Assembly (NCBI GenBank): GCA_964016885.1
Contig: OZ024740.1
Coordinates: 61,876,001-61,940,000 of the forward strand
Direction: 5' to 3'
DNA length: 64,000 bases
Origin: Eledone cirrhosa
Lineage: Eukaryota
The notes beneath the pieces are model-generated. The model saw only the letters and a list, made by a program, of their open reading frames with translations. It was not told the DNA's origin and did no database searches. A program made the position numbers and the translations under genes. Shown piece after piece: positions 1 to 64,000 of the stretch; the first letter of the stretch is position 1; each line of letters starts with the position of its first letter.

Positions 1-180
1 GGCAGTATCTGTAGAGCGTCAGACACCATGCTTTGCAGCTTAGAGTTATGGCCCTTTACGTTCTGGGTTCAAATATCGCCGAGGTTAACTTTGCTTTTCA
101 TCCTTACAGGGTCAATAAAATAAAGCACCAGTAATGCACTGAGGTAATTGCTGGCCTTGTGCCAAAAGTAGAATCAATTA
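1..180 (+). mobile_element. SINE family A copy (about 190-nt tRNA-like SINE; start cut by the window edge)
   Basis: B-box-like GGTTCAAAT, core gactttgcctttcatcc..gtcgataaaataaagtaccag, tail gccttgtgcc.aaagtagaa. Other copies at about 385-540(-), 803-990(-), 15245-15390(-), 26276-26458(+), 45528-45718(-), 45738-45845(-), 47840-48062(-), 48411-48600(-), 51907-52096(+). Confidence 0.8.
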
Positions 181-1014
181 TTACCATAAATTAAAAACTT
201 TCTAAATAAGAATCAACATATTTTCTCACATCAGACAAGAGATAAAAAGAAAAAAATTAAAAACAACAACCAACCAAACAAACAAACAGTGCTGGTATGA
301 ATATATTCAGAGCTATTTTATCATTGTTCTCTAATTAATATTTAACTGAGTCTTGTGAAAGAAAAATGTAAAAACCAAATAATGGTTTCTTATATAGGCA
401 CAAGGCCAGCAATTTTGGGGAAGGAAAATTCAATTAAGTTGACACCAGTGTGTTACTGGTGCTTTATTTTATCGACACCATAAGGATTAATGGCAAAGCT
501 AACCTCATTGGGATTTGAATTCAGAAGAAAAGGGCCATAATTTTAATTAAAAAAATAATAGTAATAAAACAAAAACATACTCATAGATACATAACCAAAA
601 TTCTCAAGACATAAAATATATACAGCATACAAGAAATAGTACTACTAGGCAATGTACACATATTATGAAGAGTACTCTCAATATAATAGAAATAACGATA
701 CCAAAAACAACACTGCACATACCCAAGGTACACAGCTGTGCTCAGTGATGCACTAACAACACACAATAAAAATAAGTTTAATATTAATAATAATATTATT
801 AATAATTGTTTCTACTTTTGCTACAAGGCCAACAATTACCCCAGTGCATTACTGGTACTTTATTTTATTGACCCCGTGAGGATGAAAGGCAAAGCTAACC
901 TCGTTGGGATTTGAACTCAGAACATAAAGGGCCATAACTCTATGCTGCAAAGCATGGTGTTTGATGCTCTACTGTTACTGCTAATCCACCACAATAATAT
1001 TATTAATAATAATA

Positions 1015-1275
1015 ATAGTTTGGAATTTTGAGTACCTGTTAAGAAAAATTTGCACAGGAAGGTGGCTAGATCTAACACTTGGTTTGAGACATGAAAAACA
1101 GAAATTATTTATGTGACATAGCATGTCTACCAGAAAATAACTTGGAGAAAAAAATACTTAGCTTATGAAATGAGAGAAAAATGTGAGGAACACCAAACAC
1201 AGATTGTACCAATAATTGTGGGTAGCCTTAATTGAATAATGGAATGGGTTGAAAATACCCTTAAAAATTTATAAA
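1015..1275 (+). mobile_element. Degenerate 3' fragment of an RLE-type non-LTR retrotransposon
   Basis: Remnant peptide ..KYLAYEMREK..IVPIIVGSL.. resembling the PD-(D/E)xK C-terminus. Confidence 0.4.
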
Positions 1276-2519
1276 AACCAAGAAAGTGAGAAACAAGGGA
1301 AGAAGACGGTGAGAGTAGAGAGATGGCAGACTGCCTTCTAGTGTGTTTTATGAAAGATGGGTGAGAGCAGGGAGAATGTCAAGGTTGAATATGCCTAAAC
1401 TTTCTAATCAGGAGAAAAGAAACCAGGAGAGGGCAGTTTCAATGCCTGTGAGGTAACAGAGTAATCCAATATTTTGTGTGGTTTCTCCCTGGAATACCCT
1501 AAAGTACAGTCCCTAACTATTGGGGAACTTGTGCTTGTTGGCATCATACCCATCCTATAATGCAGTGATTCTGAAATGGAAAGTATTTGGATTTCAGGGG
1601 AGGAATTTTAGCTGAGGAGGGATTGAGGATGAATGTTAGTCAGGAAAGCAATTTAGACTGGGATAGATTAATGTACATTGTGTATATATTAAACGATATA
1701 TCAATATACCCAATTATAAAGGTAATGATGAGTTAACAGTTCACAAAATTGTTGCTTCGGACTTTATCCCATTTGAGACTATACAATTATTGAGATTTGA
1801 AAAGCTTGTTTATGTTAATATGGTGCTTGGGGGAAAAATTACTAGATGACAATTCAAGATGGAGATCACATAAAATGAGGATGATAATGATGACACCTGG
1901 GATCGCAAGGGGAGGAATATGACCTCAGTCTCTGAGAAGCACTGCTGTTATATTGCAAAATTGCTCCAGTTGGTAGCTCTAGCTTTTCTGATTTACATAA
2001 GAAAATGGTTTCACTCTTATTTCAGATTAGTTTAATGATAAAATGTGCATCCAATTGTAAAAATAATTGCTCCAACAAAAAGAAAAAAATACACACACAG
2101 ACACACACACACATATATATATATAATTCACCCATTATAACATGGAAAAATATATGTAAAACAGCAAAATGATGCTGATGATGATGTCAATGCTGCAGCC
2201 AACATCAATAAATAAATGATGAAATATAATGTCTTCATGAGTCAGTCACAGAATCTGATAAAGCTGATAGTATGCATAATGGTTTCAGAATAAACTGAAA
2301 TATTCCATATCAAAGGTGTTATTAAACATATTTCCACCTCAATATCATAATTATGCACAAGCAGAGCTGACTGAGACCAATATAAAAACATCAAGAATAT
2401 TCTATGTTGCAAAATTAATTCATACATTTCATTATGAAAAAAAGAGGAAAAATATATTTCTGAGTTGTATTTGTCTGGCAAGTGACGTGTTCTGAGGCTG
2501 TCTATTGAAACTGAAGCAT

Positions 2520-3200
2520 TAACTTGGATTTAGCTACAGGTACACATAAACCTTATCATAAGCCTAATGGAAAACTAAGATCTATTAATAGAGGGTCCTG
2601 CCACCCCCCCCAGTCCCCAGTTATCTTTAAGAATCTAGTCCCTAACATTAGATGTCAGATCTATAACTTATCTTCTTCCAAGGAGATATTTGATAGGATA
2701 GCCTCATACCATAACAAAGCACTTGAAAATAGCGGCATCAAAGATAAAATTAAGTATATACCCAATACCACCACTCAAAATACATGTAAAAGTAGGAAAA
2801 GTAATATCCTAGTATTGAAGACTAGCCTAGGTGAAAATTTCTTAGAATTATTAGACAAACGTTTCTCCCCTGAACATAGGTATAGGAAAGTTTTCAACAG
2901 GCGGGCAGTGAAACTCAGCTACTCCTGCAGACTTTCTATGAAGACAAAAATAACATACAAAAAAAAGAACCTGATGTAAACCTGAGATGTTCATGCAGGA
3001 ACAAAGATGAATGTCCTTTACACAAAAATGTAATGTTAGGCTGGTCATATACAAAGCTACCATCACACCAGTTATGACCAACCATACAGTGAGCAGAGAA
3101 TGCTATGTGGGTATAATACATGACCGGTTTAAACAATGGCACTATTCATATATCGCATATGCTTACTGAACATCGAGATGTAAACATGTCTTCCATGGCA
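2520..3200 (+). mobile_element. Penelope-like element fragment (RT C-terminus, linker and GIY-YIG start)
   Basis: DL.TG.HKPYHKPN..YIN..SCHPP..NLSSSKEIF..YHNKALENSG, VFNRRAVKLSYSC, then C.CRNKDECPL and YKATI..YVG remnants. Confidence 0.85.
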
Positions 3201-3273
3201 AACATATCAACAAAACCAAACTTTATTTTTGTTTACATTCAATCTTCCTATTTGACAAAGACTTATTAAATAA

Positions 3274-4431
3274 TTAGCAGCAGGACCTAGCGTAGCACGG
3301 GGTAGGAAACGTGAAATAGCAACACGCATATGCAAATATTGAGGAATGTAGCTGTGTACATTTTGAATTCCCTTATTCTCAGGGAATGATTGTTCATCTA
3401 CTGAAAACGTAGAACACCAGCAGGCCAACTCCAGTAATAGCAGTGTCAGTGGGCTGATTGTGGAAATCCTGTATGCGAAAGGAGTAAGTAAGTGTTGTGG
3501 GGTGATGTATGTCGTAAGTCTGTTCATGAATTACATCACCGATGGGGAATACACGTCAGTCTGAAGGAGCGATGTAGTCAATTGTGTGAAAGCCAAGTAG
3601 GGATGTACGTTTAAGTAGGGATATTGAGATGACAAAATCAGCATGGCAACACAACTGTAGCAGAAGGGGATCATAGTGCAATTAGCACAAATGCTGGATG
3701 GCACTGGTTTCACTGCATTTATACAGCAACAAAGGTGCGACAAAAGGGGTCACCGCGGAATTAGTACAACTGCTGTTCGGCGTACTTGTGCAGGGCATTC
3801 ATACTGCAGTGTAGGTGTAACAAAGGGGTCTTAGTAGAAGTAGCGCAGACGTGAGTTTTATGGCGTTAATAACACGGCAACGTACACAGGGCCCGGATGG
3901 GTTGCGCATGATAAAAGCACAAAGTGTCAACAGGGCGGCGACAAAAATTTTAAGGTCCTCCTCATATCCCCAATCCCCTGAAAATGGTCCTGCTTAAAAG
4001 TAAGTAAGTGTTGTGTCCTCTGATAAATAAACAAATTTTTAACGAAATATTATACGCTACTTACGATGTTTAAGTAGTATTTATATTGAAAATGAAAATG
4101 GCATGTAATGCCCAATGCTAATTCGTAAATTTATCGGAAATCTTTTTTGTTTTTTGTCCACAGCAATGCGAGGGGACTAACTAATGTGTGCTGAAAATTT
4201 TGAGGAAATCAGCTGGATTATCTTTCAGTTATGCCTCAAAAAAGCCTAAAAATGGCTAAAAAATGCGGTTTTTCGCCTAATGCAAAAAAAATGTTAATGT
4301 TTTTAGCCCATTGCACTTCAAGAAATATAACTAACGCATGTGTAAAGTTTGAAAAAATTTGGTTGGGTACTTCTCGAGTTTTAGGAATTTACACAGACAG
4401 ACAGACATCCTCTGTTTTATATATATAGAGA
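3274..4431 (-). mobile_element. Non-autonomous Helitron-like element (about 1.16 kb)
   Basis: Minus strand starts A|TCTCTATATATATAAAA followed by (GTCT)n, ends with an imperfect hairpin CCCGTGCTACGCTAGG and then CTAA|T; no TSD. Confidence 0.75.
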
Positions 4432-4575
4432 TCATTGAATAACAATCTTTTTATAGCTTTGAAATGTGCATAATGGGATGGTGTAATGTAATAAAAGGAT
4501 GTTGGATATGTGATACTGTCTCTCTTCCTTTTCTTAATATATATATGTCTGTGTGTTTATGTGCGTGTGTGTGTA

Positions 4576-6530
4576 TCATCATCATCATCTTCGTTTAACA
4601 TCCATCATCCACGCTAGCATGGGTTAGAGGGGAGTTGTCCCATTTGAGGCAAGGCTGGTCGAGTGACCGTGTCTCGCTCATATGGGACTATCTGCCAGGT
4701 TTTCTACAGCTGGATGCCCTTCCTAACACCAACAACATTTACAGTGCGGAACTGGGAACTTTTTACCGTGTTACCCACAAGGCCACATTACAGCGTGGAG
4801 TGTGTGTTTTTTTGTCATGACACCTACACAATCTCGATCTCATTTATTTGGACTGGATGTTGTGGTACCAACTTTACAGAGAGAGGGTGGTGTTGGTGGG
4901 AGTGGGAGGATAGGGTAGGGGTAGTGGATTGGGGTTGTATATTTGGTTAAGAGGTGCCTACTGACTGTAGGTTTCGCTTTGTACATAGGCAAGGCGGGTC
5001 TTCTGTATTACTGCGTAGCACCAAGGATCTCAGTCCAGTGACATCGTCTTAGAGAGGTACAAGTGTGTAAGGTCGGAATTTATCAGATCATTCCAGGTTT
5101 TTCTGGGTCTACCTACTCTGTAACTACCATCAATTTTGATCACCCTGCACTTTTTTATACAGCTGTCATCTTTCATGCGCATCACGTCGCCATACGTAGT
5201 CTTCCATACGTAGTCTTCTCTCAAGTAAACAGCATCTGATCCCTCTTATTCCTAATTTCTCACTTAGTTCATTTATGCTTTGCCATTCACGTATATTACT
5301 ATTATACATCCAACGGAGCATGCATGCTTCGTTCCTTTCCAGTCTGCGCAGGTCCTCTGCACATAATGCCCATGTCTCACTGCCATGTAGCATTGCTGTT
5401 CGTATACAGGCATCATACAATCTGCCTTTCATTTTTAGAGAGAAACCTTTTGTGGCCAACAGCGGTATAAGCTCTCTGAACTTTTTCCATCCCGTTCTGA
5501 CTCTGGCTACTGTACTTTCAGAACACCCCACACCACTGCTGATTTCGTCACCCAGGTAACTATTTCTATAGAACTATCTGGGCAATAGAAGGAACTAGTA
5601 TCCTGTGGACACTTGCGATTATTGCACCTGAGCATCGGCCACTTATAAAGTCTACGTTCTTAGATAGTTTACCTGTGATCCCACTACATCTTTTATGTAC
5701 CCATAGTTTGCATTTGGGACATAAAATGGAATTTCTGCCTACTCCTTTCCTACACATTGAGCATGGCCATTTCCCTGAGGCCACCTGTGCCCTATTTTCC
5801 ATTCTACAAACTAGAACTTTAGTCTTAGACAAGTTACCTTTAAGGCCTTTTGATTCTAGGCTATGCTTCCATGTTTGGATTTTTTCTTTAGTTCAGCCAT
5901 AGATTCAGCTATGAGAGTTAGATCATCTGCGTATAGGAGTTCCCATGAGCAGCCGGTCTTGAACTCCTCTGTTATAGCCTGAAGGGCAATAATAAATAGG
6001 AGGGGGCTAAGGACAGAGCCTTGATGAACACCGACTTTTACACTAAATTCTTCACAATATTCATTGTTAATTCTAACCTTACTGACTGTTTCTTTATACA
6101 TAGCTTGTATAGCTCTCACAAGCCATTCATCTACACCTAGTTTTCTAAGAGCCCACCGGATAATGGAGCGGAGGACTCTGTCAAAGGCTTTCTCCAGGTC
6201 TGCAAAAGCTAAGTAGAGGGGTTTACTTTTAGCTAGGTACATCTGTAGTCGTCGTACAAGGAAAAGATCGTCTGTGGTACTTTTACCTGACACAAACCCA
6301 AACTGCATTTCATCTAGATCAATTTGCTCTCTGATTAGTTGCGCTATAACTTTTTCTGTAACCTTCATGACCTGGTCAACTAACTTAATGTCTCTATAGT
6401 TTCCCCTATCTAGAGCATCCCCTTTACCCTTGTAGCAGTTAATGATGATGCTGCTACGCCAGTCATTTGGTATGACCCCATTCTGTATTACTTGGTTAAC
6501 TATACGGGTGATCATAGTATGTCCCATAGT
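4576..6530 (-). mobile_element. 5'-truncated, frameshifted RTE LINE (RT, PHD finger, 3' UTR, (GAT)n tail)
   Basis: ORF pieces 5856-6587, 5566-5832 and 5166-5531 with QGSVLSP, YADD and CSMC..HKRC; tail catcatcatc at 4576. Confidence 0.95.
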
Positions 6531-6547
6531 ATGTGTATATATATATA

Positions 6548-7437
6548 TCATCATCATCATTTTACGTCCGCTTTTCCCTGCTTGCAAGGGTTGGATGAGT
6601 CCTATTCAGCACAGCATCTCACCACTTGTCACGGTCCTTCATCATCTCCTCGGTGAGTTTCAGCGATGTGAGGTCTGCTCTCACCACCTCTGCCCATGTT
6701 TTTCGTGGTCTACCTCTACTGCGTCTTCCTTCTACTGGGATTACTTGACACTTCTTTACCCAGCGGTCATCCTCTATGCGCATCACATGTCCATACCATC
6801 TCAGCCTTCTCTCCTGCACACCACAACCTATCCTTCTTATACCCAGTTTCTTTCTCAACTCGTCTATGCTTGGTTGTTCACGCACATTGACATTGCTCAT
6901 CCAACGGAGCATACTTGCTTCATTTCTCTGCAGTTGCTGCCCATGTCTCACTACCATGCAGCATCGCGCATCGGTATCATATAACTGTGCTTTCGTACGC
7001 AGGGAGAAACCCTTCTTTGTCAACAAAGGAAGCAGCTCCCTAAACTTCTTCCAACCCGTCCTTATTCTAGATACTATGACCTCGATTCACCCCCCCCCCC
7101 CCCTCCCATGCTAATCTGAACACCTAGGTACCAGAAGCTATCAACCACTTCTATAGAACCCACCTGCATTGGAAAAATGTGTCTATCACTGTGATTAATA
7201 CTGCCAACTTTCCCTCTACATCTACTGCATACATAGTTTTCCCTACCTGTTAGTTTGCCTGCTATCCCACTACATCTCTTGTGTACCCAAGATCTGCATT
7301 GCGTACATTTTATGGAATTTATGCCAGTTTCTTTCCTACATATCGAACATGGCCATTTCCCTGATGGAATCAGAGTATTGTCCTCTCTTCTACTTATCAA
7401 CACTTTTGTCTTAGCTATGTTCACTCTCAGACCTCTT
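6548..7437 (-). mobile_element. 5'-truncated RTE LINE of a second subfamily with a short 3' UTR
   Basis: PHD finger, [19 protein letters not shown], (GAT)n tail. Confidence 0.92.
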
Positions 7438-7592
7438 TAAGTACTAGGTTTGAGAGGATCAACTAAAACCTTTGAAAGCAGTGCACTAATATGAATTCAA
7501 TCTAAAACCAGTGAATGATTAAAAGAATGTGTGTATATTATTACCTTTCAGCTTTTACACCCCATATTTTAATTCCAATATATCTTTTGTAG

Positions 7593-7694
7593 ACCTATGA
7601 AAATGGATCTGTTACCCAGTGTAAAGTATTTTACTTTAATTTGGGAGAAGCTTACAAAGGCACAAAGGGAGACCAGCAAAAGCTTTTACAAAGA
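7593..7694 (+). CDS. DCDC1: DCDC1-like exon ([34 protein letters not shown])
   Basis: tcttttgtag acceptor, gtaagt donor, phase 0-0; YENG is a DCX-like motif. Confidence 0.8.
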
Positions 7695-10600
7695 GTAAGT
7701 ATTTCATATTTTTTTAACAATGGAATGCAAGATTTTATTTAGATGAAAGCATAGTAAAATAAAAACAAGAGGGAAAAAGTTCAAGAAACTATTCCCTCGG
7801 CTAGCAACAGAGATTCTCTCACTGACATCATGCAACATTGCATAGCAACAATACATGGGCATTGAATTCAGAAGATGTGCAAAAGATGTGAGAAAATGAA
7901 GTGAGCATGCTTCATTGGATGTGTAATGTTAGTATGCATAAACAATAAAGTACCAAGGAGTTGAGAGAAAATCTGGGTATAAGAGGAATTAAATGTTGTG
8001 GACAAGAGAAAAGACTGTGATGATACGAATGATGAGAGTTGGGTAAAGAAGTGCCAAGAGATCCAATTAACAGATTGTTGCTGAAGAAAATCAAAGAAGA
8101 CATAAATAGTAGGGGTAATATCTGATTTCAGGATGCTGAAATTCAGAATGAAGCTTTCAAAGGAACATAAGAAATGGCAACATGCAGTGTTGGATAGCAC
8201 CCATCTAACTCATGCAAGCATGGAAAAATACATGTAAAGATGATGATGTTGATATATATTATGCAACAAAAGTATTTAGATGTAGATTATGTGCAAACAC
8301 TGGTGCCAAGTTGTATCGGCCTATGCCTTTCTCTTGGATGACATTGGTGGTTTGGAGAGAGGAAACTTGCATGTATAAACAACTGCTGTGCCTTTCATAA
8401 AAGAACCTTGCCCAGGCTTGCTCTTTGGAGAGAAACTTGTTTTAGTCACAAGACATGCAAAGGCCCTGGATATCGATTATGCTTCAGCCCAGACTGAACA
8501 GATTCATAATGGAGGGTACTCCAAAGATGACTATCTTATATCATCAGGTATTGCCTATGTAGCACCACAGTTTCACTAATTAGCAGCTTAAACCACAACA
8601 ACACTTTCTCTCTCTTCCTCACAATCAGACTAAGGTTAAGAAGCTGAAATGTTATATTCTCCATACCTCAGAGTAATTGAACTCACCAAACATTCTATAA
8701 ACTATCCTGTGAACTAATTGTTACCATCACAGACCACCAGCAGTTTTTTTGATTTCCAGATTTAACAAATATGTCATCTTTTCAAATGATATGGTGTGAT
8801 TTGAGGGAAATTTTGCTGCTATTTCAATAAAGAGGAATTGAACTGAGAACAATAAAGCAGGAATTTAGTTCAGAACAATAAAGTAAGATTTGAGATCAGA
8901 ATTATAAAAGCAGGAATTGTGCTCAGAGCAATAAAGCAGTAACTGAGTTCAGAATAATAAAGTAGGATTTGAAATCAGATCAATAAGCAGAAATGAGCTG
9001 CTATTTCAATGAAGTAGGATTTAAGTTCAGAACAATAAAGCAGTATTTGAGATAAGGAATATAGCAGGAATTGAGCTCAAAATAATTGTTTCTACTTTAG
9101 GCAGAGTTTGCGACCAGAATGATAATTTTATAATTTCAGCTTAGAATTATTTAGACCAGTACTCTCAACACTAGTGTCTATTTTTTAGAAATGTTATTTT
9201 CTTTGATATTTGATACTACCTTTTTAACAACTGACAAATTTTATGAACCCTGAGAAAACTTTAACAATATAACATATGTTAGAAAAAAAGAGACCATATT
9301 TGGGTCATGATTCATATTAGAACAGAATTCCTGAGAAACACTTTGATATCTTTTAATGAAGTTTTACTCCAATAATCCTAACTAATTATTACATTTCAGA
9401 GACGTTTATGCAACAGGAAGACTTATTGTTAACATAAGAGATTAATGAAATTTTAGATTGAATAAGAACCTATAATACTGCTTTAACAATACAATAAAAT
9501 CTGCTTAGTTGATTGCTTCATAACTAAATCTAGTCTTCATTATTATTCTCTGCCATGTTCTGTATACACATTCTGAAAGATTCAGAGGAAATTAGTTGCT
9601 GTTGATGTTCCAAAGAAATTTCAAAACCATATTGATTCCTACTTTCTTTTGATGAATAAAAGAAATAGATTATGGAACAAATCACTTGCAGACATTGCTT
9701 TTAATCTTTCAAGGATCTCTTAAGGAAGAATTCTTTCCAATTGATCCTAAATCAGTATTGAGATTTTCTTTATGTTCGTCAATGCCAGGTATCCTCATAT
9801 ATATATATGATGATGATGGTGATGATACATTTTCTTAGACAAAATCTGCAGTTGTAAAAGTGGGGAATGAATCCATATTTTCTTTGGGCATGTTTTCAAT
9901 ACAGTATCTCAATTATTTCAAATAGCTTGAACTTAGTTTCATAGAATATTCTTCAGATCTTTATTTCTACCAACTGCTCTGGCAATGGAAATTGGCTGTG
10001 TGTTTAAGAAGTTCATTTTGTAACCATGTGCTCTTGGATTTGATTCCACCTATTTCTAGTAAGTTTATCAACCATGTAAACTTTTTCCATTGACACTCCA
10101 CATTGAATTTGATTGGTTATCTTTCAGGCTATTTTTTTAAAATCTTTTGATACCAAACTGCCCCAAACTGATTCTGGTTCTATGAAATAAAACCACCTGT
10201 TTTAAAGGGTTCCGGTATAAATTGAAACTTTGCAATGTAATTATATATAATAACCTTTTAAGTTATGTTACAAATACTATCTAGATAATTAAATAATTAA
10301 TATTAGTAAACTTCTCTAAATTCTTCATTAACATTTCCATTACCTTATTTCTCATGCAATAAAGTGAATGTTGAAAATAATCAAGAATTTGGAACATTTT
10401 AATAAAATAACTTTTTCATTAAGTTGAAATATAAAACCTAAAAAATGCTCTTATATAAAATTATGATGGGAGGTTTTAATTGAGATATAAATACTATAAA
10501 ATGGACAGTTTTATCACAGAACCAGAGGCAGATTCAGGTGGATTGTATCAAAAGGGTTAATTAATTCAATACAGTAGATTTCATTAGAAATACGGTCATG

Positions 10601-13600
10601 AAAGGGTTAACAAACATATAGCTTTGTTTTATGCAGGTGCAATTCCTATAAATACTATTTCAAGGTTCAACCTATATGTTAGGCATAACCAAAAATACAT
10701 ATTTTCTACAATTTCTTCTTTAATATTTGCATTTTTATTCTTTTCCTTTTTGATTATTCAGCTCTACGATGATTTATCAATCAGCCAGAGATTAAGTAAT
10801 ACTCAAAAGCCAAAAATTGCACCAACTGTTCAGAAAATTTTCATAAATTCTAGTGAAGAATTGAAAGATGTCCTCTCCTTGAAATATGACCAGGAAATTT
10901 GGCTGTCATTTGGAGAAACATACATTGATCCTTATAGTAAGTAGAATATCATGATTCCTTTATTTGGAGGTGATTGCTTCTGAGAGGACCCTATGGAAGG
11001 CATGACTGAGGACTCTGCCCCCACAACCCTCCTGTGAATAAGTAGGTGAAAAAGAAGTGTTTCTCAAACTTTTTCAGATTACTATCTCCTTTTAGGGGTT
11101 ATATTTCATCAACACTGTAAAATTGAAAAAGATTATACATCAAACATTAAATTCAATACTTTTAAAATGTTATTTAACCATTTCATTGTATTTTTACTGA
11201 AAGATGTGACTAATATGTTTTTAAAAACATTGAAAACAATCAACATAGCTAACTTCCTTATTAATAAGATAGTCTTTGGAACATAACTTAACAAAGTACG
11301 TACATAAAATTATGATGGAAGATTTTTAGATAAATATAAATACTGTAAAGCAATTAGTCTTGTATCATAAAACCAAGGGTTCTTTCAGGAAGTTTGGTAT
11401 CAAAAGGGTTATTCAATAAATATTGAATAACTAAAGGTGACAGTTTTATGAGCAACTACTAATTTTTATTCTTTGCTTCTTTCATCACTCACTTCTCTCT
11501 GCCTTCAAATACCCCCCGTAGCACCTCTGTGCCTTTAATTGGCCCCATACCATGCCCTTGCTTTTCACTGACCCTCATGAGTCTCCTAGTACATTCAGAG
11601 AAGAAGAGGCAGGGCTATAGTACTCACATTGGGAATGATTGATCTATGTAGTCATATCTGTCTTGTCAACTTTTTTTTTTATTTCTTTCAAATAAATATA
11701 GTTTTAATAAGCATAATTCCAATAGTTGATACAAAATTTGAATAATATTTACAAAATTATACTCTACTACCAACTGTCAATAGATTGATTTTTTAACTAG
11801 CACATGAGTATACATAGAAATACACAATTTAATAAATGAGTACCACATGAATGACTATAAAATAATTAAAAAATCACTATAAATATCTAGAGCCACAGAA
11901 GAATTAAAGGGAGAAGGAGGAGGGCGATGGGCTCTTGGCCTAGGGCAAAAGCATTTATGCAGACAATGGCCATCGATACTTGCTGCAACAGTCACCCCAC
12001 CTCGCGGGGCTCCTTCTTCAGATGGGCTGCTGATGTTCCAACTTGCAGAGGAGGTCGACAGTACAGGGTCTGAGGACACCTGAGGTCTCAATGGTGACTG
12101 GTGCGAAGAGCAAGTGGCCAGACAATCCCCGGTATTTGTTTGTCTTCTTTACCTCTGCATTTTGGGCTGCAGTACCAGAGTTTGTGGCCGAAGCAACTAA
12201 GATGGAGGCGGAGAACGTGTCACAACATATGGTGTCCCAGATGAGGGATCTACCTTCAAATGGGAAGAGGATAATTCCGTTGGGACGCTTGCCATCTCTG
12301 CGGTCATTGCCTGCTGGCTTAAACAATTGTGATAGGAAGCCAGCTGCATCCAGGTTCCTTCTCAATATGTTGTTGAGAGCAGCATGTTGAGGGAACTGTC
12401 CTGTGCTCTGGCAGAAAGGCAGTGGGTTTGTATGCCAGTGTCTTCCTCTTTCTCTTTTTATGTCTGCCTGTTTGTCTTCCTGTAAACCTGTCTGTTGGTA
12501 TGCATGTAGGAATGTATGTATACATGTAGGAATGTATGCATGTTTGTAGGAATGTATGTATGTTTGTAGGAATGTATGTACGTTTGTAGGAATGTATGTA
12601 TGTGTCAGGTCACGAGTTGGTGCTACTGGTAACATGTATCCCAGTACAACCTGTCTCATGGTCGGGACGTTGGCGACTAAACTGGCTACCCCACCAAGGT
12701 TTCTTGGTGAGGAGGGTGACTTTGGACATCCTGCAGGACTAAAAACAAAACCTGTCAAAGGGCAAAGGAGCTCTTAGGAGTCAATGGCCATCCAAAATCA
12801 CCGGGAGAGATGACCCCTTAGCCTTTGTCAAGGCAGAATTCTAGGAGAAGGAAAACTCTGATATAAACACCTGCAACCCTGATGGTATCCAATGATGTTG
12901 ACTTGTTCTTCTTTTTGGTAAATATCATCTTGGTTAAGAGAGTGGGACTGGCTTTGTGCAGTGCCTTTGCTCACTATAAAAGCTTCACGGCACAGGCACA
13001 GGCATTGCTTTATATCTGGAGATCTCTCTGCACTTGTCCTCACATGGTACCATGGGCCCAGCACTAAGTGTCAATAATTGTCACAAGTGTAGTGTTTGTA
13101 CCAGAGTTTTCAATACGCTGGCTGGACTAAAAAGTCACACTCGTTCAGCGCATGGGTAGGGGTTCTCCTACATGGATATAAAGTAGTGGCCGTACTCGAA
13201 AACGAGTTGGCAGCCACCATGTATACATGTAGGAATGTATGCATGTTTGTAGGAATGTATGTATACATGTAGGAATGTATGCATGTTTGTAGGAATATAT
13301 GTATACATGTAGGAATGTATGTATGCATGTAGGAATGTATGTATACATGTAGGAATGTATGTATGCATGTAGGAATGTATGTATACATGTAGGAATGTAT
13401 GTATGCATGTAGGAATGTATGTATACATGTAGGAATGTATGTATGCATGTAGGAATGTATGTATACATGTAGGAATGTATGTATGCATGACATGCAATAG
13501 GATCGAACATGAAACCATATGGTTGTAAAGCAACTTCTTAATTATACAGCCATGTCTCACCCCCACCCCCACCAAAACTACCACCACTGCAGCCACTGCC

Positions 13601-16600
13601 ACCACCACCAATACCACCATTGCAGCCACCACCAATACCACCACCATCACCACCAATACCACCACCATCACCACTACCAACACCACCACCATAATCACTG
13701 CTAGTGCTACCATACCGCCCCACCACCACCACTACCACCACTGAAGCCACCACCACCACCACCACCATCACCACCACCATCATCATTTTTATGTCCTCTT
13801 TCCATGCTTGCATTGGTTGGACAAGTTGTCACATTCTGAGAGAAGACTGATCAGGTGACCATATCTTGTTCATACATTCCATATTTGACATGGTTTCTAT
13901 GGCTCAATGTCCTTCCTGACACTAACCACCTTACAGGGTGTACTGGGTTCATTTTTTCAATGAATGCTTTCAATGTAGCTTGGTGATTCATCAAAGGTCA
14001 GAGATATATATTACATCCAACCCATGTCAGCAGGGAAAAGTAGATATCTCTAATCTAATCTGGCCGAGTTTACACTCGCAAATAAGAAAGACCAGGGCTG
14101 GATTTGGATTTGGACCAGGGCTGGATTTGGATTTGGTGTACTTCACATTTGTTTCGGTTACTGAATACAATCAGGGGTCACTGCTTCTCCTGAAGGTCAA
14201 TAGTTCTCTTCTAATTCGAGCGGCAGCGCCTTTCCATTGTCAATTTGCATTAATCATCTGCAAAGCCGCATTGTTCTCAGAACCACTACACCAGTCTTTT
14301 GATGCGTGCAGCTGGAACTACTGCCACCCATTGATTTGGCAGGATTTGGCAGGATTTTTTTTTTAGATGGCCAGATTAGATTAGAGATATCTACTTTTCC
14401 CTGCTGACATGGGTTGGATGAGACATTATTGTGACAGTATCTCCATGGCCAGTTGCCCCTCTTAATGCCAACCAATTCTATATTTATAAATATAATATAT
14501 ATCTCTGACCTTTGTTGAATCACCAAGCTGCATCATCATCATCAGCAACATTGTGGACATCATGTTTACCATTATGGACATGAGTTTTTGTTATCATTGT
14601 CATCTTTGACACTACTGATACTGCTATCACACCACTGCAGTCATCAACATTACTTTCACTAACATCACTATTGTCATTGTCAGCTTGATGTTGTTGTTAT
14701 CATCATCATTGTAGTTGTTTTGATGTTTGTATAGCATTTATATAATTTTGGCTGTTGTGTGGTCTTCCTCCATATTCTTATAACTGTCACAACCATCACC
14801 ACCACCACCACCAATGCCACCACCACAGCTACCACTACTGCTGCTGCTGCCAGCACCACCACTACTAACACCACCACCAATACAACCACCACCTTCACCA
14901 CTACTGCCACCACTGCTACCATCACCACCACCACTACCACCACCACCACCTCCACAACCACTCAAATTTTACTCAAATGTTACTCTTGGCTATAAACCCT
15001 TTGTGGCCCAACCCTTTCCCTACCTAACTTTGATGTTTGTACAAAAATGACTGGAAAACTGATATTCATCAATTGTTTTGGTATCGTCCCATAACTCCGG
15101 ATGGAGTCGTAAGGGCGTCGTATTGACATACAGTGTTTCTTGGGCATCTTAAGCCTGGCAGAGCCCATCCCTTTCCAGGCCTGAGTATAACAGCTTTCTT
15201 CCAAAGAAGGATAGAAAGTGAGAAAGAGATATAGAGGAAGAATCCACCCCAGTACTAGACTGGTAGTTTTTTTATTGACTTCGAAAGGATGAAAGGCAAA
15301 GTTGACCTCAGCAGGATTTGAACATAGAACTGGAACGAATACCACAAAGCATTCTATCTGATATTCTAACGACTCTGCCAATTTGCCGCCTTATTCATCA
15401 ATTAGATATTAAAAAAAAGTGTATGAACTTGACAAAAATCATGGCAGTGATTTACTGAAGATTGCGGGTTACTGCAACGATGGCTACAAAGTGAAATCCT
15501 GGAATATCTTCTATGTGTACCTCACTATAGCCAACATAGTCAAGTCTGTTCCATACGTCTCCTAGGTAACCAGACATTTTCACATCTTCTATCTTCACAC
15601 CATTTCCAGAATTAATCTAGCTCTCCATCTTCAGCTCACCCATACACAACATACACTTAAATGTATCTGTACCAATTTTTTTTTTTCAATATACTAGATA
15701 ATTTTTTCCAATATACTAGATAATTAAATGAGTTCAAATCAAAGATCATTTTCTCTATCCAATGTTTTATCCAAGCTGAGATTAAACTAAATAACAAAAT
15801 TCCAATTACTAGCTAAACAAATAATATCAAATCACATGTGCTTGACAGAAGGTTATTGGGGTCCTTTGTATTTTTATTTTTCTATTTATAATATTCTCAT
15901 CAAACTACATTATTTTTTCTTATATTATTTTCATTTCTTTTATATCTATTTCAACTAGAATGTATTGGAAGACAACTAAACTTTTAACTGATTAATTTTA
16001 AACATGTCACTGTCTGCATATAACTGTCAGCTATTGCTTTCAATTTTCTTTTCTTTTTCTTAATCAGTTCAATAAAATACTACACCTTTGGCATCGAGAA
16101 ACTATTGTTTTAACCTGTAGATTTGTACAGTAATGTCTTTAGCAATCAGCTAAAATAAATAAATAAATTAATATCCATGTGTATGTATGTATGTATGTAT
16201 ATTTGTATGTATGTTCTTCTGGTTTTATAATTTCACAAATTTTTACCAATAGAGAGAGTCGGTTTCTAACATAGACACAAGACTCTCTCATTGGAATTTA
16301 TACAACATCAACTAGGTAGATTATGTATGCATGCATGTGTAGATATGGATGTTATTCTATATGTGGATGTGTATGTTTTGAGTTGTATGTGTGCATGTGT
16401 ATATGCTTTGTATCTGTACATGTGTATATGCAGTTATTAGATGCAACATTTTTGGAATGTTTTACATATTTTTACTGTTCCATTAATGGATTGTACTTGT
16501 AATTTCCTAACTAGTTGTTAGTTGTGTTCTTTCTGTTCCTGTGAAGCCTAGCTTCTCAAGATTTGTATTGAGGCAGTTACTAACATACCCCAGTGCCCCA

Positions 16601-19600
16601 ATAATCACAGGCATAAATCTGAAGGAGTAATCAGGGTGGAGCATCTGCAGATTTCTCATCAGTTCTGCATAAATATTCTCCTTTTCGCTAATCATTGATA
16701 TTATATTGGCATCTGCTGGGCAGCTAATTTTCACTACTGTGCATGCTTTCTTCTCCCTGTCCCATATCATAATATCTGGTCTGTTATGCCTGCATTTTAT
16801 TGGGGTTTTGACTGGAACATTCCACTAGTACTCTTTCATATTATGTACATGGATGTCTTCCACATTGCTGTAGCTTTTAATGCGTTTATTATCGGGGCTA
16901 TCTTTTTTACAAACTGCATTGTACAGTGTTTTTGCCACTACATCATACTTCATAGGTAGATAGTACCGCGATGACATCTTTGGACAGCCGCTGATGACAT
17001 GGGTGATATCCTCGATGTTAGTTCTGCAGAGTCTGCACTTGTTATCACATCTAGGTGTTTTGCCTGCATCCCTATCTCTTTTGTGAATCAGGTATTTCAT
17101 GTTAATCTCCTGTTCTTGGATTGCAAAAGTGTATCCTTCAAAGTGGGAACCAATATAGCGGTTGTTGGTCCAAGATAGACTACTTTCCTTATCTATATTA
17201 CTCTCACTCTGGAGCTTCCTGGCAACAAATCCATGCATGATTTTTTGCTGATAAGCATGCAGTTTTTCATCCATGGATTCACTGCGATACTGCTGAGCGA
17301 CATCCCTGGGTGTGAGTTTTTGATTATCACAAAGGGAATATCTCTCGAGGAGTTCATTCCCAACTCTCATGATCTTATCTGTTTCATGCAGATAGACTTG
17401 CTTGAGAGACGGGCTCCTACGCTTCGAGGTTCGTAGATGTTGTCGGAGAGATATGATGCAACATTCAAATGCTGTCTGCACTGATGTTAGGCCTCTGCCT
17501 CACTGCTTACGTTTCAAGTAAAGGCAGCCTATGTCACTGTTGATGTGGAAGTTTCTGGTGTTGTTTAGTATTTTTTGAGTTCCAACATCAACTACTCGGA
17601 TTTCGCCTATCGTCCAATTGAGTATTCCAAACGTTGGTGTTAGGACAGGCACAGCAAACACATTGTGAGCCACTGTTTTGTTTTGCGCAGAGAGTTCCGA
17701 TTACCAGATCTTTCTTAATCGGGTGTAGTATTCCCTGGTTACGTGTTCCTTATTACAGATACCATTATAGGATATGTTCTCATCTATCTCCAGGTATGCA
17801 TGTGAAGGCACGTGGCTTTATGGTTAGGGTATTCGGCTCACAATCGTAAGGTCATGGGTTTGATTCCTGGCAGTGCATTGTGTCCTTGAGCAAGACACTG
17901 TATTTCATGTTGCTCCAGTCAACTCAGCTGGCAAAAATGAGTTGTACCTGTAATTCGAAGGGCCAGCCTTGTTACATTCAGTATCACGCTGAATCTCCCT
18001 GAGAACTGCATTAAGGGTACATGTGTCTGTGGAATGCTCAGCCACTTGCATGCTAATTTCATGAGCAGGCTGTTCCGTTGATCAGATCAACTGGAACACT
18101 CATCGTAATGTATGTATGTATTCATAAATATTTAATATGTATATACATATGTACATATGTATGTATATGTATATATGTATATGCATGTGTGCATGTGTAT
18201 GTATATGTGCGGGGACATAGAAATAGTCAAACCACTGGGAATGAAGGACCCCTAGCCTTTCTCAGGGCATTCTTCTGGGAGAAGGCAACTCAGGAAACTA
18301 GGATAACTCTGATATAAAACCTGCGACTCAGTAGTTACCGATGATGTTGATCTTCTCTTCTTTTCGGGTTATATAGCTACTGTCGCTCAGAGAGTGGGAT
18401 TGGCTCAGTGCACAGTCTTTCCTCACTTTAAAAAAAATCTTCACGCACAGGCATTGCACGATAGAATTATCATCATCATCATCATCATCATCGTTTAACG
18501 TCCATGTTCCACGCTTGCATGGGTTTGGACGGGAGTTTTCCCACTTGAGGCAAGAGTAGTTGTCTTGCTCGCATAGGACTGTCTGGCGGGTTTTCTACAG
18601 TTGGATGCCCTTCCTAACACCAACCACATTTACAGTGTGGCGCTGGGAGGTTTTTACCATGTTGCCTACACGGCCACATTACAGCGTGGTCTGTCTGGCG
18701 GGTTTTCTACAGCTGGATGCCCTTCCTAACACCAACCACATTTACAGTGTGGGGCTGGGAGGTTTTTTACAGTGTTGCCTACACGGCCACATTTACAGCG
18801 TGGACTGTGTGTTTTTTTTTTTGTCGTGACACCGATCTCATTTTTTTTGTCGTGACACCGATCTCATTTGTTTCGGCCTGGATTTTGTAGCACCAACATA
18901 ACTTTACATTGAAAGGGGCGGTGTGGATGGGGTGGGGGTGGTGGGACGGGGGTGTATTTGTATTTAGATAAGGCGGGTCTTCTCTATTACTGAGTACCGC
19001 CAAAGGTCTCAGTCCAGTGACATTGTCTTGGAGAGGTGTAAGTGTGTGAGGTCGGAATTTATCAGCTCGTCCCAGGTTTTTCTGGGTCTGCCTACTCCGT
19101 GGCTACCGTCTATCTTTATTGCCCTGCACTTTGCTATACAGCTGTCATCTTTCATGCGCATCACGTGACCATACCAACGTAGCCTTCTCTGGAGTAAACA
19201 ACATCTGATTCCTCTTATTTCTAATTTTTTCCTTAGTTCGTTTATGCTTTGCCGTTCGCGTATATTACTATTACAGATCCAGCGGAGCATGCAAGCTTCG
19301 TTCCTCTCTAGTCTGCGTATATCCTCTGCACACAATGCCCAGGTCTCACTGCCATGCAACATTGCTGTTCGTATGCAGGCATCATACAACCTGCCTTTCA
19401 TTTTTAGGGAGAACCCTTTAGCGGCTAATAGTGGTATAAGCTCTCTGAACTTTTTCCATCCAGTTCTGACTCTAGCTACTGTACTTTCAGAGCACCCTCC
19501 CCCACTGCTGATTTTGTCACCCAGGTAACGGATGCTGTCCACTATTTTTATAGAACCCTCTGCGCAATTGAAAGAGCTAGTATTTAGTGGGCACTTGCTG

Positions 19601-22600
19601 CTACTTATTGCACCAGAGCACCGGCCACATGTAAAATCTGTGTTCTCAGTTAGCTTACCTGTGATCCCACTACATCTTTTATGCACCCATACTTTGCATT
19701 TGGGACATAAAATGGAGTTTCTACCTACGCCTTTCCTACACAATGAGCATGGCCATTTCCCGGAAGGGACCGGCGCCATATTTTCTTTCCTACAAACTAG
19801 AACTTTAGTCTTAGCCAGGTTAATTTTAAGGCCTTTTGATTCTAGGCCGTGCTTCCATGTTTGGAATTTCTTCTCTAGCTCGGCCATTGATTCAGCTATG
19901 AGCGTTAGATCATCTGTGTATAGGAGTTCCCATGGGCAGCCGGTCTTGAACTCCTCTGTTATAGCCTGAAGGGCAATAATAAATAGTAGGGGGCTAAGAA
20001 CAGAGCCCTGATGGACACCAACTTTTACGCTAAACTCTTCACTATATTCGTTGCTAATTCTAACCTTGCTCACTGTTTCTTTATACATGGCTTGTATAGC
20101 TCTCACGAGCCATTCGTCAACACCTATTTTTCTAAGAGCCCACCAGATAATGGAATGGGGGACTCTGTCGAAGGCTTTCTCCAAGTCGACAAAGGCTAAG
20201 TATAGGGGTTTACTTTTAGGTAGGTACTTCTCCTGTAGTTGTCGTACAATGAAAAGAGCGTCTGTGGTACTTTTGCCTGACACAAACCCGAACTGCATTT
20301 CATCTAGATCGATTCTCTCTCTGATTAGTTGCACTATTACTTTTTCCGTGACATTCATGACCTGGTCGATTAATTTAGTGCCTCTATAGTTACTCCTATC
20401 TAGGGCGTCTCCTTTACCCTTGTAACAGTTAATGATGATGCTGCTACGCCAGTCCTTCGGAACAACCCCATTCTGTATGACTTGGTTTACTATCTGGGTG
20501 ACCATGGTGTGTCTCACCGTTCCAGAGGCCTTCAGCATCTCAGCAACTATTTCCGAAGGCCCAGCCGCCTTACCCGTCTTCATATCTTTGATTGCCTTAC
20601 TTATTATACTACCTTCAACTAACACTGCTGGTCCCTCTATTGGATCGATCTGGGGGAGACTATCCTTCTCCCATTTATTCTCCTCATTTAGTAGCCTCTC
20701 GTAGTGACACTTCCAAGCGACCTTCTTATCAGCGTCAGTGATGGCGAGTACGCCATCATCATTTAGTACACACTTCTCCCCAACAATATCACGGTTTTCC
20801 TTGACACATTGCCTAGCAATCCTGAACACCTCACGTTTTTGGTCCTCGCGTTGTAGAACATGCTTGAACTTTCTTTCCTCTGCTTCCCTTCTTGCGAAGT
20901 ACACTTGTCTCCTAGCTTCCCTCCTGGCCACTTGATAGTCTTCTCTACTTCCCCCATCCCGCCATACTTTCCAAGCCTGCTTTTTGGCCTTAATCGACTC
21001 CTCCACCTTACTGTTCCACCACCATGTTACTCTCCTCCTGCCTATAGGCCTGCTCCGGCCACAGACTTCGTCTGCCGCCATCAGCAGGTTTGCTTTCAGG
21101 AATTCCCACTGTCCCTCTATATTAATTAATAATTATTAATAATGGTGTATCGTGCAATGGCCATATTCAATAACGAGGGGGCAGCCATCATCATGTATGT
21201 ATGTATGTGTTTGTATGTGGTTAAGAGGCTTGCTTTGAAATTATTATCTCTCAAGTATAATCTCACTGTGTAACATCTTAGGCAAGTCTTATTTACCATA
21301 GCCTTGGGTCAAGCGAGTGAAATTGAATGTACTTGTAATTCAGAGGGTTGGCCTTGTCACACACTGTCACACTGAATCTCCCTGAGAATTACATTAAAGT
21401 TACACGTGTCTGTGGAATGCTCAGCCATTTACATATTAATTTCATGAGTAGGCTATTCTGTTGATCAAAGAACTGGAACACTCATCATAGAAATTGACAG
21501 AGGTCAGTCAACATACTTTAGTATGCATGGCTGGATGACTAGATGGATAAAGCAAAGTTTGTATGTATAGATGATGTATATATGCATGTATGGATGAATG
21601 TGTGGATTGAGGGATGTTTACCTATCTTTCTATTCATCTATCTATTTACCTATCTACCTACCTGCCTACCCAACTATCAAACCACACACACACACACACA
21701 CCTACCAGCACAAGAGATAGAAGGCTAAACAATGCAAAATGGACTGTAAAGAACAACAAAAAACAAAACAAAGATTACCAGTTAACTTACTTTTCGTTAC
21801 CTCATCTTACAGTCCATTTTGCATTTTTCAGCCTTCTATCTCTTTCCATGTTATATATATTATATACAATGATTCAAGCAAACTACAACATTTTAAATTG
21901 TAAATAATATTTTTTTTGCAGATTCTGAATTTGAAGTACAAAACAAAAAATTGAAAACAGTTTTATTTAAAAAAGGATTAATAAAAAAAGTTAGAGAAAG
22001 GGGATGTTAAAAAAAATGATACTAAACTGAATGTGCCTGATATTTGATATTTACTATATTAACCCTTTTGGTTCAAAGCTACCTGAAACAACTCTGGGTT
22101 CTTTGATACAAAACTGTTTATTTTTAAATGTTTATATTTATGTAAAAAGCTTTTCATCATAATTTTATGTTAGAACCTTTGTAAAGTTCTGTTCTGAATA
22201 TTATCTTCATAATAAGAAAGTTAGTTATATTACTAAATCCCTCCAAATTCTTGATTATTCTTGCTAATAGGGAGTTCTTTCATTAGAAATATGGTAATGA
22301 AAGGTAGAAGAAAACTGGATCTTAAAACTCTATCAGGTTAACCCATTGTTTATTAATATATTTTTTAGCTGTTTTTGTTGAAAGGGTTAAATATATTAGC
22401 ACTAATGTAACCATCACATAGATGTGTTAACTTATATTTGTTTTGACATTGGATAGCATACTGCATGCAGGCAATATTTGAGAAAGCAATTACCCAAAAA
22501 TGTGATGGAGACTCTAGAATTGTGCGGAATACCAGGGATGAAGACTGGAGTGATAAGTAAGTAAATGTTAATATTTACATATATATCTGTAAATACACTG

Positions 22601-25600
22601 TAAAGTGGGCATGTAGGTGTCACAACAAAAATAACCCAGTCCACACTGTAAAGAGGTTGTGTAGGTGTCACAACAAAAAGCTCCCAGTTCACACTGTAAA
22701 GAGGTCATGTAGGTGTCACGATAAAAAGCAACCAGTCCACACTGAAAGGTGGTCATGTAGGAGACATGACAAAAAAGCACCCAGCCCACACTGTAAAGTG
22801 GTCATGTAGGAGTCACAGTAAAAAGCACCCAGCACACACTGTAAATGTGGTTGGCATTAGGAAGGGCATCTAGTTGTAGAAATCCTGCCAGAAACAGTTC
22901 TATATGAACAAGACATGGTTACCTGGCCCAACTTGCTTCAAATGGGACAACCTGTCTAACCCATGCTAGCATGGATAGTGGACGTTAAACGATGATGATG
23001 ATGTTGATGATAATATCCTTATTTTTTTTTAAGCCCCAGGTCTATCCAGATTTAGCAGATCTATGATTAAACAAATTCCAGTCATGACAATTCTGACATT
23101 TTGTTCAAACATAGTGTATATCAGACTACATTATCCAACGTGTTTCTCTTTTAAGAAAGTATAGTGTGATTTGAGAGATATTTGACTGCTAATTCTAGCA
23201 GTTCATGTGACCAAATAAAATAAAGGTTGGAAATTCTTACCTGTAAGGGAATTTTGACTATAGTGTTCATATTTGTATTGATATGATTTACATAGGCAGG
23301 TATGGTTTCACCTAGATCCTGTAGAAACTTTAGTTAGAACATCTAACATAATCAGTGAGTTGAGTGAGGCAGTAAATAGATGAGAAAATAAATGAAAGAC
23401 TAAGATGAGTTTAGAGGAGAGAAAACCTGGAGAATTATTTTTCAGAAATTCTTGACTGACCAAGGTAGTGGTGGGAGTGGCAATAGCAGAAGTTGTTATT
23501 GCTGTTTGTGTGTGTGCATACATACATATATAATTCCAACTAAAAACAGGCTGTGATAAAATAACTTGAAAATGACACTTGAAAATTTGTATAACAAAGT
23601 CAGTGGGGTGTGTCTGTATATATCAATAATGATTATATCTCTCATAATAATCAGGGCAGAAAGAATCGATAGCTGATGTATCTAGACCAGGAGCATGCAA
23701 AAGGCGGCTCATGGGCCACAATCCGGCCCGCTAGCCCAGTCAGAGTGGCCCACAATGACTGTTTTAAATTTTTACCTTGTAGGCTTATTTAGAATTTTTT
23801 TTGTAACTGTAATACAATTTTCTGTTAGTTGACCTATACTAAAGGGCTTCACTAATAGGGTTATATGTGTTATAATTTCCCAGTTCCATGTTATGGAAAG
23901 AAGTTGCGAATCTTTGGAATAGTGTTTAATAAATATTAATGGCCCTAATAGTTGTTCCAATGTTCAAAAGTGGCCCACCAATGGAATATGTTGCACACCT
24001 CTTATCTAGACTATTTGATATTGATTTGATTCTATCTAACTGAGCTTTTATTAGATGAGTAACCACTTTCTATATTTCTAGAACTTCCCAATGGCTTGCT
24101 GTCAATGAATTTCCATTTAGTGACACACCTTCTGATTTTATCAATCCATTTGAAGATTCAGAAAAATATGAACTTGAAAAAACATGGCATTTTCTACAAC
24201 ATAAGGTTTGTATTTGTATTTGTCAAATCATAATCTAAAGAGGTCTCTATAGAAATAGTTAATAGCTTCTTTTGCATAGGTAACATAATTAACAGTGGAG
24301 AAAACGGTGCTCTGAAAGCATAATAGATAGAATAAGAACAAGGTGGAAAGATTCAAGGGGCTACTGCCTCTACTGGCAATGAAAGTTCTCTCTCTCAAGG
24401 CTAAATAGTATGATGTGTACATAGTGCAATGTTGTGAGATAATAAGAGTTATATATTGAATGCAGATGATGTGTGAACATTAGATAGAAATCAAGCAAGC
24501 ATGCTCCCATTTATGTGTAAGGTTAGTGTGCTTGAATGGCAAGGCACAGATGAGCTGAGGGAAAATCTGTGCATAAGAGGAATCAGATTTAATGGGCAAC
24601 AGTTAAGATTGTATTGGTAGAGATATGTAATACATATGGATAATAATTGCTGGGTGAAGAAGTGCCAGGAGTTCTATATAGAAGTAAGTGGTAAAGATTG
24701 AATGAGGGAGACTTGGACAGAAGTGGTGAAAGAGGATTTCAGAAAACTGAACTTCACAATGGAGACAACAAAAGAATATGACAAGTGGAGGTACTCCATG
24801 CTGAAGAGGACATATCTAATCCATGCAAGCATGGAAAAAGAGACATAAAAATGACAATTATGAGGATTTATTGTGATGGTGTTTAATTAAAAGAGTGAAC
24901 ACTCTGATTGTACATGAATATAATGGTTTCTGATTTAGGCACAAGGCTAACTTTCGGGGAGAGGGAGTTAAGTTGATTAAATTGACTCCAGTACGTTGCT
25001 GCTGGTGCTTTAATATATCGACCCTGTAAGGATGAAAGGCAAAGCTAACTTCTCATCCTTATGGGATCGATAAAATAAAGTATTGGTAATGCACTGGGGT
25101 TGATTTAATCGACTTGCCCCCTTCCCCAAAAATTGTTGGCCTTGTGCCTAAATCAGAAACCATTATATTTATGCACAATCAGAAGGTTTACTCTTTTAAT
25201 TAAACACCATCACAATAAGTCCCCATTGTCATTTTTTATGTCTCTTTCAATAAATACCAAATGTTTCCAGTAGCTGTAACATTTCATTTAATTCAGTTGT
25301 TATACTGTCTCTGGATTCTGGAATGAAAAGTACATAAAATAGGTACATTCTCTAGAATGGTGATAAAGTAGGTAGAGAGGACTCTTCAGTCTTGCTAAAG
25401 ACATGACATTCTTCTCTGTTGTGCTGGTTCTATGATAAAATATAGCCAGTAGATTCAGTAAAGTGGTTCATGTTAGAAACCATGCCAAAAATGGAATGTA
25501 CAGATGAGATATGGTTCTCTACAAAAGCAGTAACTCCAAATAAGAAATGGTTTGAGCTAGGATGATTAATCCAACCCATGTCAGACACAGAATGATAATG

Positions 25601-28600
25601 ATGATACTTTGTGTCATATATATTGTTTCTGAATCTATGCATTTAGGTATTTAAATCTATCTTATAGATCTACTTACTGGTAAATAACTAAAATACACTA
25701 GGAATGACTTTATCACATAAACACGAATAACATAAGAAGGTTACATCTGTTGACACCTTTTTCTATTTTTTGTGGTTTAATCAGTGAAGGACAAAAAAAT
25801 ATGAATACCAGTGGCTGTTGGAGGTTGATCACGTGATGGGTTAGCACCCTGTCTAAAAGGGAATCTTGTACTCTCAATCATTTAATGTCAATGATACTGG
25901 GATAAGCAGAGCATGGGCTTCATGCAATTTGTGCAAGCATAGAAATACAGATGTAAAACAGCAGGTCTATCAATGAAGATCAGATACAAATAATCAAACA
26001 GGCTTTTTTAGTTTCCATCCCTTCAGTTTCACTCAACAAGCTTGGCTTGACTTAAAGAGGCTATGGTAGAAGACACTTGTTGAAGATCCCATGCAATGGG
26101 ATTGAATCCAGAACCATATGATTGTGAAGTCAACTTCTTAACCACATGGACACGTCTGTATCTTTAGAAAAACTGATCTTAAGTTTACATAGGAAATCAA
26201 TATCAACCCTTTTCAAACCAACCTACCTCCAAATCACCTTTGGTTTTATGAAACCATATCACATTATCATCATTGTGGATTGGAAGTATCGGTAGAGGGT
26301 CAGACACCATGCTTTCCAGCATAGTTACATCCCTTTACGATCTGAATTCAAATCCCGCCGAGGTTGACTTTGCCTTTCATTCTGACGGGGTCGATAAAAT
26401 AAAGTACCAGTAATGCACTGGGTAATTGCTGGCCTTGTGCCTAAAGTAGAAACAATTATCATCATTACCATTTAACGTCCATTTTTCCACACTTGCACAG
26501 GTTAGATGAGTTGTTCTTTTGTGAGACATGCCATATCAGATGACCATGTCTTGCTCATACAGAACTCTTTCTGCCCTTCCTAATGCCAACCACATTTTCA
26601 GTGTGGACTGGATGCTTTTTATTGTGGCACAAAAATGACCACTTTACAGTGTGGGTTGGGTGCTTTATTGTCATTGTAATTAATTTATATTTCAATTAAA
26701 AGCTTCCAAAAATATTTGGTATGGAAACCTTATATCAAGTTATATTACAAATACCATCTTAATAATGAAATAATTAATAATTCTAATAAATCCTGCAAAT
26801 TCTTCTTTAATCAATTAGAATACTGTGTATTTTATTATAAATATGAAAATGAAAGGGTTAAAGAATAAAAAGATGGTACAGTTTAAAAAAAATGTCTTTT
26901 AATATTTAGTTTTGTTTCTTTACATTCAAATCCCAGGATAAATTTTTCTTCTTATTCTTTTGGAGTTGATAAATGAGTCCCAATTATACCCTAGTGTCAA
27001 TTTAAAAATTATATTGCTTTTCTTTACATTTCATTTTTGGCCTTGTGCAAATATATCAGTTTAACCCTTTCCCTTCCATATTGCTAATGAAAGAAAATGC
27101 TTATGATTTTCATATAATTTTTAAAATAACCAAGAATTTCAAAAGAGTTAGTAAAATTAAGCTAATGTTTGGAGCAAAACTTAAAGGTACTTACATAAAA
27201 TTATGATAGGATTTTAGATATATATAAATACTTTAAAGTATATAGTTTGGTATTGTAGAAACAAGAGCTGTTTGGTTTCAGAAGCATAATGCAGAGGGAT
27301 AATTTGTTTTAAAATTGCCTAATGCAGCATTTGAATCTAATATACACTGATATAAGAGCATTCTAATTCACTTACCATTCTATTGCAAGAAGAAAATTTA
27401 GGTTGTTGATAAGAATAAACAAGGGAAAACTCACTCAAATAAACAAATCATATGTAAGGCCTAAATCAATATATTGTAGAACTTAGCCCAGTTCTAAAAG
27501 AGTAAAAGTATATGCTGAAGCTAATTCAGAAGAATATACCGAAGCTAGTACTAGTATGTAGACATTTATTTTATTTTAACTGAACTGGTTTTTAAAATTA
27601 TATTTTCTAAATTGTGCTTCTGTTTCTATCTTCAGATTAGAAGTGATCAGATTCTTTTACCCGAGGTTGTCATAAACCAGAAGTTGCCACGATCAGACAA
27701 AGAATTATGGCCTACTGATTCACAAATATGGAAGATTTGTAAGGTAAGTAATTCATATAATATATCAAAAGAAACAAATATTTATGGTTTCAGCCAATAG
27801 AAGAAATCTTTATTAATACCTTTGTGACCATGTTTCTAAGGAAATGCACTGCCTATATTTGAAATGAAGTCCACTTTGCCTTTCATCCTTTGGAGTTGAT
27901 AAAATAAAGTACAAAATGCTTGTAAGTAAGTGGACTTCGCTAAAGGCATCCAAGTAGATCATAGTTGAATTTGAACTCAGAATATCACAAGGCACTCTAC
28001 TCTAACAAAGTTTATGTTAGTATGTCACGCAAAAAATTATAAATAAAAGTATAAATAAAATATAAAATTAATAAAAAATAATATAAATTAAGAAAATAAT
28101 AATAAATCAATAAAAATGAAAATATAAAAATAAATAAAATATAAAATTAATAAAAAAAAATAGAAATTAAGAAAATAATAACGAATAATAATAAATCAAT
28201 AAAAATGAAAATATAAAAATTAATTAAATTAAAACTGTATTTCAGTGTGTCATGCAAAAAAAGAAAAAAAATGTTTAATGGTGATTGATATTTTGTCTTC
28301 TCTGATGACATGCTATACATAGAATGTTATCCACAAATGATGTCCTCTCTGAGTCATGCCAATATTTATCATCACTAGCCTACCTATTTCAGTGAGTAAT
28401 TTACAAGCTGGTAGCTTAACACAGTATCCACTCAGTTATTGTGCTTCTATAGGCAATGAATTTTCAGAATCATTTGAATATCAGATAGAATGCTTTGCAA
28501 TATTTGTTTTGGTTCATTGTGCTCTGAGTTGAAAACCCTCCAAGGTCAACTTTGCCTTTCATCCATTTGGGATTAATAAAGAAGTTCCAATTCAGTACTG

Positions 28601-29946
28601 GAGTTAATTCTTCCTCTATATTTTTTCCTCACTTCTTCTCTATTACTTTCTTTCTCCTTCTTTGGAAGAAATCAACTATGTTCAAACCTGGGAAGTGGGT
28701 GGGCTCCATCAGATTTCTAAAATGCCCAAGACATGCTGTATGACACATTAGTATCCCATGTACCATTAACTCATTTTCTATTCGGTTGTGTTTAACTCCA
28801 GGTCATCCTTGATTGAGCAGAACTATGATCAAAGTCTGTTATCATTTTGTATATCAGGAACTACATTGTCCAATGTGTTCTTCCATTTTGAATATGGTAG
28901 AGGATATATGAGGGATATTTAGTTGCTATTTCTAGCAGATTATATGACTGCTAGAGGTTCACATTTGTCAATGGTAGAGGAATAAAATACTAACTTCATC
29001 TATATGAGATTTGAACTACAGAACCATAATTTGCCAATGGCATAATATCAGAAAATTACCAGTAATATCAATTTAAACCTATTTTACATTGATGTCACCA
29101 CATATGCTGCTGAACAGAAAACATTTAAAAGACTCATATATTAATCTTTTTAATATCAGACCATCTGGAAATACTTGATTTAGTGTTTGCATTTGCACCT
29201 AGAAAGTTCTTAGGCGCAAGTATGGGCAAATTGTTTTGTGGAATACCAGCAGTCACCCAGGCATGCCATCTTTCCTTCTCTGTGTCAGCAATGTTGTTCC
29301 AAGGGACAGGACATGGCCAACTCAGCTTGGCTTGGTACTAGTGTCAATGTAACTTTTTTTTTTTCGGCTGAGCAGATTGGTGCAATATGAAATAAAGTTT
29401 CTTGCTCAAGGACAGTGAGTTACCTAGTCAGGGAATCAAACTCAGGGTCTTACAATTGTATTCCCAGCACCCTAATCACTTAGCCACACACCTTCACACA
29501 GCATGTATTAGTGAACACTGACACTAATAGTATGTATTAGTGGTATATAACAATTCTGACGTTGGCTTTTATGCTTGAACGATCTTTAAATTTCACTGGA
29601 GATATCACACTAGCTAGTATGTCTGAATCATTCACCACTCTACTACAACTTGCAAATCATTTATCAAATCATCTGCTTTATCTGTAGCTTTAAAAGAAAC
29701 ATGTGTTATATTTTGTGTATTCCTATGTATCTTATACTTACATGCATGTTTATATACTCAAACAAATGCAAACATATACACCAGTTGTTTAGTTGTAAGT
29801 ATAAGATACATAGGAATACACAAAATCTAACACGTTTCTTTTAAAGCTACAGATAAAGCAGATGATTTGATAAATGATTTGCAAGTTGTAGTAGTATATA
29901 TATATATGTAGCAGGGAATGGCTATTAAATGGTGACTATGATGATG

Positions 29947-29977
<31 letters not shown>

Positions 29978-32900
29978 TACATACATACATATAGGGTGTC
30001 CCCCAAAAATGTATACATACCTTGATTAGAATGCTTTTGAAGTGTGTATACATTTTTTGGGGATACCCTGTGTGTCATCATCATCATCATCACCGTTTTA
30101 CGTCCGTTCTTCCACGCTAGCATGGGTTAGACGGGTTGTCCTGTTGTGGGCAGTGTCTGGTCGGCTGACCATGCCTTGCTCATACAGGAACTGATCTGGC
30201 TTGATTTCTACAGCTGGATGCCCTTCCTAACACCAACCTCATTTACAGTGAGTGCTGGGTGCTTTTTCGTGGCGCCTACACGTCCACTTTACAGTGTGGG
30301 CTGGGTGCTTTTTTGCCGTGGCACCTCCACGACCACCTTGCGGTGGGGGGGGGGCATATTGTTTATATGCTTCAGCATGTACCCATGGGAGGTCGGGTAC
30401 CCTGTATTACTGCGTGACGCCAGAAGTCACGGTCGTGTGTCATTGACTTTGAGAGGTGTAGTTGGGTAAGGTCGGCTTTTATCACCTCATCCCAAGTCAT
30501 CTTGGGTCTCCCCACTCCGCGGTTTCCATCAACTTCTAGTGCTCTGCACCTTTTTATGCAGCTGTCATCCTTCATACGCATCACATGTCCATACCAGCGT
30601 AACCGCCTCTCCTGCACGCAGCATTTGATTCCTCTTATGCTCAGTCTCTCTCTCAATTCATTTATGCTTTGTCGTTCACGTATATTACTGTTACACATCC
30701 ATCGGAGCATGCAGGCTTCGTTTCTCTCTAATCTACGTAAGTCTTCCACCTTCAGCGCCCAGGTCTCACTACCATGCAACATCGCTGTTCGGATACACGC
30801 ATCATACAGTCTGCCTTTCATTCTGAGGGAGAAGCCTTTTGCAGCTAGCAGTGGTAGTAGTTCCCTAAACTTCTTCCATCCCGTTCTTACCCTAGTTATT
30901 GTACTTTCTGAGCACCCACCTCCGTTGCTAATTCGGTCACCTAGGTAGCAGAAGCTGTCTACTGTTTCTACAGGGCCCTCCCAGAGATTGGTGGTACTTG
31001 TTTCCTGTGGCTGTTTGCTTGCTGTTTCAGCACAGCTGCTGCATGTGAATCCTACATTCTTAATTAAGCTTCCTGAGATCCCGCTACATCTCTTGTGTAC
31101 CCATTGTTTGCATTTGGGGCAAAGAATGGAGTTCCTACCTACACCTTTCCTACATACTGAGCAAGGCCATTTCCCTGAGGGGATCTGGGTTCTGTTTTCT
31201 CGTCTACTTATAAGGACCTTAGTCTTTGTCATGTTGACTTTGAGGCCCTTTCTCTCTAGTCCCTGCTTCCAGGTTTGGAATTTATTCTCTAGTTCTACCA
31301 TAGATTCAGCTATGAGTGCGAGGTCATCAGCATACAGGAGTTCCCATGGGCATCCGGTCTTAAACTCCTCCGTTATTGCCTGCAGGACTATGATGAACAG
31401 GAGAGGGCTAAGAACAGAGCCCTGGTGGACCCCAACCTGTACGCTAAATTCCTCGCTATACTCATTGCTAATCCTAACTTTGCTGACTGCTCCCCTATAC
31501 ATGGCTTGTACCGCTTTCACAAGCCATTCATCTACTCCTAGTTTTCTAAGAGCCCACCAGATTACTGCACGTGGAACTCTGTCAAAGGCTTTCTCAAGGT
31601 CCACAAATGCCAAGTAGAGTGGTTTACTTTTAGCTAGGTACTTTTCCTGTAATTGCCTCACAAGGAAGAGGGCATCAGTGGTGCCTTTCCCTGGTACAAA
31701 CCCAAATTGCATCTCGTCTATATTCACCCGGTCCCTAATCAGCTGTGCTATAACTCTTTCTGTTACTTTCATGACCTGGTCCATCAACTTTATACCTCTA
31801 TAGTTTCCTCTATCTAGTGCATCGCCTTTACCTTTGTAGCAGTTGACAATGATGCTACTGCACCAATCTTTTGGTATGGCCCCCTCTAGTATTACCTGGT
31901 TAACGATACGTGTGGTTATAGTGTGACCTACAGACCCAGATGCCTTCAGCATCTCGGCAGCTATACCCGATGGACCGGTTGCCTTCCCTATCTTCATATC
32001 TCTGATTGCCTTACTTACTACGCTGCCGCTGACTTGTACTGCTGGTCCCTCTATAGGGTCTACGTGGGGTAGGGTCTCTTCTTCCCATGCATTCTCCTCA
32101 TTTAGTAATCTATCATAATGACTCTTCCATGCATCTTTCTTCTCAGCACTTGTGAGGGCAAGCTCACCTTTATCATTCCGGATACACTTCTCTCCAATGA
32201 CATCACAACTATCTCTGACACACTGCCTCGCAATCTTGAATACCTCCTGTTTCTGGTCCTCACGTTGTAAAACATGCTTGAATTTTCTATCCTCTGCTTC
32301 CCTCCTAGCTAAGTATACTTGTCGCCTAGCTTCCCTCTTGGTCTCTATGTAATGTACCCTGCTCCCCCCGTTCTTCCATTCTTTCCATGCCTGTCTCTTG
32401 GCCTTGACTGCTTCATCTACCTTATTGTTCCACCACCAAGTCACTCTCCTCCTGCTTGAGGTCTTACTCCAGCCACAAACCTCATCCGTCGCCTCTAGTA
32501 AGTTATTTTTTAGGAACTCCCAGTTCTCTTCTACGTTAAATGTCTCTATCTGTTCTTCTTTACTGTCGTAGGCGTTGAGTAAAATATCTTTAAATCTGTT
32601 ACTGGTTGAGGGGACTTTCAGCTTCCAGATCTTTCTTCTCCAGGTTGGCCTCTGTTTCAGGGCTCGTCTAGTTCTGACCGTGAGGTCGCTGACAACTAAG
32701 CTATGTTGGGATGTACATTCCTCACTAGGGAAGGCTTTTGTGTTTACGACCGTCCATCTGTCACGTCCTCTGATGAGGATAAAATCTAACTGACTAGAGT
32801 GCTCCCCTGATCTATAGGTGATCAGGTGGTTGTCGGGTTTTTTAAAGTTTGTGTTACATATCGACATATCATTGGCGTCGCAGAATTCTAGAAGTCTGAA

Positions 32901-33512
32901 TCCTTCCTCATTCCTTGTGCCAACTCCATGGCCTCCATGTACTCTATTAAAGCCGTCGCAGTGTTTACCTACGTGTCCGTTAAAATCTCCTGCAATGATT
33001 AGGAAGTCCTTGTCGTCTGTTAGAGCAGTAGTGTGTATTAGGGACTCGTAAAACCTATCCTTAAGTTCGTCTGGCAGCCCCGATTGGGGTGCGTAAGCTG
33101 ATATTATTGTGGTAATTGTCTTATTCAGGACTAGTCTGAGTTTAATGATTCTTGCATTTACCCTGTACACTGAGATTACTTTATCTACCCACTTGTCAGC
33201 TAATAGTATACCTACACCACCCATCCCATCGTCATTTCCCACCCAGAAAAATTTGTAGCACTGGCTTTTTCCTACAAGGACTCTAGCAGACCCTCCTCTC
33301 CATCTAGTCTCTTGCACACAGCATACATCAACTTCCTTTCGCTCTAGCATTTCTACGATTTCTCCTGCTCTTCCTTTCATTGAGCCTACATTGATGGTAC
33401 CAACTCGGAGTTTTGGGCATTTGTCGACACTCGTAAGGGAGGGTCTCTGGGTTGGCGCTTCACGTGGGTGCTTGGTAGCTCGCAGATTCATATTTCATCT
33501 GTGTATATATAC

Positions 33513-33547
<35 letters not shown>

Positions 33548-36500
33548 AGTGTGAGTGTTTGTGCATGTGTGTGTGTTTAGTGTGTATATATGATATATGT
33601 ATGACTTGGGGATAGAATTAATATGCTGTTTTAGACAAGAATTTTGTTGATATCAATTTCTGCTCTATCAGCTCCAGTCAACATCAGAGAACTGCCAGCA
33701 ATTTCTTGTAAATAAATCCATAATCCATCATTAATAATCCTCTCTTACCATTCTATTGATTCCTCCTTATCTTATACTGTATTTGTAACACAAGTAGTTT
33801 ATTGACCAATTTAAAAACATAATCCACCACTTACAGCTGATTCCTCCATCACTGCTGCTGTGTTTCATCATTATCATTTTATGTCTGCCCCCCCCCCCCC
33901 TGCTTTCATGGGTTGAACGGGTCTTCACTGTCTGAGATGAGATAGGTTTGAGAGCTATGTCTTGCTCATATGTTCCATTTTTGGTATGGTTTCTACAGCT
34001 TGTGGAGGCAGGTGACCTAGTGGTAAGGGTGTTGGACTTATGATCATAATGTTGTAGGTTCGATTCCTGGGTTGCGTGTTGTGTTCTTGAGCAAAACACT
34101 TCATTTCACATTGCTCCAGTATATTCAGCTGAAAATGAGTACCAGCAATAGCGGGAGGTTTAATCCTGCGATGGACTAGCATCCTGTCCAGGGGGCAGTT
34201 TTGCACTCTCAGTTGCTTCACGCCATGAGACTGGGATAAGCACCGGCCTAACAAGCCTTCTGGCTTAAGACAGACTTTAGACTTAAACTTTCTACAGTTG
34301 GATGTCCTTTCTAACTTTACAGAGTGTACTCGGTGTATTTTATATGGGCATCAACACTACCAATTTTCAAAAATGTACTGGGTACAGTATAAATAGCATC
34401 AGCACTACCAGATTGCAGTGTATACTGAGTGCATTTTATTGGCACCTGCACTATTACTTTACAGAATGTACTGGGTGCATTTTATTGTGATACCTTTGCA
34501 AATTATGTGAAATGGTACGCACATTCTGATAAACAATCTAACACATGTTCATGTGCACATTAATAAATATTATTGAAATAAAAGATTGATGAAATTTCAA
34601 CTATAGAATATGTTGCTAAATTCCTTGAGACTTTGAGAAATCTATTATATTTTGTATCTATCTATTTGTCTGCTTGCATTGTCTGTCTGTATGTCAGTCT
34701 CTCTAGCTAACTAGATAGTTGTCATCATCATCTTCATAATCATCATTTTTACATCCATTTTTCCATGCTTGCATGGGTTAAATGAATCGTTTCCAGTACA
34801 TCATATCTCCACTTGTTTCTTTTCTTTTCTTCTCTGTGAGGTTCAGCTTCTTGGAGTCAGCATTCACCACTTATGCCCATGTCTTTCTCAGTTTTCCTCT
34901 TCTATGTTAAACACAACCTTCTCCTTGAACCCTAAATAATATATATAGTTATCTATCCATCCAGCCAACCAGTCAGCCAACCAACCAACCAAGTTTATGC
35001 AGTAAGATGCCTGTAGTTAAGGGATATTTTATCATGTTACATATACATTACTAGACCCCTATGCCTTTATTTACAACATCTCATCTTTATTTATTTCATT
35101 TTATTCTATATAGCATTTCTAAATTCATTATTCCCATTTCAAGACCTTCGCTGCCCTATTCTCAGAATAAAACTTTACATGCTTTGCAGTAGGTAAGATA
35201 AGATCAAAGGAGTCTTGGTAAAATCTTCAATGGTGGATTAAAAATATTGTTGAACAGTTTCATAGGTAATTTCATGTATGCTGTATCTGTGGGTTGATTT
35301 TTGGTTTGTATTTGTTATTGGTTAAATCTCTATAGTTACTCTTCTCATTTTTTTGTCAACCAATATTTGAAAATATAATTTTATTGTATGTACTGTATTT
35401 TAATGTGTTGCAATGCCACTTTATAAATACATAGTCAACCAAGAAGAAAGTGTTGCACTTGTGTTTCTGATTTAAAAATTTGAGCCATGAATTTTATAGC
35501 ATGAAAGTATATGGCTTAGTGGTGAGGATGTTGGTCCCACAATCTTAAGGTAATGAGTTTGATCTCCATATTAGGTTATGCATTGTGTTCTTGAGCAAGG
35601 CACTTCATACTATGATGCTAATGTCACTTAATGCCACCTGAAAGTTCCAGCTTTTGTCTAACCCATACTAGCATGGTAGAATGGACATAAAACAGAAAAT
35701 ATAAAGTTTACAACTTTAATGTTTACATTGAAATTTGTATATTATGTTGGGTATCTGATACCCCTGATGCAGCATCCAGTAAAAAAACACAAACTTCACT
35801 GATTGTATATTGCAAGAGGTAAGTTTTAGAATAGATGAATATGTACTGAAAAAATTCATAAAACAGAACTCAGCATATATCTCACTTAATCATAGTTAGA
35901 ATAAAAGCACTTTTATTATCAAATAACAAATGTACAAGATTATATATATATATATATATATAGGCATATGGCTTAGTGGTTAGAGCATTGGGCTTGCAAT
36001 CAAAAGGTTGCGAGTTCAATTCTCAGACTGGGTGATGTGTTGTTTCCTTGAGCAAGACACTTTATTTCACATTGCTCCAGTTTACTCAGCTGTAAAAATG
36101 AGATGATAGGACTGGGGTCGCTATCATTCCACTGCAAAATGGTTGTGGAGGTGCCATGGCAAAAAAAAGCACCCAGCCCACACTGTAAAGTGGACGTGTA
36201 GGCGCCACGAAAAAAAAGCACCAGCACTCACTGTAAATGAGGTTGGTGTTAGGAAGGGCATCCAGCTGTAGAAATGAAGCCAGAATCAGTTCCCGTCCCA
36301 CCCTTGCAAGCAGAGAAAAGCGGACATAAAATGATGATGATGATATAATCAATAAGTTATGACTAGGAACCTTATAAATATAATGCACAAAAATACAAAA
36401 ATCAAGGCCAAAAAAAAACATTAATTCAAAACTAAGTGCATCAATTGGCTACACACCACAAGAGTCATTGGAAAATTTTAAATGCAAGAAGACTTTTGAA

Positions 36501-37589
36501 TTAATTGGCTACACACCACAAGAGTCATTGGAAAATTTTGGGGCAAGTCAACAAGTTTACTGTGGGTGATGGCAAGGCTAAGGCACTGAAACAAGCAAGT
36601 ACTATCACAGGCATCACCAAATACCTCAGCAAGGCAAGCTGCTAACAATGACAAGAACTTCACTGTCAGAATATATTACAAAAAAAATAAAAAAAAACTC
36701 ATCATCCATATGAAAGTATAAACTAGCAAATCACGAAACATGCTTACTTAGACTTAAGTCTTCTTGCATTTTAATACGCACAAGACTTCCACCAGCATGG
36801 TTAATCTGCTGCAGTTCTCACTACACCTATTCAACTGGTTCTTGTGGGTTTGAGATTTTGGAAAGACAAATCACAAACGAAGAAATTATTTTGTGGAGCA
36901 AATCCCAGCTGCTGCAAAACACCATGGTGTTTCATTGGTTCTGCTTAGCAAGTCATGTTTTGTGTAACATGGACACTTGAAAAAGAAAAACCTCAAATAT
37001 TTTATTATGTATTTTAAAGAAATGATGAGATGGTCATGGCTAGAATATTTTTGATCATAGGACTACTCTTTCAGCGCTGACTCTATGTTAAACAACATCA
37101 ACAACAAAGGTGTAATATTCCTTTATTGTTTTACCTATTTCAGTTATTAAATTGCAGTCACTCCAGTGCACTGTCTTCATTAAATTGACCATATCAACCC
37201 CAGTAGTTACTTTTTCAAGTCTGGGACTTGTTTTTTGTTGAACTGTTGAGTTATAGGACATAAACACACAGTGGTAAACATATATATATATAGTGAAGGC
37301 GCATGGCTTAGTGGTTAAAGCATTGGGCTTGCAATCGAAAGGTTGTGAGTTCAATTCTCGGACCGGGTGATGTGTTGTTTCCTTGAGCAAGACACTTTAT
37401 TTCACGCTGCTCCAGTTTACTCAGCTGTAGAAATGAGTACCGGCCTGCCCGCCCAGCCAGTGGGATGGCGTTATCTTATGGCTAGCGGCGCCGATTGGCA
37501 CCCGACAGACTGGTCAGTCAAAGTGATATATATGGACACACATATTCATATATAAATATATATATATTTATTTATATATGGTGATGATG

Positions 37590-37641
<52 letters not shown>

Positions 37642-39660
37642 ATTAAATAAATGGAAACTATATTTATAAAACCATATTTATTTCATTATATATATTTCGG
37701 GGATATCATATTAACAATATGCTATGCCTTCCTCAGACAAAATACAATATAAACAGTTTTATAGATAAATAGATTCGACATACCGTAACAACACCGACTT
37801 GCATTTGAAGAGCTTGAACTGGCAGTGAAAAAATTTTACACAGAGAGAAAGAAAGAGAAAAAAGAAAGAAAGACAGAAAACGAAGAAAAGGAAGAAAAAG
37901 AAGAAATGCATGGAACAAAATAGAGAGATGGAAAGATAGATAAAGAGAAGAACTTCATGTAAAGAAACAGAAAGACATATATATATATAGAGAGAGAGGA
38001 AATAGAGATAGATACATATATATATAGAGAAAATTAGGTAGTGGGAGGTCAGTTGAGTAAATGTATCAATGATACATTTATTTATTTATTTATTTATTTA
38101 GCTCTAGTATTAATGTAAGGGAGATATATATAGAGAGAAAAAAATATAGAGAGAAAAAAATAGCGAGAGAAAAGATTTAAAAATAGCCAGATATATTCGA
38201 GGCGTAAAAACCCTATGTTTTAATGTATTAGTATTTATAAAACTTCCACTATATTGTAAATATCAGTATTCCTGAATGAGACAAGTATCCATAGTGTGTG
38301 AAAATTAATTATCTTATGTTTAGTTTTTTAAAAAAATTCATATGTTTATGTGATAGCTACAAACATCCATGTGAATCCACATGATCAACTCTGCAAACTC
38401 TAAGTTCACGGAAAACATTCTCAATGTGGTATAAAAATTTGAGTATACATATATGTGTATTATTATTCCTGTCTTTACTCTACAAGATTATCTATCAAGC
38501 AGAAATAGAGAGCAGATTTCAATATACTAATAAAAATATATATCAGAAACAAAACTAAAAAAATAACAATAATAATAATAAGTAATAATAAAATAGAAAA
38601 CTAAAAAAAAAAATATTACGAAAGAATATTACATATTAAAAATATTACATATTAAAAAATTTACATATTAAAGATATTAAAAATAAAAAAAGAAAATATT
38701 AGAAAATACTACAATAATAAAAAATAAAAATAAACCACAAAGATCAACCCTTCAAAATTAATTGACAATATATTGCCAAGTTCATTATAAGCATCAGAGT
38801 CGAAAAACAGACAAAGCCAAAAATTATCTATCAAATCACATCTAGCAAAGATCATTTCAAAAAGTTTATGATGCCCAATTTGGTCTACATGTGTTCCTAT
38901 ATTTAATATAGAAGTTTTATATCTATATTTATCTATAAAACTGTTTATATTGTATTTTGTCTGAGGAAGGCATAGCATATTGTTAATATGATATCCCCGA
39001 AATATATATAATGAAATAAATATGGTTTTATAAATATAGTTTCCATTTATTTAATATTGTAAATATACTCCAAATATTTGTCGAGTGCTTTTATATCAGT
39101 TATAAATATTTACTAGTTGTAACCCAACAATTTCAAATATAACTTTCCATATATATATATATATATATATATCATCATCATCACTGTTTAACCACCATTT
39201 TTCCATGCTGGCATGGGTTAGACAGGTTATCCTGTTGTTAGCAATGCCAGATCATGTGACCATGTCTTGCTCATACAGAACTTATTTCGGCTTGGTTTCT
39301 ACAGCTGGATGCCCTTCCTAGCACCAGCCTCATATACAGTGAGTACTGGGTGCTTTTTGTCATGGCCACTTTACACATGTCCAACAAATTCCACTCACTA
39401 GGTATTCACAAGGCATTGGTCATCCTGAGGTATATTAGAAGACACTTACTCAAGAAGCTGCATGAGATTGAACCAGATCCATGTGGTTGTGGAGTGAAAT
39501 CCTTAACCACACAGCCATGCATTTATAGTCAGCATTTATCATAAGAATTTAACATGACAAAAGACAGAAATATTTCACTTGTGAAAAATGAAAGGAAATC
39601 TCCAGATGTTTTGACATAAGTAGAAACAGAGATATTGATTTCTGTATTGTCTGCCATATG

Positions 39661-39742
<82 letters not shown>

Positions 39743-40048
39743 TGTATCCCACTGGGTTGAGGTCATTATGGAATAATAATACTAGAGTACATCCATCATG
39801 CATATATGCTGGTCTCAAAGATGCTTTGTTCACTACTAACAGATATATATGTTGAAAATGTGTAACTACTGATGTAGCCATTTGACATTGAAGGTTATCA
39901 TTCTGTATTAAGAAATATAATACATTACTAGATAGACACTAGTGGCATCTATCTTTCATTCATTCCTCTCTTCCCATTATATTACTGCCTGTCTGCCTAT
40001 CTCTCTCTTTCTCACTCACTCACACACACGCACACACACACACGTGCG

Positions 40049-40110
<62 letters not shown>

Positions 40111-43100
40111 CTCTCTCTCTCTCACATGCTCTCTCTTATACACATGCCCTCTCTCATACTTTCTCTCACACATGCACTCTATCATACTCTCTCAAACCCT
40201 CATTCTCTCTCACTCTGTCTCTCAAACACCCCCTCTCTCTCATTTTTCATTCACATCAGTCACAGTGGTGTTGGATTAAAAAACAAAATTTTATATATTA
40301 TACTGTACTATAGAATGTTCTAGTGATTGTAAGTGAAACCTGTGATAAGTGCAATCTATATTCCTGGTTGATACAATCTCATTGAATGTCCCCTGTTCCC
40401 TTGGGAATGACATGGAAGTACACTTTCTAATACTCTCATTTTTAACATGTTCTGTGTTTAATCAAGTGTGAAACAGAGAGAGGGGTAAATATGCGGGCTC
40501 TGTTTAGGGGTGATGCACTCACTACATGCTGCTTACCAAAGGAGTGAGTGAGTGAGAGGTATCCGGTAGTACATTGTGGGGTGTACCCAACTTAACATGA
40601 TGAAATCGTTGGATGAAGAAGGGTGAATCAGGGATGTAAATGGGAGGGAAGAGTAAGTGTTGGGTCATGGGGATTATCTTGAGAGTGAGTGAGTGATGTG
40701 TATATATATATATATATATATGGGACGAGTTTTAATATATTATTAAATTCAATACTATAATGAAGACAAAATACGTACAAATGCAAAGATATGTTTTGTT
40801 GGGTGAACCCAACTTATTCAACTTGCAGTGTTTCAAAGAAAAAACTTCCAGTAGGAGAAAACATAGGAGAGTTTTGGGTTTTAGGAGGAAGTAATTTACA
40901 TTGAAGTCAATTACAGAGAAGTAATATACCACATAAAGGGTTGTAACTCTAAAAAGGGGAAGAGAACTCTATAATAGATGATAGTTAAAAATTCAAGTGG
41001 GCCATCTTTTCAAAAGGTACTTAGATGCACAGGACAGCAATTAAAAAAAATCCAGGCAGGTGTTTAAGGATCTCTTGTTGGTGGGAAGATTTTCTAGGAT
41101 AAACAATTTTCCATCTATGCATAAATTACAACTTTTCCATCCATTTATATAGGGTTGAGATTTTTTGAGTGTTTTCCATTTTATAGAGACATTTTTACCC
41201 ATGTCCTTGAGTTTTCATACTTGGCTTGCCAGCTTCATGGTGTTGTCTGAATGTTTGAAAGTTGTTTCATGGTTGATGAAACAGTTTTTAAATCAACTAA
41301 CTGATATGCCTCCATATGTCCAGGTTTCTTTCTGATGATGTTACTTCAGCTTTGAATGTTATAGCTGCGCTGTTACACTGTTGATCAATATATCTGAATT
41401 ATTACATGACCATCTATAGGTCTGCAGGCTCGGGTGTTTATTTAAGTGGCAGGATTTCATATTTCTGGCATCATGTGCGACTGTGTGGCAGTTAAAAATT
41501 TGGTGGTATTTATGTCCTATATAGAAATGTATGTCTATAAGTGCTATTTTTTTTTACCTACATTAGTTTTAACATTCAACGAGAAAGGTTCTTGCTAGGC
41601 TTATGGCAAGATATAGTCAAACATTGTTAGTAGCAGAATACTGGACTGGTAGGATATAGTCAACATTGTCAGTACTAGAATACTGGATTGGTAGGATATA
41701 GTCAAACATTGTTAGTAGCAGAATACTGGACTGGTAGGATATAGTCAACATTGTCAGTACTAGAATACCTGGACTGGCAGGATATAGTCAACATTGTTAA
41801 TACTAGAATACCTGGAGTGGTAGGATATAGTCAACATTGTTAGTATCAGAGTAGTAGATTGGCAGAATATAGTCAACATTGTCATGGTGAGAGTCTTGGA
41901 CTGGCAAGTTATAGTCAGAGGCTGTCAATACAAGAATATTGGGTTGGTAGGATATAGTCAACATTGTCAGTACTAGAATACTAGACTGGCAGGATATAGT
42001 CAACATTGTCATGGCTAGAATATTGAACTGGCAAGTTGTAGTCAAAATTATTAGTACCAGAATACTGGACTGGCAGGATATAGTCAAACATTGTCATTAC
42101 TGGAATACAAGGCTGGCAGGATATAGCCAACATTGCCAGTACTAGAATACAGGGCTGGTGGGCAGTGTATTAGAGGTACACTAAGGTTTATGAGGTTATG
42201 GTTGGAAAGGAGGGGTGGTGGTAAATGCTACAATCTCTCTCCCTCATTTCTTGGTAAAAAACTGAAAAGTAAGATAAAAAGTCATCCTCTGTATATCCTC
42301 TCATTTAGGTTCAAAGCATTAACCTTTGAACCATCATCCTGCTATATCAAACATTGAGCACATCAAATATTGATCAGATTACTGGTTGATTTACATGAAC
42401 CAATAATAGGTGACAGCTTTTGGCAATATTCTAAAGAGCTGAGTAATTAATTCAGTTTTAACATCATTTCAGTTAAGCTTTAGTATAAAAACAAAAATGA
42501 GAAAATGAAAAACAAAAAGTCATATGTTAGTTTGAACAGAAAAACAATCTTAGCTGTCATCCAATACTAGAATTGAAATTACATTAGAATAAAATGAACA
42601 TTTTGAAGAGTCTCTGATATGGTAGGTTTATGATAATGATGTTTTAGAATAGTAAATAGCTTAACATTTCATTTTTTTTTAAATAGCACCAGTGGTTGTG
42701 AGATGGTTATGTTGAACTACCAGCTATGTTGTTATTATGAGTTCAAATTGTCTCATAGTATTTCTTCTATTCTTTGTTGATGCAAATAATCTGTTTACAA
42801 TTTCTTTTCCTTTTCCTAAATCTTTTTGGTCAGTCAGTCTAATCCACTAGCTAAGTAAATATGTTTTACTGAAGATATTTAATAAGTTCAAAACTTGTCT
42901 GTTGGTTTCAAGACAATGATCACTCCCATTGCACTGCCTTAAAGTGTTCCAAAGGGCTTGGATCAGCTCAGGCTATAGGTATTATTTCCCTTCGTCTTGG
43001 AAAGCTAATCTCAGTTGATTGGAGTTTGTTTCCCACTCACCATATTTGGACAGCAAGACTCTATTTGTATGTATATACTTTATGCACACTCTCGTCAGAC

Positions 43101-45492
43101 ATTTTCATCTCTGCCCCATAGTATTTCTGTTATATTGCAATACATATTTTTCTGCTTCCTTCAGACATACAAATTTCATTGTAAAGTCTTGGCTATAAAA
43201 AGAACATTCAGCTGTAAAACAATCCTTCTTTTCTCTTACGAACTAAATGCTTGATATCTATATTATAAAGCTCATTGCAGTGGGCTTGTGTTTTAAGAAG
43301 TCAATTCCACTCTCTGAACTCCTCCTTCACTGCCACATTATTAAAAATACACATATATGTTCAAGACACTCATATAAAGGTGCCTATGTATGTCAATATT
43401 TTGGGTGAATCATAATGTCCGGTTCTTTGGCAGTTGAAAAAACTTAATAATGGAATGATAGTGGTTTGGGAATAGATTTTTCTCCTTTACATTAGTGAAA
43501 GTGCCTGTCTTTGTGGTTAGATCCACAATCGTGGTTTTTGTGAGGTTACGGGTTCGATTTCTGGATTGGGAAATGTGTTATGTCCTTGAGCAAGACACTT
43601 TCTTTCCTGTTGTTTCTTCTACCAGAAATTGCAACCAGTAGAGAGTAACAGCAATGGAAAAACTAATGGAAACATTGTTTCTTTGTTCTCATTTGATGAA
43701 TTCCACCCCATTCAGTAAGTGAATGAGGTTTAGTATCTTGTCAGGCCATTAAAAAAGAAAAAAACATTAGGTGAACAAAATGTGAGTTGCTTTGCAGTTT
43801 TTTTTAATACCCTGGTTTTTAGAATAAGTACACATTATCCTTGTGTGTTGTAAAAGGCATCTAAAAAGGTTGACATCAAGAACATTCAAGTGTAAAACAT
43901 TGTCTCAAAACATCTTGTCCAGCCCATACCAACATTTAAAAATGGACATAACAGCTATGACGAATGATGATAATATTTTCCAACTGTGTATGTTCAGAAC
44001 AGCACTATTTAAAATGGTGTAAGCTGCATGCCCACCATACACATTCACATCTCAATGATGACATTTTTTTGTAACGTGGATGGGGTTGTAAAATACAGTA
44101 AAATATTTTACACTGTATTGAATTGAACGTTTATTTATCAGACTCTATAACTGTAAGTGCATGTGCATATGAGTGTATGTGTGTACGCATGTGTAAGTAT
44201 ATAAGTGTGTGTGTATATGGGCGTTAGTGTACTCTTGGGTCCCAAATAATAGAGAATCAGTAATTGTATAGTGTACATTTGTAAATATGGGATTTCTTGT
44301 TCTTTTTTTGTCATATATAATGTTTTTTTGATACAAAATAAAATTATTATGAGATTATCTATCTGCTGTATCAATATCAATCACTTATAATAAAATTTTG
44401 CCAGAGATAGATTGTCAAAATTTAATAAGCAGAGGGGTTAGAATAAAAGCGGGTAGGGGTGGGGTTGGAAAAAATCTGAAAATTTAATAAGCTGGGGTGG
44501 GGGGAAGGGCGATGACGACGACAATTATTCAAGACCTGAGAGTATATTATTCTTTTTTTTTTCAGTCTTTCTATTTCACTACTACTCACTTATCCACTTA
44601 TCCAATCAATCATTCATTATCTCACTTGCACATTCATTAATTTAATTACTTATTCATGCACATACTCATTCCGTCACCCATTCACTGATTTACTCACTTA
44701 TTCACACTGCCACTCAATCATTAATTCACATTCTCACTCACTCACTCATTCATTCATAGTCACTTACTCACTCAATCACTCACTCTCTCAATCACTCACT
44801 AACTCACTCTTTAGATCACTCACACAGTCATTCACTCACTCACACGGTCACTCACTCACACAGTCACTCACTCACACAGTCACTCACTCACAGTCACTCA
44901 CTCACACGGTCACTCACTCACACGGTCACTCACTCACATAATCACTCACTCACACGGTCACTCACTCACACGGTCACTCACTCACACGGTCACTCACTCA
45001 CACAATCACTCACTTATTCTCTACATTCTCCTCTTGTGTATTTTTTTCATTGTTCTGCATTATTCTTATTTTTTTCAAAATTCTAACTTGCTATCATCTC
45101 ATCTCTGTATCTCCCACAGAATGGCACCATCTACTGTAAAGCCATGCCACAACTTTGTCTTGCTGTCTACACAGACTTTTGGATAAAAGACCAGCAACTT
45201 AATAGCCAAGGATTCCAAATCTCCGGTTGTGTTGTTGGATTACAGAAGAAAGAAACATATGATCCCAACCAGACTTGGATATTTAACCCAAATGGAACAA
45301 TATCAGCAAAGGTAAATATTTCATCTATTTGTTTTGACATTCGTATATTTGACATTTAAATATAGGAGTAGTTTGCAGCAATGCTAATTACTTCACTTCT
45401 CATGTCACAATGTCCAACATCATGTCAACTTGTCCTATATGTCAAGATATCCTTTAGATAAGAGGTCAGTTTTATATGATAAGGTTTGTGTT

Positions 45493-45528
<36 letters not shown>

Positions 45529-48500
45529 ATAATTGTTTCTACGTTAGACACAAGGCCAGCAAATATCCAGTGTATTACTGGTACTTTATTTTATCGACCC
45601 CGTAAAGATGAAAGACAAAGTTAACCTCGGCGGGATTTGAACTCAGAATGGCAAGGGCTGTAACTCTATATGTCAAAGCATGGCGTCCGACCCTCTACCA
45701 ATACTGCCAATCCATCGCCCTTATATATATATATATATAATAATTGTTTCTACTTTTTGGCACAAGGCCAGCAATTATCCCAGTGTATTACTGGTACTTT
45801 ATTTTATCGACCCCGTAAGGATAAAAGGCAAAGTTCACCTCGGACCCAGAGTAAACAAAATATATATATTATTTACACACACATATATATATATTAATTT
45901 ACACACATACATTCACATATATATATATATTATTTACACACACACATGAGTGTTGGCTGAAAAGTTCATAGGCTGGCTATAAAGGAGTGATGCTAGTGCT
46001 GTGAAATCTTGTATGCATTAATTTCGACTCTTTTTATTAATAAACTGACTTCAAAAGTAACTAGTAGTGAAAATGGACAAAATTTGGCATTGTGGTGATA
46101 TGAAGTACCTGCAGAAAAGGGGTTTAGCCACGAAAGATATTCATGCTGACATGGTTGCTACATTAGGGGATGATGCTCCAGCTTTATCAACAGTGATAGT
46201 TAGTGGGCAGCTGAATTTAGGAGAGGAAGAGAGAGTCGTGAAGATAACCCAAGGTCAGAATATCCTGCAACTGCCACCACCGAGGAAAACAATGATTGGG
46301 TTCACCACAGGGTGATGGCTGACAGGTGATTGACTATAAATCAAAGAACCAATGATATTATCATATCCCATGAGAGAGTTGAGAATATTGTGCACAATGA
46401 ACTTGGCATGACGAAGGTTCCTGCTTGGTGGGTGTCACATCTTCTGACACCTAATCAAAAGTGCACCAGGTTGATCACATGACAGGAAAATCTGACATTG
46501 TTTGAGACAGATCCAATTGGTTTCCTTGAATGTTTCCAAACCTATCACTTTGAGCCAGATCAAAGAGACAATCCATGCAGTGGAAGCACCCTCCTCACCT
46601 GCTCCAAAGAAAGCCAAGGTCGTTTCATCTGCAGGGAAGGTGATGGCTTCAGTTTTTTTATGCAAAAGGCATTGTCTTTAGAGTCTTTCTTCAAAAGAGC
46701 TGCATCATCGTTGGAGAGTACTATACCAACTTGTTGAGGCAGCTATGAAAGGCTATCAAGACCAGATGCCTAGGAAAACTGACAAAAGAGGTCATGTTTC
46801 AACAAGACACTGCTCCAGCGCACAAGTTCTTGGTTTCAGTGGCTGCTGTACATGACTGTGACTTATTGATCACCCTCTCTATTTTTCTGATTTGGTCCCA
46901 TCTGACTATCATCTGTTCCCCAACATGAAAAAACACTTGGCGGCTAGGAACCAGTATCACAGTGATGATGATGTCATATCTGCTGTTGATGACTTTTTTA
47001 ACCAACAGGGTGAAAGCTTCTTCGCCAATGGGATTCCAGCACTGCAACACTGATGGAGGAAATGTGTGAACTGCAAGGAGGACTTTGTTATAAAATAAAC
47101 CTCATTTGGTCATATTCCATGAGACTATCTTGGTCAGCCTATGAACTTTTTCAGCCAACCCTCATATATATATTAACTATTTTAAATTAATTAAGATAGT
47201 TCGTTCTGCCAGAACTTGTCGATCTTCAGAGAGGATTCTGATTATTATTATAAGAAAAAAGTATAAAGTTAGAGGGATTAAGCTTTAGGTCACTTAACAA
47301 GTAATCTACCCTTAGGATGAGATGCTTGTGCAGTTTCTTTATTTTAAAGTACTTAACTGTGATCTTCCCTTCAGTTAGTCTAAGTCCTATTTAAGATATT
47401 TCAAAATTTATATTTATAAGCTTCTCTAAATTAGATTCAAAGCAATCTTGTTTATTGAAATGTAAAGTATATTACTGACAAATTTTAAAATATATATGAT
47501 ATTTGCTACTCCTTAAATGTTGAGTTGTTCGAGAGTCTATCTTGGCTGCTATTTCTAATAACAATTTTAGACTCATCACTACATCTGTAATGTTCAAATT
47601 TTTACCATGTTGTTAGCTTATGTGTGCATTATGCTGGATATTGTGCATTATGCTGGATCGTTGGATGTATGTAATGTTCAGCAACAGGTAAATATATTTT
47701 ATCTTATTATAATAATCAATTATATTGACCTCAGTACATGGCTCGTACTTGATTTTACTGTTCTCAGAAAGACGAAAGGCAAAATTGATTTTGGCAGGAT
47801 TTGAACTCAGAATGTAAATAGCTAGGACAAATATTGATTCCTAATTCAGGCACAAGGCCAACAATTTGAGGGAAGGGGTATTTTTGTAGAGAGAAAGGTT
47901 GATTACTTCTATCCTAATACATGACAGGTACTTCATTTTATTGACCCCAGAAGGATGAAAGGCAAAGTTGACCTCGTTAGGATTTGAACTCAGAACTTAA
48001 AAGGCCGTAACTAAATACTGCAAAGCATTTTAGCCATTGCTCTAATGATTCTGTCAACCCACCACATTTCCTATCTCATATAATGGTGTTATATTTCATG
48101 TCACCAGATCTATCCTGATCTGTTTCTGACCTGGCCTGGCAAGCAATTACATGGTTCTAACAATGAAGAAACTAATGACAACACTGATTCCATAGAATCG
48201 AGCAGCATAAAGCAAGGACATAACATCTACCTGATTATCAGTGACCAGTTACCACGGAAACTTGGTGGACTACAGAGGTAGGCATTTCCTAAAATTATTT
48301 AATTAATTGATTAAAATGCTTTGCTATCAACTTTTTCCAGCTTGCTTTGCATACCTCAGTCTATTCAGCTGTAAAACAGGAACCAGTTTCATAAAATTGT
48401 GACAATTAGAAATAATTGTTTCTACTTTAGGCACAAGGCCAGCAATTATCCAGTGCATTACTGGTACTTTATTTTATCGACCCCGTAAGGATGAAAGGCA

Positions 48501-51500
48501 AAGTCAACCTCGGCGGGATTTGAACTCAGATTGTAAAGGGACGTAACTATGCTGTAAAGCATGGCGTCCGACCCTCTACCGATACTGCCAATCCACCGCC
48601 CTCGTGACAATCCCCGTGACAATTAGAAATAATTTATTCTTCTCTACCAAATTCTTTCCATTCTACCTTTTCTTTGTTGTTTTCTTTGAATCCTTTATCA
48701 CCACACTATTACTGCTCTCACCACCACCACCAGCACCAAACCACAACCACCATCACCACCACCACCACCACCACCACCACCACCACCACCACCACCACCA
48801 CCAAACCACAACCACCATCACCACCACCACCACCACCAGCACCAAACCACAACCATCACCACCACCACCACCACCACCAGCACCAAACCACAACCACCTA
48901 TCACCACCACCACCACCACCACCACCAGCACCAAACCACAACCACCACCACCACCACCACCACCACCACCACCACCACCACCACCAAACCACAACCACCA
49001 CCAGCACCAAACCACAACCATCACCACCACCACCACCACCACCAAACCACAACCACCATCACCACCACCACCACCACCACCACCACCACCACCACCAAAC
49101 CACAAGCACCATCACCACCACCACCACCACCAACTATCACCACCACCACCACCACCACCAACTATCACCACCATCACCACCACCAACAACTATCATCACC
49201 ACCATCACCACCACCAGCACCAAACCACAACCACCATCACCATCACCACCACCACCACCACCAGCACCAAACCACAACCACCATCACCACCACCACCACC
49301 ACCACCACCACCACCAGCACCAAACCACAACCACCATCACCACCACCACCACCACCACCACCACCACCAACAGCAACAACTATCACCACCACCACCACCA
49401 TCACAACCACTACCACCACCAGCACCAAACCACAACCACCATCACCACCACCACCACCACCATCACCACCACCACCACCACCAACTATCACCACCACCAA
49501 CAGCAACAACTATCATCACCACCATCACCACCACCAGCACCAAACCACAACCACCATCACCACCACCACCATCACCACCACCACCACCACCACCAACAGC
49601 AACAACTATCATCACCACCATCACCACCACCAGCACCAAACCACAACCACCATCACCACCACCACCACCACCACCACCACCAGCACCAAACCACAACCAC
49701 CATCACCACCACCACCACCACCAACTATCACCACCACCACCACCACCACCAACAGCAACAACTATCACCACCACCAGCACCAAACCACAACCACCATCAC
49801 CACCACTACCATCACCACCACCACCACCACCACCAACAGCAACAACTATCACCACCACCACCACCACCACCAAACCACAACCACCATCACCACCACTACC
49901 ATCACCACCACCACCACCACCACCAACAGCAACAACTATCATCACCACCACCACCACCAACTATCACCAAACCACAACCACCATCACCACCACCACCAAC
50001 TATCACCACCACCACCACCAACTATCACCAAACCACAACCACCATCACACCACCACCACCACCACCACCAGCAACACCACCACTGCTATTGCCACCACTT
50101 GATATAATGGACCTTCTCACCCCCCCCCCTGGGAACAGCAGCAACCACTTTGAGAACCTCTGTTCTAGAGTCACCAACATCCACCACCACTACCAACCAC
50201 CCCCACCACCACATCACTACCAACCACCTCCACCACTAGCAACCAATATTACTGTAATATCTCCACTGCTTCACCATTGTCAACACATACTACCACTAGC
50301 ACCACACTACCAACACCACCACCACCATTACCACTACCACTGTCACCACTCCTGCCATGTCACTACCACTGTTGCCACTGACATCCACCAACATCCACCT
50401 CAACCATCACCACCACCATAACCTCCACCACCTCAACCATACTGCCACAGTGACAATATTAATAGTTGTTGTATATACTATTTATTCTTACAGGTGGGCA
50501 ATAAAACAGGAAAGATTTGATAACCTTGGTCAGTGGAAGCATACACAGGTTCTAAACTCTGAATGGAACAAACTTGCTTATTCTTGGCCTGTTTGTTGCG
50601 ACACAGGCATTCTCAATGAGGTGAGACATATTTTCTACTTCCATTCCATCATTGGTATGTGTCCTGTAGAGTAGCTAGGAAGGATGGAGGGGCAGTCCAT
50701 CTAGGGAAGCACTTTTGGTCAACAGTATTGAAAATTAACTTGTTTTGGGGGAAGAGTGAAGACAAACTCAAGGACCATCAAGATAGTAGAAACTCTGGCT
50801 GTTCCACTGCATGTGCCAAACCTACAAGATTCTAGATCAGAGGTTCTCAAAGTGGTTGAAACCAGTGAAAGAATACAATATTATATAAGTCTATAAATAT
50901 ATGATGTAGGTGTATCTTAGAAATGCTGCTATCAAGATATCTCAGTAGTTATGGAAACATAATTATATAATTGTCTTTGTGATAGTATAAATATTTATGA
51001 ATCTATTGCAACATCTCAAGCATCAATAAAACAGACATCTTTTAATCAACATTGTCATCGGAACCATTCTCTTCACCATCACCCCCATCATTATTATCAC
51101 CATCATCATCTTTATTATTGTCATTATTCCATTGTTGCCAGTATCATTTCACTGTAATTATCATTATCATCAACAACACCATCATAATCATCACCATTGT
51201 TATCATAATTGTTGTGAACACCACTACCATCACCAGCAGCAGCAGTCATCTTCATTTTCATCAGCACCCCTGTTATAGAGTCAATGAAAGAGCCTTTATG
51301 TATTCACAAGAAATAGCAGTCAAATTGCCAAGAAATCACTCTCAACAGCTGTTGTTCTCAATATTTTCATTACCAAGGACCCTGTTTGCTTAAATGAATT
51401 TTCACACCTTCGTCATCTTCAGCCAATCACAGAGCCTCTATGTGGTCGTTATACATGCTAGAAATAGCAGGCCAATCTGTCTGAAATCTCACCTTATTGT

Positions 51501-54500
51501 AGTGGTTTCTGACCATTTGACTACCAAAAACCCTGGTTATTCAACCCTTTTGATACAAACATGCTCAAATTAGCCTCTGGTTCTATGAAACAAAACCATT
51601 TATTTTAAAATCTTTTAACAATTTTATGTAAGAACCATGTTAAATTAATATCTTTCAATATAATTTCATATATGAACCATATTTTAGTAATGTAATAACT
51701 AATAATTTTAATAAATCCTTCAGAATTCTTCATCATTTAATTGAAAAAGAATGTATTTGTTTAGAAATATGGTCATGGAATGGTTAAATAAACTTCTCCA
51801 TGGATACCAGGCTTTTAAAAATTCAATCTACTCAAAAAGCTCATAGACTCCTAGTACTACCACTGTTGACCGCCAGGGGTTTATAGAGTAGAGGTTGGGA
51901 ATCATTGGCGGTGGATTGGCAGTATCGGTGGAGGGTCGGATGCCATGCTTTCCAGCATAGTTACGTCCCTTTACGATCTGAGTTCAAATCCCGCCGAGGT
52001 TGACTTTGCCTTTCATCCTTACGGGGTCGATAAAATAAAGTACCAGTAATGCACTGGATAATTGCTGGCCTTGTGCCTAAAGTAGAAACAATTATTTTTA
52101 AAACAGTTCATATTCAATAATATAGCATTGGATTCCCTGCATATAGGGAAAAATAGGATGGTCATGGCTGGAATGCTTTTGATCATAAATCACATTAATC
52201 AGGGTTAATCTAGGGCTAAACAAGAACATCTTCATTATCATCATGATTATGTTTTACCACCATTATACTCAATGCCACCATCATCATCTCCATTGTCATC
52301 ACAATCAGCATCATCAACACTACCATTACAACACCATTAGCAACTATACAACCATCATGATCATTACCACTACTGTTATTGCTACTAACACCACCACAGT
52401 CATCATCATCACCATTATCCTCATTATCACCAACAACAACAGCAACACCTCCATCATCATCAATGCTGCCATCATAATCATGATCATTACCATCAATACC
52501 ACCACCACCACCACTGTTAACCATCTTCATAATCGACATTGTTGTCACATTTACCATCAACGTTAATGATATTTGTTTCAAAGGTTTGTTGGGCAAATGG
52601 TCAATAAATAATTTCCTTCCATCTCCTTCATATTATATCAACCATAATAATATGTTATGTGTGTTTGTGAATGTGTATGTGTGTGTGTAGGTGTATATAT
52701 ATAAGTATAAAGAAAGTGCTCAAGCATAGAAATACTATAAAGATAACCTATAAAACAGGGTGAAGCCCTTAAAAGACAGAATAAGAAGTTGCCATTGGCA
52801 GCTATGAGGAAATAAACCCCATATCTTCTAGATGCCAGCTGGTATCTGGAAGATATGGCTTTCTCAATGACATGCCTAATTTCAAAATTGCCTTGAATTT
52901 TCTAGTAGTGCGGCCCACCTTATGATACATTCTATGTGACTCACTGCTCAAAACTTGTTGCCTATGCCTGATTTACACTTACACACAATGCATTTTCTAT
53001 ATTAGTCTTGTTGCTATAATAAGAAATTCACTTTCCAATCACAAGGTCCTGGGTTCTAACCCCACATTTGTTCCTGTAAATAAATTTTTCTCCAAAGTTA
53101 TTTATATATTTAATCTTGTATTTTATTTGTAGACACATGTTCAACATTAATGCAATTATATCCTAGAAATAAATTATTAAAATTTCATTTTTATCTTTAA
53201 TCACTTCCATATGTTAGCAATCAACCTTAATTATAGGGTTTCTCTTATGTAAATCATAAATTTATCAAAAGACAAATTTTCTTGTTTACATGATAATATA
53301 ATTTTTGTATATATGGCATAGCAATCCTGGATTCAATGCTATTGTTATTGCAATCATTATTGATAGCACTTGTTTACTAGTATCTAAATAATCAGTCAAA
53401 TATCAAATTGTCTTTCAGCCATGATTTTGTTACAAGAGTGTAGAGGAAGGAGTTATATTTAGTTCTCATTAGTACCGATCTTCATCATTGTTTCTAAGTT
53501 CACTTTTCCAGGCTGGCAGCAGTTAGACAAGATATTTTGAGACAGTTTTTTTTTTTTTTTTTTTTTTTTCTCTGTGACCTTCCTGATGTCAATCAATATT
53601 TTATGTTAAAACCCTTTAGAAACCAACCCCACTGAAAGTGCTCTGGGTTTATGATATAAAACAACTAATTTTAAAATGTTTATTGTTATATTAAAACATT
53701 TCATCATAATTTGATTGTAGAAATGTTTTAAAGTAATGTTCTAAATATCAGCTTTCTAATGAAAATGTTATTTATTTTATTAAATTCCTCCAAATATTTG
53801 GTTATTTTAAAAATTAATTGCAACACATAGGCTGTGTATTTCATTAGAAATACAATAATGAAAGGGTTAAGTATTTTATATAAGGGTTTATCACTGCAAG
53901 TTCTAATGTTTATGGAGGACATAAATAAATATCACTACTGGCTTTTTAATTGGTGATCATATGCAGGCACACACATACACACATACACTTTCATTCATAT
54001 ATACATACAGAGGCCATCATCATCATCATTGTTTTTTTACATCCACCTTTTCCATGATTGCTTGGGTTGGGACAAAACCTTTTAGGCAAGTTTTTTTTTC
54101 AGTCAGATGCCCTTCCTGATGCCAACCTATATATATATAGAGAGAGAGAGAGAATGTACAACACAATGCAGATCTTGGTTACACAAGAGGTGGGATAGCA
54201 GGCAAACTAACAGGAATGAAAAACATTGTTTGTAGTAGGTGTTCAGGGAAAATTGATAGTAGAAGTGTCAGTAATAGGCACATTTTTCAAATGCAGATAG
54301 GATCTATAGAGGTGGTTGATAGTTTCTGATATCTAGGTGATTAAGTTAGCATGGGAGGAGGATGCTCCGAAGCCATAGTATCTAGAATAAGGACAGGATG
54401 GAAGAAGTTTAGGGAGCTGCTTCTTCTGTTGACAATGAAGGGTTTCACTCTGCGAACGAAAGGTCGGTTGTATGATGCCTATGTGAGATATGCGATGCTG

Positions 54501-57220
54501 CATGGTAGTGAGACATGGGCAGCAACTGCATAGGATATGGAAGCAGGCTAGCTCCAATGGATGTGCAATGTCACTGTGCGTGAATGACCAAGCATGGATG
54601 AGTTAAGAGAGAAACTGCGTAAAGAGGAATAAACTGTAGTGTGCAGGAGATGACTACATTGGTATGGCCATGTGATGCACATGGATGATAACTGCTAGGT
54701 GAAGAAATGCCAGGTATTCCCAGTAGAAGGAAGATGCAGTGGAGGAAGACCACGGAAAACATGGGTAGAGATGGTGAGAGCTGACCTCAGATTGCTGAAG
54801 CTCATAGAGGAGATGACGAAGGACTGTGACAAATGGAGAGATGCTGTACTGAAGGGGACCCAGCCCTCCCTTGCAAGCAGGGGAAAGCGGACGTAAAATG
54901 ATGATGATATTTGAATCAAAATGGAGAGGAGTGCACAAGTTATGACAATGGAAATATGGAGAGTTCTTTCTTGTCATTCAACTTCTAGAAATCTGTATTG
55001 TTCCGGTGCATTAAAGTTGATACTATTCATTCCAGTGCACATAGAATACAACAAAACAGAGAGACAAAGAATAAGTTGTGCCTTTTGGGGAATTACAGAA
55101 ATAAAGACAAAAACATGCTACAAAACAATGTGCTCCAACTGAAAAGGAAGAGATAGAAATGTAGTGTGTGGTAACGTAGCCAGAGAGATAAAAACAGAAA
55201 AAAATAGTTTGGGCTACAGTCTGACAAACGCAGATACAGGAGGTATCTGACTTTATAATTATTCAGTTTATGTATCTGTGTCGGTAGTAAACTGTGTTTG
55301 CAAGATGGTCATTGGTTTGAAGTAAATAACTTAAGAACTACAATTTTGTAAGTTTTCAGATCAAAAGAAGTCTAATGACTAGCAAAGACTGAATTTCACT
55401 TAGCTTGATATTGACACATTTATTTACAAATATACGTCTATGAGAAATATCTATTCTGTTACTATTTTTATCACATTATATATATTTTTGTCTAAAAATA
55501 ATCATTTTGACTAATTGTTTTTTTTACTTTGTTCTCAAGAAATATGACTGGCCAATGGAAGGTTATCTTATTCCAAATGCACCTCCATTATCAAAGAACA
55601 ACAAAAGCAACAGCAAATTATCAGGAAGTAAGTCCTATTTTAGTTCTTGTATAGATTAGATCTAAAATTAGACATATCATTAATAGCAAGGTTTCCTCAG
55701 TTTTAAAGTACCAGTGTAGTTCAGGAACAATTTAGTTATTTTTAATGCTTTTTTTTAGATATTTGTTTATTTATCTATTTTATAAGTTTGTTATATGTAT
55801 GAAAAGAACTGGCAAATTGGCAGAGTCATTAGAACATCGGATAGAATACTTTGCAATATTCATTTTGACTCTCTGCTCTCTGAGTTCAAATCCCACTGAG
55901 GTCAGCTTTGTCTTTTATCCTTTCTAGATTGATAAAAAAGTACCAGTTAAGTATTGGGTCAGTTCTTTCTCTATATGTCTTTCTCACTTCAATTCTCTTA
56001 TTCTCTATCCTTCTCTGGAAGAAATCTGCTGTGTTCAAACCTGGAGAGTGATAGGCTCCACGAGATTTTTAAAAATGCCCTAGAAATGCTGTATGTCAAT
56101 ATGGCGCCCTTATGACTCCCTCAGGAGTTACGGCACCGTGCATGAATCTGTATGAAAGCTAGCCAATCTCACCCCGAAGGAGTTAAAAGGATATTCATCC
56201 ATTGTTAACAGGAATGAGGATTTTAACAAGTATGATGAATATGTAGTGTTTGTGATGGAGATAGCAGTAGTGTTGATAGTAGTGCTGGTTAATTCTTTGT
56301 TTTATTGTAAACTGAATTGTTTATTACTATTCTATTAAATACAAAACATAAACTCTTTACTATGAAATGGTAGAGTCATTAGAATGTTGGATAGAATGCT
56401 TTCCGGTATTATTTCCAGATTCCTGAGCTCTGACTTCAAATCCTGACAAGATTAACTTTGCTTTTCATTCTTCTGAGGTCAATAAAAAAGTACTAGCCCA
56501 ATACTGGGGTCGATTCTTCCTCTAAATCAGTGGTTTTCAACCAGGGTCCACATGGATACTGGGGCTCCTTATAAGAATTTAGGAGGCCACATTAGTATTA
56601 TAGGGGGTCCTTGAAAAAATCTTGCTTTCAAAGAAAATATCTTAAGCTTTAGAGAAAGAAGACAAATTAAAAATTAAATAAATAAAAGAATTAACCTAAC
56701 CAGTCATAAAAAGATTTGTTAGGGAATTAATAGAAATCAAAAGAAATGATACTTGACAAAAGCAATAACAACTACAAACAGAATCAGTGGTGATTGAATG
56801 TAAATAAATTTATATACACACACACACATCACATACACATATATATAGTGGTAAGAAACTCTCAGGAGAGCTGGACAGTAGAAGGTATTCAGAGAAGAAA
56901 CCCCACTTAAACAAGTATTTCACCCCTTAACTTAATATATCAGTAGTTCCTATATATATATATATATATAGGAAAAGAGTCAGGACCCAGACAGCTGAGC
57001 TTCAGCCGTTTCGACAGCTACGCACACACACACAAAACACACAAGCATATTGTCTCCAGTATATTTTCCTGAGTGGGGAGGACTTTGGCTTGCATTAGGT
57101 GTATGTATATATGTATACATATATTTATATATTTGGTTTGCATTGCGTATATGTATGTATATATATATACAAGCATATATACTATATATCATGCACACAC
57201 AACCATACTTCTATATATAT

Positions 57221-57266
<46 letters not shown>

Positions 57267-60200
57267 AACCAAAGATTAATATGGTTCATTGATTACTCAA
57301 TGAATATAGTTTTACAATAGATTAAAAGCACTCTACAAGAAGTTTTCTGGAGTTATTAATAGTATTCAAAATATTAATAAATGAAGACATTCACATAATC
57401 AAAATATATGTTTTATTATATATATTTCAAAGGTACTGTGCTGTTTTTTCAGTACGCCCTCATCAGATAAATATATGAATTGATGTATGACATACCTCAA
57501 CTGTGTTGATGGTTCAATTCCAGTATTGGAATTGAACCATCAACACAGTTGAGGTATGTCAGACATCAATTCATGTATTTTATCTGACTAGGACGTACTG
57601 AAAAAACAGCACAGTACCTTTGAAATATATATAATAAAACATATATTTTGATTATGTGAATGTCTTCATTTATTAATATTTTGAATAATATGTGTATGTA
57701 TATATATCATCACCATCGTTTTAACGTCCGCTTTCCCTGCTAGCATGGGTTGGACTGTCATAATGTTAATTTTTACAAAGAAACTGTTGTGTTTGATCAC
57801 CATTGTAATGCTGGATATATATGACTGATGTGGAGTGCTTTTACCAGTTTACACCTGTTTAACAAAGAGAAATCACAATACAACTCTCACAGATAAGCAC
57901 CTTAGTATTTAGCAACGATATATATATCATCATCATCATTGTTGTTTTAATCTCTGCTTTCCTTGTTAGCAAGGGTTGGACGGGTCTGTATAGACCAAGT
58001 CCATACTGAAGTGGAGTCAGTAGGGTTTGACCCTGAGCTTTGTTGATGGAAATCGCGAAGCTTAGTCTCTCTCTGTTGCTCTAGTAACATTTTTTCTTTT
58101 GGAAAATCTGATCTTGCGGCCAGGCTAGGACTTTTTGGATGGCATATTGGCAGTAACAATGACAATAAGCCGTCTGTGCTTTCGTGAAATAAATACGTTT
58201 GTTTATATTTTGTTTTTGTGTATGCAAAAATATCTGTACACGAATATATAATTATATATATATATTAAAATAACAGATTAAAGTTTAAGAGAAGAATCGC
58301 TGCTTTCACCCTTAACGGGGTCTTCTGAAACTAAAACAATCAAGCTGTGAACGCAGAAGTAAATATTTCGAAAAAGGTTGCAACCGAAAGAAAACAGGAA
58401 GGTGATACTTTGGTTTGTGAAGACGTTAGGAATGTTGTATAACCGGAAGTGTTGACATTTGAAAATTTTGAAGAAGTGAATAGTTAAATAATGTCTTTAA
58501 TCTTTTAACAAAATTCAGTAAATAAAAATACCCTCACTTTCTTACTTAGAAAAAGTTACATCTATGGTGCAAATTTGGTGCCGTTTGGTCCAGCCGCTTG
58601 GCGGAAAGTTTGTTACTTACATACGGCCGTCAGCTTTTTAGTATAGATATACAACACTAAATGGCTATCAGGTTCCACCAGATTAAAATAGGAATCAAAG
58701 GGGGTCCAGAGGTGAAAAAATTTTGAAAACCACTGCTCTATATATTTTCCTCATGTCCTCTCTATTACTGTCTCTCTTCTTATCTGGAAGAAATCAGTTG
58801 TAGTCAGGCCTGCAGAGGGGATCATCTTAACCAGGTTTAAAAAGATGCCCAAGACAAGAGGAGACAATATCTAAAAACAGGTTTATTACTTGTAATGCTT
58901 ATAGCATCTTTACTAGAGAGCAGATCATTGTGAAAAGTTTCGGTATTAGACTGAAACATGATGAGAAACCAAAAACGAACCATACCACATTGTCCTTCAT
59001 GCGGGTTAACAAGGGATGCGTTCAGGCCTTTGGTAGAGAAACCTGTTCGAAAAATATATTGCAGTCTCCATTTCATGCTGCAAAGACTAGCGATAGGCCT
59101 GCGACCTGTCTTGGACACACAAAGTTTGCGTATGCCGAGACCTCAAAGAGGGTCCGGAAGGGAGCAAACCTTAACAGTTGGAACCAAAGAAAAAACTCAA
59201 TAGAGTGCGTAGCTCAAAGATCAGAGAAGCACTCTCAGGTATAAGTGGATGAAGAAGAAAAAGAAGATAAGAGTCTTTAGCTTTTAATGTGATGTAATTA
59301 TAGTGCTGTTTTATACTTTTCAGCGATGTCTTTGCTAATGCCATTTTATTCGGTACAGGACATTAAGAATTAAACATATTTTATAAGACAAAATTGCATT
59401 CTCCCCAGCCATTTTCAATCCACTGCTAGATGAAGCCTCAGCAATTATACTTGTTTTAAACTTATCTGTCCACAATGGCCTAGTGCAGATTGGGTATTTT
59501 CCTCCCATAGTGATGTGATTAACCCAGTGATTGGTATCTAGATAGCTTTTCAACTCAAGACACAAAAAGCTAGCTCAAGTGTTGCAAAGAGATCTTTTCC
59601 AATTTTCTAACAATTCTACTAATCAACTACCCTGGACTGCTAATTTATTTATCAACACTAAAAAGATAAAAGGCAAAGTTAACATTGGTGAGATTTGAAC
59701 TCTTAATTCTGAGAGCCAAAATGAATACTGCAAGGCATTCTATTCAATGGTGTAACAACTCTTCCATTTTACTGCCTTAACACACAGAGATACACTTGCA
59801 TGCCCAATACTGCATAGCAATCAATTCTATATAATGATGTTTTCTTTTGTTTTATAAATGGCTTGGTCAGAGGTGGAAGAGAAGTGCTCATTACTTTTTT
59901 GTAGTGTTTCATTGATATCAATTTACCATCTTGTCAAAATAGCAATATGTGTGTTATGTCTATTACTTTGATCTCTGAATATACTGGTGTTGTCTGTGAT
60001 TAACATTGTCATCAAAGATTCTGTGGACACAGCATAGCTAAGTGGTTAAAAGGTCAGCTTGGCAATAGTGAGGTTCAAGGTTCGATCCTACTGTGTGACA
60101 TCTTGGGTAAGTGACTTAACCATAACCTTTGATTGACTCAAGGTTTGTGAATGAAATTGGGTAAATGGAAACTGTAGAAGAGTCCCACCACAATGGTTCA

Positions 60201-61447
60201 TCTTGCAAATTACATTAAGGATACAGATATGTGTGAAATACTCAACCACTTACACATTAATTTATGAATTGGACACTCAATTGATTAAACATCTGAATTT
60301 TCATTATCAAAGCTGATCATCATCATCATCAAAGACTCTAAACAAGCTAATATAAGTATACTTTCAAACATTTGGTTCTCTTTCTAAAATAATTCATGAA
60401 ATACAGATGAGATATAATAAAGATTATAATCTGCTGCACAGAAATTCCCATGGGGACAAAGGAATTTTTCTAAAATATTATTGCCAATATAAGTTCATTC
60501 TTTCAAAAAGGTTTGCCACCCCTGGCAAAAGGTAAAGTATTATACAAAAATTGGCAAATATTGTCTTTAATATTCCAAACTAATTGTTGCTTCTAAATAA
60601 TTGATTAGCTGCCTCTATGTTCAAACAGAACTAAGACTAATTAGCTCCAGCAACAACAATGAACATTTCATTCTGAGATACTGCAAGATAAGTTCTCTTT
60701 AATAATATAATCGCAACATTTTCTAAAAAAACAAATTTGTTACATATTAAAAATGTATGCGCACACATAAACAGGCACACCCCACACACATACTGATGGC
60801 ACAGAAAGGTTTGCTCCTAAATAAGCAACAGAAGAGGGTGCTCTGAGAGTATAATAGCTAGAATAAGGATAGATGGAGAAAATTTAGTGACTCACTCCCA
60901 CAGTTGACCACAAGTGGTTTCTCCCCACGTACAAATGGATGACTTTATGATGCCTGTGTGCGAAGCGCAATGTTGCATGGTAGTGAAACATGGGCTGTGA
61001 CTTCAGAGAACATGCGTAGACTGGAGAGAAATGAAGCAACTATGCTTCATTGGATGTGCAATGTAAGTGTGAGAGAAAGGCAGAGCTAGGACAAGTTGAG
61101 GCAGAAGCTGGGTTTAAGAGGTATCAGAGCTGTATGCAGGAGAGAAGACTGTGTTGCTATAGACATGTAATGCACATGGATGATGATTGCTGGGTGAAGA
61201 AGTGCCAGGAAATGCCATTAGAAGGAAGCCACAGAGGTAGATTAAGAAACACCTGGGTATAAGTTGTGAGAGCTGACCTCAAATTGCTGAGACTGGAGAG
61301 ATGCCGTGCTGAGAAGGACCCGTCCAACCCCATGCAAGTATGAAAAAATGGATGTAAAAATGATGATGATGATGATGATGATGATAATCAAAGACATTCC
61401 AGCCATAACCACCAAGGGAAAATTGACGTTAAATGATGATGATAGTG

Positions 61448-61482
<35 letters not shown>

Positions 61483-62770
61483 TAGTAGACATAGCATGAC
61501 TGAATGGTTAAGTTTGCTGAGCAGTCATGTGGTTTCAGGTTCAGTGCCACTGCATGACATCACAGTCTGATGTCTTTTCCTACGGCCTTGGGTTGACTCA
61601 AGCTTAGTGAGTGAAATTAGATAGATGGAAACAGCTTAGAAGCCCATACCATGAACTGTACCTGTAATTCTAAGGGTCATTCTTGTTACACACTGTGTCA
61701 CACTGAATCTCCTTAAAAATTATGTTAAGAGCACACATATATGTAGAATACTCATTCACTTGTTAATTTACTGAGCAGGCTGTTCTGTTGATCAAACATT
61801 TCTGAAACATGCATTTTCATTTTCTAGTGTAACTCTGACCACACTATCCAATGTGTCTCACCTTTTTGATGGTAATTAGGTATAGTTTGAGGGGGATTTG
61901 ACTGTTATTTCTAACTTGTAGAATAACCACATAGAAACTCATTGACTCACGAATGGAATGGGATGGATCTCTGTTGGTTTTGATACTGAGTATTTGCGTT
62001 ATTTGATTAACAAAACGGCCAGCTCATGAAATTGACTTGCAAGTGATTGAGCATTCCATAGATATATGTGTTCTTAACATACTTGTCAGGGAGATTCAGT
62101 GTAATATTACTGGACCTTTAAATTAGAGTTTACAGTCCATTTGAAAGTCTTCCAGTTAATTCTATCTATCCAATTTCACTTATAAGACAGTTTCCTAAAA
62201 TGCCATGCAGTGGAATGGAACTCAAAAGTTTATGATTGTGGAGTGAATCTCTGAATTATTTGGTCAAGATGGATCCCTGACTCGGAACTAATACCATGGA
62301 ATCTCGGTTCACAATTGCCTCACATCATGAACAAATCAGTTCATGAACAATTTTTCCGAACATAAAACATCTCAGTTGACGGTGTCTCAAGTAACGAACA
62401 CACAAGTTGGCAACAACAGTTGATGACAAGCTGCAAGAATCAGGGGGAAAGTGTCACTTGCTGTGTAGTTAGTTATTATGGTTATATTTATTTGTCTTTC
62501 TCACACAGTTTCTTTCTAGCTATATTTCTCTCTCAACATTTCATATGGGCAAAATAGTTTTGGTTTACAAACATTTTGGATGACAAACAGCTTTAAGTTT
62601 GTGAACCAAGGTATTATACTGACATGCTCATGTATTATCACAGCACCTTTCATTGCATCTTGGATTTGTTTTGTGTATTTACAGTGATTCCAATCAGATT
62701 AATGGTTCTCAAAAATGGTGAAAGGAACTTATCAAAGGCTTTACCAGTTGTTGGACCAAATGTTACTAAT
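7593..62770 (+). CDS. DCDC1: Multi-exon host gene (internal part), doublecortin domain-containing protein 1-like (DCX-like and ricin-B-like repeats)
   Basis: Ten AG/GT-bounded exons (102, 175, 100, 124, 108, 192, 170, 127, 88, 86 nt; total 1272 nt = 424 codons) join with matching phases and no stop. The peptides [59 protein letters not shown] closely resemble vertebrate DCDC1 as I recall it. No database search was run. Confidence 0.85.
7860..8250 (+). mobile_element. Old RTE 3' fragment
   Basis: Degenerate RNE.SMLHWMC..LREKLGIRGI and tail catgcaagcatggaaaaa..gatgatgat. Confidence 0.75.
8830..9085. repeat. Minisatellite, about 26-nt degenerate unit (gagttcagaacaataaagcaggaatt)
   Basis: About 8-9 diverged tandem copies visible. 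Confidence 0.75.
10140..10610. mobile_element. piggyBac-like MITE with a second copy nested in opposite orientation
   Basis: TTAA-CCCTTT..AAAGGG-TTAA termini. Family also at about 11100-11412, 22059-22290, 26205-26860 (split), 27061-27300, 51541-51787, 53607-53870 and 62884-63103. Confidence 0.65.
10762..10936 (+). CDS. DCDC1: DCDC1-like exon ([11 protein letters not shown]...[15 protein letters not shown])
   Basis: Pyrimidine tract + cag acceptor, gtaagt donor, phase 0-1; IWLSFGE..IDP resembles the end of a DCX domain. Confidence 0.85.
11880..12440 (-). mobile_element. CRE-clade non-LTR retrotransposon 3' fragment (restriction-like endonuclease)
   Basis: [20 protein letters not shown](D)[36 protein letters not shown]. 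Confidence 0.8.
12600..13070 (+). mobile_element. Non-coding dispersed repeat resembling an RTE-type 5' UTR; related copy at about 18210-18465
   Basis: ctaggagaaggaaaactctgatataaa.cctgc motif and shared downstream sequence in both copies. Confidence 0.5.
13220..13488. repeat. 20-nt minisatellite (gtatacatgtaggaatgtat)n; shorter block at 12499-12602
   Basis: About 13 tandem units. Confidence 0.95.
13560..13785. repeat. (CAC)n-type low-complexity tract; others at 14790-14960, 51070-51260 and 52235-52560
   Basis: Direct inspection. Confidence 0.9.
16200..17770 (-). mobile_element. R4/Dong-like RLE non-LTR retrotransposon, 5'-truncated and degenerate
   Basis: [22 protein letters not shown] (CCHC), [17 protein letters not shown]; ends in a (TACA)n tract. 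Confidence 0.85.
17805..18105 (+). mobile_element. SINE family B (tRNA-derived head plus CORE-like ccttgagcaagacact segment)
   Basis: A-box tggctt.gtggtta and B-box ggtt.gattcc. Copies at about 29380-29497(-), 34005-34270, 35505-35610, 35962-36100, 37294-37440 and 43497-43610. Confidence 0.75.
18470..21116 (-). mobile_element. 5'-truncated RTE LINE (690-aa ORF remnant 19009-21081, YADD mutated to YTDD)
   Basis: RT and PHD finger, 3' UTR with internal tandem duplications, (GAT)n tail. Confidence 0.97.
22457..22556 (+). CDS. DCDC1: DCDC1-like exon ([33 protein letters not shown])
   Basis: tag acceptor, gtaagt donor, phase 1-2; exactly bridges the phases of the neighbouring exons. Confidence 0.75.
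22595..23005 (+). repeat. RTE 3'-UTR fragment with a 48-nt unit amplified 5-6 times
   Basis: acactgtaaag.gg.catgtaggtgtcac..aaaaagcacccagtcc at 22595, 22643, 22691, 22739, about 22788 and about 22836; then taggaagggcatc..cccatgctagcatgg..(GAT)n. Confidence 0.9.
23688..24003. mobile_element. hAT-type MITE
   Basis: 8-bp TSD atctagac (23680-87 and 24004-11), CAGG-starting terminus, internal ggcccg/gggcc motifs. Confidence 0.75.
24082..24205 (+). CDS. DCDC1: DCDC1-like exon ([16 protein letters not shown]...TWHFLQHK)
   Basis: tttctag acceptor, gtttgt donor, phase 2-0, open frame. Confidence 0.78.
24480..24860 (+). mobile_element. Old RTE 3' fragment
   Basis: Degenerate RTE C-terminus and tail. 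Confidence 0.7.
27636..27743 (+). CDS. DCDC1: DCDC1-like exon ([36 protein letters not shown])
   Basis: ttcag acceptor, gtaagt donor, phase 0-0; QxW ricin-like motif. Confidence 0.85.
29992..30070. mobile_element. 79-bp Tc1/mariner-type MITE
   Basis: TIRs agggtgtcccccaaaaatgtataca / tgtatacattttttggggataccctg, sitting in a TA-rich tract. Confidence 0.75.
30076..33500 (-). mobile_element. RTE LINE with an intact ORF
   Basis: Single uninterrupted ORF, about 295-nt 3' UTR and (GAT)n tail; almost no 5' UTR before a TA/TG microsatellite. Confidence 0.97.
30372..33491 (-). CDS. RTE ORF, 1039 aa: APE endonuclease + reverse transcriptase + internal PHD finger
   Basis: GTINV, VQET, AYAP, GDFNGH, LDFIL, SQH (APE); DLEKAFD, QGSVLSP, YADD, YLG (RT); C4HC3 finger. 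Confidence 0.96.
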   Translation of the reverse strand: MNLRATKHPREAPTQRPSLTSVDKCPKLRVGTINVGSMKGRAGEIVEMLERKEVDVCCVQETRWRGGSARVLVGKSQCYKFFWVGNDDGMGGVGILLADKWVDKVISVYRVNARIIKLRLVLNKTITTIISAYAPQSGLPDELKDRFYESLIHTTALTDDKDFLIIAGDFNGHVGKHCDGFNRVHGGHGVGTRNEEGFRLLEFCDANDMSICNTNFKKPDNHLITYRSGEHSSQLDFILIRGRDRWTVVNTKAFPSEECTSQHSLVVSDLTVRTRRALKQRPTWRRKIWKLKVPSTSNRFKDILLNAYDSKEEQIETFNVEENWEFLKNNLLEATDEVCGWSKTSSRRRVTWWWNNKVDEAVKAKRQAWKEWKNGGSRVHYIETKREARRQVYLARREAEDRKFKHVLQREDQKQEVFKIARQCVRDSCDVIGEKCIRNDKGELALTSAEKKDAWKSHYDRLLNEENAWEEETLPHVDPIEGPAVQVSGSVVSKAIRDMKIGKATGPSGIAAEMLKASGSVGHTITTRIVNQVILEGAIPKDWCSSIIVNCYKGKGDALDRGNYRGIKLMDQVMKVTERVIAQLIRDRVNIDEMQFGFVPGKGTTDALFLVRQLQEKYLAKSKPLYLAFVDLEKAFDRVPRAVIWWALRKLGVDEWLVKAVQAMYRGAVSKVRISNEYSEEFSVQVGVHQGSVLSPLLFIIVLQAITEEFKTGCPWELLYADDLALIAESMVELENKFQTWKQGLERKGLKVNMTKTKVLISRRENRTQIPSGKWPCSVCRKGVGRNSILCPKCKQWVHKRCSGISGSLIKNVGFTCSSCAETASKQPQETSTTNLWEGPVETVDSFCYLGDRISNGGGCSESTITRVRTGWKKFRELLPLLAAKGFSLRMKGRLYDACIRTAMLHGSETWALKVEDLRRLERNEACMLRWMCNSNIRERQSINELRERLSIRGIKCCVQERRLRWYGHVMRMKDDSCIKRCRALEVDGNRGVGRPKMTWDEVIKADLTQLHLSKSMTHDRDFWRHAVIQGTRPPMGTC
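36140..36342 (+). mobile_element. Solo RTE 3' UTR next to a SINE B head
   Basis: Nearly the same sequence as the 3' UTR of the 30076-33500 element. Confidence 0.8.
37637..39110. mobile_element. Probable PLE remnant with about 135-bp inverted terminal repeats (37637-37772 / 38926-39060), each carrying a hammerhead motif
   Basis: Arms essentially identical; CTGAGGA..GAAATATATATA core. Confidence 0.65.
38953..39018 (+). ncRNA. Minimal type I hammerhead ribozyme motif (mirror copy on - strand at about 37679-37744)
   Basis: Stem I tattttgt/atgaaata, CTGAGGA, stem II catatt/aatatg, GAAA, palindromic TATATA, ATA cleavage triplet. Confidence 0.6.
40730..41600 (-). mobile_element. Degenerate Penelope-like 3' fragment (GIY-YIG region and 3' end)
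   Basis: Minus-strand remnants FKA.V, FKN.F.NH.TTFKH, T.KLASQV.KLK and CNLCID.KLFIL..NKRS. Confidence 0.75.
41609..42160. repeat. About 40-nt minisatellite (gatatagtcaacattgtcagtactagaatactggactggcag), about 13-14 copies
   Basis: Direct tandem repetition. Confidence 0.93.
44570..45016. repeat. (TCAC)n / 16-nt tcactcactcacacgg tract
   Basis: Direct inspection. Confidence 0.9.
45120..45311 (+). CDS. DCDC1: DCDC1-like exon, ricin-B-like repeat ([16 protein letters not shown]...[15 protein letters not shown])
   Basis: cccacag acceptor, gtaaat donor, phase 0-0; LCL and QxW..G.I beta-trefoil motifs. Confidence 0.88.
45947..47164 (+). mobile_element. Full-length mariner transposon with a pseudogenised transposase
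   Basis: About 29-bp TIRs tgag.gttggctgaaaagttcataggctg; [27 protein letters not shown](P)HLLT and (Y)SDL.PSDYHLF motifs with stops and frameshifts. Confidence 0.93.
48108..48277 (+). CDS. DCDC1: DCDC1-like exon ([12 protein letters not shown]...LPRKLGGLQ)
   Basis: accag acceptor, gtaggc donor, phase 0-2. Confidence 0.82.
48411..48600 (-). mobile_element. Young SINE A copy with a long TSD
   Basis: gtgacaattagaaataatt at 48399-48417 and 48616-48634. Confidence 0.88.
48718..50445. repeat. 1.7-kb compound (CAC)n satellite with higher-order units
   Basis: Recurring cagcaccaaaccacaaccaccatcac and caacagcaacaactatc spacers. Confidence 0.95.
50494..50620 (+). CDS. DCDC1: DCDC1-like exon ([43 protein letters not shown])
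   Basis: ttacag acceptor, gtgaga donor, phase 2-0; the most recognisable DCDC1 block. Confidence 0.9.
51907..52096 (+). mobile_element. Young SINE A copy
   Basis: Reverse complement of 48411-48600 with about 4 differences by eye. Confidence 0.88.
54150..54908 (+). mobile_element. Degenerate RTE 3' fragment (same subfamily as 6548-7437)
   Basis: [29 protein letters not shown] and (GAT)n tail. Confidence 0.9.
55540..55627 (+). CDS. DCDC1: DCDC1-like exon ([29 protein letters not shown])
   Basis: T-tract + aag acceptor, gtaagt donor, phase 0-1. Confidence 0.87.
57363..57686. repeat. About 320-bp near-perfect palindrome (head-to-head PLE-type repeat with hammerhead motifs)
   Basis: Centre ggttcaattccagtattggaattgaacc; arms differ at only a few positions. 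Confidence 0.9.
58090..58648 (-). mobile_element. Helitron-like non-autonomous fragment
   Basis: Minus strand starts A|TCTATACTAAAAA followed by ..ggaccaaacggcaccaaatttgcac..; 3' boundary unclear. Confidence 0.5.
60800..61386 (+). mobile_element. Degenerate RTE 3' fragment
   Basis: [25 protein letters not shown] and (GAT)n tail. Confidence 0.88.
62292..62621. mobile_element. Tigger/pogo-like MITE, degenerate
   Basis: Subterminal ctcggttcacaa / ttgtgaaccaagg inverted pair with repeated tgaacaa motifs. Confidence 0.45.
62685..62770 (+). CDS. DCDC1: DCDC1-like exon ([29 protein letters not shown])
   Basis: ttacag acceptor, gtaaga donor, phase 1-0; VLKNG resembles the start of a DCX-like domain. 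Confidence 0.85.
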
Positions 62771-63726
62771 GTAAGATATAGATTGGGAAACCACATCATT
62801 AATTAATTAAAAACAAAAAGAAAGGAAAACAATTTTTTTTTTAAATTGATTTGTTTCTTCTCCCTTTCTAAAATGTTTATAAATTAACCCTTTCAAAACC
62901 ATTCTACCTGAACTTGTTTTTGGCTCTGTGATAAGACAGTCCATTTTAAAGTGTCCCTATTTAAAAATAAAACCTTCTGTCAAAATTTTAGGAAGTTATG
63001 TTCTTGACACCAACTTAAAAACTTTCCAAATTCTTGATAATTTTCAAAATAAGTTGAAACACATTCAACCATCTCATCAGGAATATGGTCACGAAAGGGT
63101 TAAAACAAAAATGTAAACGATGTGTAAAACAGAAAAGAAAAAAAAAATGTTGAAGATGTTGCTTTCTTTCAATATTTATTCATTAATTTTATTTATTTAT
63201 TTTTTTATTTATTTTTTTATTTATTTTTACTCTTTTAATCTTTTACTGGTCTCAGTCATTAGACTGCAACCATGCTGGAGCACAACCTTTATTCAGTCTA
63301 TCAATTTTTTCAAGTCAGGTGCATATTTTATTGATTTCTTTTTTATTGAGCTGCTAAATTACAGGAAATAAACACACACACACACAGTTTGGGTGCAAAC
63401 GAAAGCAAAAAGTAATCATATCATAATATGAAAGGTGAGAATATTTATATCAACAGTTCAACTTATTTTTGCATTACCAAATAATTTTGTGTCCATAAAT
63501 ATGGCTTGCTCTTTCTGTGACTGATTCAACTACATTGCCAGCTCCCACAGAATTGATAGTTCTCTGCATGACAGCACAACAGGGTCAATGTGTATATCAT
63601 TATGGTATCTTTGCTGTATGTATGTGTGTGTGTGTGGGGGGGGGGGGGGGGCAATGGACATAGCAAAAGTATTATGGGTAATGTATTTGTTGTACGCTGA
63701 TAGTTCTGATATATATAAGTTTATCA

Positions 63727-63777
63727 GGCTTCCTGATGATTTCTCCCGAATGAAACAGTTCTAGTCCTGTAGAAGCC
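63727..63777 (+). ncRNA. Type I hammerhead ribozyme motif
   Basis: Stem I GGCTTC/GAAGCC, CTGATGA, stem II TTC-tccc-GAA (T.T at the base), GAAA, stem III ACAG/CTGT, GTA cleavage triplet. Confidence 0.7.
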
Positions 63778-63832
63778 ATTTCTATATTAAATATATATAG
63801 CGTGGAAGATAGACATTAAACAATGATGATTA

Positions 63833-63869
<37 letters not shown>

Positions 63870-64000
63870 TCTCTTTTTTGCTCACTTATTCCTGGGAGGG
63901 TCGAGAGGGCAGAGTCCTCAAACACTTCAAGTGAGTTGGGGTCTACCCCAAAGACCCTTTGGAAGAACCCCATTTTGGTCACTTGTATTCATGATCATAT

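What the first reader, a model, noticed from the sequence alone, without database searches (positions are those of the whole stretch)
63727..63777. Stand-alone intronic hammerhead ribozyme in the sense strand of the DCDC1-like pre-mRNA
Seen: GGCTTC-CTGATGA-tTTCtcccGAAt-GAAA-CAG(ttctagtc)CTG-TA-GAAGCC, a complete type I core with a perfect 6-bp stem I and a 4-bp stem III. Predicted cleavage is after 63771. It lies about 1 kb downstream of exon 62685-62770 with no obvious PLE ORF nearby. Known: hammerheads occur in PLEs, in retrozymes and as domesticated intronic ribozymes. Inference: it could mark a small retrozyme-like element or cleave the host intron. Caveat: the 10.1-11.1 pair is T.T instead of the usual R-Y, so it may be slow or dead.
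Basis: partly seen in the sequence, partly recalled or inferred. Interest (0 to 1): 0.75.

Follow-up and report, generated by a model that had tools for sequence, protein, structure and literature searches.

The report
Penelope-type repeat stub with hammerhead
The self-cutting-RNA motif in this intron is real, but it is one of thousands of near-identical copies of a small non-coding repeat, likely spread by Penelope-type jumping genes, and at this spot it is predicted to misfold, so it probably does not cut the host gene's RNA.

Summary
The type I hammerhead at 63727-63777 is real (0 hits in 200 window shuffles) and lies sense in a ~8.3-kb DCDC1-like intron. It is not stand-alone: an exact 26-base core occurs 1,996 times in this genome. 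Sampled copies sit in TA runs, two thirds as head-to-head pairs with one short and one tailed arm, the published Penelope-like (PLE) insertion layout. The window copy is a ~77-base stub: 9 bases of inverted arm, hammerhead, 16 bases. The U.U at 10.1/11.1 is the family norm (132 of 140 arms), a known slow-but-active variant, not decay. Core and stems stay fixed while loop II varies, so source elements likely kept the fold. Here the junction forms an 8-bp hairpin that is predicted to bury the core (stem I probability 0.02 or less, against 0.97 alone). Extra: most copies begin at the first base of stem I, 29-30 bases after a TATA box, and span the cut site, so the template is likely an uncut RNA that starts at the ribozyme. 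No coding parent found; no RNA data; cleavage untested. Earlier scan notes report this layout in this genome. Ordinary.

The parts
62684..62770 (+). Upstream exon of the DCDC1-like host gene (context)
   Evidence: tblastn of P0001/P0002, 76-83% identity; next exon ~71086, past the window
63709..63716 (.). Left (TA)n remnant of the target site
   Evidence: sequence
63717..63725 (-). 9-base stub of the inverted long arm: reverse complement of the family's tailed 3' end (+129)
   Evidence: matches the 3' end of full copies L170, L089; same stub starts the inverted arm in many loci
63721..63739 (+). Junction hairpin (8 bp, 63721-63728 with 63732-63739) predicted to sequester stem I 5' strand and the CUGAUGA core in the host pre-mRNA
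   Evidence: ViennaRNA MFE and pair probabilities
63727..63777 (+). Type I hammerhead motif; first base = family 5'-end hot spot and inferred transcription start of the source RNA
63740..63751 (+). Stem II: U10.1.U11.1 mismatch, 3 bp, loop UCCC (loop is the variable part of the family)
63755..63771 (+). Stem III (4 bp, 8-nt loop) and GUA triplet; predicted cut after 63771
   Evidence: sequence
63778..63793 (+). Rest of the short arm, ending at the family's tail-less 3' end (+60 to +66, merging into TA)
63794..63799 (.). Right (TA)n remnant of the target site
   Evidence: sequence

Best explanation
This is a ~77-base stub of a high-copy non-coding repeat with the head-to-head, TA-embedded, one-tailed layout of Penelope-like elements, likely pasted here by a Penelope-type enzyme from an uncut RNA and predicted to be inactive in the host intron. 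Inferred steps: (1) source copies carry a TATA promoter and start a capped RNA at the first base of stem I; (2) a PLE protein supplied in trans nicks both strands of a TA run and primes reverse transcription at two sites of that RNA (+60/66 and +129); (3) the two cDNAs are joined head to head through microhomology, here leaving only 9 bases of the long arm; (4) the new junction pairs with the core, so this intronic copy would not fold as a ribozyme. The hammerhead is likely a slow but once-selected ribozyme of the source elements, not a host device.
For: Copy number: 1,996 exact core matches, 2,745 exact matches of a tail pattern, controls 0; top BLAST hits 92-100% on many chromosomes. Layout in 87 core-selected loci taken in order along C1: 65 start at -6..0, 21 carry the promoter; 3' ends cluster at 64-68 (33) and 125-129 (20); 59 have an inverted arm, 53 long+short, 6 short+short, 0 long+long. 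In 70 tail-selected loci: 46 inverted partners, all short; 63 of 70 run 5' across the cut site, 2 start at it. TATA lies 29-30 bases before stem I in 51 of 60 promoter-bearing arms. Literature: inverted pLTR, one-sided tail, TATA in pLTR, mobilisation in trans (PMC3846280, passages); two RT start sites bounding the tail, both strands primed, uncut RNA the main substrate (PMC11167929, parts 1-2 of 4); dispersed single hammerheads as PLE stubs (PMC4209133, parts 1-2 of 4); TA bias (PMC8557442, passages and section 11). Misfold: stem I probability 0.97 alone, 0.02 or less with 11-150 native upstream bases. Selection on sources: 132 of 140 arms T.T, loop II 13-41% divergent against 0-11% in stem II, GAAA, stem III and loop III; in a second organism (run X4) 7 of 51 positions vary at >=15%, 5 of them N7 and loop II.
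Against: No coding parent was found: 0 matches for a frame-open version of the upstream stub, longest open frame 168 aa among 150 of 218 candidates scored, no significant tblastx or blastn match of the unit to 30 GIY-YIG loci or 19 Hydra-type loci beyond simple repeats and separate inserts. So the PLE link rests on architecture. The transcription start is inferred from genomic ends only; the 5' hot spot could also be an RT stop, and the extra 5' G is ambiguous in most junctions. Absence of long+long pairs could reflect loss of longer palindromes. Folding is a thermodynamic prediction; co-transcriptional or protein-aided folding is not modelled. Even alone, the active stem II register is weak (0.1) against an alternative that uses the core GAA. 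Samples are mostly the first matches on one chromosome and the two sets share a few loci.
Confidence: 0.85

Rival explanations
1. A domesticated or at least active intronic ribozyme that cuts the DCDC1-like pre-mRNA and tunes its output.
For: Sense orientation in an intron; intact core, 97% identical to a full family copy; U.U variants do cleave (PMC3088659 section 8; axolotl HHR_Amex2 22% in 1 h, PMC7229834 section 15).
Against: One of thousands of copies; sense is a coin toss; junction hairpin predicted to bury the core; 74 of 87 sampled copies are likewise predicted misfolded, stem I probability <0.05; high identity means youth, not conservation.
Confidence: 0.04
2. A solo copy of a tandem non-LTR retrozyme that spreads through self-cut, circular RNA of about 380-450 bases.
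For: A 446-base non-coding unit exists; L068 has two same-strand hammerheads 382 bases apart with the body between; retrozymes are proposed PLE derivatives (bioRxiv 10.64898/2026.07.22.740005, part 1 of 5); a 77-base direct repeat of the motif shows in 58 reads of run X21.
Against: Only 2 of 223 loci with an arm show hammerhead-promoter-hammerhead; copy ends do not fall at the cut site (2 of 70); ends fit linear RNA from stem I to two priming sites.
Confidence: 0.08
3. A fold-back DNA transposon (MITE-like) in which the hammerhead is a passenger.
For: Inverted arms and TA flanks.
Against: Arms are unequal, 5'-truncated at variable points and centred on a promoter-defined position; a third of copies have no second arm.
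Confidence: 0.03

Closest known systems
Insertion units of endonuclease-bearing Penelope-like elements (PMC3846280, PMC8557442, PMC11167929)
   Same: Hammerhead near the 3' end, adjacent head-to-head inverted 5'-truncated copy, tail on one arm only, two 3' ends, TA/AT-rich targets, TATA within the repeat, uncut RNA as template.
   Different: No RT/GIY-YIG ORF in any copy seen; tail about 63-70 bases rather than 30-40; most copies start exactly at stem I; parent clade unknown.
PLE-associated minimal hammerheads (PMC4209133)
   Same: Type I, dispersed single motifs in thousands, weakly palindromic loop III.
   Different: Has a real 4-bp stem III with an 8-nt loop, short stem II and 6-bp stem I; U.U in place of the conserved G10.1-C11.1.
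Non-LTR retrozymes, notably axolotl HHR_Amex2 (PMC7229834)
   Same: Non-coding, animal type I hammerhead, U.U at the base of stem II, unit of a few hundred bases.
   Different: Dispersed inverted stubs rather than tandem arrays; ends not at the cut site; no circRNA evidence.
Conserved intronic hammerheads of amniotes (HH9/HH10; names recalled, paper seen only as a reference in PMC3088659)
   Same: Type I motif in the sense strand of a large intron.
   Different: Those are single-copy and conserved; this is a young copy of a high-copy repeat, predicted misfolded.

Membership tests
Type I hammerhead ribozyme | Core C3 U4 G5 A6 N7 G8 A9, G12 A13 A14, A15.1-U16.1, H17 | tested here: met
Type I hammerhead ribozyme | Three stems with stem I open | tested here: met
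   6+3+4 bp; fold energy -8.3 against MFE -9.3 kcal/mol for the motif alone
Type I hammerhead ribozyme | Paired 10.1-11.1 (usually G-C) | tested here: not met
   U.U, family-wide; a published natural, active variant
Type I hammerhead ribozyme | Rfam hammerhead model match | tested here: not met
   no hammerhead row at E<=10
Type I hammerhead ribozyme | Loop 1-loop 2 tertiary contact | not tested
   loop II is variable and pyrimidine-rich; no contact recognised by eye
Type I hammerhead ribozyme | Self-cleavage | not testable with these tools
   needs an in vitro assay
Penelope-like element insertion (non-autonomous) | Head-to-head inverted 5'-truncated copy | tested here: met
   59 of 87 and 46 of 70 loci; 9-base stub in the window
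Penelope-like element insertion (non-autonomous) | Tail on one end only (two RT start sites) | tested here: met
   53 long+short, 6 short+short, 0 long+long; 46 of 46 partners short
Penelope-like element insertion (non-autonomous) | Insertion in TA microsatellite | tested here: met
   seen by eye in printed flanks; not counted against a control
Penelope-like element insertion (non-autonomous) | Descent from the pLTR of an element with RT and GIY-YIG ORF | tested here: inconclusive
   no parent found; a short upstream reading has the E-x3-I-x4-P-x2-N spacing seen at the ends of this genome's GIY-YIG domains but no significant match
Autonomous PLE | RT + GIY-YIG ORF | tested here: not met
Non-LTR retrozyme | Tandem repeats of 150-450 bases each with a hammerhead | tested here: not met
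   2 of 223 loci
Non-LTR retrozyme | Expression as circular RNA | not testable with these tools
   no RNA holder listed
Domesticated intronic hammerhead | Single copy, conserved at the orthologous intron | tested here: not met
   multi-copy; orthologous site could not be read

The most novel reading that the evidence does not exclude
In this family the promoter starts the RNA exactly on the first base of hammerhead stem I, so a cut would remove the capped 45-base leader: the ribozyme would be a slow, U.U-tuned self-decapping switch that sorts transcripts into uncut RNAs, which the PLE enzyme copies twice from two start sites, and cut RNAs, which are almost never inserted. That would give PLE hammerheads a role other than releasing units from tandem precursors.
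Probability: 0.3. Interest if true: 0.5.

Novelty: new member of a known kind. Interest (0 to 1): 0.2.

Why it matters
As flagged (a lone intronic ribozyme acting on DCDC1) it does not hold up. What is left is a well-sampled, very short PLE-type parasite that bears on an open question, what PLE hammerheads are for: the genomic ends point to a transcription start at stem I, uncut templates and paired use of two priming sites, matching in vitro work on a lizard PLE. A 135-base RNA with a natural U.U variant is an easy substrate for testing this. It also warns that intronic hammerheads in such genomes are mostly repeat stubs.

Tried and rejected
Rfam searches: no hammerhead row. Parent search: Pfam accession recalled for a PLE domain was not in the library; frame-open pattern 0 hits; 23-aa stub peptide, 150 of 218 candidates scored, no long frame; GIY-YIG family, 30 of 150 listed loci examined, no link; Hydra-type family with 714-719-aa frames has RWK, DKT and CxCX5C as in PMC8557442 but shares no sequence with the unit, so it is only one possible helper. 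Pfam on three host exons and the Hydra ORF: nothing over cut-off. Expression: no RNA holder listed; runs X6, X10, X17 laid nothing; no evidence either way. Empty-site allele: no read or contig of X1, X4, X5, X21 spans the site; untested. Obligate dimer through loop III: dimer -12.8 kcal/mol, but 126 of 1000 loop shuffles do as well; not supported. Cap-derived extra G: promoter copies have C before stem I in 41 of 43, promoter-less full arms often have G, but the inverted arm can supply it; by hand about 8 unambiguous G against 7 other letters; suggestive only. T.T as decay of this copy: rejected. In print: searches 'hammerhead+octopus+Penelope' and 'Penelope-like+hammerhead+transcription start site+TATA box+pLTR' listed no paper describing this family or a start at stem I; supplements of PMC8557442 (family consensus files) and of the bioRxiv paper were not read and may hold it.

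Full report
Observation. The motif is at 63727-63777 as described. A descriptor needing the full core and three stems finds it once in the window and never in 200 dinucleotide shuffles. Rfam does not detect it. The host gene is DCDC1-like: a 64-aa exon found P0001 and P0002 (84% and 78% identity, names by their source), and tblastn puts collinear exons on the + strand, the last in the window ending near 62770 and the next near 71086, so the motif is sense in an intron of about 8.3 kb.

It is a repeat. BLAST of 63700-63810 gave 355 candidates, 40 scored, 92-100% identical on many chromosomes. An exact 26-base core pattern with N at 10.1 and 11.1 has 1,021+975 matches, control 0; of the 100 listed, 93 are T.T. 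A pattern from the tail has 2,745 matches. These count arms, not loci. Sampled copies are 89-92% identical to a reference copy, so exact patterns catch a minority and the family likely exceeds ten thousand arms (my rough arithmetic, no call). The family is also abundant in a run of a second organism (X4).

Anatomy. Numbering from C3 as 0 against the natural copy L070, the longest unit is about 446 bases: a TG-rich start at a TA run, a non-coding body, a TATA box, the hammerhead (-6 to +44), a first 3' end at +60/66 and a tailed end at +129, then TA. I took 90 loci of the first 100 core matches on C1 and dropped 3 (second arms of the same locus, a duplicate): of 87, 65 start at -6..0, 1 at -12..-7, 21 keep the promoter; 59 have an inverted arm joined head to head, 53 long+short, 6 short+short, none long+long. 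To avoid selecting on the core I took 70 of the first 100 listed tail matches: 63 run 5' across the cut site, 2 start at it, 5 start beyond it, 30 start at -6..0; all 46 inverted partners are short. The two sets share a few loci. The window copy is TA, 9 bases that are the reverse complement of the +129 end, one A, the hammerhead, 16 bases to the short end, TA: the same layout with a nearly deleted long arm.

What kind. This layout is published for Penelope-like elements: adjacent inverted truncated copy, tail on one end, TATA in the pLTR, mobilisation in trans (PMC3846280, passages; PMC8557442, passages and section 11). In vitro a lizard PLE nicks and extends both strands, starts at two internal sites that bound the tail, and uses mainly uncut RNA (PMC11167929, parts 1-2 of 4). 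Most PLE hammerheads occur as dispersed single motifs (PMC4209133, parts 1-2 of 4). I found no coding parent, although the genome holds several PLE lineages with long open frames. A short reading upstream has the spacing seen at the end of GIY-YIG domains here, but no significant match. The family is therefore filed as a non-autonomous PLE-type repeat on architecture; the helper is unknown. Tandem retrozyme is not met: 2 of 223 loci with an arm (some loci overlap) show hammerhead-promoter-hammerhead.

The U.U pair. In 140 arms not chosen on the core, 132 have T.T; loop II differs in 13-41%, while stem II, GAAA, stem III and loop III differ in 0-11% (5' positions are inflated by truncation, and 1.6 differs in 31%). 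In run X4, 7 of 51 hammerhead positions vary at 15% or more: N7, four loop II bases and two stem I bases; five of seven in the free positions gives p about 9e-6, or 0.008 if loop III is counted free (post hoc, contigs not copies, laying needs 80% likeness). So source elements likely kept the fold with U.U. Natural U10.1.U11.1 hammerheads are known and it is the best-tolerated mismatch (PMC3088659, passages and section 8); axolotl HHR_Amex2 has it and cut 22% in an hour as a monomer (PMC7229834, passages and section 15). Cleavage here is untested.

This copy in the intron. Alone the motif forms stem I with probability 0.97, though stem II prefers a register that uses the core. With 11 or more native upstream bases, 63721-63728 pairs with 63732-63739 and stem I falls to 0.02 or less at every flank length tried. 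The same holds for 74 of 87 sampled copies with 30-base flanks; 9 keep stem I above 0.5. Cutting of the host pre-mRNA is therefore unlikely. Orthologous conservation and empty alleles could not be read.

Start site. The TATA box lies 29-30 bases before the first base of stem I in 51 of 60 promoter-bearing arms, and that base is the 5' hot spot of promoter-less copies. An extra G before it, where promoter copies have C (41 of 43), is frequent but mostly ambiguous. I infer a capped RNA that begins at the ribozyme; a cut would drop the 45-base capped leader, and cut RNA is rarely the template. No RNA run was available. Two paper searches listed nothing that states this; supplements were not read.

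Earlier notes of this scan already describe hammerhead-bearing fold-back PLE stubs with long/short pairing in this genome and others; a sequence look-up found no note on this stretch. I had seen the pairing and counted it. Verdict: real motif, ordinary origin, new member of a known kind; interest 0.2.

Noticed in passing
window 2515-2976 (+): Broken piece of a Hydra-type PLE ORF; related family has 41,981 candidates and many 714-719-aa open frames with RWK, DKT and CxCX5C motifs; one such frame lies about 94 kb before the window start.
   Followed up: partly
window 30375-33494 (-): 1,040-aa open frame that reads like a LINE endonuclease-RT (by eye); more broken copies at 5-7 kb and 19-21 kb.
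   Followed up: no
window ~37700 and ~38960: The same ~80-base stretch appears on opposite strands, suggesting another fold-back insert about 1.2 kb across.
   Followed up: no
L171-L200: A second, longer subfamily with a duplicated upstream block, loop II UCAC/UCAU and the same U.U pair; 1,081 candidates.
   Followed up: partly
run X21 laid on 63730-63774; runs X1, X5, X21 on 63762-63794: Reads show a 77-base direct repeat that holds the hammerhead (58 reads, 12 starts) and a 72-base repeat of its 3' half (depth 3,825 in X1): possible small tandem or satellite derivatives.
   Followed up: no
G000:C1200:237495-238124: Four matches of the upstream stub at 188-base spacing: a tandem array of part of the unit.
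   Followed up: no
L068:1150-1723: Inverted long arm, hammerhead, TA run, full body, second hammerhead 382 bases on: the only clear two-hammerhead unit seen, a candidate source of a cut-to-cut monomer.
   Followed up: partly
L031, L101, L194, L196, L278: Minimal hammerheads of other families with G10.1-C11.1 sit beside these inserts in the same TA tracts.
   Followed up: no
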